DNA from: a virus
Taxonomy: Duplodnaviria; Caudoviricetes
Virus record (IMG/VR): IMGVR_UViG_3300028571_001454
Coordinates: 870 to 64,869 of that record
Reading direction: 5' to 3' (one strand)
Length of the DNA stretch: 64,000 bases
Both the position numbers and the translations under genes were made by a program. Of the stretch, positions 1 through 64,000 are shown piece by piece. Below the pieces are notes generated by a model. It was not told where the DNA came from. It saw nothing but the letters and a program-made list of their open reading frames with translations, and searched no databases. How positions within the stretch are numbered: position 1 is the first letter of the stretch; the number at the start of each line of letters is the position of its first letter.

Positions 1-1575
1 ATTTGAAATATTTCTAATAATAGAAGCTATTTCTATCCTGTCTGGGCCACCATAACACCCATCAGTATTCTGATATACCTCCTCAAGTTTAATAAGTATG
101 CTTTTTATTTGATCTTTATCATATTGATCAAGTAATGTTTGTTCAATAATATTGAATGTCTCCTGAGAATCGTCTGAATGGCCATATTTTGTTTTATATA
201 TTTGATTTTTAGATATATGTACTGGTAGACTATGTATATCGGGATGTTGTATATTTCTTAATGCGTTATGATAGACATAACACTCGGTATTGAAATTACA
301 TAAATTAAATTCTATATTATCTATACTAGGTATAAGTCTATCTATAAATTCAGATTCTCCGCCCCCATGACTTACATATGTCCAAAAGGGTTTAGATATA
401 TTATGCAGTAAATCGGTGTGAAAGGCGAAGCCTGCCATATCTGTTGAATATTTTCTTTGCCAAGAGCTATTCCATTCAACAAATTCATGGTTTTCATTTA
501 GAATGGGTTTTTCTGGATTATTTTCATTACGACCCCATCCTCCAACAGGAAATATACTTAAATTTTTAGTTTGTCTAATTTCATCAAATAATTTAAGATT
601 ATATAAATTATCATCATCTACACTATAGACTATTCCATTAATATTACTATCAATAATATACTCTAATGCAAAATTTCTTTGCGCATTTCCACCACTACGA
701 GTTGGCCCATAAAATAAGTACTTATAATTAATATTACTTTGATATAATAATTCAGAAACCTCTGTGTTAATGGAGCTATCATCTTCCACAAGGATCCATA
801 TGTAGTTATTTAGCTTGCTAATAATATTTTTAATTAAGTGTTTTATGTATGCTATACGATTAGTATGATTATACGTGCATGTTACGAGAATTAGCTTTTG
901 ATTTTTAATTTGATTTTGTTTTTGTATTGTCCAATGTTGTTTAAATTCCTCTATAAAAATAGGCTTTGCACCCTGCTCTGTACAAAACTTATTAAAACCA
1001 ATATTAATAGATAACCAGTCTGGGTTATTATAATCATCGCCAAAGACTATTCCATTGTTTTTTAATAATGGCCAAGAATATAGAATGTCATCATATACAT
1101 CAGATGCGTCGTTACTTGCGTCAACGTAAATTAAATCAAATATATTGCCATTTTGTTTTAGCCATTTGCAGGCTATTTTCGTAGTTTGTGGAAATGGTAT
1201 AATGATATCTTGTAGCCCATAATGACAAATATTGGCTAAAAATTGATAATATGCATTGGGATATCCGAATGTTGGTAATAGCTGTCTCGAAACATCTGTC
1301 TCATGTAAACCAATAAATTCTTTTGATCCAAGCCAAGTATCAACGCAGACTATTTTAGTATTTAGATTTAGCTCTTTAATGATGTTGCCCATACATATGG
1401 TAGAGGCTCCATACCATGACCCAAGCTCTAAAATATGTTCTGGTTGGGTTTGATTTATAAGGAGTTTGAATAAATCATAATTTACATTCCAGCCTAAATT
1501 TTTAATATCATAATTAGTATGTTGAAAATTTTGATAAATATTATATCCATGTATTTTTTGTAATAAATTATTCAT
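1..1575 (-). CDS. Multidomain protein running off the window edge: class I SAM methyltransferase (Methyltransf_24-like) + GT43 glycosyltransferase + further domain
   Basis: Absent from ORF track (no stop in window). ATG at 1575, hand translation: ILELGSWYGAST...FDLIYVDA...GIVFGDDY (MTase); LILVTCTY, WILVED, AQRNFALE, GIVYSVDDDNLY, STDMAGFAF, GGESEFI (GT43 motifs). Confidence 0.85.
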   Translation of the reverse strand, partial: MNNLLQKIHGYNIYQNFQHTNYDIKNLGWNVNYDLFKLLINQTQPEHILELGSWYGASTICMGNIIKELNLNTKIVCVDTWLGSKEFIGLHETDVSRQLLPTFGYPNAYYQFLANICHYGLQDIIIPFPQTTKIACKWLKQNGNIFDLIYVDASNDASDVYDDILYSWPLLKNNGIVFGDDYNNPDWLSINIGFNKFCTEQGAKPIFIEEFKQHWTIQKQNQIKNQKLILVTCTYNHTNRIAYIKHLIKNIISKLNNYIWILVEDDSSINTEVSELLYQSNINYKYLFYGPTRSGGNAQRNFALEYIIDSNINGIVYSVDDDNLYNLKLFDEIRQTKNLSIFPVGGWGRNENNPEKPILNENHEFVEWNSSWQRKYSTDMAGFAFHTDLLHNISKPFWTYVSHGGGESEFIDRLIPSIDNIEFNLCNFNTECYVYHNALRNIQHPDIHSLPVHISKNQIYKTKYGHSDDSQETFNIIEQTLLDQYDKDQIKSILIKLEEVYQNTDGCYGGPDRIEIASIIRNISN

Positions 1576-1577
1576 AA

Positions 1578-2228
1578 TTAATTAATAAAATAACTATACT
1601 TAAATTCTATAAAATCCGATTCATATATTTTATATATCATATTTTGTATGTTCTTATTATAATGTGATTTATATTCGTTTTGACTGGATGATGTTTGATT
1701 TAAATGTGGTATTGTGCATTCAATGTTAAATTTCTTGATTAAAATAGATAAATCTAATTCAAAAGATTCGTAGTGTCCAATAAAATTACAATCGGAACTT
1801 CTTATATAATCGACCTGGTCTATGCAGAAATCTCTATGATTATTATAGAATAAATGATGTACAAAGTCTTCAAATGACTGTATTATATTAAGATCTATAA
1901 AATTAAATGTTGGGTTATTAATATTAATCTGTTGACATAAAAATTTCCAAGATGAATAAACCCTAGCATATGGATTTCTAATAAATGTAAATATATAAAA
2001 ATATTGGATGTTTAAATTTATTTCTTGTAATATTTGTTTATATTGACTATAAGATTTATGTTCAGCTATATGAAATGTGAGACCAGATAAAATATCCTTA
2101 TATGTTTTACCAATGGAGTTTTGGGGTCTATCTATTACTTCAATATCGGGATGAAAAATATTTCCTATAGTAGTACCACCTGTTTTAGGTATATGAATAT
2201 ATAAAGCATTTAGTTTTTTTATGATCAT
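1578..2228 (-). CDS. Carbohydrate sulfotransferase (Sulfotransfer_2 family)
   Basis: 5'-PSB HIPKTGGT and 3'-PB FTFIRNPYARVYSSW; C-terminal IYESDFIEFKY. Confidence 0.9.
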   Translation of the reverse strand: MIIKKLNALYIHIPKTGGTTIGNIFHPDIEVIDRPQNSIGKTYKDILSGLTFHIAEHKSYSQYKQILQEINLNIQYFYIFTFIRNPYARVYSSWKFLCQQININNPTFNFIDLNIIQSFEDFVHHLFYNNHRDFCIDQVDYIRSSDCNFIGHYESFELDLSILIKKFNIECTIPHLNQTSSSQNEYKSHYNKNIQNMIYKIYESDFIEFKYSYFIN

Positions 2229-2249
2229 AAAAATTTATTTTACTCTTGA

Positions 2250-3587
2250 TTATTTGATATTATAAGAACGAGGATTTATCATAATATTTTTTTCAAGAAT
2301 TAAACCTGTAGCCACATTTTTGTGTATGTCATTAAATTCATACATTGTTATTGGTTTTTTTGCGACATAGAGATTATTTGATTTGTCCCCAAATGAATCA
2401 CCATCTAGCCATATGAATCCCTCAGGATCTTTGTATGAGAATTGCCTGAAACTATTTATTCCATCCATACAGTTCAATAAATAGTCATTTATTTCGCAGT
2501 GAACTTCTTCTATGTTGTGCGACTTACCCAAGCAAAATCCCAAATCTCCGTCAATGGAATCCAGCGATATACGTCTAGTCGTCAGTAAGTCCCTGCAATT
2601 AAGCGTTTGGAAGACATTGTTTGCCAACATGCCGTATTTTTTGTACCAAGTCTCACAGTACTCGTTAAGCACATATCTTCCGTTTTCTATCTTTGGGTAT
2701 ATACCACCCCATTCCAGCGTATCATGCGAGTTGTAGTTTACGAATGTTGCGTGTTCATAAGTCCAATCGGTAAATTGATAAATATTCCTTCTGTTCATGA
2801 ACATCTGGATGGTTACGGCTTGGGATATTAGGTCGTTCCATCTCCTCGTATACATATATCCGGAGTTGTCTAAGTGTTTCAGGAAATCTTGCACATCATC
2901 GCGCATCCAGAAGTCAAGCTTTGATATCAAGAAATTGTTGTAGTATCCGAGTATGTTGTACGATGGTGACTTCCATATGCTCTTTTGATTGATGAATCTA
3001 TCAAGCCAACACCCAGACAAATTCTTGTTTTCCATATACTCTCGACAGAATTCTATCAGTCCGTTGGATACTGATATGTGATCATTTGCATAGCATCTGA
3101 ACCCATATTCATAATTGTTGTCGTGCATGAATTTAAACATATCGTAGTTTATTTGCGAATGTATCAAAGAGTCGTCGTCCATTCTCATATACATCTCGTA
3201 TCCAAGATCACTTAAGAATTGATAGATCAATATGCCGTACCAACGCATCATATTCCTATATCCCATGGAAAAACGTGGGGCAACCCATGCTCTAATATGC
3301 GGATTATTTCTAAGCTCCGCACAGTCCGGCGGACTCCATAGAATTCCGTCAAGCAATTGAAACCTTATTTCCTTCCTTCCCTTTGCTATTCTCTCTTGGT
3401 CTTCGGTATGAAATGGGTGACTATTGTCATAGAATATGATGATATCGTGTTTAAATTTTTGGTTGTAGTTCTCGTAGAGGCTATCTAGGCTCTTAACCAG
3501 CATAGATGCCGAATCCCTTCCGTAAGATTCGTCCCTTTTCGTGTTCATCGCAAGATAAACAATGACTGTCTTTTCTTTTTTATACAT
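2250..3587 (-). CDS. GT15 (KRE2/MNT1-like) glycosyltransferase
   Basis: GYRNMMRW, YMRMDDDS, YDMFKFM..YEYGF, YYNNFLISKLDFW, LDNSGYMYTRRWND resemble GT15 blocks. Confidence 0.7.
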   Translation of the reverse strand: MYKKEKTVIVYLAMNTKRDESYGRDSASMLVKSLDSLYENYNQKFKHDIIIFYDNSHPFHTEDQERIAKGRKEIRFQLLDGILWSPPDCAELRNNPHIRAWVAPRFSMGYRNMMRWYGILIYQFLSDLGYEMYMRMDDDSLIHSQINYDMFKFMHDNNYEYGFRCYANDHISVSNGLIEFCREYMENKNLSGCWLDRFINQKSIWKSPSYNILGYYNNFLISKLDFWMRDDVQDFLKHLDNSGYMYTRRWNDLISQAVTIQMFMNRRNIYQFTDWTYEHATFVNYNSHDTLEWGGIYPKIENGRYVLNEYCETWYKKYGMLANNVFQTLNCRDLLTTRRISLDSIDGDLGFCLGKSHNIEEVHCEINDYLLNCMDGINSFRQFSYKDPEGFIWLDGDSFGDKSNNLYVAKKPITMYEFNDIHKNVATGLILEKNIMINPRSYNIK

Positions 3588-4553
3588 CTATATCTCCATC
3601 GAGTTATTTACTTGTTTCAATATCCACTCGTATGTCTTTTCTACTCCATCTTTTAATCGAGCCTTTGAGTCCCAGCCTATTTTTTCTCTGAACATGTTAT
3701 TGTCCGAATTTCTTCCTCGGACTCCGGTGGGACCTGGGACGTTCTTTATCCTAATGTCCTTGCCAGATATTTCAATCACCATTTTAGCAAGATTGTTGAT
3801 TGATATCATTTCTTCAGAGCCTATATTTATAGGACCGGTAAATTCACTTTTCATGAATCTATCAACCGCCTCTAGACACTCGTCAATATACATAAATGAT
3901 CTGGTCTGGGTTCCATCGCCCCATATTTCTATCTCCTCGCCAGCCACGGCAACCTTCCTACATATCGCAGCGGGGGCTTTTTCCTTGCCGTTGTTCCACG
4001 AACCTTCGGGTCCGAATATGTTGTGGAATCTTGCTACCCTGACCTCGATCCCGTAATTCCTAGCGTACGATAGATAGAGTCTTTCGCTGAACAGCTTCTC
4101 CCATCCGTATTCGCTGTCCGGTGCGGCAGGGTAAGCAGAATCCTCGGAACACTTGGGGTTATTGGGATCTAGTTGATTGTATTCCGGGTAGACACAGGCG
4201 GAAGACGAATAGAAGACTTTACCGACGCCATTCTTCTGACACCTTTCGATCACATTAAGGTTTATTAGAGACGAATTATGCATAACATCGGCGTCATGAT
4301 CACCAGTGAATATGTAGCCTGCCCCACCCATATCGGCAGCCAATTGATAAACCTCGTCAAAACTTTGTTTGAATATGTTGTCACAAACAGCCTGTTGTCT
4401 AAGGTCGCCAAGCACAAACTCATCGGCATGGGTTTTCGCATACTCTGGTAGTTTGAGGTCGGCCGCCATGACCCAATACCCATGCCTTTTGAGTCTTTTT
4501 ACGAGGTGCGAGCCTATGAATCCTCCTCCTCCAAAAACAACAGCTTTTTTCAT
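3588..4553 (-). CDS. GDP-mannose 3,5-epimerase-like extended SDR
   Basis: GGGGFIG, LAADMGGAGYI, YSSSACVYP, YGWEK, EKAPAAICRKV; SD AAGGAG before ATG 4553. Confidence 0.9.
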   Translation of the reverse strand: MKKAVVFGGGGFIGSHLVKRLKRHGYWVMAADLKLPEYAKTHADEFVLGDLRQQAVCDNIFKQSFDEVYQLAADMGGAGYIFTGDHDADVMHNSSLINLNVIERCQKNGVGKVFYSSSACVYPEYNQLDPNNPKCSEDSAYPAAPDSEYGWEKLFSERLYLSYARNYGIEVRVARFHNIFGPEGSWNNGKEKAPAAICRKVAVAGEEIEIWGDGTQTRSFMYIDECLEAVDRFMKSEFTGPINIGSEEMISINNLAKMVIEISGKDIRIKNVPGPTGVRGRNSDNNMFREKIGWDSKARLKDGVEKTYEWILKQVNNSMEI

Positions 4554-4607
4554 CGTACGGTTCTCCTTTTTATTTGTATATAGTCGTATGTAATTCAAAA
4601 CAGTAAG

Positions 4608-6140
4608 CTATCGCCAAGAACAAGTAGTCTCTCTAATCTTTTCCAAATCAACCACGTGGTCAAACTTATCATCTCTTATATGTAGATCAAGGCAGGGCGC
4701 CCAAGCGTATAGCAACCAGCCCTTTTCGTGATCGCTAAAATTAACCATTGGCATTTGAGACTTAAGCGCAGCAAACATGGAGTAGGTTGAATACTTTATT
4801 CCCTGATATATCTTTTTGCATCTCGACAGAGAAAAAAGTTCATATAATTCATACGCCCCATCGTAAGCCAATACATCTACCGGAAGGTCACTTCGGCTCG
4901 TCGTGCGAATCTTTACTTCTCTGTTCTCTTCTGCTGCTATGTCTTGGATTTTTTTGATAAATAAATCCTTATATTCCATGTCTTCAGAAGTCACATAGAA
5001 TTTGTTCGTTGTAGACGACAGTATGTCATAACGCAAAGTATCTATAAGATTGTTAATAAGATGATCATATTGCTTAGTAGAAGTCTCATGTCCCGCGTGT
5101 GGCCCATGCAATTGAGTCTTTATTTTGTCTGACCTTCTCAGATGTATGCCGGTGTATTCCTCTAAATCTTTAAATATATGTCTTCCTATGATGTCTGAAA
5201 CTTTTATTTTTTGTGCTAATTCTATGTAATCTTTGATTGTATCGTAGATATTGGTTTCTTCATGGTGCATAGCAATATTGTAGGGGGATAGCGAAACGCC
5301 TGGGTTTATGTTGTTTATGAAAAGACCATCCCAAGCCCTAACTCCGTTGGAGTTTATCTCTATTTCGGACAATTCCGAAAAATCCAGAAGCCTCAAGTCG
5401 TATATTGCCGAACCCCACATGAAACGATGGTTGTGTGTGGCCCAATTTATCATTCCTTTCACTCCGTGCTTCCGACATAACGCTGCGAATCCTACTACGT
5501 CCAGAAGCCTGTCGCCCAATCCATTTTTGACATTCGTCGTTAATTTAATGTTCTGACGATTCCCAGAGACAAAGAATATCCTTTGGTCATGCTTATCGTT
5601 TGAAAACAAGCCATTGACATTGTAGAGACATTTATATCCGGGCTTTAGTCGAGCCAAGATTTTATCTTCTGTTACATCTGTCCAATCGTACTCCATGATC
5701 GGATACACAGGATGATTGCCAGTACCGCAGACCCCTTTTCGACCCAATAGCCTACAGTCGTCCACTATGATGATATCATCATAAGGCCTTTCTCTCAATA
5801 TATCTAACTCCTTTAAGAGCGGGGTTTCTTCTTCTCCAAATTCTGTGTACATTCCCGAATAGTGAGCATCTAAAAAAATTGTTACAGGTTCATTTATACT
5901 GGCAAGCAACTCTGGAAGAACTTTTTTTGAGTCCCCATGATGAATTTTAACCTCTTGATTGTTCTTGAATTGCTCTATGTTATAATTGAACCATTTTTCA
6001 GAAAGCTCTACTGAGTGTATAGTTTCGTAGTGGCCAAGAACTCTTTTTATCCCATCTCCAAGATAAGTCCCGGTTTCTATATACTGCCTTGTGGGCGTGG
6101 TCTTAGACCTCATATAAAATTCTTCACTTAATATGGGCAT
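4608..6140 (-). CDS. Fusion: SAM methyltransferase-like domain + GT-B O-fucosyltransferase-like domain
   Basis: YIETGTYLGDG, GDS, FLDAH; then GLGDRL, GIHLRRSDK, LSRCKKI..STYS. Confidence 0.7.
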   Translation of the reverse strand: MPILSEEFYMRSKTTPTRQYIETGTYLGDGIKRVLGHYETIHSVELSEKWFNYNIEQFKNNQEVKIHHGDSKKVLPELLASINEPVTIFLDAHYSGMYTEFGEEETPLLKELDILRERPYDDIIIVDDCRLLGRKGVCGTGNHPVYPIMEYDWTDVTEDKILARLKPGYKCLYNVNGLFSNDKHDQRIFFVSGNRQNIKLTTNVKNGLGDRLLDVVGFAALCRKHGVKGMINWATHNHRFMWGSAIYDLRLLDFSELSEIEINSNGVRAWDGLFINNINPGVSLSPYNIAMHHEETNIYDTIKDYIELAQKIKVSDIIGRHIFKDLEEYTGIHLRRSDKIKTQLHGPHAGHETSTKQYDHLINNLIDTLRYDILSSTTNKFYVTSEDMEYKDLFIKKIQDIAAEENREVKIRTTSRSDLPVDVLAYDGAYELYELFSLSRCKKIYQGIKYSTYSMFAALKSQMPMVNFSDHEKGWLLYAWAPCLDLHIRDDKFDHVVDLEKIRETTCSWR

Positions 6141-6174
6141 TACATTCTCCTGTAATATTAGTTATGATTATGTA

Positions 6175-6357
6175 TTATTTATAAAAATTTTTCCAGAATT
6201 CCCATTCGTCTTTTTCGAATTCTTGTTTATGTTTTTTGAATTCTATATTTTTTTTATGTTGTAATTTCTTATCCTCATCCAAAAACTGTCTTTTATCTAA
6301 CTGATCATTATCAATTTTAGTTTTTCGATAATTTTTATCATCGGATCTATCGACCAT
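6175..6357 (-). CDS. Small charged hypothetical protein
   Basis: Fills intergenic gap; GGTGTA motif just upstream. Confidence 0.5.
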   Translation of the reverse strand: MVDRSDDKNYRKTKIDNDQLDKRQFLDEDKKLQHKKNIEFKKHKQEFEKDEWEFWKNFYK

Positions 6358-6378
6358 TAATATACACCTTTCTAATTA

Positions 6379-8397
6379 TTATAATGTAATCATTTGAAGA
6401 TTTGGGTTAATATAACTAAGAGCTAAAGAGATATTGGAAGTTGAATTAATTAAAATATTACATTTGGACAAACAAAGAACCTCATTTATTAAACTAGCTG
6501 TTAATTCGTAGTAATCAGCATTTTTATCGAGATATATATGACTTTGATGTAGTTCATACCCTCTATTTTTTATGATGCCAACGCCATCTGATTTTCCAAT
6601 ATTCAGTAGAGCAAAGGCCCATTCTAGGATGTTATCTATTGGTAGTCTTTTAATATCTTTTATATAGGTTAGTTTATTTTCATATCTGTGTTTAAATGCC
6701 ATTATACCAAATTCCGTGTCTGTTGCTAAGAAAATTTTAGCCTTTGGATGCTGGACTAAGATTTGATCAATTTCTTTAAAATACTGTTCTAGGAATATGC
6801 ATCCAGACTCTACGCTGTGACTTGGATGTCTATAATGAACCCCAATGATATACTCAGAATTAGTAAATAATTTATCGCATAATATTTGATTTTTTTCTAG
6901 TATTTCTGGTTTAAATTTAATATAATGATTATATACTCCATTGATAGAACTTCTCCATTCAGCAAGCTCATTAGCATTATTTTTAAGCATATTCTTAAAT
7001 ACTGCTGGTGTCTTAAATTCTTCAGGAGCCTGTTCTCCGGAGCTTAATTTATATTTTAAAAACGTCTTATCAAGATGTTCTGTATCTTTTTCATAATATT
7101 TAATTGGCTCAAAAAAATCTAACCAAGAATTATCATTATTTGTCCAATAACAAAAATGTTGATTGGATCCACGATTTTGTAAGAAAAATTCTTTATTAAA
7201 ATATGGATATGCTCTAATTCCACGACTCATAGTCCCAATTAAAAAATTGAATACAGAGAAAAATCCAGCATCTCTTGGTAAGAACAATACAGGAGATCCG
7301 TATAGATCTCCTTCTATTGACTCATTGGTTGATATTTTCATATCACTATTAATATAGTGTTTATTTTTAAGTTTAAGATCAAGCGAAATATGTTCACATG
7401 TGCATGGCGGTAAATCATCAACATCATAAACGTTAGTATTATTGTTTGCTAGATCGGTCAATTCTTTGCCGTCATAGATAGTTAATGCTCCAAAAGCGCT
7501 TTTAACTTCTACAAAATTATCAAATATATGCGATTTATTGCACCAGTTAAAATTTTTGCCATAAAATTTAGTAAATTGTGGATAGACTTGCGTAATATCT
7601 ACCGGTTCATTTGGTAGTCTTAATGCTAAAGAATCATAATGAATATCTGATTTATCAAAAAGATTATTTGCTGAGATCGCACTCCATTCAGTGTCAATAG
7701 AAACTGATTTTGTTATTAAATTAGCTATATTTTTTGTATTCAGTACTATATCAGAATCAAATATTATTATATAATCAAATTTTGTATTATAATGCTCTAG
7801 CGACTGCTTTAATAATGAGTTTCTGTATTCGGCTAATTTAGGTATTCTATTCCCACAAGAACACCCTTCTATTACAGATATTGGTTCGTCTTCATTCTCT
7901 ATAATAAAAAGGTCTTCTGTATTATTTTTCTGCCATCTCTTCAGTTCTATGAGTGTATCATCTTGATTATTATTAGTAAGTATACCAAATTTAACAGACT
8001 TGAAAACATCTTGCAGATCTTTGTAGAGAGACTTAATGGTATTTATTGTTTGACTAAAAATACAGTTTTTAACTAGAGTTAATACTAGAAGATTTTTTTT
8101 GTATGAGTCATTCACATTGATATAATTAAATTTTCTCCCTTGAATAATATTCGTATTTGTATATAGTCTGGACATTTTTATAGGTCCTATATTCTTATTA
8201 TGATCTTGTTTTTTAATAGATTTATATTCTTCAGATGCTATAAGAGATTTGCGAACAAAACCTTCTCTATATGGTATGTATTCGCTATAAAGCTTAATTC
8301 CTTCTTCATCAACTGGCCTAAGTAATATCTCTTTATATATTTTATTTAATATAACTAGTATTTTTGGATTTATTTTCATTGAAATAACTTCAGCCAT
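6379..8397 (-). CDS. Fusion glycosyltransferase: short N-terminal domain + GT69 (CAP59-like) + NodZ/GT23-like fucosyltransferase
   Basis: RIPKLAEYRNSLL, FDSD, YDSLALR, VKSAFGALTIY, CEH; then AGFFSVF, IGVHYRHP, IFLATD, LSKCNILI. Confidence 0.75.
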   Translation of the reverse strand: MAEVISMKINPKILVILNKIYKEILLRPVDEEGIKLYSEYIPYREGFVRKSLIASEEYKSIKKQDHNKNIGPIKMSRLYTNTNIIQGRKFNYINVNDSYKKNLLVLTLVKNCIFSQTINTIKSLYKDLQDVFKSVKFGILTNNNQDDTLIELKRWQKNNTEDLFIIENEDEPISVIEGCSCGNRIPKLAEYRNSLLKQSLEHYNTKFDYIIIFDSDIVLNTKNIANLITKSVSIDTEWSAISANNLFDKSDIHYDSLALRLPNEPVDITQVYPQFTKFYGKNFNWCNKSHIFDNFVEVKSAFGALTIYDGKELTDLANNNTNVYDVDDLPPCTCEHISLDLKLKNKHYINSDMKISTNESIEGDLYGSPVLFLPRDAGFFSVFNFLIGTMSRGIRAYPYFNKEFFLQNRGSNQHFCYWTNNDNSWLDFFEPIKYYEKDTEHLDKTFLKYKLSSGEQAPEEFKTPAVFKNMLKNNANELAEWRSSINGVYNHYIKFKPEILEKNQILCDKLFTNSEYIIGVHYRHPSHSVESGCIFLEQYFKEIDQILVQHPKAKIFLATDTEFGIMAFKHRYENKLTYIKDIKRLPIDNILEWAFALLNIGKSDGVGIIKNRGYELHQSHIYLDKNADYYELTASLINEVLCLSKCNILINSTSNISLALSYINPNLQMITL

Positions 8398-9203
8398 CTA
8401 TGTCTGGTGCTGTCAACCGTTTTCCAATTAGGAGGGTAGAGATTTACCGGTGGTCTATTAGCAATCCATTGACTAGGAGCAAAAATAGTTTTAGATTGAT
8501 TACGATCAGACAAAAAAGAAGCCCACCACGAAAACGTACTATTGGCTATAATGTTAATTCCACTCAAGTACATTATATAGAAATCGTGATACATATCAAG
8601 CTCTTTCACATATGTAACATTGTTTCTATGTCCAAATAGGCTTTGAAATTCTGTTTCAACATATTTGATATCGTCACTAATAATAAAAATATGATTATGG
8701 TTAATAGAATCAATTATATTGTAGTAATAATTAATATCAAGAAAACCATATAGTTGTTTGAGGATTGTATAGTCTGTTCTTCTAACATGAATACAAATAT
8801 TTTTATCAATATCTTTAGAGTATTGATTTTTGTGTTTGATATAGTTGTATGCATTATTTAATATTTTTATATTAGGTTTAAATTCATTATAAATAATATC
8901 TAAATAAAAATTATAATAGAATAAGTTTTGAAAAAATCCCATAAGATCAATATTAAAAAGATTAAAGATATTTGCGTCAAAACCAAATGGATCTTTTTCT
9001 ATATAATTATCTGTTTTATATGATGAGTTGTATGGTTTATAAGATAATTTTTTTTGATCAAAAAAATTTAAAAAAGATGAAGTTGGATTAAGACGAAATT
9101 CACAATTATGAAGTTGTGATAAAATCTTTGCCAGACTATACTGGAACATTTCATTACCGAATCTTCCGTAAATACGCTGTCCGAAATTCTTGACTGTGAT
9201 CAT
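8376..9203 (-). CDS. GT11 alpha-1,2-fucosyltransferase-like
   Basis: GRFGNEMFQY, CIHVRRTDY, IISDD, IIANSTFSWWA. Confidence 0.9.
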   Translation of the reverse strand: MITVKNFGQRIYGRFGNEMFQYSLAKILSQLHNCEFRLNPTSSFLNFFDQKKLSYKPYNSSYKTDNYIEKDPFGFDANIFNLFNIDLMGFFQNLFYYNFYLDIIYNEFKPNIKILNNAYNYIKHKNQYSKDIDKNICIHVRRTDYTILKQLYGFLDINYYYNIIDSINHNHIFIISDDIKYVETEFQSLFGHRNNVTYVKELDMYHDFYIMYLSGINIIANSTFSWWASFLSDRNQSKTIFAPSQWIANRPPVNLYPPNWKTVDSTRHRWLKLFQ

Positions 9204-9205
9204 GA

Positions 9206-10081
9206 TTATTTCAGGCGAACGGTCAGACCTTCTTTAATGGGTCTAGTAATGAGAGTATTTTGCGCATCAAAACAATATAAATATTTTGGTGCGCCAGGTA
9301 TTGGGTCTGATCTTAATGAATCAATAGATACCATAATTTCATTTGTGGATGTTTTTATTTTCTCTGTAACATCAGCACATAAACCATAAAAAGCATATAT
9401 GATTTTGATATCAGCAATATTATTTTGTCTTCTAGTTGCTTCTAATTGTTTTACTTTAAGAGTATCAATCATTTCTCTAACTTTGGATAATAACATAATT
9501 TTATGCTGTAATCCAACCGTATAGTTAGCATGAAACATTGTAATTGGCTGATTAATAATAAAGCCTTGACCATTCCATTGTCTATGTTGAAATGATATAT
9601 TTAAAAACTTATGAGATAAAAATTTAGCATTTACTAAATTAATATTGCTATTAATAGCATTTTGATCACAAGTATATTCTTGATATTTAGCTTTTAATAT
9701 CTCAAAAAATTTTCTAGTATTGCTATTAATTTTACATATGAAAAATCCAGCGCAGTATTCTCCTCCAATCCCTTCTTGGAAAGCTATATCACGATCACCT
9801 AGCTCATGTATACATTGATCAATAAATTTATCATGAAATTCTATATCAACATCAGACCATATAAAAAAATCGTCCTGACTATTAACTGCTTTTAGATATG
9901 TGTCTATTTTTTGCTCCATAGACTCCTTCCATCCAGCAGCATAATAGTTTCCAGATTCGCATATCTGTTCTTGGTCTATAACAACCAACTCTGCCCTAGG
10001 CTCATACTTCTTAAGACTTTGTAAAAAAAACTGATCAAATAAGAATTGATGTGATGGCGAAAGAATAGTGTATATTTTCAT
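9206..10081 (-). CDS. GT77 nucleotide-diphospho-sugar transferase-like
   Basis: WSDVDI, YCAGFF, CDQNAIN, FHANY. Confidence 0.8.
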   Translation of the reverse strand: MKIYTILSPSHQFLFDQFFLQSLKKYEPRAELVVIDQEQICESGNYYAAGWKESMEQKIDTYLKAVNSQDDFFIWSDVDIEFHDKFIDQCIHELGDRDIAFQEGIGGEYCAGFFICKINSNTRKFFEILKAKYQEYTCDQNAINSNINLVNAKFLSHKFLNISFQHRQWNGQGFIINQPITMFHANYTVGLQHKIMLLSKVREMIDTLKVKQLEATRRQNNIADIKIIYAFYGLCADVTEKIKTSTNEIMVSIDSLRSDPIPGAPKYLYCFDAQNTLITRPIKEGLTVRLK

Positions 10082-10133
10082 CTTGACTGTCCTAGGTCTT
10101 ACTTCTATATATTATGCAGGTCCGGGGTTGATA

Positions 10134-10457
10134 TTACTCTGATACTATACTAACGTTTTCTACTGTCAAAGCTACTCTGATTGTATAAATTTTAGTAAGA
10201 ATGTCTTCGCCACCAGAGGATGTTATTGATGTGCTAGTTGTGACCGTTAGTTGTTCTGGTCTATCTACTGATGCTGTTGCTTGCCATTTATCAGAGAATG
10301 CTTCGCAGAGATTATAAATAATTTCTCTAACATCTCCTGTTGATGGGTCTGATTTGTTTTCGTCTAGTGTTTTAAGCGACGAGAACGGAATGGTCATCTC
10401 TGTTGAGGTAACGGATAATCCAGAAAACCATCCTGTCGGCGCTGGGTTAAAAGCCAT
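10134..10457 (-). CDS. Hypothetical protein (Thr/Ser-rich, possibly virion-associated)
   Basis: Clean ORF with SD GGAG and upstream GGTGTA. Confidence 0.6.
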   Translation of the reverse strand: MAFNPAPTGWFSGLSVTSTEMTIPFSSLKTLDENKSDPSTGDVREIIYNLCEAFSDKWQATASVDRPEQLTVTTSTSITSSGGEDILTKIYTIRVALTVENVSIVSE

Positions 10458-10516
10458 TTACATTCTCCTAATAAAATTGAATAAAATAGAAATAATCAAA
10501 TATATATTACACCACA

Positions 10517-11425
10517 TTACTCTAAAATTGGCTTTATAATGCCATACCCTTGGTATTTTTTATGTCTATATGCTGGATTTTTAACATTTAATGAGTGTTT
10601 TTTAAATAAATCAATCATCTCTTCTTGTGAGATATATTTTTGATTCTTTTTTTGTCTATAATAAGATAAATATAATGCTGCACACCCAACCGCAAATGGA
10701 TTGCTCATGCTAGTTCCACTCATAAGACCATATCTTTGAGATGGTAGTATACTCATTATATTATGTCCTGGAGCTAGGAAATCAAGACTTTCTCCACTAC
10801 AAGTGAAATTTGTTCTATTGAAATATTCATCTATAGCACCTATACTTATGGTATTAACATCTCTAGCTGGATACATTATATCTGTTTCTTCACCACTATT
10901 ACCAGCAGCACAAAAAACTAAAATATTTTTTTCTCTAGCAAGAATGAGAGCTTCTTTTATTTCTTTAATATTATGTGCAATACCGATAGACATTGTTAAA
11001 ATATCAAAATTATTTTTTACTCCATATTCTATAGCCGTAGCAACATCCGATGGTTTTCCATGACCCATTGAATTTATGGTCTTCAGTGCATATATTGAAG
11101 CTTTTGGGGCAACACCAACCATTCCTTTCCCATTATCATTAGAGGCTATTGTTCCACAAACATGAGAGCCATGACTATTATCATCAAAAAAATTATGTGA
11201 ATTATTAATAAAATTATATCCACCAATAATATTTTCTTTAATATCAGGATGGTCTTTATCACATCCACTATCAATAACTCCAACAATAACTCCTTCTCCA
11301 CGACTTTTAATCCACTGTTTGTCTACTTCTAATTTTTCTATTTCCCATCCTTTAACCTGTTTATCATTAATATCTAGACTAAATATTTCTTCTATTGTAT
11401 GTGGTAATAATTTAACTTCTTCCAT
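10517..11425 (-). CDS. Subtilisin-like S8 serine protease
   Basis: Catalytic triad VIDSG, HGSHVCG, SGTSMS; oxyanion AAGN. Confidence 0.95.
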   Translation of the reverse strand: MEEVKLLPHTIEEIFSLDINDKQVKGWEIEKLEVDKQWIKSRGEGVIVGVIDSGCDKDHPDIKENIIGGYNFINNSHNFFDDNSHGSHVCGTIASNDNGKGMVGVAPKASIYALKTINSMGHGKPSDVATAIEYGVKNNFDILTMSIGIAHNIKEIKEALILAREKNILVFCAAGNSGEETDIMYPARDVNTISIGAIDEYFNRTNFTCSGESLDFLAPGHNIMSILPSQRYGLMSGTSMSNPFAVGCAALYLSYYRQKKNQKYISQEEMIDLFKKHSLNVKNPAYRHKKYQGYGIIKPILE

Positions 11426-11426
11426 A

Positions 11427-11735
11427 TTATTTTGGCCTATTTAATAGTTTGTTTTGAAAAGATTCAGCATCACTTAGGATATGTTGATTATAACTTTTCC
11501 AATTCATTAAATGTCCAAAAATAAAATGACAATATTTATCACATAATGTTATCAAATTATCTTGTTCTAATTCTTTATCTGCATTTATATGAACTGGAAC
11601 TATATGGTGCACTTCTGGTTTAGTACAAGATCCGCATACAGTGCAACATGGGTTATTAGACAAGTGTTGTTGTCTTATATTTTTCCATTTAGGAGACCTT
11701 TTAGCACATCGTATTTCTTTATTAAAAATCCACAT
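11427..11735 (-). CDS. Small HNH endonuclease
   Basis: CTVC, EVHHIVP, NLITLC..CH. Confidence 0.85.
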   Translation of the reverse strand: MWIFNKEIRCAKRSPKWKNIRQQHLSNNPCCTVCGSCTKPEVHHIVPVHINADKELEQDNLITLCDKYCHFIFGHLMNWKSYNQHILSDAESFQNKLLNRPK

Positions 11736-12736
11736 TATAATATACTAGCCGCTATTAAGCACCCCTTAGCAACTGCATGTAATGGGTCTTGAGCATGTCT
11801 AACTATTTCAATTGGTAATGGAAAATTTGATTCTATTAATTTTTCATTTAATTTTTCTATATAACCATCAGCTTGAGATGTTCCTCCAGCAATAACAATT
11901 TGAATAGAATTTTTAAACTTTGGTAATGATTTATGGTTTGTTAATGCTAAAGACAATTGTTTAGCAGTATACTCTATCAATCTTTCATAGTATGATGAAA
12001 TAGCACTTAATACTGGATTTTCGTTTGGTTCGCCTATTTTAAAACCACCCGACTCCTTCTCCACCTGTACAACACTATCGGGCTCTCCGGTCGCTATAGC
12101 ACTCATACGATCAACCCAGTCACCAGACTTGGTGGTGCTAAAGAGAACCGTAGGCTCGCCATTCAACATAACACAAACATTGGTCATACCAGCGCCACAA
12201 CTGACACCTATACCGGTATAATCATTATCTGCTAATTCAGCATAACATAATGCTTCTGCTTCATTAATAGATCTAGCATCATAACCAATATCGGCTAAAA
12301 TAGTTTTAACAACATCTTCATGATATCCTACGTCAAAATCATCGTCTTCTTGGTCTATTGGTTGGGCTGGAATACAGAAAACAATTTTTTCATTTTCTAT
12401 TGAGGATTTTCCGACAACTTCTTGTATAATATATGCTAATATTTTTTTAGCCTGTTTTTCCTTGACAGATACTACACCCCTATACATTGGCCTACGAGCA
12501 GTATCGTTTCTTTCAACTGCTTTTTCAATAGCGTCTTTACCTAATAAAATAAAAGCGCCATCTGTATCTTTTACGAATACTTTACCAGATAATCCTTTTT
12601 CTATCATTTTATTCGCTATTGGTGTTGATGGCTTAATAATATAGAAAGCATCTCTAAAATCTTTAAAAATTACATTATCATTATCATGATAAGACATTAC
12701 TATAAAACTAGTTCCGACATCAAGACCTTTACTCAT
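11735..12736 (-). CDS. Actin-fold ATPase, volactin-like
   Basis: Phosphate1 GLDVGTS, connect1 INEAEA, phosphate2 GVSCGAGMTN, adenosine IAGGTS, connect2 DPLHAVAKG. Confidence 0.9.
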   Translation of the reverse strand: MSKGLDVGTSFIVMSYHDNDNVIFKDFRDAFYIIKPSTPIANKMIEKGLSGKVFVKDTDGAFILLGKDAIEKAVERNDTARRPMYRGVVSVKEKQAKKILAYIIQEVVGKSSIENEKIVFCIPAQPIDQEDDDFDVGYHEDVVKTILADIGYDARSINEAEALCYAELADNDYTGIGVSCGAGMTNVCVMLNGEPTVLFSTTKSGDWVDRMSAIATGEPDSVVQVEKESGGFKIGEPNENPVLSAISSYYERLIEYTAKQLSLALTNHKSLPKFKNSIQIVIAGGTSQADGYIEKLNEKLIESNFPLPIEIVRHAQDPLHAVAKGCLIAASIL

Positions 12737-12737
12737 A

Positions 12738-13034
12738 TTATTTACCTTTTAAGTTTTTAAGTTTATTAATTGCATTTTGTGTGTTGTCTTCAGTTATTTT
12801 TGTATTTACACTAACTTCAGACATTTTTTGCATATCTTTGGTATCTATCTTAAGCACCACTTTACTTTCGTCTAAATGAACCTTGTTTGCCTGAGTTTGA
12901 TTTGGTATCTTATTTAAAAAACTTGTAGAGAGATTATTTTGCATTAATGAACTGCACACAAAATATTTGTGAACTAACATGCCTAATACAAATACAAAAA
13001 TAGATACGCCAGAGATAATCACAGATTCTATCAT
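12738..13034 (-). CDS. Small protein with N-terminal transmembrane helix
   Basis: IISGVSIFVFVLGMLV hydrophobic stretch; stop 1 nt before the actin ATG. Confidence 0.75.
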   Translation of the reverse strand: MIESVIISGVSIFVFVLGMLVHKYFVCSSLMQNNLSTSFLNKIPNQTQANKVHLDESKVVLKIDTKDMQKMSEVSVNTKITEDNTQNAINKLKNLKGK

Positions 13035-13105
13035 ATATTATATACCCATAAGTTAATATATAATACACCTTTTCAATAGGTTATAGCTACAATCTGTATA
13101 GCTTG

Positions 13106-14209
13106 TTAAAGCTTAACTAGCTTATGTTGAATATTTTGATCAAATAAAAAATTACCAATATATGTATTATTGTCTTTATATGATAATACAGACGTTGGTT
13201 TATGATCAATATTCATAAGAGATATTGTATTATTTTGATTTTTTTGCCAATATTTTTCATTATTATTTTGATATATACCAATAGACCCGTCCGGCTTTAA
13301 TTCTAATATACCATAAAAATTTTCAATATCATTATATATACCGCTAAATTTCCATAAATTTAATGTATTTTTATCTAAATTATCAAAATTTGTTTTAAAA
13401 ATTATATTCTTATTTTTCTGAAAAATATCTATAAACTGATTATAAAACACTTGAGTGTTTAAAATGGGATGTATATGCGTTAGTCTGCCATCTTCTTTTA
13501 TAGCAGAATACTCTTTCATAGCTTTATTTTCGTCAACCCAAGAATCTGAAAAAGTACTTTCGGCTACTGGTATTTTACATATCTTAGAAAGCACTCCCAC
13601 ACCATTATCTGTCCAATATACACCATATTTGTGACTTAAAAGCAAATAATCCAAAGTTTTTTTGCATAATTTCATTCTCATAACAGCCTCACTTGATAAC
13701 AATGATGCTTCGTGTGAATGAACTATCATGGGCGGGTTTTGATAATCGTCTATATTATTTTTGCCAAAAAACACATTCTTAATTCCCATCTCTCTTAAAA
13801 TTAATTGCTGTATTATGCACAGGTCTGTCGTTCTACTAGAAACGAACATAATAGGATCAGTATGATTATAAAAATCTTCTAATATCTCATATGTTCTGTC
13901 TATATCTGTACTAGAATCGTCATCTACTTGAAAAATCCATTTATAATCCACAGGGTTTGTATAAATATATGTCAAAAATCTATTGGCCACTGTCATATCT
14001 GGCATATATTGCCAATCATACTCTATATCTATTAATTGTTTTAGTGATGCTTCGTGCGGCTCTGTTTCGCCAGCCAGAAATACTATTTTAAAATTAATAT
14101 GGGATTTATTAGTAAATTTATATCCATAGTCTTTAACAAAAGATATGAGTCTGTCTAAATATTTCTGCTTAGAGCAAGCAAGTACAGCTAATACAAAATC
14201 ATATTTCAT
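13106..14209 (-). CDS. Putative GT-A glycosyltransferase (fringe/GT31-like)
   Basis: KWIFQVDDDS, later WTD and HIHP. Confidence 0.5.
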   Translation of the reverse strand: MKYDFVLAVLACSKQKYLDRLISFVKDYGYKFTNKSHINFKIVFLAGETEPHEASLKQLIDIEYDWQYMPDMTVANRFLTYIYTNPVDYKWIFQVDDDSSTDIDRTYEILEDFYNHTDPIMFVSSRTTDLCIIQQLILREMGIKNVFFGKNNIDDYQNPPMIVHSHEASLLSSEAVMRMKLCKKTLDYLLLSHKYGVYWTDNGVGVLSKICKIPVAESTFSDSWVDENKAMKEYSAIKEDGRLTHIHPILNTQVFYNQFIDIFQKNKNIIFKTNFDNLDKNTLNLWKFSGIYNDIENFYGILELKPDGSIGIYQNNNEKYWQKNQNNTISLMNIDHKPTSVLSYKDNNTYIGNFLFDQNIQHKLVKL

Positions 14210-14763
14210 ATAAAAATATGTGTTTTGCTTTGATCATAAGTTAAAAAAGATGCTATGGTGTATCTATCACCTTTTGTAATTCTACTAACGCCATGCAAGT
14301 ATTCTAGAGTTCCTGGGAAAAATACAGTATATCCTGCTTTTGGTTGAATTTCTAATTTTTGATTAGGAAAATACAGAATACCACCATCAAAATCTTTATT
14401 TAAAAACGTAACCATGGCAAAATTCCTCCATGGATATGGATGCTTGTGCGTTCCAGCAGGATTTTCAGAATCGGCATGAGGCTCTAGTTCGTACCCCACA
14501 GGCCACCTCGCTATACTAAGATGTTCACAATATAATGGCTTATTTATGTGCTCAGATAATGTTGATAAACCAAATTTAATATTCTCTAATATCAAATTTT
14601 TAATAGTATTATCTTTTATATTATCATAATATAGTGTTCTACCACTCCAGTAATCGTCCGGTTTTAGTGTTCCAAAATCTGAAAGATTACTATTGATATA
14701 GTCAATAATAGTATTTATACTATTTTCATCTAATATATTTTTGAAAACTTTTGGGAATATCAT
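14206..14763 (-). CDS. 2OG-Fe(II) oxygenase (prolyl-4-hydroxylase-like)
   Basis: HAD iron motif, FLNKDFDGG, HGV, RYT. Confidence 0.9.
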   Translation of the reverse strand: MIFPKVFKNILDENSINTIIDYINSNLSDFGTLKPDDYWSGRTLYYDNIKDNTIKNLILENIKFGLSTLSEHINKPLYCEHLSIARWPVGYELEPHADSENPAGTHKHPYPWRNFAMVTFLNKDFDGGILYFPNQKLEIQPKAGYTVFFPGTLEYLHGVSRITKGDRYTIASFLTYDQSKTHIFI

Positions 14764-15713
14764 TATATCATCTCAGCAATATTGTTAACAATACTAATAT
14801 AGTTAGGAATATACTTACAAACCCTAAGACCTTCAACTACTCCATAGTATATTATATCATCTCCAAAAGCTTCTACAAGTCTATTTGCCTCAACAATATT
14901 TTTATCATAAGCAATTAAAGAAAAATATAACTTAGCAGCGTCTGTTATGTAGTTTCCAAAAATATATCTATAATTAGGATCTATTAAGAATATATCATTG
15001 TTACTCACAATAATATTTTGTTTTGTAAAATCTCCATGAAAAAAAGTTGGTTCTAATAATTGTTTACTTATTTTATCTACAATCAATGAGACTTTCTTTG
15101 ATGAGTGTCTGTTTAATTGAATATTATCAATATATGTTTGATAATTAAAATTTTTAATACTAAGTTGTTTAAATCGTTGTAATAAATTTATACATTGATT
15201 AATATCAATTTGCGAAGTTTGTTGAATTCTTTCAGTAATAATTGTTTCATCATTACAAAATAAAACCTTTGGAACATTAACAATATTAGATGCTATATCA
15301 AACCATTCTTTTTCAAATAAAGATGTTTTACTTTTTTTAATCACACTGTGTTGAGTAAAAATTAAATTATTAGCAGTGAAGGCGCTTTTAAGAGGAGAAA
15401 AATCTGCATAATGATCTATTGTCATATCATCTATATAGAGATCAGCATATTCTTTATTAAAAGATATTTCATCATATGGTACATCATATGTTATACAAAA
15501 TTCTTCTATTAATTTTCCATATTTTTTAGTCTTATCTTCTATAGATAAGTGATTCTTAGAACCACGAGCCGTTACTATTTTAATATAAACATTTATTGTT
15601 TTTTTTAATTCTTTGAGACGTTTTATTAGTATAAAATTAGGCTCACTTAAAGTAATATGACTTTTGTTTCCTAAAGCTAATGTTCCATCAAAATCTACAG
15701 ATACTATTAACAT
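14763..15713 (-). CDS. Fusion: HAD phosphatase (capsule-biosynthesis type) + APH/choline-kinase-like domain
   Basis: VDFDGTL, VTARG, DLYIDD; then HGDFTKQNI, IDPN. Confidence 0.85.
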   Translation of the reverse strand: MLIVSVDFDGTLALGNKSHITLSEPNFILIKRLKELKKTINVYIKIVTARGSKNHLSIEDKTKKYGKLIEEFCITYDVPYDEISFNKEYADLYIDDMTIDHYADFSPLKSAFTANNLIFTQHSVIKKSKTSLFEKEWFDIASNIVNVPKVLFCNDETIITERIQQTSQIDINQCINLLQRFKQLSIKNFNYQTYIDNIQLNRHSSKKVSLIVDKISKQLLEPTFFHGDFTKQNIIVSNNDIFLIDPNYRYIFGNYITDAAKLYFSLIAYDKNIVEANRLVEAFGDDIIYYGVVEGLRVCKYIPNYISIVNNIAEMI

Positions 15714-16252
15714 AATCCTATAGCCTCATAATAATCTTCTATATCGCCTAATCTTTTAAATGTTTTTTCCATAATAATATTAGCCCCTATCATACCAGAT
15801 ACAATACTATTTGGATCCGTCATATTTTCTATAACTGACTGTAAATCTTTACAAAAGTAAACACCACTGCATTTTACTTTAGATAGATTATTATATTCAC
15901 TGCTGCTGACTACGCTATTATTTTCAACTACAATGGAACCATACTTATTTTTAGCAGAGGTGAAGGTGTATACGTTATTTTTGTTTATATCTATATCTTT
16001 TAGATCGATATTAAATGGTATTATATCACAGTCTATAATCAGAACATTATATCTGTCATTAATTTGCCTTAAGGTTTCTCTTCTACTATTTGTTTTTGTA
16101 AGACCTACTACCTTAGCATCTGGAAAAATACCATAAATATGGTCTATTATTTTTTTATTCCAAAAATATAAGTTTTGCTTTTCTATGGAAGATATATTTT
16201 TTAATCTAGTACCATGACCACCTATGGTGATATACTTGTTAATAGTGATCAT
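15707..16252 (-). CDS. Nucleotidyltransferase (NTP_transferase)
   Basis: GGHGTRL, IDCDI, LGDIED. Confidence 0.75.
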   Translation of the reverse strand: MITINKYITIGGHGTRLKNISSIEKQNLYFWNKKIIDHIYGIFPDAKVVGLTKTNSRRETLRQINDRYNVLIIDCDIIPFNIDLKDIDINKNNVYTFTSAKNKYGSIVVENNSVVSSSEYNNLSKVKCSGVYFCKDLQSVIENMTDPNSIVSGMIGANIIMEKTFKRLGDIEDYYEAIGLC

Positions 16253-17064
16253 CTTTGAATTTTCATTTTAATCTTAGGATTAGTTTTTATAATTTGATAT
16301 ATGGATGTATTTTTATACCATAAATGATCCGTTAAAGCTCCTTCTCCATGATGAGGATAGTAATCAATATCTTTTGCGAAATATTCGTAGACTGATGAGT
16401 AATAATCCATAGCTCCAGAATTTCCGTAAGCAAACTGATCGTTCGGCATAAACTTTATGCCCTGTTCAACTAATTGTTGCTTCATGCCTTTATTAAAAAC
16501 AATATCTGTATTTTCATTAGGAGCTAAATAGATAATATCTTTTTTTATGTTTTCTAAAGTATCATCAAAAGAAGCATAAGAAAAAAATAAATCCATGCGA
16601 CACCTAATTACCATATCATATACAAAATTACGTTGTTCTTCATAATCTTTTTTAAGTTTATTACTCATGTATATACCATAGTACATCATTAAGCAATTAA
16701 ACCATTTATATTTATCATAACTATCAAATAGTTTGTCAAATCCATGAACAACGTATCTTCCAGATTTCTTAACATGACTAATAAAATAATCAGCATCCGG
16801 ATATTCTATTAATATTTTTTTAGGATTATATGCTTGTACTAACTTTGTAGCTGGTATAATATTACGATCATGATTGATATATTTTTTATAGTCATTTATC
16901 TTAAATCTATGATCATGACTTGAAAATAATCTTGAATCTCCCTTAAAAGACCAAGAATGAATAAATACATCAGCTTTTAATTTATTTATTATCTGTAAAC
17001 GTTGACTAGTTAAGCATTGTCTAAATGTTCTAGATTGTCCAGATAAACATAGGGCTACTTTCAT
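16249..17064 (-). CDS. Putative glycosyltransferase (phage family starting KVALCLSGQ)
   Basis: MKVALCLSGQSR, DVFIHSW, YDMVIRCRMD, NDQFAYG. Confidence 0.6.
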   Translation of the reverse strand: MKVALCLSGQSRTFRQCLTSQRLQIINKLKADVFIHSWSFKGDSRLFSSHDHRFKINDYKKYINHDRNIIPATKLVQAYNPKKILIEYPDADYFISHVKKSGRYVVHGFDKLFDSYDKYKWFNCLMMYYGIYMSNKLKKDYEEQRNFVYDMVIRCRMDLFFSYASFDDTLENIKKDIIYLAPNENTDIVFNKGMKQQLVEQGIKFMPNDQFAYGNSGAMDYYSSVYEYFAKDIDYYPHHGEGALTDHLWYKNTSIYQIIKTNPKIKMKIQR

Positions 17065-17065
17065 A

Positions 17066-17818
17066 TTATTCTAGTGATGTTTGATGATCCTCAAATTTAT
17101 TACCGTAAACATCTTCACCATTAAAATACCTTCTACCATTACCGTATTTTTTATCTTTGTCTATGTTGTTTCGTTCTTTACCAAAGTCCATAGCACATTG
17201 ACGTTCTGCTTCCAGCTCCTCTTCTGACAAAATCTTATCACCATTAATAATCTGAAAATCATCTATAAAGTGTCTGGGATATGGGATCACACAGCCAATA
17301 ATATCTCCCTTCTTAATTGTAACAGTATAGTTGGGTCTTGTTAATCTTAAATTAAAGGTGAAGTCTCTTCTTAGGTTATCTGTTTCTATAATAGCAGTCA
17401 TATGATAAAGCCCATCAATATATAAATTAGGTGGATTAATTGTCATAAGATTAACACCATCTGGTGTTCTTAAAGAAAACGTGTTTTGAATAGTAATTGT
17501 ACCCATACCGAAATGACTTCTTATAGATTGTAGACCAGAATTTTTATCATGGTAGTCTTTATCCAGATAGTTTATAGTCACATCGGACGGAGCTTCTCCT
17601 CCATTCCATGTTACCTCTATATCATGTATATTTTTTAGAATAAATCCATGTTGATTTCCCATAACTAATGGCAAACAAAAATATGCGTGTTTTACAAACC
17701 AGTCCCTTTTAAAGTCTCCTTTTAGGGATGAAAATAGCATATTTACGTTATCATTAGTCTGCAACATTTTTGCATGAGCAATTAGAGCGATATGCTTATC
17801 TTTGATTAATTGACTCAT
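17066..17818 (-). CDS. DUF6065-like protein
   Basis: RDWF..HAYFCLPLVMGNQHGF, IIETD, FTFNLR. Confidence 0.7.
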   Translation of the reverse strand: MSQLIKDKHIALIAHAKMLQTNDNVNMLFSSLKGDFKRDWFVKHAYFCLPLVMGNQHGFILKNIHDIEVTWNGGEAPSDVTINYLDKDYHDKNSGLQSIRSHFGMGTITIQNTFSLRTPDGVNLMTINPPNLYIDGLYHMTAIIETDNLRRDFTFNLRLTRPNYTVTIKKGDIIGCVIPYPRHFIDDFQIINGDKILSEEELEAERQCAMDFGKERNNIDKDKKYGNGRRYFNGEDVYGNKFEDHQTSLE

Positions 17819-18711
17819 ATATTTTTATCCGATATTACTCGGCCCTTTTGTGTTCTTGAAATATATCCCATTCTGATCATGTATGGCTCTATACTATTTT
17901 CTATTGTTTCCATAGCAATGCCACACATTGCTGATAAACTTTTTAGTCCTAGAGGATTGCCTACATTCTTCTTCAGAATATTGATATATTTTTTATCATT
18001 ACAATCAAAACCATTTGAATCAATACCCTGACTATCAAAGATCGTATCTATATTAGTTTCTTCTGGGTACATATCCAAATAACTCTTATACCACTGTAGT
18101 CTAGCGTTTAAGATTCTTGGTGTTCCCTTGCTTCTTTTTGAGATTTCTAAAAGAGACTCATCACTTATCATTAGTCCAAGCTTTTGAGCGTTCGACCCTG
18201 CCAGTTTAGCTAATTCATCGTGACTATAAAAAGATAGATGTTCCTTCATAACAAATCTATCATAAAAAGGTTGACTCAAACTTCCTCCACTAGTGGTTGC
18301 TCCCATAATAGTAAATACTGGAAGCTCTATAGATTCAGGTTTGTTTTCAATTACAATATCTAACTTATAGTCTTCCATTACTGGATACAAAAATTCTTCC
18401 ACTAGCTTGGGCAATCTATGAATCTCGTCAATAAATAAAACTGACCTTGGAGCAATACCCATTAGATATGGTAGAATGTTCTTTGGGCTTCTAACATTAG
18501 CAGCGTTAACGGTATATAGATTAACATTCATCTCTGAAGCTATTGCTCCAGCGATTGTGGTTTTACCAAGACCAGGAGGGCCGTCAATTAAAAGATGGGG
18601 AATTACTTGATCCGAATTTTTACAGCTATTAGTAAGGATCTTTAATCTTTTAACAACATCGGCTTGTCCAATAATATCTTCAAACTTTGTAGGTCTTAAT
18701 GAATGTCGCAT
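17815..18711 (-). CDS. ruvB: Holliday junction branch-migration motor RuvB
   Basis: LRPTKFEDIIGQ, GPPGLGKTT, LFIDEIHRL, GATT, DRF, GTPR, C-terminal EPY..GYISRTQKGR. Confidence 0.95.
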   Translation of the reverse strand: MRHSLRPTKFEDIIGQADVVKRLKILTNSCKNSDQVIPHLLIDGPPGLGKTTIAGAIASEMNVNLYTVNAANVRSPKNILPYLMGIAPRSVLFIDEIHRLPKLVEEFLYPVMEDYKLDIVIENKPESIELPVFTIMGATTSGGSLSQPFYDRFVMKEHLSFYSHDELAKLAGSNAQKLGLMISDESLLEISKRSKGTPRILNARLQWYKSYLDMYPEETNIDTIFDSQGIDSNGFDCNDKKYINILKKNVGNPLGLKSLSAMCGIAMETIENSIEPYMIRMGYISRTQKGRVISDKNI

Positions 18712-19139
18712 TTTTCAGCTCCCAATAATTCTAAGGCTTTTTTAATTAAACTCATACTATCATTTACTTGTATTTGATCAAATGCTTTTTCTACTAGAGA
18801 TAGAGCTTCTGATCTTTCAAAACCATACTTCTCCAATGTGTCACAAGCAATATTTGCAACAGACTTGTCTAAAACAATAGCTGTAGATTCTGGCGTTATA
18901 GTGTCTTGTACTGGCTTGTTTGTATTCTCTATATTAGTAATTTTGTATACAATCTTGATTTTCTTTATAACTTTAGGAAACAGTATCGCTCCACAGTCGC
19001 AAGCTACCCTAAATCCTTTTGTTTTAGTTTCAATACTTGTTAACCAATGATTGCATCCACATAATGGACAGATATATTCGTAATTAATATCATAGCTTTT
19101 GGGCTTGATATTCTTAACTATTTTCTTTTTTGTTTTCAT
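18696..19139 (-). CDS. Zn-ribbon protein with RuvA C-terminal (domain III)-like helical bundle
   Basis: CPLC...CDC; C-terminal ACDTLEKYGFERSEALSLVEKA...SMSLIKKALELL; overlaps ruvB start. Confidence 0.7.
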   Translation of the reverse strand: MKTKKKIVKNIKPKSYDINYEYICPLCGCNHWLTSIETKTKGFRVACDCGAILFPKVIKKIKIVYKITNIENTNKPVQDTITPESTAIVLDKSVANIACDTLEKYGFERSEALSLVEKAFDQIQVNDSMSLIKKALELLGAEKCDIH

Positions 19140-19521
19140 TTTCTTTTACCCAAAAAATAAAATCATTTGACTCCTCATCAAATGCGCTTTCCAATAATCC
19201 ATCATGAGATAATTTATTTAACATATTGCTTACCATCCTTGCATTTAGTGAGTCTATAAATGCTTTATATTTTTTTTCTGATATCTTAGAAATTTTACAA
19301 TTTTTAGACGGCACAAGAAAATTTTTTGCGATAAGCATACATTCTTGTTGAGATAAACATTCGTTTAACTCAGTTTTTTCTTCTTTATCTAAAGATGATA
19401 TATTAATATTTAATTCGTCTAATTCTGAATGGTTTTCGCCAAATGCGCTATATACTAACACTCTAGACGACTCCACAAATAAATCTATATCATTAATACT
19501 ATACCATTGATTAGATTTCAT
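19114..19521 (-). CDS. Hypothetical protein
   Basis: Ends ESAFDEESNDFIFW, similar to ECAWDNNSNEMVFW of 41748..42104. Confidence 0.65.
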   Translation of the reverse strand: MKSNQWYSINDIDLFVESSRVLVYSAFGENHSELDELNINISSLDKEEKTELNECLSQQECMLIAKNFLVPSKNCKISKISEKKYKAFIDSLNARMVSNMLNKLSHDGLLESAFDEESNDFIFWVKENENKKENS

Positions 19522-19524
19522 AAT

Positions 19525-19935
19525 TTAGTTCATTATATCGAACATTCCTTTATAGTAATTGGGTTGTTGCAGAAAGTTGACGGCATGTGATCTTAAATGG
19601 TTTTTATACTCACTATTAAGCTTATCATGAACAAAATATATTTTCTTATATATTGGTTCTTTGTAATGATTGTTCCCCAAGTACAGGGAGTTTTTGAAGT
19701 TCCCTGACTTGGAGAAGTAATCATTCACAGGTAACGAACCTTTTGGAAAACTCGGTCCAATATACCATACGTTTGAAGGATATTCAACTATTTCATTCAG
19801 AGTATCATATAACATTTTACCCCAAGCATCCCAAGCGTCGGGATCAAACTTAAAGTATTTTTTATAATGACTCTCCGGATTGTCTTGACTATCATCATTA
19901 TCGTCGTAGTTGTCATCTTCATAATCTTCGTGCAT
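19525..19935 (-). CDS. Hypothetical protein with acidic N-terminus
   Basis: Tightly packed ORF in operon. Confidence 0.6.
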   Translation of the reverse strand: MHEDYEDDNYDDNDDSQDNPESHYKKYFKFDPDAWDAWGKMLYDTLNEIVEYPSNVWYIGPSFPKGSLPVNDYFSKSGNFKNSLYLGNNHYKEPIYKKIYFVHDKLNSEYKNHLRSHAVNFLQQPNYYKGMFDIMN

Positions 19936-19938
19936 ATT

Positions 19939-29533: not shown

Positions 29534-29561
29534 ATTATACAACTGTTATCGGCTATGTCAA
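29534..29561 (-). promoter_or_regulatory. Sigma70-like promoter
   Basis: TTGACA-N16-TATAAT with GCCGAT. Confidence 0.8.
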
Positions 29562-29942
29562 TAGGCTAACTTGATTTTTTTTGAGACAAGCTAGGACTTA
29601 TTCTCGATAACAAGCGATTAGATTGCATTTTGTTTGATATTTAATATCATAATTTAATGTTTCTAATTTACCCCATACATTTTTTATATCGTTTTTAATT
29701 AAATCAGTATTATATTCTACAATTATAATAGATGGTCTAATATCATTTAATCCATCTAACACATCTAATTCAGTTCTTTCATTTTTATGAAAATCGCTGA
29801 CCATAATATTTGATAAAGCATATCCTCTTTTTGTGTTGCTTGATAGCTTTGTTTAGCAGACTCATTTAGAAGATCAATCTCGCTCAGATTTGGTAAACGA
29901 TAATAGGGATAAAAATCTAAAGTAATTAAAAAGTTTTTCATG

Positions 29943-30791
29943 TTAGTCTATAAAGACTCCTTGAAATTCAGATACTAAAAAATCTCTAAGTTCTTTAGCA
30001 TCCTCATGATGCCTAAGGTTATCTAATAGTCTATCTTGTTTTTCTGATGGAAAGATGTCTTGTCCTTCAAAAAAAATCTTTTCAGATTTAATTAAGAAAT
30101 ATTGTAAAGTATTTTTAAACTGCTTATTACTCTTCCAATAATCTGGATCATTATTTTTAACAGCAAGAGCTAGTGCTGTGCAATATATACTAAATTCTAA
30201 AGATCCAGAAACACAATCAGATTTTTCTGTGACTATACTATTCACTGTGTCATTAACAGCACACTCTGCCCCAGCTATATAAGCAGACCACTCATCTATC
30301 GGATATGTTGGAACACTATTCCAGTCATTAATTTGTTTAACAAAATACATATTATATCTATATCCCATAAGAACTTTTGGAATATATGGAATAATATGCT
30401 TCATAGTTATACTAGGGTTCTCTACAATCACACCCATACCCTCACCAGCATAAAAAGCATTAACATTTTTCTTTAATGATGTCTTATAGTAATTTCTTAA
30501 CTCGTTATTTATACCGTGTACTGTTTCGTGTACACCTGTACTTCTTCCATGTTCATCTCCAAAAGGCTCCTGCTTGGAGTATGACAACACTTGATTGTAT
30601 ACAAGATCAGATGGTAAAATTTCTCTATATTTTGTAATATTAATTAGAACTAATCCTACAGAAATAGTCCTATTATTTGTATAGGTGCTTTTAATATCAT
30701 AAGTTTTATGAAACTTATGGAAAAATTCTCCACCATTTGCTTTGTTTATCATAAAAATTATAAGACATATTACGAGGATAATTTTGACCAT
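29943..30791 (-). CDS. Secreted HExxH zinc metalloprotease-like protein
   Basis: Signal-like N-terminus, VHETVHG, downstream DEWSAY. Confidence 0.6.
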   Translation of the reverse strand: MVKIILVICLIIFMINKANGGEFFHKFHKTYDIKSTYTNNRTISVGLVLINITKYREILPSDLVYNQVLSYSKQEPFGDEHGRSTGVHETVHGINNELRNYYKTSLKKNVNAFYAGEGMGVIVENPSITMKHIIPYIPKVLMGYRYNMYFVKQINDWNSVPTYPIDEWSAYIAGAECAVNDTVNSIVTEKSDCVSGSLEFSIYCTALALAVKNNDPDYWKSNKQFKNTLQYFLIKSEKIFFEGQDIFPSEKQDRLLDNLRHHEDAKELRDFLVSEFQGVFID

Positions 30792-31279
30792 GTATTTTCT
30801 CCATGGCTTTGGTTAAGATTTAACCATTTTATATATTCAGTTTTTTTATATCCCTTTTTTCTTGCTTCCTCATTATTTTTATATAGTATGATTGAAGTTG
30901 GAAGTTCTTTTATTTCAAATTTATTTGTTATATCTTTGTTATTATCTATATCTATAAAACATACAATATAATTATCAAACTCTCTAATATTAGTGATATC
31001 TTTTTTAAGATCTTTACAGTAAGGGCACCACGCAGCGCCAAAAATTAATACTAATTTTTTAGCATACGTTTCAGCAGCTCTTTTTGCTTTATCATATTCA
31101 TTATAAAATACGTTGGTTATCAATGCTGGTTTTGGAACAAGAACAACATTTATCTTTGGAGTAACATGAATATCAAATTTTTTATACGACAAAGAGAAAA
31201 CAATTAAACATAAAGCAAATATGATAGTTAATTTATCAAAATTTTTCATTAATATATCCTTACCAGAAATAAAGGCCAT
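30770..31279 (-). CDS. Membrane-anchored thioredoxin-fold protein
   Basis: TM helix, FGAAWCPYC, ELPT. Confidence 0.85.
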   Translation of the reverse strand: MAFISGKDILMKNFDKLTIIFALCLIVFSLSYKKFDIHVTPKINVVLVPKPALITNVFYNEYDKAKRAAETYAKKLVLIFGAAWCPYCKDLKKDITNIREFDNYIVCFIDIDNNKDITNKFEIKELPTSIILYKNNEEARKKGYKKTEYIKWLNLNQSHGENTWSKLSS

Positions 31280-31323
31280 ATATTATTTACACCGAAGGAG
31301 GCGCAATATGTCTAGGCAGAAGA

Positions 31324-32073
31324 TTATTTGTGATTTTTAATTGTGGACTCTATCCAGTCCTTAAATATACTGACCCTTGTATGACCACTAAAATTAGAAT
31401 AGGTTGCCTTTGGTTTAGACCCGGTTCTGCTCCATATACAAGAATGTATACCAGCTAGTTTTTGATCTATAAAAAGACCACCGCCACTATCTCCATGAGA
31501 AATTAAAAACTCCATTGTTGTATATGGTTTTCCTAAGAGAGAACAAATAAGCATATCTTTTTCTATAGAATCTATAGTATTTGTACCCGCCCGTTTAATT
31601 CCATCAATTTTAATGCTTCCTGTTTCAAAAGTCCCCGTGTCTCCATATCCAGCCTGACTAGATACTTTACCTATTTCATCAGATTTATCATACAAGCTTG
31701 GATAGAATTCTAAATCTATACTTTCTTCCAAGTAACATAAGGCAATATCTTTTTTGCCAAACATATCCATATCAAATTTTGATGGTTTTTTAGTTAAAAT
31801 AATATTAATGTGTTTATTCTTATAAAGAATATATATATTACTTGTATCATTAACAACGTGTGCTGCTGTTATTGCCCATCTTGGATTAATTATAACAGCA
31901 GATGCTCTATATTTTTCCTTTTCTTTATTTAATCCCTCAATCAATACTACACACTCATGCTTAGACCCATACTCTATATATTTATCGTCATTAGCTTTAG
32001 GGTCTATAGTACCACCAAAAGAGATATTGGTAAAGAATAATAATATAATATATAAAACAATATTATTGTTCAT
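31324..32073 (-). CDS. Secreted trypsin-like (S1) serine protease
   Basis: Signal peptide, TAAHV, DIAL, GDSGGG. Confidence 0.9.
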   Translation of the reverse strand: MNNNIVLYIILLFFTNISFGGTIDPKANDDKYIEYGSKHECVVLIEGLNKEKEKYRASAVIINPRWAITAAHVVNDTSNIYILYKNKHINIILTKKPSKFDMDMFGKKDIALCYLEESIDLEFYPSLYDKSDEIGKVSSQAGYGDTGTFETGSIKIDGIKRAGTNTIDSIEKDMLICSLLGKPYTTMEFLISHGDSGGGLFIDQKLAGIHSCIWSRTGSKPKATYSNFSGHTRVSIFKDWIESTIKNHK

Positions 32074-32248
32074 TGGGTAAAACTAATGCAAATAATAGGT
32101 ATACCCAAAAAAGAATACTACCAGTAAAAATTGCACCAAGAACAAACCCTAATCTAACCACAGAGATATCCAATCCCGTACTTTCTGCTATTCCCCCACA
32201 AACGCCAAAGAAAACTCTATTTTTATTACTCTTGTGAAGTTGACTCAT
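32063..32248 (-). CDS. pspC: PspC domain protein
   Basis: LHKSNKNRVFFGVCGGIAE...VVRL + TM segment ending Y...P. Confidence 0.85.
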   Translation of the reverse strand: MSQLHKSNKNRVFFGVCGGIAESTGLDISVVRLGFVLGAIFTGSILFWVYLLFALVLPNEQ

Positions 32249-33131
32249 AGGTAGATCCTTTAATAATTTGTTTAATACAATAGTCTGAATAACCTGAAAT
32301 TAACATAGCTTTATAATACCCTACTACGGGAATAAGTTCTAAAATCATTTTTTTTCCTCTTGAGAATATAGTACAACCTTAAGTATTATGTATCCGTCTC
32401 GTCCACTATCAATATTTTGTATTGCAGATATCTTACCTTTGCCTAAAAAAGAATCTCCAACCAATAAGAATGGCCCGCCATCTAAATTAGCAGATGTTAT
32501 TACGGAAACATCTGATTGACAACCAAATTTAGCCCAATCGCTTTCTCCCTCAATTAAATATTCATACTCCCCAACTTGCGTTATTATCCTTTTGTTTTTT
32601 CCTTTAGGCTGTAAGCACTTGCTCATTAAATGTCTCGCTATTTAGAGCATAACCTTTAGTATTTTTTGACGCTAGGTTATTAAGAACGTCTTTTAATCTA
32701 TTATTTTCTTCTTCTAATTTTTTTATAATAGCATTGGCTTCAGAAAGAGCCTGATGAAGATATTTATTTTTGTTTGTAACTTCACCAAAAATAAAAGCAT
32801 TAGTGTTTTGCATAATTGTTACCCTTGTTTAAGGACTACAACATTGATATCTTATATATTATATTACACCTAAGTATCAATTGAGCATAGAAAACTTTTT
32901 AACTGTTTAAGTTGTTTATCGTCCAATATGATTTGATCATGATAAGGCTTGCCTGTAAAAATAGCCTGTGTAGCATATCGTAGCCTCTGCCATAATGACA
33001 GTTTATGATAAAAAGATGCTTGACTTTCATAAATAGCTAGATCTGCCAGTTTATATTTATGATCATAATCTATAACAAGTATTTCTTGCTTACAGTTGCA
33101 TTGAAAAAATACACTATGATTATTGTCAAAA

Positions 33132-33947
33132 TTAGTTATCATTACCATTATTTTTTATCCTATTATAGAGAAGAATAATGTCATTATTGAAAACATTTTC
33201 TTTTTGCATACTTTTGAAGTGAATATCTTCATACTTTCTATCAACTTTATTACCGCCTCCTCTTGATGCTTTTATTTGAAAATCTTCTAAGCTTTTTGTA
33301 TAATAATGATTGAGGCGCATTATCTCATTAATAATTGGCTTAGATTGTCTTTGTCTTGTACTACCAAAAGCATCTTGTACCGCTTGTCCTAATACATTAA
33401 CACTACCTTTAATTGTAGGCATCCAGTGTGGATTATTATGATGCCCTTGTATTTTATCATATCCTTTGGGATTAATGATAGATTTAATATGTTCATTAGC
33501 CCCATGAGTAGGACAAGACTGTGTATAGTTGTATATGATAGAATTTTGTTTATTTGTATGATTATTAGCGCCAAATAATAGCCAATGTAAACATACCCCA
33601 TCATAATTTTCATACTTAGATAAATATGTTTTTATATCGACAGAGGCATCTAATAAAACAACAAATTCGTCTATATCAAAAAAACCAATCCATCTAAAAT
33701 AGTCATAGTTATTAACACAATGTACTTGTGCCCTAATTTGTCTACCATGTTGATTATCTTGTGTCCAATCAACAATACTAACTAGTCCATTTTTAATTTC
33801 TGAACTAAAGATATCAGTAAGCTTTGGATAACTACCATTATCATAAAGAATAAAATGATCCACCCCTATTGCAGAATGATACTCTATCCATTCTTTAATA
33901 TTATCAGCAGGCTCTTTACATAATGCTGAGAGAGCTATGTTATTCAT
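33132..33947 (-). CDS. GT92/Glyco_tranf_2_4-like glycosyltransferase
   Basis: EWIEYH..IGVDHFILYDN, WIGFFDIDEF, KSIINP, LNHY. Confidence 0.85.
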   Translation of the reverse strand: MNNIALSALCKEPADNIKEWIEYHSAIGVDHFILYDNGSYPKLTDIFSSEIKNGLVSIVDWTQDNQHGRQIRAQVHCVNNYDYFRWIGFFDIDEFVVLLDASVDIKTYLSKYENYDGVCLHWLLFGANNHTNKQNSIIYNYTQSCPTHGANEHIKSIINPKGYDKIQGHHNNPHWMPTIKGSVNVLGQAVQDAFGSTRQRQSKPIINEIMRLNHYYTKSLEDFQIKASRGGGNKVDRKYEDIHFKSMQKENVFNNDIILLYNRIKNNGNDN

Positions 33948-34062
33948 ATTTTTTCTTTTGGTTTCGCTTCTCATGCCTAAAGATTCTCTCGTAATTTTTT
34001 TCCCAAGTTTTTTGATTAACACTCTTAGGTCTTGGCTTACTACCCTTGCCATTTTGACTCAT
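33940..34062 (-). CDS. Small basic conserved phage peptide
   Basis: GKGSKPRPKSV..WEKNYERIF; SD GGAG. Confidence 0.6.
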   Translation of the reverse strand: MSQNGKGSKPRPKSVNQKTWEKNYERIFRHEKRNQKKKYE

Positions 34063-34239
34063 CGTTTTCTCCAACATATAAAAATTCATTCTCAGATAGT
34101 AGATACATTCTTGCAGAATCGCCATATATCTCGTATAGATAAGATCCATCGCTTTGTGGCATATCTTTGTTTAAGTATCCGTATTCGATAATTTGATTAT
34201 CTTTTAATATAGCAACTCTAGGGAATCTCATTGGCATGA

Positions 34240-34861
34240 TTATATTTTTCCAGATTTTTTGAGATTATCTATTGCCCATAAGGGTTGTAAATTGCTATAA
34301 TGAAAACAGACTCTTTGCTGCTCTATATCAGTTAAATCGAAACTACAACACGGTTTAATATGATCTATATGCCACTCTCCAAAATTATCCCAACTCATAC
34401 CAAACGTGAACCTACTCTCTAAGTATAGTTTAAGATGCTCCCAAGAACAACCTGTTAATTCATAAGAAGTGCTATTTTTTGAACCTCTAGATAAAGCCAT
34501 TCTAATACGATTACTAATGATAGTTCTTAGTCTAAAGTTTATATTTTCTTTACGGTTTCTGTCGTCGTCTTTTGTTAATTTTTTCTCGATATTTTTCTCT
34601 ATGTTTCTTAGCATTTATGGCAACTTTATCTGGATTTTCTTGTCCCCATTGTTTTCTGATTTTGTTGAGATGATCTTTATTTTTAGCTCTATATTCCTGT
34701 TGTTGTTTTTTAATTTTCTTTTTGTTCTTTTGCCTTCTTAGAATATTGTATTCCTTATGACAGCATTTACAATATGGTGACTTTCCATCTTTTGACGCTT
34801 TTTGATTATGAAAATTAATCAACTCCTGTTTTTTACTGCATTTTATACATTGCTTTTTCAT
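34240..34861 (-). pseudogene. Frameshifted HNH homing endonuclease (WHIDHI family)
   Basis: Zn-finger half (to 34550) and nuclease half (WHIDHIKPC..NLQPLWA) offset by one extra A near 34557. Confidence 0.8.
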
Positions 34862-34903
34862 AGTGTATACCTCTTTGCTTATTGTATACACCAAAAACTA
34901 GAA

Positions 34904-35599
34904 TCAATCTTCAAAAACGTATGACCAATAACGAGAATCAGTCTTGTTCTGTTTTGCATCCCAAAAAATACATCTAGCGATATACAAGGGAACATTAAGT
35001 TTTCCACAATTAATACTCCAATGTCTCTCCATCTTCTTATACAGGGACAATCCGGTTTTACTCTGATATGTAAGAGTTTTCATTCCGTACAATTCAAGCA
35101 TGTGAGTATCTCCACAAAATACTCTACATTCATTAGGATGAATTTGTTCCAAAGAAAATGAAATTTTTGCAGAGCCTAGACCGCTAATCTTATTCACAAT
35201 ACTATCTCTCTTTTTAACATGACCCTTTTTAGCTGTAAAATAGAAATCTTTAGGATTAGCCCAAAATTGATCTTTAAAATCCCAAATAAACTTTGTCCTG
35301 TTATTATAGAGTCCACAACCGCTATTCTTAATCTTCTCTCTCAGAGACTCCTTGTTATCCATCCAATCACTAAAATTTTTGATAGCATTATATCCATTAA
35401 CATTAGATTTCCATGTTGTATGGACGCTCATGAAACTAAATAGATAGCGACGAAAAATATCTTCATCAGTCTTGGGACGAACAGTTTCCCAGTAGTCCTT
35501 ATAGGCCACTACCTTGTCCTTGGGAAAGTTCTTAAAAAACTCGTCAGCTTTGCTCGTACTCATAACGACCGGCTTTTTCTCAACAACAATCTCTGTCAT
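34904..35599 (-). CDS. HhH DNA glycosylase/lyase (Ogg2-like)
   Basis: RDSIVNKISGLGSAKISF (HhH with Lys), CGDTHML (Asp); SD GAGG. Confidence 0.65.
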   Translation of the reverse strand: MTEIVVEKKPVVMSTSKADEFFKNFPKDKVVAYKDYWETVRPKTDEDIFRRYLFSFMSVHTTWKSNVNGYNAIKNFSDWMDNKESLREKIKNSGCGLYNNRTKFIWDFKDQFWANPKDFYFTAKKGHVKKRDSIVNKISGLGSAKISFSLEQIHPNECRVFCGDTHMLELYGMKTLTYQSKTGLSLYKKMERHWSINCGKLNVPLYIARCIFWDAKQNKTDSRYWSYVFED

Positions 35600-35636
35600 A
35601 ATGTCCTCAAAGTTTGGTTCCAAAGTGTATGCTGCC

Positions 35637-35665
35637 ATTCTACACTAATCCTATCGTCTTGTCAA
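35637..35665 (-). promoter_or_regulatory. Sigma70-like promoter
   Basis: TTGACA-N17-TAGAAT with ACGAT. Confidence 0.75.
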
Positions 35666-35747
35666 GACCCGTTTCTTGAGTGTAGGGAATCTAATTTTTT
35701 TGGTGTATAGTAATAGTAATACTGCTCAGTCTAAATAAGGAATAGGT

Positions 35748-36386
35748 ATGAAAAAACAATGTGGTGAATGTGGCAAATATAAAATTGCTAATAATAAAAA
35801 TTTTCATAAAAGCAAAAATCATAAATATGGACTTCATCCATATTGTAAGATGTGTCAAAAGTCAAAAGACCAAAAAAGATATAAAAAAAATGGCGATGAA
35901 ATCAGAGAGAGAGTTAGACAAAGGAGGCAAGATTATCCAGAAAAATTAAAAGTGGAGGGGCAAGAATATTATCGTAAAAATAAAACAAGATTACTCAAAA
36001 AAAGTACAGAATATCGTCAAAGACCAGAAAGAAAAAAAAGAATGAGCGAAATACATCAATACAGAATGAAAAATGATACTTTGTATAAATTAAGACATAT
36101 ATTAAGATCCAGAATAAGTAAAGCATTTATAAGAAAAACAGAAAAAAGCCGGGATATTTTGGGTTGTTCTATCGAACAGGTTCGTGATCATTTAGAAAGT
36201 CAATTTACTATAAAAATGTCTTGGAATAATCATGGCACTTACTGGGAGATAGATCATATAATACCATTAGCCTCTGCCAGGGATCAGAAAAAGCTTAGAG
36301 AATTATGTCATTATTCTAATCTTCAACCCCTAGAATCTAGTAAAAACAGAGAAAAGGGTGCGAGATTAGATTGGAAAAATAATTAA
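35748..36386 (+). CDS. Free-standing HNH homing endonuclease (WHIDHI family)
   Basis: CGEC..CKMC; LGCS, WEIDHIIP, HYSNLQPL; convergent 4-nt overlap with ligase. Confidence 0.85.
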   Translation: MKKQCGECGKYKIANNKNFHKSKNHKYGLHPYCKMCQKSKDQKRYKKNGDEIRERVRQRRQDYPEKLKVEGQEYYRKNKTRLLKKSTEYRQRPERKKRMSEIHQYRMKNDTLYKLRHILRSRISKAFIRKTEKSRDILGCSIEQVRDHLESQFTIKMSWNNHGTYWEIDHIIPLASARDQKKLRELCHYSNLQPLESSKNREKGARLDWKNN

Positions 36387-37684
36387 ATGTCTCTTGTTTC
36401 TCCATAGAGATACTTAAAGGTCGGAAAGCGAAGACTTAATTTTCCATCTTGATTCTTTGTTTCTTCAAAATACTGTACTTGGATAATTTTGCCAAGAATT
36501 TTCTTAGGATTATTATAAAACTCCTGTCTTTGTTCAATACTAAAGCCAGACCCTACTCTTACAGTATATCCCTTGTGCTGAATCATAACACAACTCAACA
36601 TTGTCTCCTCACACTCTGCACCATCCTTAACATAACGAAATGGCCCCATTTCAGTATCTAGAACCTCATATTCGTCATCAAAAAAGCTCTTATACTTCAG
36701 CAAATCTTTGCTACGCTTTCCTTTATAGGGTTCGTCTGCTCTTAGCATCAAACCCTCCCACTTTTGCTTGTTAGATTTATCAATCCACTCAGCAAAATGC
36801 TCATCGTCTGCAATAAATTCTTGATCCAGAACAGACAAACAGGCACACTCATTATTTCTCATTTGATAGCATAAGCTTTTGTAACGATAAGAATATGTAT
36901 TGCTAGGATTCCCCTTTTTGCTGTAAAATTCATCATGAGTAATCATATCAAAAATCTTATACGATGGATTAGGGATGGTATGATCCTTCTTGCGAAGTTC
37001 CTTCATTACTCCTTGAAAATCCTCATTACCATCTTCATCAACAAGACAAAGCTCTCCATCAAGAACTACATTAGTAATACCCAGAGCTTTAATGCAACCG
37101 CAAACAATATCAAGAGTATCAAAGATTTTTCCCGTGCGGGAATAGAAGGTAGTATTGCCAGTAGCGTCAACAATACCAATACATCTAGCACCGTCGATCT
37201 TCCTACTAACATACCATCCATCCTTCCAATCTACAATTTTAGGAACATACTTGTCTGCTAGAGCAACACTAAATGTGGGAATATGATCTGGAATAGCCTT
37301 ATTAATAAGCTTATCTCCAGCACGGGTTTTCAAATCTTTATCAATAATGCTGTGAACTAGTTCTTCGTATTCTCTTTGATTGTCAATAAAAGTATTAACT
37401 GCCCCAATAGCATCATGGCCTGTAATTTCTCTGTTCTTCAAAGAATCCAACAGATCAAATATAGACTTATAGACTTTGCCACGCAGATGGCTTTTCTTTT
37501 TAAGATTATCACTAGTGACGTTATACTGCCAAAGAGGATGGTATGTATAAAGCAGAATCTTTTTGATAAAATCTGCTCCAGCCTGATTGGAAGAGGTATA
37601 ATCCTCAATAATTCCAACCTTATCAATTGTACTGCTAGTTGCCTTCAAATCACGAACAAAACCATTAAGATGCTCAAACGACAT
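36383..37684 (-). CDS. lig: ATP-dependent DNA ligase
   Basis: KIDGAR, LDGEL, FD, EGLMLR, LLKYK, VGSGF, SLRFP; SD AGGAGA before ATG 37684. Confidence 0.95.
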   Translation of the reverse strand: MSFEHLNGFVRDLKATSSTIDKVGIIEDYTSSNQAGADFIKKILLYTYHPLWQYNVTSDNLKKKSHLRGKVYKSIFDLLDSLKNREITGHDAIGAVNTFIDNQREYEELVHSIIDKDLKTRAGDKLINKAIPDHIPTFSVALADKYVPKIVDWKDGWYVSRKIDGARCIGIVDATGNTTFYSRTGKIFDTLDIVCGCIKALGITNVVLDGELCLVDEDGNEDFQGVMKELRKKDHTIPNPSYKIFDMITHDEFYSKKGNPSNTYSYRYKSLCYQMRNNECACLSVLDQEFIADDEHFAEWIDKSNKQKWEGLMLRADEPYKGKRSKDLLKYKSFFDDEYEVLDTEMGPFRYVKDGAECEETMLSCVMIQHKGYTVRVGSGFSIEQRQEFYNNPKKILGKIIQVQYFEETKNQDGKLSLRFPTFKYLYGETRDI

Positions 37685-37709
37685 TTTTATTTTCTCCTGT
37701 GTTGTCCCA

Positions 37710-37738
37710 ATTCTACCATACGGCAGTCCTCTTGTCAA
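37710..37738 (-). promoter_or_regulatory. Sigma70-like promoter (ligase)
   Basis: TTGACA-N17-TAGAAT with GCCGTAT. Confidence 0.75.
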
Positions 37739-37950
37739 GCATCGTCTAATCGGTTCCGTTTCTTAAATACTATTGCCATAGACTGAACCAAATCGCTACC
37801 AGAAGTCTGAAACCAGCATGGAAAAAACGCATGGACTATTAAACAAAATCCAGCAACTAAAGATAAACATCCAAAAAATACAGCAAATTTAAAATGCTGA
37901 TAATATGTCATATCATTTTCTATTAAATGCTCTCTAATCTTATTTTTCAT
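37735..37950 (-). CDS. DUF6356-like small membrane protein
   Basis: HLIENDMTYYQHFKFA...VHAFFP.WFQTSGS. Confidence 0.75.
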   Translation of the reverse strand: MKNKIREHLIENDMTYYQHFKFAVFFGCLSLVAGFCLIVHAFFPCWFQTSGSDLVQSMAIVFKKRNRLDDA

Positions 37951-38290
37951 ATCGTTTTTGTCTTGAAAGAAAATAATTCATAGCGTTCACAATACTCTGA
38001 AAATCATCTCCAAGTTTACCTATGCCAGTATTGCAAGCCTCACAGAGCCAGCCCCTAAAACTATTATCGTCATGATCATGATCCAAAGCCCATTTATATG
38101 GAACTTTTTTACAGCACTCACAAACCTCTGGTCTTGGTGGAGCTTTTTTATGTAGCTTGACTCGTATCTTAGAATGTTTCTTAACGCATTTTCTGCATCT
38201 ACTATCAAGATTATCTTTGTACATACTGTGCTTGGGAAAACTTGCTAAGTTTTTACGTTTCTCACAATAAGTACAAATTTTTCTAGCCAT
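37940..38290 (-). CDS. Endonuclease VII-family nuclease
   Basis: CECC, LDHDH..FRGWLCEACNTGIG. Confidence 0.85.
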   Translation of the reverse strand: MARKICTYCEKRKNLASFPKHSMYKDNLDSRCRKCVKKHSKIRVKLHKKAPPRPEVCECCKKVPYKWALDHDHDDNSFRGWLCEACNTGIGKLGDDFQSIVNAMNYFLSRQKRYEK

Positions 38291-39534
38291 TAAAATAGTT
38301 CTTTAATAAGTTTGCCACTATTAGCAATTCTCATTGGTCGTCCATTTTTGGCAGTAAAGTTCGTTTCTAATGAGATTCCTAGTGATTTAAGAACACTCGC
38401 CATCAAATCCTGTGAAGTATATGGTTCGGTAATTACTTCCTTACCATCACTGCTGGTTTCTCCAACAATTGTGCCACCTTTAAATCCTGCTCCACCAACA
38501 ACAACACTCCAGCTTTTAGCCCAATGATCTCGCCCCCCATTACTATTGATATTTGGGGTTCTTCCAAATTCTCCCATACAAATAATAGTAGTGTCTTGTA
38601 GTAGACCCTTATCATTTAAATCACTTATCAAGGCACTCATAGCTTTATCTAAATCTGGTAACTTCTGATCTTGTAGAGTCTTAAAAATGTCGGTATGATT
38701 ATCCCAACCTCCAAGATCAACCTCAATGAACGGAACTCCCATCTCTACTAATCTTCTTGCCATCAAACATCCACGACCAAATCCAGTATTGCCATATCTT
38801 TCTTGAACTTCTTTTGGTTCTTTAGATACTTTGAATACATCCATCTGAGAACTGGTCATCAGTTTAACTGTTTTAGTCAAAAGTTTAGAGTGGTCAGAAG
38901 CATAGTCTCCACGCTTTTCATTAACAAATTTATCTTCAATAGTTTTAAGCATACGCAGTCTTTGGTCTAATCTAGATTGATCTATGTCCATAGTAAGATC
39001 ACGAACTGTTCCATTAGAATTAACCACAAATGGAGAATAAGATGTTCCTAAAAATCCAGCACCAATACTAGCTCCTCCAATACTAACAAATGGAGGAATA
39101 TCAATCTGTGGTATACTAGATATTAATTCATGAGAGATTACTGAACCATAACTAGGATGTTCAATATTAGGATTAGGAACATATCCTGTGTGCATATAAT
39201 AGCGACCTCTCGTATGGTCTGCTTCTCTTGTACTCATTGAGCGAACAATATTCATGTGGTGCATTTGCTTTGCCATTAGTGGCAGATGTTCGCAAATCTG
39301 AATACCATCAGCACTAGTAGATACTGGCTTAAAAATTCCACCAGTAGCAGCACCCGGTTTTAAATCCCACAGATCAATAGTGCTTGGGCCTCCACTCATC
39401 CACAAAAGAATAGCACTCTTATTCTTCTTTTTTAGTTCATTAGCATTTGCTAGGATAGAATCTGTAAAGAATAAAGAAGATGCTGACAACGATGAAATTG
39501 CAGCAGAGTGGTTTAAGAAATGGCGACGATTCAT
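38290..39534 (-). CDS. DUF1501 family protein with Tat signal
   Basis: MNRRHFL; ILLWMSGGPSTIDLWDLKP, CLMARRLVEMGV, GWDNH, GEFGRTP, GRDHW. Confidence 0.92.
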   Translation of the reverse strand: MNRRHFLNHSAAISSLSASSLFFTDSILANANELKKKNKSAILLWMSGGPSTIDLWDLKPGAATGGIFKPVSTSADGIQICEHLPLMAKQMHHMNIVRSMSTREADHTRGRYYMHTGYVPNPNIEHPSYGSVISHELISSIPQIDIPPFVSIGGASIGAGFLGTSYSPFVVNSNGTVRDLTMDIDQSRLDQRLRMLKTIEDKFVNEKRGDYASDHSKLLTKTVKLMTSSQMDVFKVSKEPKEVQERYGNTGFGRGCLMARRLVEMGVPFIEVDLGGWDNHTDIFKTLQDQKLPDLDKAMSALISDLNDKGLLQDTTIICMGEFGRTPNINSNGGRDHWAKSWSVVVGGAGFKGGTIVGETSSDGKEVITEPYTSQDLMASVLKSLGISLETNFTAKNGRPMRIANSGKLIKELF

Positions 39535-40070
39535 TGGTGAAACCCATTAGTTACTTTAAAACAAAAATCCAACACTTCTTCATCAGAGAATACATTTCTA
39601 GCATAATTAAAAATTAAAGCCACAAACCTAATATTTCCTTTAATATAACCCTTGTCGTTATCTATTCTGTCGATAGAAGCCTGATATGGTCTACTTATTA
39701 TACTCTTAGTTTTTGAATGTGTTTTTAGCTCTAATTGTTGTTTTGTAAATGGACAAATTCCCTTTTGAGATTCCCATAATTCTTGTAAATACTGTATATC
39801 TACATTATATCCAATATTGCTTTCTTTGTTGTGTTTGCGTATAACTTTTATATACCATCTAAAGTTAGAAGATTTATCTGGTTGGCGAGTATACTTTGTT
39901 TTAATAAAGTTGTCCTGATATTGTATAAGATGTTTAATCTTATGTTTACTAGCACAACTATTGTTGCAATAAAACGTATCTTTGCCTACTTTTTTGCGTC
40001 TTTTAACTTCTGATACTAATTTTATAACCTCTTTGTCACAAGTGGCACATTTGATTATTGTTGTTTTCAT
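39531..40070 (-). CDS. Free-standing HNH-like homing endonuclease (SIDRID family)
   Basis: CATC, CNNSC; WESQKGICP, ASIDRIDNDKGYIKGNI, N; SD GGAGG. Confidence 0.8.
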   Translation of the reverse strand: MKTTIIKCATCDKEVIKLVSEVKRRKKVGKDTFYCNNSCASKHKIKHLIQYQDNFIKTKYTRQPDKSSNFRWYIKVIRKHNKESNIGYNVDIQYLQELWESQKGICPFTKQQLELKTHSKTKSIISRPYQASIDRIDNDKGYIKGNIRFVALIFNYARNVFSDEEVLDFCFKVTNGFHQ

Positions 40071-40125
40071 TGGCTCCTCCATAACTATCATACACCAATT
40101 TTATGGACGAGAGCTAAAAATTAAG

Positions 40126-40476
40126 TGGACTAGGGCAGAGTCGAACTGCCATCCAGACTAAACATCAACATAAACTTCTACATCGTTAGTTGGTTGTTAT
40201 CACACTACCAACAAAGCTATCAGAATTATCTGTGTCAGATTGAGTACAATCATTATTCCTATTTATGTCTGGTAGGACTACCATATCCGAATATCGGAGT
40301 CAGCATGATTGGGTAATAAGGTTCATGCCACCCCACTCATTACCTAATTAATTAGGCAGCGAGAGCGAGAGTTACTTCGCCAATTAACATTTTTTGAATA
40401 CCTTTTATACTGGCCCAGTATTCAACCAGTCGATGCGATCTATACCTATTTTACCTGTCGATACCTTTACTAGCCC
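40126..40476 (-). ncRNA. ssrA: tmRNA, tag (A)GEVTLALAA*
   Basis: GGGCTAG/CTAGTCC-A acceptor with G3.U70; AAAGGTATCGAC; T-arm GGCAG-TTCGACT-CTGCC; GGC GAA GTA ACT CTC GCT CTC GCT GCC TAA. Confidence 0.93.
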
Positions 40477-40499
40477 TATTTAATATACTATACCCCAAA

Positions 40500-40739
40500 T
40501 TAGATGGTTTTATAACGCAATATTTCCTCAGACATCTCTCTCATTAAATTGTTTATTTCTTCCTCGTTCAGTTGTCGGCTTGATTCCTCATCTGGTTTTA
40601 AAAATAACCCTTTAGCTGGCCCCGCCTCCAATCTGTTCACCTTATACAATAATTTGTCATATTTATCATATAGAATAAAATTGAATCCTATAGAACATAA
40701 AAGTAGTCCAATAATAATAATAGATAAAGAATATTTCAT
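40500..40739 (-). CDS. Small membrane-anchored protein
   Basis: N-terminal TM helix. Confidence 0.55.
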   Translation of the reverse strand: MKYSLSIIIIGLLLCSIGFNFILYDKYDKLLYKVNRLEAGPAKGLFLKPDEESSRQLNEEEINNLMREMSEEILRYKTI

Positions 40740-41171
40740 TTAATCTTCTATATTTTTCCTTTTGTAGAGATAGTTCACTAGTTGAACTGCTCCTTCGTAT
40801 GAGTCACCAACATATCCAGCAGCTAAATTACAATTTGAACAAACCCAGCCACGGAAAATATCTGTATTTGGATAGTGGTCACATATCCATTTCTCAGGAA
40901 CTTTACCACAACATTCACAAGTAAGTGGTTTTTCTGGTGCGCTCTTTTTAGCCTCTCTCAAACCCTTTTGATAAGCACTAAAGCAATCCTTACATTTTGA
41001 ATATGCTTTACCTCTATTTAAAAAGAAGTCATCAATATTTTTTAGCTTATTACAAATACGACAAGCTTTAGTGTCTTTATCTTCTTGAATCTGTTCAATA
41101 AAATCTGCTGCATTAGAATCACTAATGTTTTCGCTAGACGAATCATCATCGAATAAAAATAATTGTGACAT
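40740..41171 (-). CDS. Endonuclease VII-family nuclease (paralog of 37940..38290)
   Basis: CECC, CDH..FRGWVCSNCN. Confidence 0.8.
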   Translation of the reverse strand: MSQLFLFDDDSSSENISDSNAADFIEQIQEDKDTKACRICNKLKNIDDFFLNRGKAYSKCKDCFSAYQKGLREAKKSAPEKPLTCECCGKVPEKWICDHYPNTDIFRGWVCSNCNLAAGYVGDSYEGAVQLVNYLYKRKNIED

Positions 41172-41186
41172 AATTTAGATAAAGAC

Positions 41187-41220
41187 CCCCGAAAGTGTGC
41201 ATAGTTTAGAGGCATCGGGG
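41187..41220 (-). terminator. Putative terminator/stabilising hairpin
   Basis: CCCCGA...TCGGGG followed by GTCTTT. Confidence 0.4.
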
Positions 41221-41240
41221 ATTTGCTTTATCATTTTAAA

Positions 41241-41483
41241 TCAAGACTTTCTTTTGAAATTTAGCTTACTAGAAGTAACGCCATATCTTGTTTCACCATT
41301 TCTTCCTGTTGATGTTATAATATTAAAACCCTGTGACTTAAGCATAGGTTTAATATCACTAATAGTTGCCCTTAGATTACCAACATTGAAAAGATTATAA
41401 GCACTATCTTGGCTTAGTGTCTTTCCTTTTGTTAGATACGTCATAACTTTTTCTTGCTTCGTCAGAACAGTAGTAGTTGCCAT
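41241..41483 (-). CDS. Small winged-HTH protein
   Basis: VMTYLTKGKTLS..AYNLFNVGNLRATISDIK. Confidence 0.65.
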   Translation of the reverse strand: MATTTVLTKQEKVMTYLTKGKTLSQDSAYNLFNVGNLRATISDIKPMLKSQGFNIITSTGRNGETRYGVTSSKLNFKRKS

Positions 41484-41747
41484 AAGTCTTTATCCTTTTA
41501 AAAAAGTTTGTGATATGAATTTACTACAAAAGCGGCTATCACACAACCATCCTTTGATTTATACTAATAAAAGAGAACATAGAGTCAAGAATCACAATCA
41601 TTTTCTTTACCACTTGACGAAATATATTCATCCAGAGTTACTTCTAGCGTTTCTAGTTTTTTACGCATTTCATCACATTTCCTACATAATTCAGTTTCTA
41701 TATATTCTTTGATTGTATCTATTTCTAGTCTTAAGTTTACAATATAA

Positions 41748-42104
41748 TTATTCATGATTGGTATGCTGTGGATTATTTTTATTAGGAAGCCAAAAGACCA
41801 TTTCGTTGGAATTATTATCCCAAGCACATTCTATCTTACCGCTTGCTGCTAGTTTAGCAATACCAACACCATATAGCCAATCTCTAATATCATCAAAGAT
41901 ATTATCAAAGATGTCTTCATCAATAATATAGTCATTGTTCTCATCTAAGCCAAGACTCTGAGAGCGTATCATATTGATGATTTGTTCATTAGAAATAAAC
42001 TCATCAAGATTCTCTGTATATGTTTCGCTAAAAGAGTCTGCCGCAGCTTTTCTCATTGAGTCAGCAAACCCACGAAGATCTACTATGCTATATGTGTTTC
42101 CCAT
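41748..42104 (-). CDS. Hypothetical protein
   Basis: SD GGAG; C-terminus similar to 19114..19521. Confidence 0.6.
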   Translation of the reverse strand: MGNTYSIVDLRGFADSMRKAAADSFSETYTENLDEFISNEQIINMIRSQSLGLDENNDYIIDEDIFDNIFDDIRDWLYGVGIAKLAASGKIECAWDNNSNEMVFWLPNKNNPQHTNHE

Positions 42105-42398
42105 CTTTATGCTCCAATTAAATAAATTTCTTAAGACTTTGGCTGCTTGGTTCTATTTTAGCACGCTCTATCAGATTGTCAATAGTGTTCTGTAAACTAT
42201 AGTCTCCTCTATCTAACCATTTCTTATCTTCGTAAAGAGCGGTTGTAATTTGGGGCAGGTAGAACTGGATAGCTCGCTCAAATTCTTCTGGGAAATATGT
42301 TTTAAGAATACGTTCGATATGGTAGAGACTATCTACTATTTTGTCTCTATTATCAAGGAGACTATTGATATTATCTTTTTGCTCTTGAGTAAGAGACA

Positions 42399-42806
42399 TT
42401 ACGCCTCCACCTTTTGTTTGAGTTTCATGAGCTTGTGCTTGATCTTCCAAACATGGGTTTCTTTGTTCTGAATGTCTGGCCCCATATAGATATGACAGAA
42501 GCCTTGGTGCTTGTCTAGCCCCCATGCTTTAATTCCATGCTGGTCGATACCCTCGACAACAAAACGACCCCTATAACCCATCGGAATGAAGTCTCCACCC
42601 CTTGCAAAGTATGGGCCAGAAGAAACTTTTATACGATCACCTTTAACTAAATCTTTCCAGTTAAAATCTCTAATAATTTTAGTATTTTTTGCTTCTTTGC
42701 TCTTTGGTTTAAAAGAAAACATTTCTCCGCACTCTTTACAAATATATGAACGGGGGCCATTTTTTTCAGAACCGCAGCGATCACATTTTTTATAGCCTTT
42801 TGGCAT
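42399..42806 (-). CDS. Zn-ribbon + SH3-like hypothetical protein
   Basis: CDRC..CKEC, KGDRIKV. Confidence 0.55.
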   Translation of the reverse strand: MPKGYKKCDRCGSEKNGPRSYICKECGEMFSFKPKSKEAKNTKIIRDFNWKDLVKGDRIKVSSGPYFARGGDFIPMGYRGRFVVEGIDQHGIKAWGLDKHQGFCHIYMGPDIQNKETHVWKIKHKLMKLKQKVEA

Positions 42807-42854
42807 GGTTGGTGTATTCCTGTATATGCGTGAAGATGACTGAGATACTCTCTC

Positions 42855-42882
42855 AGTATAACTGATATATCGGTCTTGTCAA
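42855..42882 (-). promoter_or_regulatory. Sigma70-like promoter
   Basis: TTGACA-N16-TATACT with ACCGAT. Confidence 0.75.
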
Positions 42883-42913
42883 GAGCCAAACTTTAGAAAA
42901 AAGGATAGTGAAG

Positions 42914-43594
42914 ATGCCAGCAAAAAGACAAAAATTTGAAAAACAAGAATTGCATGAACTATATGTTGAACAAAATTTATCTATGTTTGAAATATCACAA
43001 ATAAAAAATTGTTCTGAAAGTTTTATAAAAACAAATTTAGATTATTATAATATACCCATAAAAAGTTGTTCAGATTATGTTAGATTGACGCTTGGTAAAA
43101 TAGAACTGATTCAAGAATACGTAAAAAACAATAAATCAATACAAAAAATAGCACAAGACTATAATACGGGCTATACGAATATTCAAACACTACTCAAAAA
43201 ATATAAAATACAAAAAAGAGAATGTCATAAATTTAAACGAGGTCAAGATAATCCATTGTGGAAAGGTGGTGAAATTATTCCAGCAAGTTTACATTATGAC
43301 TATAAACACGGAGCAAAAAGAAGAAATTTATTATTTGATATAACTATTCAAGATATGGAGGAACAATATATCAAACAAGATGGTGTCTGTGCTATATCTG
43401 GTATTAAATTAAATATTTCTGCTTCTAGGAACAAAACAAAAGAATCTACAGCGTCATTAGATAGAATAGATAGTTCAAAGCCTTATATCAAAGAAAATAT
43501 ACAGTGGGTACATAAAACAATTCAACAAATGAAATGGAACATACAGCAAAATGAATTTATAGAATGGTGTAAAATTATTGCTAAAAATAATTAG
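42914..43594 (+). CDS. Free-standing homing endonuclease, tandem HTH + SLDRID HNH-like domain
   Basis: Two HTH repeats, NPLWKGG, QDGVCAISG, ASLDRIDSSKPYIKENIQWV. Confidence 0.8.
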   Translation: MPAKRQKFEKQELHELYVEQNLSMFEISQIKNCSESFIKTNLDYYNIPIKSCSDYVRLTLGKIELIQEYVKNNKSIQKIAQDYNTGYTNIQTLLKKYKIQKRECHKFKRGQDNPLWKGGEIIPASLHYDYKHGAKRRNLLFDITIQDMEEQYIKQDGVCAISGIKLNISASRNKTKESTASLDRIDSSKPYIKENIQWVHKTIQQMKWNIQQNEFIEWCKIIAKNN

Positions 43595-44277
43595 ATGATA
43601 TCCACATAATTTATTTTAATGTGACCATTTTTAATTGAAATATATGAGCATGGATGATCTGTCCAACATCCACTATTATAGTAGTTAGTTGATCCAGAAA
43701 CATCGGTAGTAGCTAAATGAGTATGACCACAAATTATTGAGTCACACTTTTTTAAGGAGCAATATAATTTGGCTCTTTCGCAAACTTCCTGAGAACATCT
43801 TAAAAAGGTTTTACTTCTGCGTTTAGCAAGATTACTATAGTATACTCCAGCGTATATCTGTAACCACCGATAAATGCAGTCAGCTATTTTAGTTAGTCTA
43901 GGATATTTAGAAATAACATTATCAAAAATATCACCATGTAGAATTAGAATCTTTTCATCTCCGCTGATAAAACTATACTCATTCATAAAATCAACACCAA
44001 TCAAATGGCTTACCATATCGGCAGGCCCATCATGGTTGCCACTAATCCAGATAACTTTAATAATGTCAGATATTTTACGGATTTGAGATAGTATCTTCCA
44101 GTGGTCTTTTTTAAGTTTGCGAAAATCCCAACTATCAAACAAATCCCCATTAATTATCAAAGTATCAGTATCAGTCTCTCCAAGTTCAATCCTAGATAGA
44201 AAAGATGCTAGAGTTTTAGCCTGACAAACATTACTCCCTAAATGAATATCGCTAATAACTATAGCGTCAAAAGTCAT
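43591..44277 (-). CDS. Metallophosphoesterase, UDP-2,3-diacylglucosamine hydrolase-like
   Basis: SDIHLG, GDLFD, GNHD, HGD, CGHTH, YNSGCW. Confidence 0.85.
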   Translation of the reverse strand: MTFDAIVISDIHLGSNVCQAKTLASFLSRIELGETDTDTLIINGDLFDSWDFRKLKKDHWKILSQIRKISDIIKVIWISGNHDGPADMVSHLIGVDFMNEYSFISGDEKILILHGDIFDNVISKYPRLTKIADCIYRWLQIYAGVYYSNLAKRRSKTFLRCSQEVCERAKLYCSLKKCDSIICGHTHLATTDVSGSTNYYNSGCWTDHPCSYISIKNGHIKINYVDII

Positions 44278-44681
44278 ACAACATACCCCTCTTTTTCTGC
44301 CTCACTATCACAAAGAGTTTTAATCCACGCAGGAATAGGTTCTCCATCGTCATCTTTCCTTTGTTTGCGAACTTTTCCTTTTTCTCCGGTTACTTCACAA
44401 GTAATATAGCTCATACTTTCTGCCATTTCTATTGCTCCTTTGATAAAATCATCAGCAGCGTAAGCATAAGCTCTTAGTCCTCCAAACTTTTCTTTAATTT
44501 GTTGCCAACAAAATAGGTCTAGAGGCTCATTGAGTTTTTTCTTACGAACAAGATGAGTATCCACAATATAACAAAGTCTAGACAGAATTTCATACCAACC
44601 ATCATCACACTCTAAGTATTTGAGATTCTTAAACTGCTCTGGGTATTGTTTTATTAATTTATCCGTTAGCTCAGGACTCAT
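44274..44681 (-). CDS. Conserved phage protein (QIKEKFGGLR family)
   Basis: CDDGW, QIKEKFGGLR, TCEVTG, WIKTLC. Confidence 0.7.
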   Translation of the reverse strand: MSPELTDKLIKQYPEQFKNLKYLECDDGWYEILSRLCYIVDTHLVRKKKLNEPLDLFCWQQIKEKFGGLRAYAYAADDFIKGAIEMAESMSYITCEVTGEKGKVRKQRKDDDGEPIPAWIKTLCDSEAEKEGYVV

Positions 44682-44978
44682 TGTAGTTCACCTTGTGTAT
44701 AATGCGCGTTCCTAGATGACCATTGCTCAATTCACTATCATCTTTCATGGATTCACTACAAATTCTTTCAAATTCTTTACGATCAATCTTTCGACCATCA
44801 ATAATATTTTCGTCTAAATATTTTTGCGTTAGATATTCTGGATGATCAATCAGTACGGTATCATAAGCGTGTTCAAGATTTTTTGCTTCAATAATATACT
44901 TATGACGAAACAAAGAAACTGTACTAACTTCAAAAAGAGGCATAATAATCTCCTGGATATTGGACTGAATTGACTTGT

Positions 44979-45007
44979 AGTATATCCTACTTATCGGGTA
45001 TTGTCAA
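44979..45007 (-). promoter_or_regulatory. Sigma70-like promoter
   Basis: TTGACA-N17-TATACT with CCCGAT. Confidence 0.75.
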
Positions 45008-45697
45008 GTGGTAACTTGAGAAGTTTTGACATAAATTCTATTCTTAAATCATCTACACTTCTATCCTTAAAGAGTTCAGGATATTTATTTCTAATTAATC
45101 CCATATTACTGTGCGCTAAATGAATAACTAACGACTGAGAATTATCTTGATTGTATTCATAAAAATTACAAAATTTTGGTCTTTCTCTAGAGAAATAACA
45201 CCAATTCGTTTTCATAAGTTCTGACTTATTGTGTACAAAAAATTCTTGATCATGATAGCACGGTGTAATTTTTTTGTTTATCAAATTATCAATATTCTCA
45301 AGAGACATACTGATCATTGCTTCGCACAGTATTTGCATCTCTGATGGTCGTCCACTACCAAAACAAGGACAACATTCATCCATAAGATGTAATTTATCTA
45401 TTGGTTGTTCTGGTAAAAAGCCATTATTTATTATATCATAATCACTGAAGTAAAATTTTTCTTCATTTTTAGTTGCATAAGCTAACCATCTTTTATAGCA
45501 AGACATGCCGTAGTTGGTTATTGGCTTATTAATAATGCTTAAATGTATTTCTTGCATTTTTTCTATAAACTCATCATAGAACACATTTTTTTGTGCATCT
45601 ATTTCTGATAGAACTATAGCATCAAAACCATATTTCTCCCAACTATGCTTCCATAACTCTAGAATTTCTGTTTGTCTAGGAACATTTATATCTTCAT
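44991..45697 (-). CDS. Putative GT-A-like protein with disrupted start
   Basis: RWLAYA, FSDYD, HDQ; frame stays open upstream of track start (ELWKHSWEKYG) but the SD-linked ATG is out of frame. Confidence 0.5.
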
Positions 45698-45707
45698 TTT
45701 ACTGTTC

Positions 45708-46259
45708 CTATTCTTTAGCGTTAAAAAGTTTTTTTAGTTCTTTGAAACTCCACGGTTGTCCGAATGGTTTATTATAGTTAACTGTATTATCTACACCAAC
45801 GTCTAGAGTTTTTCTGTTAGATAGTCTATCTTCATGATCTAGTTTAGAATGAACATGACCAAATAGCATCCAGCTACCCTTATGACTAGCGGGCCAAGAG
45901 CGATGAGGATAATGACTAAGATATATTCTTTGATTACAATATATGATCTCTTTCACTTCCTGTATGCTACTAAATCCATTCATATTGGCAGCATTACTAT
46001 CAATAAAGTCTGTTCTTTTATCATGATTACCAAGTATAAGATGAACATCTTGACAAAGTATTCTTAGTCTATATTCTATAGGTTTTTTACCCTTAAAACA
46101 AAAATCCCCCAGAATGTACAGAGTATCGTCCTGTCCAACAACTTCATTGATGTTGTCAAATATTACTTGATCCATTATATGGACATTATCAAATTGACGA
46201 TTACAATGCTTGATTATATTGTAATGTCCAAAATGAGTGTCGCTAGTAAAATATATCAT
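45708..46259 (-). CDS. Calcineurin-like metallophosphoesterase
   Basis: SDTHFGH, LGDF, GNHD, SHYP, FGHVH, DVGVD. Confidence 0.9.
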   Translation of the reverse strand: MIYFTSDTHFGHYNIIKHCNRQFDNVHIMDQVIFDNINEVVGQDDTLYILGDFCFKGKKPIEYRLRILCQDVHLILGNHDKRTDFIDSNAANMNGFSSIQEVKEIIYCNQRIYLSHYPHRSWPASHKGSWMLFGHVHSKLDHEDRLSNRKTLDVGVDNTVNYNKPFGQPWSFKELKKLFNAKE

Positions 46260-46701
46260 ATTTACTTATTATCTGGATTCCAATTGATTTCCAGTAATTC
46301 AGTTGTGTTTTTTATTTTATCGTCATCATAATAACAATCACTATCAGTTCCTGTAATCTGTTGATATTTTTCGGGCCAAACTCCATGAAGAATATTCATT
46401 AGACTTTGACCACGCCTCCAATTAAATTGATTGCTTGTCTGATCAACCAGTTTAATAAAGTCATTGTATATCATTTGATTCATTTTCTTTCCATAGGTCA
46501 TGATCAATCATTGGAACATTATCAGAATTAAATAACATTTTTCTTTCTTCACGCAAACCACCTATTTCTTTTCTTTGAATTCTTATTTCATTTTTAAGGG
46601 ATTCTATCAAATAGTTTTGATGCTGAACAGTTTTTTCAAGCCTATTAATATAAGTATCTATATCAAAATATGGATCTGATTTGTCTATTGATGTCATAAT
46701 T

Positions 46702-47046
46702 TTATTCCAATTCATTCTGAGTATATTCTTTGATAGTCCATCCTAGGTCTAATAAATCTGATCGGATTTCATCCGTAACAAAACTCTCTCCAACATATCC
46801 ATCATGATGACTGCCTATTCCAGAACAATACCAATCAATATAACTCTCACCCACATCTCGTATGTCTGCTAAAATACCTCCAGCATATCTCCAAGAACAA
46901 CTCCATTCTTCATCATCCTTATAGAATAAATTGTTGCACATAGAGGCATAAAGATTTTGGCTGTAAGATTCGCTACTTGAACATTTATCTGTAATATAAT
47001 CTGATTTGATAAGATCATGTTCTAGATTAACTTTTTTCATGACCAC
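46702..47046 (-). CDS. Conserved phage hypothetical protein
   Basis: YSQNLYASMCNN, WSCSWRYAGGILA, YIDWYCSG. Confidence 0.65.
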   Translation of the reverse strand: MVMKKVNLEHDLIKSDYITDKCSSSESYSQNLYASMCNNLFYKDDEEWSCSWRYAGGILADIRDVGESYIDWYCSGIGSHHDGYVGESFVTDEIRSDLLDLGWTIKEYTQNELE

Positions 47047-47810
47047 AACTCCTTACGGATTTTAATTAATTCAATAAGCATTTTTGTATCTTCTTTTTCA
47101 TAGTCTGCTTCAATTTTTTCAAGTTTTTTGAAGTCATACAATTCTTTTCTTGTTATCTTGCCACCCATCAAATTGTCTTCTTTATTTTTATCCCAATTTA
47201 ATCCAGCAACAACCATTGGTTCTGGTCGATTAGGGCGATCTTTCCACCACAGATAAAGTTTTCTTATTTTTTGTGCATTAATTGCTTGGTGAGTTGGTTT
47301 TCCATATTTAGGATCTTTTTTATCTACTCCCCAATCCTTATTATACTTTAAGTCACAAGCCCATTTGAGATGATCTAATCCTGCCTGTTCACATCGTCCT
47401 TTAATAAATTTATATTTACGCTCAGGATATGCTTTCATAGTATAAGCCAGTTCAACCTCAACATAAATAACTAATTCATTAAAAATTCCATGAAGAATTC
47501 TGTAGTCAAACTCATAATAATGACCTGGCTTTAATCCAGTTTTTAAATAGTGAAGTTTATCTATCCAACGATTACCTATATAGTATTTTATCTCACTGTA
47601 AATATCCGCAGGAAGCATGATCAAATCCTGTAGTTTATTCAAAACCTCTTCTGCCAACCAAAATCGTATTGGTCTTTTCTTTTTTTGTTCTTTTTTCCAC
47701 TCGTCCCATTTACCCCACTCTAAAGCATACGGTTTCTTTTCTCCACGAATAAAGTCCGCAAACTTGGAACAATTCCAGTAATTTACTCTTGACCTTGGTC
47801 TGAACCACAT
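47037..47810 (-). CDS. Conserved phage hypothetical protein
   Basis: YWNCSKFADFIRG, LYLWW, MLIELIKIR..LW. Confidence 0.65.
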   Translation of the reverse strand: MWFRPRSRVNYWNCSKFADFIRGEKKPYALEWGKWDEWKKEQKKKRPIRFWLAEEVLNKLQDLIMLPADIYSEIKYYIGNRWIDKLHYLKTGLKPGHYYEFDYRILHGIFNELVIYVEVELAYTMKAYPERKYKFIKGRCEQAGLDHLKWACDLKYNKDWGVDKKDPKYGKPTHQAINAQKIRKLYLWWKDRPNRPEPMVVAGLNWDKNKEDNLMGGKITRKELYDFKKLEKIEADYEKEDTKMLIELIKIRKELWS

Positions 47811-48023
47811 ATTAACACCGTTCTTTAAAGTTCAATATATTTTAGTATGGTCAATATTCTTCGTGCTAATGCGGCACCACCAACAATTCTGCCATCATTA
47901 TAATCTTCTCCGTATCCAGAGGTAGACTCATGATTTTTTTGATCTTGAATCTTTCGATTGCATAATTTGATAATTTCAAGAATATTGGCTTTTTCTATTT
48001 CATTCATATGAATAACTTTCCCG

Positions 48024-48260
48024 TCACAAAATAGGTTCCTTAGTCTCTGCATCAAGAACAGGATTATCAAAAGATTCCACTAGTCTTTGTAGGGTAACTT
48101 TTAGATCTTCCAAACTTTCTTCCATAATTCTAATAGGTTCTTCTGTCCAGCCTTTTATTTTTCCATCTTCATCATAATAAACTTCATGGATAGCATAATA
48201 AATACTATCATCCATGTTAGCTATTGGGTCAATATGTCTAATTATTCTATGATTCCACAT
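48024..48260 (-). CDS. Conserved small phage protein
   Basis: MWNHRII, IHEVYYD, GWTE; SD AAGGAG. Confidence 0.7.
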   Translation of the reverse strand: MWNHRIIRHIDPIANMDDSIYYAIHEVYYDEDGKIKGWTEEPIRIMEESLEDLKVTLQRLVESFDNPVLDAETKEPIL

Positions 48261-48280
48261 GATTAACTCCTTGTATTAAA

Positions 48281-48379
48281 GCAGAATTGGTTTTGGTCAT
48301 TTACGAAAACTTTTCTGCAAACAAAACCTACGGCTGTTGATTATGGGGATACCCGCGACCCCAACCTTTCGGCATCAAC
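48281..48379 (-). ncRNA. Candidate cis-regulatory structured RNA
   Basis: Three-way junction GTTGAT/ATCAAC enclosing GCC-GAAA-GGT and TGGGG/CCCCA; second hairpin GCAGAA/TTCTGC before SD. Confidence 0.45.
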
Positions 48380-48980
48380 TATTTATAGTATACGTCTCCA
48401 ACTCATTAAGGCAAGTAAAATTCGTTCGACCATAGGTTATACTGCGTGACTGATGCCAGTGTCCAAAAAACCAATACTCAGGCTCATGAATATTTAATAA
48501 CTCTTGCAAAGCCCACCCTGTTGTATTTTCATATACTCTTTGATTTGGTTTCAGCATCATAGCAGCAATATTTTGTGGACATTCATGAGTGATAACAATT
48601 CTAGGCTTATTTTGTCTATAAAGCTCTCTAGCCTCCATAAACTGATCAATGCTAACTTGCTCTTGCTCCCACCAATCTATCCCTATTGTTCTATATTGAC
48701 GATCAATACTATATGCTCCACGATAATAGAAAAACTCTATTCTATTAAGAGAAGTATATCCGTAATCACCCAAAAAATGAGAATGGTTATAGCAATCGTT
48801 GTAATTATCATGATTTCCCGGTAAGATTAAATGTTTAGTAGAATCAACACTCTTCAATGTATCATAGTTAAATCCAAAGTCCCCCAACTGTAATGTGTAT
48901 GGGTGACGATCTTTTTCTCTGATAATTTCATGGTAACGTCTATATTTACCATGAACATCGCCAATAATTGTTATACTCAT
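48375..48980 (-). CDS. Metallophosphoesterase
   Basis: GDVHG, LGDFG, GNHD, THECP, FGHWH. Confidence 0.9.
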   Translation of the reverse strand: MSITIIGDVHGKYRRYHEIIREKDRHPYTLQLGDFGFNYDTLKSVDSTKHLILPGNHDNYNDCYNHSHFLGDYGYTSLNRIEFFYYRGAYSIDRQYRTIGIDWWEQEQVSIDQFMEARELYRQNKPRIVITHECPQNIAAMMLKPNQRVYENTTGWALQELLNIHEPEYWFFGHWHQSRSITYGRTNFTCLNELETYTINS

Positions 48981-49277
48981 TATAGATCAATATTAATTTG
49001 TTGTTCACTAAGAAGTCTATAGAATTCTGTACGAATTTTATCTAAAGCATCTCCAGCGTCCTGAAAATCATTAGAATATTTCTGCCATGATCGAAGTTGT
49101 TGACTAAAATCCCATAAGAAAGAATGAATCCTAGTTGACTGACTCATAATCTCATATTCATGTTGATCTTCTGGTAAATTAAATTCAAAGATTGCTTTCA
49201 TAATATAATTCTCTTTAATAGATAATAATGTATGGGGATTGAAGTTATCTCACCCCACCATTATTAACAACAATTTC

Positions 49278-49589
49278 TTACTTTACTACAGTGTTACATT
49301 TGCCACTATTACAAAAACTCTTGGTTACTATTCTTGAACGAACGGTATTATTCCTATTATCAATTACTGACCTTGTTGTTGAAGAACTGTTACTAGTTAG
49401 TTCGTGACTAGTAACTACATATCCGTTTCGGAGAATACCCCGGCGACGAATATTACAATCTTTACAAACAGGATTGGTTGTCTCGTTATCAACAACCACA
49501 ACACTAATAGGTTCCGCTAGAGTTGGCTCTCCACCAAAACAAGTTGTAGTAAACCCTAGAATAAAAAGTGATAGAATACTATATTTCAT
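49278..49589 (-). CDS. Small secreted Cys-containing protein
   Basis: Signal peptide; CKDC, CNSGKC; SD AGGAG. Confidence 0.65.
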   Translation of the reverse strand: MKYSILSLFILGFTTTCFGGEPTLAEPISVVVVDNETTNPVCKDCNIRRRGILRNGYVVTSHELTSNSSSTTRSVIDNRNNTVRSRIVTKSFCNSGKCNTVVK

Positions 49590-49612
49590 AATTTCTCCTT
49601 AAATAATTTAGA

Positions 49613-49957
49613 TTAACGATATCGACGGCAACAAAACCATCGACCATTACTTCCTTGTGCATACCCAACATCAACTGTTGTTAGTCTGGTATCATTTGCA
49701 AAACAGCAATTGCTATAAGCCTGCTCTCTGCTATACCCACTACCACAACCTTCATATCCGCTGTTACCTCCAAAATGTCCAACATAATTTTTAGACGCCA
49801 TAGTATTAGCAACACCCTGAGCAGTAGAGTTATCTACATTGGTAGTGTAGGATGTGTTATTACTAGTAGTATAATTATATGTTCTTTTACGAGGAGCAGC
49901 CTCACAAATAGTAGCTAAAGACACAATCAACAATATAAAAAATAAAATCCTTTTCAT
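49613..49957 (-). CDS. Small secreted protein, reduced CAP/SCP-like
   Basis: Signal peptide; AQGVANTMA..VGH, EGCG, CCF, GYAQG..GRWFCCRRY. Confidence 0.6.
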   Translation of the reverse strand: MKRILFFILLIVSLATICEAAPRKRTYNYTTSNNTSYTTNVDNSTAQGVANTMASKNYVGHFGGNSGYEGCGSGYSREQAYSNCCFANDTRLTTVDVGYAQGSNGRWFCCRRYR

Positions 49958-50249
49958 TTTATACCTTTCTTAAAAAGTTAGTCATGACAATACAATTCCA
50001 CAGTTACAGTTCTATTTGTATATTTCTTGAGCGTTTATGAGCAATACTGGTTTTTCCTTGTTTGTATCATCGGAGATCATCCATGTATCACAAAAATGTT
50101 CATCTCCAGTCTCAGCATCGTGAATTATGACAGGGGCACTCCAATCAAATTTTCCTAGATTTCTAAAATCATGAGCTTGATCATGAAGGAAATTATAAAG
50201 ATCAAGCCATGTCATATTTTGTATTGGTCTAGACATTATTTCTCCTTGA

Positions 50250-50468
50250 TTATCTTGCACGACGATTTGCTCTGTCAAGTATACGAATAGTTTCTTTAGC
50301 ATTACTAGGAACCATCACTAAACTTGGTGCGGTCTTATGTCCCCAATCCATAAAGCCTACAGCCTTTTTCTCTGCTGAACATTCCTTACAAAGTATATTT
50401 CTATTTGTTTCAACAAGAAACTCATACCTCTCAACACCAACGCAATTTTTGCAATAAATACAGTTCAT
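50250..50468 (-). CDS. DksA/TraR-type C4 zinc-finger protein
   Basis: CIYC...VERYEFL...LCKEC; first gene after promoter 50502-50529. Confidence 0.55.
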   Translation of the reverse strand: MNCIYCKNCVGVERYEFLVETNRNILCKECSAEKKAVGFMDWGHKTAPSLVMVPSNAKETIRILDRANRRAR

Positions 50469-50501
50469 CGTGTCTCCAAAGAATAGGCTGGCAACACCTT
50501 A

Positions 50502-50529
50502 TTTATACCATAGCTATCGGCATTGTCAA
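50502..50529 (-). promoter_or_regulatory. Sigma70-like promoter
   Basis: TTGACA-N16-TATAAA with GCCGAT. Confidence 0.7.
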
Positions 50530-50974
50530 GGAGGGACTTGAAAAATTAGTGATGCTTCTTTTTCTTTTTAAGATTTTTATCTAGACGATCTAAATATAGA
50601 TCTTGATGAATCTTTTCACTATTTTCTTTTCCTTTACGGCTCTTTTTATGTTTTTTATCTTCTACTAATTTAATTTTAATAGTTTTTATTCCAGAGTACA
50701 TCATAAAAAGAGGAACAAATAAAATAATTAATAGTACAAGATACGAAAAATAAGATAATATCTTACCCAAGAATCCTAAAAATATAAGAAAATAATATGA
50801 AAATGGAGATTCTCTCCGAAAATATTCCATCCAGTCTGGATCGTACATATTACTTAAACAGTCCCATAATTCTGTCTATAATACTTGGAAATCTAAATTC
50901 TTGATTATTAATACTATAGATATTCTCAGCTTTGGTTTTCTTAGTCTTTTTTGGGGTTGGCTTCTTATTAATTT

Positions 50975-51433
50975 TCATTCTATGCTCCTAAGTAGTTCAA
51001 TCTTAATGGTTTTAGTGGGACAAACAAAGTTTCCACTATCATCACTATAGTAAACTTTATTAAGTCCAACTGCAATTAATAGTTTGGAACAATTAACACA
51101 AGGCTTGCTTCCCAGAATTAATCCCTGTCTGTTAATTCGTAAGACACATATGCTCCAATTAGGATCAATGGCGTTATAGCGATCAAGTAATTTAGAAATA
51201 AGATGAGATTCAGCGTGAGCATAGGGGTACTCTATATATTTAGGAAGATTAAATTGTTCACCAATACGGTGTGCTTTAGCATTTGTTTTAATTGGGTTGT
51301 TTTTACTGAAACAAATCATCTTGTTCCCATTAAAGGCGGCAGAGTAATGATAAACTCTAATAGCACGACAAGGTTTCCAATTACGGTATGATTTTCTAAT
51401 AGTTGTGTCAATAATCTTATTAAGGTTTGCCAT
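50975..51433 (-). CDS. Zn-dependent cytidine/deoxycytidylate deaminase-fold protein
   Basis: HAE and SKPCVNC; GLNKVYYS. Confidence 0.8.
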   Translation of the reverse strand: MANLNKIIDTTIRKSYRNWKPCRAIRVYHYSAAFNGNKMICFSKNNPIKTNAKAHRIGEQFNLPKYIEYPYAHAESHLISKLLDRYNAIDPNWSICVLRINRQGLILGSKPCVNCSKLLIAVGLNKVYYSDDSGNFVCPTKTIKIELLRSIE

Positions 51434-51555
51434 TTGGTGTAATATAATCAAGGGTATGTGAGAGATATCCAATTTACAATATAATAATCAGAAAACGCTC
51501 TTTCTGCAATTACTCTCACTAATTGTGGTTTGGGCGTTTTTTGTTTGGCTTTACG

Positions 51556-52212
51556 ATGAATTATATCAAAACTTGCACTGACTGTCAAATAGAGTTTCCT
51601 GCGACAACAGAATTTTTTCATAAATGTTCTAGTCGAGGCAAATATGGAGTTAAAGCAGTTTGTAAAAAATGTTCTGCAATTAAAAAGAAAAAATTATATG
51701 ACAATTTAACTGAAGACCAAAAACAAATACGTAAGAAAAAAGCATTAGAAAGATATTATTTGGATAGAGAATATTATTTATCAAAACAAAAAGAATGGCA
51801 CTATAGTAATAGAGAAAAAAGAACGAAACAACTTAGAGAATATAGCTATAAAAATAGAGAACATAGAAATCAATACTTAAAAAAGAAAAAAGAACAAGAC
51901 CCACAATTTCGTATAAGAAAAAATATTAGAGATAGAATGAGAGCAGCGATGTGTGGGAGAACTAAAAGTAAACATACGATGGAATTACTTGGATGTACTA
52001 TTGAAGAACTCAAACTTCATTTAGAAAAACAGTTTATCAAAGGAATGACTTGGTATAATTATGGAAAAAGAGGCTGGCATATTGATCACATATTACCATG
52101 TGCTAGTTTTGATTTAACTGACACAGAACAGCAAAAGAAATGTTTTAATTATACTAACTTACAGCCGTTATGGGCTGAAGATAATTATAAAAAAAGAGAC
52201 AAAATTTTATAA
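51556..52212 (+). CDS. Free-standing HNH homing endonuclease (WHIDHI family)
   Basis: CTDC..CKKC; LGCT, GWHIDHILPCASFDL, NLQPLWAEDN. Confidence 0.85.
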   Translation: MNYIKTCTDCQIEFPATTEFFHKCSSRGKYGVKAVCKKCSAIKKKKLYDNLTEDQKQIRKKKALERYYLDREYYLSKQKEWHYSNREKRTKQLREYSYKNREHRNQYLKKKKEQDPQFRIRKNIRDRMRAAMCGRTKSKHTMELLGCTIEELKLHLEKQFIKGMTWYNYGKRGWHIDHILPCASFDLTDTEQQKKCFNYTNLQPLWAEDNYKKRDKIL

Positions 52213-52411
52213 CATACATATTAATTGTTTTGTTTATTATCTTCACGATTAGTTTTATCCAAGTCGGACTCGACATACACATCATCATTGTCTTGACCAG
52301 AAATATTCCATTCTGGCTTATCTAGTGGTGGTAGTCTGTATTTGGGTGGTTCTTTTGGGGTTGGAGTTTCTGGACTAAGTTTAATTCTAATTGGTTCTTT
52401 CATAAAATCTC

Positions 52412-52561
52412 CTACTTAGAAGCTAACATATATAACCCAACATTTGCAAATGCGTAACCTAAATATGTAATAAACATACCGTAGTTATTATGGTACAAGC
52501 CCTGTTCCAAGGCCACCCATATGTAGACCAAGCCAGTAAACAGAATTAGGTAGTGACTCAT
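52412..52561 (-). CDS. 49-aa two-TM membrane peptide (not in ORF track)
   Basis: MSHYLILFTGLVYIWVALEQG...YLGYAFANVGLYMLASK. Confidence 0.6.
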   Translation of the reverse strand: MSHYLILFTGLVYIWVALEQGLYHNNYGMFITYLGYAFANVGLYMLASK

Positions 52562-52794
52562 TGTTAGCTCTTATTAAGAGGAATATACCGAACGCCATCA
52601 GGCGATATCTCTTCTTTACCAACAGTAATTTTAGGGTCATTTTTAGCTAATTCAATAAATTTTGCTACGTTAATAGCATCAGAAACAATAATTGCTCCAA
52701 TTTGGCTCATAAAAGCTAATCCTTTTGTTCAATGGTGATTTTCATGAAATTAGGTGTACTCTTTATTATAACCCAAGCTCTTAGGAGTGTCAAG

Positions 52795-53454
52795 ATGCAC
52801 ACAAAACAATGCTCTATATGTTCTGAAGAAAAAGAATTAGATCAGTTTAACGAAAGAAGATGTAATCAATGTAGAGATTGCGAAAAAAAATGGAAATCAG
52901 AATGGTATAAAAAAAATAAAAAAAAGATAGCAAAAAAAACAAAAACATACAGAAAAAAGAATATAGTTAATATAAAAACACGAAAAAGAGAATACTATCT
53001 AGAAAATAAAGAACATATAAACCAGAAAAATAAACTCTATGAGATCAAAAATAAAGAAAAAATGGTAAAATACAGAAAAAGTTATTATATTAAAAACAAA
53101 ACACTGATACATGAGAAGCAGAGTCTTTATCTTTCAAATAATATACAAGCAAGAATTAAACATAATTTAAGGATAAGAACTCGTCATGTATTAAAGGGCA
53201 AAATAAAATCTGGAACCACTATCGACTTGTTAGGTTGTCAACCAGAATTTCTGATTTCATATATAGAAAAACAATTTAAAGAAGGTATGACTTGGGATAA
53301 TTACGGCAGAAGGGGGTGGCATATAGACCACATACTACCTTGTGCTAGTTTTGATTTAAACGATCCAGAACAACAAAAAAGATGTTTCCATTATACTAAC
53401 TTGCAACCTTTGTGGGCTGAAGATAATTTGCGTAAATCTGATAAGATTCTATAA
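52795..53454 (+). CDS. Free-standing HNH homing endonuclease (WHIDHI family)
   Basis: CSIC..CRDC; GWHIDHILPCASFDL, HYTNLQPLWAEDN; SD AGGAG. Confidence 0.85.
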   Translation: MHTKQCSICSEEKELDQFNERRCNQCRDCEKKWKSEWYKKNKKKIAKKTKTYRKKNIVNIKTRKREYYLENKEHINQKNKLYEIKNKEKMVKYRKSYYIKNKTLIHEKQSLYLSNNIQARIKHNLRIRTRHVLKGKIKSGTTIDLLGCQPEFLISYIEKQFKEGMTWDNYGRRGWHIDHILPCASFDLNDPEQQKRCFHYTNLQPLWAEDNLRKSDKIL

Positions 53455-54355
53455 ATTTAGCAATCGTTTTGTCCTTGAGCTTATATTCATAATCTATATC
53501 TATTTCACGCGAAAACAACTCATCATGAACATCATATACATGATCACTATGTGCTTTATCTAGAGCATGATCTCTCCCATTGCTGAAATGAAACAAGGGC
53601 TTAGAATCGCCCCAAGTATCAAAACAGCTTTGTGCAGCATCGTCTGCTGTTAGGTTTTCTGGATTATTAAGTCTAAAATGATGTGAATCGTATGTAATAG
53701 GAATATTAGTAATTGGATGAAATATATCAATAAGTTTAGCTACGCTCCATGCGGCCTGCCGATCATCATTCTCCACCACCAATCTAGCTTGACAATTCTC
53801 GTCAAGACGATGGAAATTTTTAAGAAATCTATGACTGATTTCCTCTCTTGTACCATCTTTACTATTTTGGATATGTATATTTATAGGAGTATCATGATCT
53901 GCACTAAGACCAAAACGATCCATAAGGCTACTCATAAGATTCAATTCTGTAATAGTTTTTCCAACAACTTTTTCATCTGGAGATGCCAACACATTAAACT
54001 GGTCAGGATGTGCAGATATTCTTACATTTGTAGATTTAATAGTTTCTTCAATTTCGTCAAATACATCTTGAATATCATCGTGATTAGGCAGGTCTGTTAG
54101 GTCTACACTAGCTTTATCGTAGCTAATTAGTGGCATCATATCACTGCTAAGACGATAGCACCAGTTATTTTCGGAACACAACTTAATAATTTCATTAGTG
54201 GTAATCATATTATTGTAAATACGATCACCTAGAATACTCAACGCTTCTTCTCTAGGCAAACTAGAAAATCTTTTGAATGTCATAGTGTTGAACTTCACGG
54301 GAGGATCACGCTCTTGAAGTGTCAGAGAAATGCAACAGAGGCCCGGTTTAATCAT
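53396..54355 (-). CDS. uvsE: UV-damage endonuclease UvsE/UvdE
   Basis: GLCCI, YRLSSD, RISAHPDQFNVLAS, INIH, VENDD, YDSHH, FHFS, AHSD, EYK.KD. Confidence 0.92.
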   Translation of the reverse strand: MIKPGLCCISLTLQERDPPVKFNTMTFKRFSSLPREEALSILGDRIYNNMITTNEIIKLCSENNWCYRLSSDMMPLISYDKASVDLTDLPNHDDIQDVFDEIEETIKSTNVRISAHPDQFNVLASPDEKVVGKTITELNLMSSLMDRFGLSADHDTPINIHIQNSKDGTREEISHRFLKNFHRLDENCQARLVVENDDRQAAWSVAKLIDIFHPITNIPITYDSHHFRLNNPENLTADDAAQSCFDTWGDSKPLFHFSNGRDHALDKAHSDHVYDVHDELFSREIDIDYEYKLKDKTIAKFIESYQIYANYLQPTKVAS

Positions 54356-54375
54356 AAAGTCTCCTGTGTCGTGTC

Positions 54376-54404
54376 AGTATAACTGAGTATCGTCGCTTTG
54401 TCAA
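54376..54404 (-). promoter_or_regulatory. Sigma70-like promoter (uvsE)
   Basis: TTGACA-N17-TATACT with ACGAT. Confidence 0.75.
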
Positions 54405-54418
54405 TCGACACTTTAGAA

Positions 54419-55066
54419 TTATTCGTATTCAGCCAGCAGTGCTTGTCTCATAGGCTCAGTTAAATTATTCTTGTCTAAATAAAAAGACAGATTATTATTA
54501 AAAGTATTAGGCATATGTTCTAATAGCTCTGGTGAATATATTGGGGTTTTTGGTCTCATTCTCAACTCTCTGTTTAAATGATAGCTCCATAAATAAGCAT
54601 TAGCAGCACGAATATATTTGTCAACATCAAAATCTTCAATAGGACAATTTTTTACTAATTTAAGAACTCTTTTTTCACAATCATGTTCTATTTCTAATAT
54701 GTCATGCAAGCTTTGATCTAATTGATCTTCACTAATTTTACAGTCTTTAATAAAAGCACTGGCAACCAAAGAGGGATAACTAATCCAATCAAAAAGAACA
54801 TCATAAGTAGCCATGCTTCTATTCCACAACTTACGATCATCTCTCCATTGTAAGAAATGACAATATTCATGAAGAATAATCTCAAAACTCATATGGTGCT
54901 TCATGGCAATGGCAAATTCTCTTTTATTTTCTTCATCGTCAATCCAGCACCATCCACCACAAGCGTCTGCTAATTGTTCTTCATTGTATAAAAGTATAGA
55001 AAATCCATAATCTAATAATTCTCTAACTATTTTAATTGTAAGATTAGATTTAGTTTCCATAATCAC
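54419..55066 (-). CDS. HExxH zincin-like protein
   Basis: LHEYCHFLQW, EHDCE. Confidence 0.6.
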   Translation of the reverse strand: MIMETKSNLTIKIVRELLDYGFSILLYNEEQLADACGGWCWIDDEENKREFAIAMKHHMSFEIILHEYCHFLQWRDDRKLWNRSMATYDVLFDWISYPSLVASAFIKDCKISEDQLDQSLHDILEIEHDCEKRVLKLVKNCPIEDFDVDKYIRAANAYLWSYHLNRELRMRPKTPIYSPELLEHMPNTFNNNLSFYLDKNNLTEPMRQALLAEYE

Positions 55067-55421
55067 ACAATATTACCTTCTTCATCGACAACAGAATATA
55101 TCTTTATGATTTTAAGATCTGGCTCGAAATGTTTATGAAATTTTTCTATTGCAGATTCTCTTGAAACTGTCATAAAAGCCCGATGAAGAATGAGGTATTG
55201 ACCACCGTTTCTTTGTTGTAACTGTCCTGTAACTACAAATTCTTTAACCATTCCTTTTTTCCTCTAGAATAAAGTAAATTACTGCCCAATAGTATAGAAT
55301 ACAGGCAATACAATATATAAAAAGAAAGTCACTCATTGAGACCATCCTAATGCTTCTGATACTGTGGGGGATTTTGTGTAAATTCTTGAAAACCGGTGTA
55401 TTAATTAATAAGGAGCAAACA

Positions 55422-56063
55422 ATGTCTAAAAAAATATGTAGTACATGTAATAAAAGAAAGTTTTTTTCTAATTTTTATCAAAAAAAAGGCGGAGCTTTTG
55501 GATTAGATGCTAAATGCAAAAGTTGTGTCGCCATGTATCATAAACAACATTTTCAAAAAAACAAGTCGGAAATTTTGTTAAAAAGAAAAAGTTATATGAT
55601 GGAATACAGAGAATCAAATAAAGACAAAATCTCAGAGTATAATCAAAATTATTATGAGCAAAACAAAGAAGAAATACTAAAATATAAAAGCTCAAAACCC
55701 TATCGTAAACACTCAAGGTATTATGAAAAACAGAAAAGAAAAAATGACATGTCATTTAGAATAACAGGTAGTCTTAGAAGCAGATTAAATCTGGCTATAA
55801 GAAAGAATAAAAAGCACGGAACAACTATGGAATTGATAGGTTGTAGTATTGATGATTTGAAAGAGTATCTATCTAAATTATTTCAAAAAGGAATGAGCTG
55901 GGAAAACTATGGTAAAAATGGTTGGCATATAGATCATATAAAACCATGTGCTAGTTTTGATTTAACAAAACCAGAACAACAAAAATTATGTTTTCATTAT
56001 AGTAATTTACAGCCATTATGGGCAATAGACAATATTAAAAAGTCCAATAAGAATATTAAATAG
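55422..56063 (+). CDS. Free-standing HNH homing endonuclease (WHIDHI family)
   Basis: CSTC..CKSC; GWHIDHIKPCASFDL, HYSNLQPLWA; SD AAGGAG; overlaps thyX end. Confidence 0.85.
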   Translation: MSKKICSTCNKRKFFSNFYQKKGGAFGLDAKCKSCVAMYHKQHFQKNKSEILLKRKSYMMEYRESNKDKISEYNQNYYEQNKEEILKYKSSKPYRKHSRYYEKQKRKNDMSFRITGSLRSRLNLAIRKNKKHGTTMELIGCSIDDLKEYLSKLFQKGMSWENYGKNGWHIDHIKPCASFDLTKPEQQKLCFHYSNLQPLWAIDNIKKSNKNIK

Positions 56064-56709
56064 TCCATTCGTTTTCATAACCCCCAAGAGCTTCACTTAT
56101 AGTTGGAAACTGTTCACAAAAAATCTTTTTACATTCTTTGGCAATGTCTATGTGTTCTTTTTGTGTACCGCTTTTTTCTCTTAGAGATATATACGTCATC
56201 CATGATCTAGGATTTCCTGTCATATATAGCCTAGTAGGAGTTGCTAATGGTAATATAAATCTAGCACATTCTTTAGCAACTCCGTCTGCTACCATCCCAT
56301 CATAAATAGCTTTGGATTTGGCTAAGTGTTCACGAATTTTAGAATTCCATTTACATCTAATTTCATCAGATATGTCATCAATGCTATTTTGACGATTCTT
56401 ATTGTCTTGTCTCCTGAGTTCAAAAACAGGAATGTCTTCTGCCAATAATGTAGTATCTGCATATCTTTGAGAAAACTCCTGAAAATTAAAACTTCTATGC
56501 CTCAGAATTTGGGCAGCTAATCCTCTTGTAGTATTGATTTCTAAAGTTAATATTGCATGTTCAAAAATAGATATATGTTTATGCGTAATACAATACTTTA
56601 AAAGGTTGGCTATATTTTCATTCTCTTGTCCTTTTGGATTTGATACCCTAGCACAATATGCCATTAGTTTTTCTGCGTCAGGTGTTACACTGATTAATTT
56701 TACGCTCAT
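56056..56709 (-). CDS. thyX: Flavin-dependent thymidylate synthase
   Basis: AYCARVS, H.SIFEH, RHRSFNFQEFSQRY, ARFILP, LR..TQKEH. Confidence 0.95.
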   Translation of the reverse strand: MSVKLISVTPDAEKLMAYCARVSNPKGQENENIANLLKYCITHKHISIFEHAILTLEINTTRGLAAQILRHRSFNFQEFSQRYADTTLLAEDIPVFELRRQDNKNRQNSIDDISDEIRCKWNSKIREHLAKSKAIYDGMVADGVAKECARFILPLATPTRLYMTGNPRSWMTYISLREKSGTQKEHIDIAKECKKIFCEQFPTISEALGGYENEWTI

Positions 56710-57110
56710 ATTTGATCCTCTGTATATAGTATTTCAAATTCTTCTAATGGACATACTTCCATATCCCAATTACCTTTTCTTAATCCAAATCCCAAGATAA
56801 TTCCACTTTTTTCCCAATCTTTAGCATAATCTTCGTGAGATATTCTTTTTATCGGTTGTCCATAAGTATTAACGCTCCCATCAAAAACTTCTGTACCAGC
56901 ATCAAACCATTCATCTTTCTTTGAAATAAGCTTAACGTATTTCATTATTATTCCAATAGCTAATCATCTTATTCCATACTGGAGTAAAGAAGTATACTGC
57001 AATAAAACTAACGATACCACTCACAGAAGCATTAATTATACCTCCAAGAGTTAGTGCTGACACTATTGGTATCATCTGTGTTTTAGCTTCTTCTTTATTT
57101 TCCATTGTAA

Positions 57111-57809
57111 TTATTCTTTTGATTCTTTGAATTCATAAAAATATTCTTCCTCTTCTGATTTACTTATCCATCTACTGCCAGTATTTTCACAACTAAACTC
57201 TTTGCTAAAAACTTTCCAGTCTGGTTTCTCAGCAAATGTTTTGCTGATAAAACTTCCTCCATCCATCCATAATACTCTATTGTTGGGTTGTATAAAAAAT
57301 TGTCCACCTTCGCCTAAGAACACATGACCACATTTATGACCAGCAGCCATTTCTCCGTAACCAGATTTATACTGTGGGCCAAAACACCAGTCTAAAGTAA
57401 ACAAGTATTTTGATTTATGCAACGAATGATCCTTTAGCATTATTTTAGCTGCTTTGTTTTTTGTATATTCATTAATATTGCAAGACAGGTAGTAGCTCAT
57501 ACTGTCCCATAATTGTATCCAGTCTAATGGATATTCACTACCTCCTTCGCCACTACCTCTTAAATATTGTATTGGAACTCTAGCGTGTTGACTTCCATAT
57601 TCTGTCATAACAGAAAACATACCGCATCTTTGCGGAATACTAGTAAAACTAAAAACCTCAACTACTATTCTTTCGTTTTTTACATTGGGTAGTTCATCAT
57701 GTAAAAAACCTGTGTCAAGAAAACACCAAAATGTAGGAATGTCTATATTTAAGTAATTACTCAAGGTACTGTTCTTTCTGATGGGATGTTTGGTTCTTGT
57801 AAATTCCAC
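57111..57809 (-). CDS. Conserved phage hypothetical protein
   Basis: YLNIDIP, QLWDS, YLFTLDW, HKCGH, QPNNR. Confidence 0.65.
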   Translation of the reverse strand: MEFTRTKHPIRKNSTLSNYLNIDIPTFWCFLDTGFLHDELPNVKNERIVVEVFSFTSIPQRCGMFSVMTEYGSQHARVPIQYLRGSGEGGSEYPLDWIQLWDSMSYYLSCNINEYTKNKAAKIMLKDHSLHKSKYLFTLDWCFGPQYKSGYGEMAAGHKCGHVFLGEGGQFFIQPNNRVLWMDGGSFISKTFAEKPDWKVFSKEFSCENTGSRWISKSEEEEYFYEFKESKE

Positions 57810-58563
57810 ATAGGATTAGCACCAAAGTATATTTCATGACTGTCTACATGAATACATTCTCTGGTTGAGAACAAGTCTACTACCCAAATAGTGTTGATGT
57901 CTGGGCCATAATCTATAACCAGTCTAGCAAAACCTTCTCCTTTTGGAGTAAAAACACTGATAGGGGGATTTAATTGCAAAATATACATTAATAATTACTC
58001 ACTGTAAATTTGATATCGGCTTTTGATTCTTTGCACTTAGTTTGGTGTTCAACCCACTTGTTATCTGTCAAATGATTAAAGATTGCTGTGGCTACTTTAC
58101 TAACGCTAGTTGCAGTACCAGATATAGAAATATCGCTAATTTTTGACCAAAGATATTTGTGAGTATCGTCCTCGTTCTTTTCTTTAATAATAGAGTAGCC
58201 TTTTTCTTTTGCCCAGCGTTTTATTTCATTAATTGTCATTATTTGTAGTCATTTTCTTTAGTAGAGTTAACTCCTGCGTTGAAGTATGTGAAAACTTTAC
58301 CTAGTTCGTCTAGCGATAAATAATATAGGTCTTGTGTTGATGTCATATAATTATTTTTTACCCAGTTACTAAATAAACGCTCTGAATCTGCCATTCTTTC
58401 AATACCAATGTATAAAAATTGATATTCAACATTTTGAAAAAGATCTCCAAATTCATTTCTAATATCCAAAAATACTTGTGTGATCATTCCTTCATAATAT
58501 TTAATAGAGTAATTTTCTATACGATATTTTCTGTTCAGTATATCGTACACAAATACCCCAACT

Positions 58564-59223
58564 TTAATTTGATCTATTTGATTTGGTTTCATTGTAATAA
58601 CTATTATAAAGCTTATTAATTTTATGAGCAATGGTTGGATCTAAATTTTCTTTGATAAAATCATCATCGTTGTCTGTAGTATAAGCTTGAATCTCATCAT
58701 TTAGTACATCATTACAATAGCCTTTGTCAAGTAAGTATTTTTTAATTTTATTGAGTTTTTTGTCATATTTTTGACAAACAATATCTATATTCTTTCTATA
58801 AGATTTACTGTACGCATAAAGAGCATGAGATAATTCATGTCTTATTGTAGATTCGTCGTTTGCACCAATAATATAGAAATCATCGTTTCTATATCTAAAT
58901 AGAGATATTAATTCGTTTTCTTCTTTTGTTAGTGGATCAAATAACCCATTGATAAAAGGTTCTAATACATAACTTGGGAAATTAAATCCCTCCCAATCTC
59001 TGTGGTATGTATCAGCACCATAGGTTATACTGTACCAATGTTTTAATTGACCAAGGGTGAAGATAGTATTTTTAAATTTTGGACTCTCATAAAATTCTTG
59101 GAATCTAATAAATGTTTTACATAAAGACTCTTGTGAATCTGTTTGTAGTAGTACGGTATTAAACTTTAGTTGTTTTATCTTCTTGAATAGCATTAAATAT
59201 TTTATTATAAGAGTGTTGAGCAT
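58564..59223 (-). CDS. HExxH zincin-like protein
   Basis: RFQEFYESP, HELSHA, DEIQAY. Confidence 0.6.
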   Translation of the reverse strand: MLNTLIIKYLMLFKKIKQLKFNTVLLQTDSQESLCKTFIRFQEFYESPKFKNTIFTLGQLKHWYSITYGADTYHRDWEGFNFPSYVLEPFINGLFDPLTKEENELISLFRYRNDDFYIIGANDESTIRHELSHALYAYSKSYRKNIDIVCQKYDKKLNKIKKYLLDKGYCNDVLNDEIQAYTTDNDDDFIKENLDPTIAHKINKLYNSYYNETKSNRSN

Positions 59224-59445
59224 CTTCTAGGGAAGATACTAGTCTAAACATTTCTACATTTTGAGTAAGCGTTAAATCGAGTATACTATCCAGATTTTCT
59301 ACAATACATCTGATAACATTGCTAGTGCCATTTTCCTGTAAAAACTTTTTAATCTTTTCTTTTTGTTCTAGATATAGGGTTTCTTTTTTTAAGAAACTTT
59401 TATTCGCATCAGATTGTATCATTCGGTTAGTCCAGAGGGGTTTAA

Positions 59446-59751
59446 TTAGTATGCTATGGGTCTATAAACCCAATAAATAACGGGTTGTTGAACTACAATT
59501 CTTTGTCTACAAAAAATACTATACTTTTCATAAACAACTGGTTGATTAATATAAACCGGAACCCAATTGTATACAATAACTGGTGACGGTCTAATGGTTG
59601 TTACTATAGTTTGCTGTGTCTCCATCAATACTGGTGCTTGATAGTTAGCTACTGGAGCATTGGGGACGTATGGTATCCACTCATTTGGATTGGCATATAA
59701 TGAGTGTTGAAGAAAAAACAGGCAGCTAAGAGCAGTAAAAAATATTTTCAT
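59446..59751 (-). CDS. Small secreted Pro/Val/Tyr-rich protein
   Basis: Signal peptide ending LYA. Confidence 0.6.
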   Translation of the reverse strand: MKIFFTALSCLFFLQHSLYANPNEWIPYVPNAPVANYQAPVLMETQQTIVTTIRPSPVIVYNWVPVYINQPVVYEKYSIFCRQRIVVQQPVIYWVYRPIAY

Positions 59752-60333
59752 TATAAGATCCTTTATTGGTTTTGGTCAGAAAAACTATTGACAATAATTT
59801 CTATAAGAATAAGACATGCAAGAAATATCCATATTTTTATTAACATTAGATATTATATCTAATCTTGATAAGATCAATAGTTTGCCTAGCAGTAAACTGT
59901 ATAGTATTGCCTCCCCAATAATATCTAGTAATAAAGTCCACAAGCATCTCAGATATGTCCGAATCTGCTAGAATTTTACTATAGCTTGGCTTATACTCCA
60001 TAGTAATGTAAGAGTAAACACCCATATAGAAAGAGTGAGCGTCAGTAAGTACGGCTTTTCTCTTCATGGATTAATTCTCAGCATTGCGATTATTTTATTA
60101 GCAGTATGCTCTACAGTATCTTCTTGTCTCATTGAGGATTTAACAATTTTATCAACAACAGACTTATTATTATTAATCTGAACTGTTTTAAGCATATTCT
60201 TACCATACTGAGTATTAATATACTCGAAAACCTGATCAATAAATGGACTTGTAATATTCACAAAATCTCCTTATAATTATCTAACCTAAAATTTCAAACA
60301 ATTCATCAGCCAAAATATCCAATACGATACGTT

Positions 60334-60362
60334 AGTATATCAAATCATATCGGCATTGTCAA
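60334..60362 (-). promoter_or_regulatory. Sigma70-like promoter
   Basis: TTGACA-N17-TATACT with GCCGAT. Confidence 0.75.
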
Positions 60363-60370
60363 GCCAAAAC

Positions 60371-60505
60371 TTAATTTTTTTTGTCAGTCCCGCGTTGCCA
60401 CTTAGGAATAAAGGGACAGTTGACACAGTTTTTACCACAACAAAAACTCCTCTGCAATAGAAACTCCCTAGATAGTGGATTATGGTTAGGTTCTTGTTTC
60501 ATCAT
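60371..60505 (-). CDS. DUF5522-like Cys-rich peptide
   Basis: FLLQRSFCCGKNCVNCPF. Confidence 0.65.
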   Translation of the reverse strand: MMKQEPNHNPLSREFLLQRSFCCGKNCVNCPFIPKWQRGTDKKN

Positions 60506-61219
60506 TGTCTTTTTTATCGTAATGTTTCCATGCTTCTTTATGTTCTTTAGCGATAATTTCACTTCTTTGTTCGTGTATCATTATAAGCTGATACTCTATT
60601 AGATTATATAGTTCAAGAATATGTTTTTTTAATTTCTTCATTATCACAAATGCTAATGATATGTTTTCTTTGATTTTTATCATAGCATAAATATTTAAGT
60701 GGCGCCATTTCTGACATATTATACATTCCTTTCATTAAGTGCTATAATATCTGACAATTTTATAAAATATGTATATACATATGAATAAGCCTACAGCACA
60801 TACAATAATCTTAGTACCATCATCATGTATAAAAGTTGGACAAATTGGTCTACGAACAACATTATTCATGGAATAGCTTTTCCAAAATAAAAATTAATTG
60901 TGCAATTTTGTGGATGATATTTACTTTTATAGCTTATACTACCATTCTCATTGATTTCTATAATTCCTGTAGTATAAATAATATGACCAATGCTTAAATT
61001 ATCATTCAAAAGATGCAACTGGTTAGTTTCGCTAATCCAATTCCAATAATTGTATTGAAAGATTTCTTTATTATCAATAGATAAAAGAACCATCACAGTA
61101 TTATCCAACTGCTGTGTTAGGTATTCATTTAATATCATGTTTTTGTGACTTTTTAAATTTTGTACAATGTGGGCTAATTTATTATAAATAGTGAAACACC
61201 AATGTCAATTCAAACTATA

Positions 61220-64000: not shown

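Follow-up and report, generated by a model that had tools for sequence, protein, structure and literature searches.

The bacterial RuvA-RuvB branch-migration complex is represented in the PDB by, for example, 1IXS and 1IXR from Thermus thermophilus and by the 7PBL series, and branch processing of the phage T4 type depends on the UvsW helicase and endonuclease VII. As set out in the accessible part of one study (PMC9477746), domain III of RuvA is both a tether and a nucleotide-exchange and ATPase-activating factor, with the RuvA core acting as the fulcrum, and hetero-complementation indicates that domain III binding works across species. A survey that covered 224 jumbo phages, all of them cultured (PMC7824862), records no phage RuvB, and we found no description of a phage RuvB or of a zinc-ribbon RuvA-like protein in the main texts of the open-access literature.

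The window (the whole stretch of 64,000 nucleotides of phage DNA that was analyzed) encodes a RuvB that agrees with bacterial RuvB in its three domains and in the conserved catalytic positions, and a partner gene lies directly upstream of it, the place of ruvA in the fetched bacterial loci (Table 1). The partner, here termed the adaptor, resembles RuvA in that a flexible linker leads to a domain III homolog at its end, and it is placed, in our case by a model, on the alpha3/presensor-1 surface of RuvB. In contrast to RuvA, the adaptor is without OB domain I and HhH domain II, having a zinc ribbon of about 65 residues instead, and it is only 147 aa long, compared with roughly 190 to 230 aa for the RuvAs collected; the phage RuvB differs from bacterial RuvB in a hairpin that is 4 residues shorter and, with the PDB chains as reference, an N terminus that is some 18 to 20 residues shorter. 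The pair is also virus-encoded, with Endonuclease VII ORFs present and RuvC not found.

The closest match in sequence and structure to residues 89 to 147 of the adaptor is the isolated domain III of RuvA, an experimental fragment (1ixs_A, 7pbl_G, and 7pbp_G), whereas in the phage the domain occurs naturally apart from the core that binds junctions and as a fusion with a different module. The resemblance to the T4 type lies in a large, rII-bearing phage with endonuclease VII-family nucleases and its own motor of the branch-migration type, but the motor here is a RuvB AAA+ hexamer-type protein rather than an SF2 helicase. Both rIIA and rIIB are present in the phage. Like the large phages in the portion of the jumbo phage survey available (PMC7824862), this phage has recombination genes of its own, but the situation is the reverse, namely, RuvB without RuvC.

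Table 1. Features of the RuvB-adaptor locus and of related genes in the window
Feature	Positions	Strand	Basis and remarks
DUF6065 protein	17066..17818	-	Pfam 1.8e-38; 4-nt overlap between its start and the RuvB stop
RuvB gene	17815..18711	-	ORF, 298 aa
Presensor-1 beta-hairpin	18322..18363 (RuvB residues 117-130)	-	Shortened; part of the modelled adaptor interface
Helix before Walker B	18457..18489 (RuvB residues 75-85)	-	Remaining half of the interface modelled for the adaptor
Adaptor gene	18696..19139	-	ORF, 147 aa; stop codon at 18696-18698
Overlap and Shine-Dalgarno-like region	18696..18723	-	GGGAG at 18719-18723
RuvA-domain-III homolog, three-helix	18699..18875 (adaptor residues 89-147)	-	hhalign, PDB hmmsearch, Foldseek
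Linker	18876..18944 (adaptor residues 66-88)	-	Variable; pLDDT 60-77
Basic N-terminal tail and 4-Cys zinc ribbon	18945..19139 (adaptor residues 1-65)	-	Conservation, AF2 model
p135, 135 aa	19114..19521	-	Directly upstream; 26-nt overlap with the adaptor gene
p136, 136 aa, acidic head	19525..19935	-	Conserved
417-aa protein, weakly primase-like	19939..21192	-	RepB_primase E 0.071; phrog_3123 6.8e-08
Endonuclease VII family ORF, candidate junction resolvase	37940..38290	-	PF02945 1.2e-12
Second Endonuclease VII family ORF	40740..41171	-	PF02945 2.9e-08

The phage RuvB and its gene neighborhood

Judged from its sequence, the 298-aa protein is a true RuvB with the three-domain architecture. It matches Pfam RuvB_N (2.2e-46), AAA_lid_4 (2.1e-08), and RuvB_C (9.9e-20); RuvB chains in the PDB align with it end to end, chain 9dx3_A being the top match (8.2e-68); and it scores 301.9 bits against the NCBIfam equivalog NF000868, above the cut-off of 282, and 279.5 against TIGR00635, under the cut-off of 299.05. 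The missing N-terminal residues are apparent from the pairing of its residue 4 with residue 22 of the PDB chains. Residues G44-T51, D95-E96, T139-T140, D151-R152-F153, R199, R286, and R291 are invariant in the RuvB alignment (A4), and among these we read the Walker A and B motifs, the sensors, and the arginine finger. The basic residues R286, K289, and R291 align with an RxxRxR stretch of chain 9dx3_A and may correspond to the C-terminal arginines through which Pseudomonas aeruginosa RuvB touches DNA, as stated in the accessible part of a structural report (PMC10071043). Branch migration on Holliday junctions is a putative activity of the phage protein.

Relatives of the phage RuvB in IMG/VR number at least 461. 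PHROGs has no RuvB family, and the top match of the protein there is annotated "clamp loader" (3.5e-21). No RuvB match in the phage GenBank collection exceeded 40% identity to the phage RuvB; most RuvB matches in that collection are unannotated, and we presume them to be bacterial-type ruvB genes in poorly curated records.

The original prediction placed the adaptor gene in the ruvA position with an overlap of 16 nt with ruvB, and the ORF coordinates agree; GGGAG lies 7 nt upstream of the RuvB ATG, within the adaptor ORF. Downstream of RuvB, the DUF6065 gene is found in just 4 of 80 RuvB loci. Upstream, a p135 homolog occurs in every locus inspected (80/80 RuvB loci and 80/80 adaptor loci), a p136 homolog occurs in 78 of the 80 RuvB loci, and the 417-aa protein has the same position in three loci (L003, L005, and L008). 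p135 is possibly a winged-helix protein, given weak matches to HTH_56 (6/39 members) and DsrD (5/39 members) and Atlas leads that fall below the Atlas bar; it found no match in the phage GenBank collection. PDB and Pfam searches with p136 were without a match, phrog_3123 carries no functional annotation, and neither p135 nor p136 nor the 417-aa protein had a significant match in profile or sequence searches of the PDB. A RuvA core hidden in p135, p136, the 417-aa protein, or the DUF6065 protein was considered and rejected (hhalign against RuvA, 0.0 to 0.2%).

A canonical RuvA (RuvA_N), for which the original prediction suggested a wider search, was found neither in the window's record nor in 5 complete relatives. 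The same search scope yielded no RuvC, in line with the earlier statement that the window contains two Endonuclease VII-like nucleases and no RuvC; both nucleases match Pfam Endonuclease_7.

Architecture and ancestry of the adaptor

In the adaptor, a basic four-cysteine zinc ribbon is joined through a variable linker to a C-terminal domain of three helices, and the AF2 model of the protein has a mean pLDDT of 90.5. The family comprises 355 cluster representatives at E<=1e-3, and lengths range from 107 to 203 aa among the 150 family matches listed. In a family alignment of 133 sequences, three of the CPLC...CDC cysteines (C24, C27, C47, and C49) are invariant and the fourth, C49, is 99% conserved; P13, Y22, H31, and W32 are further conserved ribbon positions. 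The ribbon is predicted to contain short beta strands (pLDDT 96-98), its closest folds in Foldseek are archaeal eS27-type zinc ribbons (probability, 0.44 to 0.63), and this part of the protein is basic across the 133 members (median net charge, +6; pI, 9.4). The linker that follows is 9 to 50 residues long, depending on the family member.

Replacement of the OB and HhH domains by the CPLC..CDC ribbon, as originally proposed, is borne out by several results. RuvA domains I (OB, PF01330) and II (HhH) gave no Pfam match in the adaptor at E<=1, its N-terminal part aligned with RuvA at an hhalign probability of 0.1% with no sign of an OB or HhH domain, and the AF2 model shows a zinc ribbon. No junction-recognition module was identified in the adaptor. 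Among 342 candidates of 259 to 2000 aa, no fusion and no longer version of the adaptor was found at E<=0.001, which is weak evidence, and an adaptor query of the phage GenBank collection gave 0 matches.

The C-terminal domain, with helices at residues 92 to 104, 109 to 123, and 128 to 142 in the AF2 model, is by profile comparison a homolog of RuvA domain III, and the likeness is beyond chance, with an hhalign P value of 1.4e-9 and a PDB hmmsearch E value of 3.2e-4. The first of these values comes from aligning the 133-member family with 57 bacterial RuvAs (probability, 95 to 96.4%; P, 3.9e-8 to 1.4e-9), a match confined to the RuvA C terminus, within the last ~55 columns; a smaller adaptor alignment of 14 sequences gave probabilities of 92 to 95%. 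The second comes from a search of 177,635 PDB sequences with the family profile, in which 1ixs_A was first and 1ixr_A was second (2.3e-3), RuvA making up 7 of the 14 matches listed. Foldseek also ranked 1ixs_A first for the C-terminal domain (48 columns; TM, 0.77; rmsd, 1.8 A) and placed RuvA at ranks 1 to 6, 9, 11, 17, and 26; with so short a domain, the E values are not significant (0.32 at rank 1). In the other direction, 27 of the ORFs lying upstream in the 80 phage loci were matched by a bacterial RuvA HMM (E<=0.01), at HMM positions ~130 to 198.

The original prediction had named PF07499 (RuvA_C) as the family to be matched. RuvA_C is the commonest Pfam match of the family (12/133 members; best, 3.2e-5) and is found on 50% of the members of one Atlas neighbor cluster, but the window's adaptor alone does not match it even at E<=1; the homology is seen only with profiles. 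The original prediction had also allowed for a generic UBA-like fold. EF-Ts, a specificity control that has a UBA-like domain, reached a probability of 25% over an unrelated stretch outside its UBA-like N terminus, and the best generic UBA domain in Foldseek stood at rank 15 (probability, 0.16). Residues L102, Y105, G106, F107, E111, L131, and L136 are conserved in the C-terminal domain, and the PDB profile-match positions align L102 and Y105 with L167 and L170 of E. coli RuvA, where alanine substitutions abolish RuvB activity according to the accessible text of PMC2628435.

Modelled interface and the presensor-1 hairpin

A complex model of the adaptor with RuvB, suggested as a check in the original prediction, gave ipSAE values of 0.62, 0.64, and 0.69 (median, 0.64), compared with 0.00 for the best of 3 controls; at least 82% of the contacts were common to the runs, and the pLDDT of the partner was at least 84. 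In the calibration of the tool, 58 of 80 solved complexes attained the ipSAE mark, as did 2 of 110 mismatched pairs; these counts are only rough here because our own alignments were used. The score may in part be a memory of solved RuvA-D3/RuvB complexes, such look-alikes possibly having helped the result, and it indicates likeness rather than binding. As modelled, the domain III-like part sits on the alpha3/presensor-1 surface, and alpha3 together with the presensor-1 hairpin is the RuvA D3 site on RuvB in the accessible part of PMC9477746. The predicted contacts involve RuvB residues 75 to 77, 80 to 82, 84 and 85, 107, 117, 119 to 122, 126, and 128 and adaptor residues 97, 101, 104 to 107, 128 and 129, 132 and 133, 136 and 137, and 139 to 144; we infer that the RuvB helix spanning residues 75 to 85 is helix alpha3 of Wald et al.

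The presensor-1 hairpin is present in the phage RuvB and only shortened, the alignment to 9dx3_A having a gap of 4 residues there. The P.MED-to-GATT stretch in the fetched loci measures 31 residues in 88 of 88 phage occurrences and 35 in 30 of 30 bacterial occurrences, so that the shortening claimed at the outset holds. It is not tied specifically to this partner, since the hairpin is equally short in the 16 of 80 RuvB loci that have no adaptor; the short hairpin is a trait of the whole phage RuvB clade. The interface residues of RuvB look similarly conserved with and without the adaptor, there being no clear relaxation in adaptor-less loci, so that this surface may be used by a different partner, such as host RuvA.

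Linkage, loss, and possible roles

RuvB is immediately downstream in all 78 adaptor loci with room for it, 64 of the 80 phage RuvB loci have an adaptor gene that adjoins or overlaps the gene for RuvB, and the pair is kept down to ~30% adaptor identity. Where the adaptor is missing (16/80), p135 directly precedes RuvB. Parsimony on the RuvB tree gives 5 losses of the adaptor, and because it has been lost about five times, RuvB is not strictly dependent on it. No adaptor was found in 5 RuvB-bearing records, 3 of which are CheckV-100% genomes, with a positive control of 4/4; these records had no PF07499 either, and an adaptor hidden elsewhere in the adaptor-less genomes was rejected.

The homology, the architecture, and the linkage, together with the modelled interface, are best explained if the phage's own RuvB has in the 147-aa protein a minimal RuvA-like accessory subunit, a tether and activator, and we consider this the probable answer. 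The three-helix domain would dock on the hydrophobic RuvB surface formed by alpha3 and the presensor-1 hairpin, and the domain III homolog may then activate the RuvB motor. The basic ribbon, on its flexible linker, would replace the Holliday-junction-clamping domains I and II and serve as an anchor, most likely to DNA and possibly to a protein from the same operon that is itself bound to DNA. The RuvB motor accordingly seems to be guided by something else than an ordinary Holliday-junction clamp; redirection of the pump to another substrate, as the original prediction had it, is a possibility. Encoded by overlapping genes in a conserved block (primase-like protein, p136, p135, adaptor, and RuvB), the pair would serve phage recombination or replication-fork processing, for which the available resolvases would be Endonuclease VII-type enzymes and not RuvC.

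A bolder proposal, which we put forward tentatively and regard as doubtful, is that in this phage clade RuvB has been uncoupled from Holliday junction recognition. Domain III would then be a portable "RuvB-activating handle" mounted on a zinc-ribbon targeting module, and the pair would be an adaptor-directed double-stranded DNA pump in a replication module with the primase-like protein, p136, and p135, acting, for example, at forks or origins, rather than a classical RuvAB machine. If so, it would be the first RuvB whose targeting subunit is not RuvA.

We think it unlikely that the ribbon docks on p135, p136, or the 417-aa protein instead of on junctions, as a replisome or fork adaptor that would bring RuvB to replication forks or origins and make it a fork-remodelling or replication motor rather than a pump for Holliday junctions. 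The constancy of p135 and p136 in RuvB loci, the position of p135 ahead of RuvB when the adaptor is missing, the weakly primase-like protein at the start of the block, and the finding of no junction-binding domain in the adaptor would all suit such a role; however, the primase assignment is weak (no PDB match was found), the winged-helix leads for p135 lie under all thresholds, and a basic zinc ribbon fits direct DNA binding equally well. More improbable is a host-directed decoy, in which domain III targets the RuvB of the host, or contends with host RuvA for one or the other RuvB, and so shuts down or hijacks host RuvAB instead of serving the phage motor. Cross-species binding of domain III, as described in the accessible part of PMC9477746, is compatible with a decoy, and in the 16 adaptor-less loci, domain III, if needed, could come only from host RuvA, so that cross-use of Ruv proteins between phage and host is conceivable. 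Against a decoy, the adaptor was never found away from phage RuvB (78/78 loci), its gene overlaps ruvB and contains the RuvB ribosome site, and the confident model was obtained on a phage RuvB with a shortened hairpin. Least probable of all is a generic UBA-like three-helix domain without RuvB function, in an unrelated zinc-ribbon regulator that merely neighbors ruvB: RuvA_C does fall within a broad class of small three-helix domains (a Pfam clan), the single sequence has no Pfam match, and Foldseek E values exceed 0.1, but RuvA domain III tops both the profile and the fold searches of the PDB, the EF-Ts control fails, the conserved residues are those important for RuvB activation, adjacency to RuvB is strict, and the complex model passes its controls.

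We favor, then, a minimal accessory subunit of the phage RuvB. Phages can carry RuvB, a situation of which PHROGs and the available portion of the survey of 224 jumbo phages (PMC7824862) hold no record, and in a widespread group of uncultured phages, domain III appears to have been cut from the RuvA core and joined to a 65-residue zinc ribbon. The adaptor-RuvB pair constitutes a small natural system in which to ask whether domain III alone can drive the RuvB motor and in which the minimal fulcrum and the repeated loss of the adaptor can be studied.

Organization of the locus and its motor gene

The IMG/VR virus record comprises 64,869 bases, 64,000 of them in the window, and is 47% complete by CheckV. 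On its minus strand, six ORFs overlap or abut in a run from a gene for a 417-aa protein through that for a DUF6065 protein, with rIIA, rIIB, and DNA ligase nearby. The adaptor and RuvB ORFs overlap by 16 nt, and a GGGAG motif can be read within the adaptor ORF, 7 nt ahead of the RuvB ATG. In the window and in close relatives, there is a 4-nt overlap between the DUF6065 gene and the RuvB stop; because only 4 of 80 RuvB loci have this gene downstream, it lies outside the conserved core.

ORFs of the RuvB block (window coordinates)
Feature	Position	Strand	Type
417-aa protein	19939-21192	-	ORF
p136	19525-19935	-	ORF
p135	19114-19521	-	ORF
147-aa adaptor	18696-19139	-	ORF
RuvB, 298 aa	17815-18711	-	ORF
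DUF6065 protein	17066-17818	-	ORF

By its sequence, the product of the 298-aa ORF is a RuvB: Pfam assigns it RuvB_N (2.2e-46), AAA_lid_4 (2.1e-08), and RuvB_C (9.9e-20), solved RuvBs can be aligned to it over the full length (the best match being 9dx3_A, at 8.2e-68), and it scores above the cutoff of NCBIfam equivalog NF000868 (301.9 versus 282) and narrowly below that of TIGR00635 (279.5 versus 299.05). In a 30-sequence alignment, the positions that we take to be Walker A/B, the sensors, and the arginine finger are invariant. The original prediction of a shortened presensor-1 hairpin was borne out by a 4-residue gap relative to 9dx3_A and, in the loci collected, by a stretch of 31 residues in 88/88 phage occurrences versus 35 in 30/30 bacterial ones. 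The phage protein can be placed with the motors of RuvAB, but with a short hairpin and a borderline equivalog score.

Relatives of this RuvB are numerous in metagenomes (292 to 303 aa, at least 70% identity, contigs of up to 235 kb), and at least 461 were found in IMG/VR; a cultured-phage collection yielded nothing above 40% identity, and the family is absent from PHROGs, where the best match is "clamp loader." The whole phage block, with a 70% identical RuvB, is present on a 3.8-kb contig (L008; JBILCY010000047.1) binned in a Terrimicrobiaceae MAG, and other relatives are labeled as Synechococcus, Flavobacteriales, or Paceibacterota MAG proteins; all are probably phage contigs misbinned into MAGs rather than evidence of host.

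Other genes of the window, all on the minus strand, include one for a 333-aa actin-like protein (11735-12736; Volactin, 1.2e-67, and weakly MreB_Mbl in Pfam), which shares its start (MSKGLDVGTSF) with a 333-aa ORF at 4003-5004 of the related locus L005. A sugar-modification cluster with eukaryote-type families (2250-3587, 3588-4598, and 6379-8397) matches Glyco_transf_15 (1.2e-26), a nucleotide-sugar epimerase PHROG (2.8e-83), and CAP59_mtransfer (3.3e-08). A 414-aa DUF1501 protein (38290-39534; Pfam, 3.5e-103), encoded between the two Endonuclease_7 ORFs, has an N terminus that by eye resembles a twin-arginine signal and is possibly an auxiliary metabolic gene product.

A RuvA domain III homolog joined to a zinc ribbon

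The adaptor consists of a homolog of RuvA domain III, a flexible linker, and a basic predicted zinc ribbon. The 147-aa protein alone received no Pfam, PHROG, or NCBIfam assignment; a family profile recovered 355 cluster representatives at E<=1e-3 (205 at E<=1e-10), and the 150 matches listed were all of 107 to 203 aa, most nearly end to end on the profile. Among 133 aligned sequences, C24, C27, C47, and G106 are invariant, and P13, Y22, H31, W32, C49, L102, and E111 are conserved in at least 90%. The AlphaFold2 model built from this alignment (mean pLDDT, 90.5) has residues from about 14 to 60 folded as a small zinc ribbon rich in beta structure (pLDDT, 96 to 98), followed by a poorly defined linker (pLDDT, 60 to 77) and helices at 92-104, 109-123, and 128-142 (pLDDT, 95 to 98). 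Across the family, a basic N-terminal domain (median net charge, +6; pI 9.4) is joined to an acidic C-terminal one by a linker of 9 to 50 residues.

Our RuvA reference contained 57 bacterial RuvAs, collected from genomes of two phyla and from three additional genomes. With hhalign, the family's C-terminal domain aligned to the last ~55 RuvA columns with a probability of 96.4% (P 1.4e-9); the figure was 95.0% for the whole family and 92 to 95% for a shallower 14-sequence alignment. The specificity control EF-Ts, whose N terminus is UBA-like, reached only 25%, on an unrelated stretch. Against all PDB sequences, the family profile ranked first 1ixs_A, the Thermus thermophilus RuvA domain III chain of a RuvA-RuvB complex (E 3.2e-4), and second a full RuvA (2.3e-3), RuvA accounting for 7 of the 14 matches listed; the shallow profile gave only E 0.54. 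Foldseek of the model likewise ranked 1ixs_A first (TM 0.77 by target; rmsd, 1.8 A; 48 columns; probability, 0.99), with further RuvAs at ranks 2 to 6, 9, 11, 17, and 26 and a generic UBA domain at rank 15 (probability, 0.16); the E-values, 0.32 and up, were not significant because the domain is so short. Pfam RuvA_C was the commonest match among family members (12/133; best, 3.2e-5), and a bacterial RuvA HMM directly matched 27 upstream ORFs in the 80 phage loci (E<=0.01). The domain III-like C terminus first read from the sequence is thus upheld. L102 and Y105 align in the PDB alignment with Escherichia coli L167 and L170, whose change to alanine, according to passages of PMC2628435, abolishes RuvB activity and leaves junction binding unaffected.

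The adaptor nevertheless falls outside RuvA, since neither domain I nor domain II turned up when sought: it has no OB or HhH domain, and its N-terminal part matched RuvA at 0.1% by hhalign, in keeping with the earlier view that a ribbon stands in their place. It differs from RuvA in this respect and may, by analogy, work as domain III does.

The full RuvB was modeled with adaptor residues 86 to 147, using the respective family alignments. The model gave ipSAE values of 0.62, 0.64, and 0.69 (median, 0.64; best of three controls, 0.00), with at least 82% of contacts common to the runs and a partner pLDDT of at least 84; the tool's mark is reached by 58/80 solved complexes and 2/110 mismatched pairs, a calibration that is only rough with custom alignments. 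Contacts involve RuvB residues 75-85, 107, 117-122, 126, and 128 and adaptor residues 97, 101, 104-107, 128-129, 132-133, 136-137, and 139-144. As modeled, the adaptor would dock on alpha3 and the presensor-1 hairpin, reproducing the known site, which passages of Wald et al. (PMC9477746) describe as a hydrophobic composite of these elements where domain III acts as nucleotide-exchange factor and ATPase activator. RuvA-RuvB complexes have already been solved, and the result therefore indicates likeness and compatibility, not binding.

Linkage, loss, and proposed function

The adjacency of adaptor and RuvB is strict. The overlapping pair is kept in relatives with adaptor identities of 80%, 47%, 42%, and about 30%; 64 of the best 80 IMG/VR RuvB loci (near-duplicates included; 65 distinct RuvB sequences with the window) have an adaptor gene immediately next to ruvB or overlapping it, a p135 homolog standing immediately ahead of ruvB in the other 16, and ruvB lies downstream in all 78 loci with room among the best 80 adaptor loci, some contigs being common to both sets. 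The adaptor was not found, nor was any PF07499 match, in three CheckV-100% RuvB-bearing genomes (157, 229, and 192 kb); the same adaptor search recovered one copy in 4/4 positive controls. In a RuvB tree built with FastTree, with three bacterial RuvBs as the root, a long branch leads to the phage clade, and adaptor presence is reconstructed as ancestral with five changes; loci with and without the adaptor look alike in their interface residues and short hairpin. Repeated loss argues for an adaptor that modulates or targets the motor rather than being essential to it. Another possibility is that a different factor, perhaps host RuvA, can replace it, RuvA-RuvB function across species being noted in PMC9477746.

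More constant neighbors are p135 (80/80 RuvB loci), with winged-helix leads that are all subthreshold, and p136 (78/80), whose head is acidic and for which no match was obtained; either one is a candidate for an additional RuvB cofactor. No RuvA_N or RuvC was identified in the virus record, in a 78%-complete relative, or in 5/5 complete relatives; the two EndoVII-like nucleases noticed earlier, alongside the absence of RuvC, both match Endonuclease_7.

We suggest that the adaptor's domain III homolog would tether and activate the RuvB motor as in RuvAB, the zinc ribbon providing the attachment to DNA or to a protein of the operon. No description of a phage RuvB with a partner of this kind was found in the open-access literature searched. 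The system may act in recombination or in the processing of forks, with resolution of the Endo VII type. The 417-aa protein, which heads the conserved block in three related loci (L003, L005, and L008) and matches RepB_primase weakly (E 0.071) and phrog_3123, a family with no assigned function (6.8e-08), may be a primase-polymerase; if so, RuvB would belong to a replication module.
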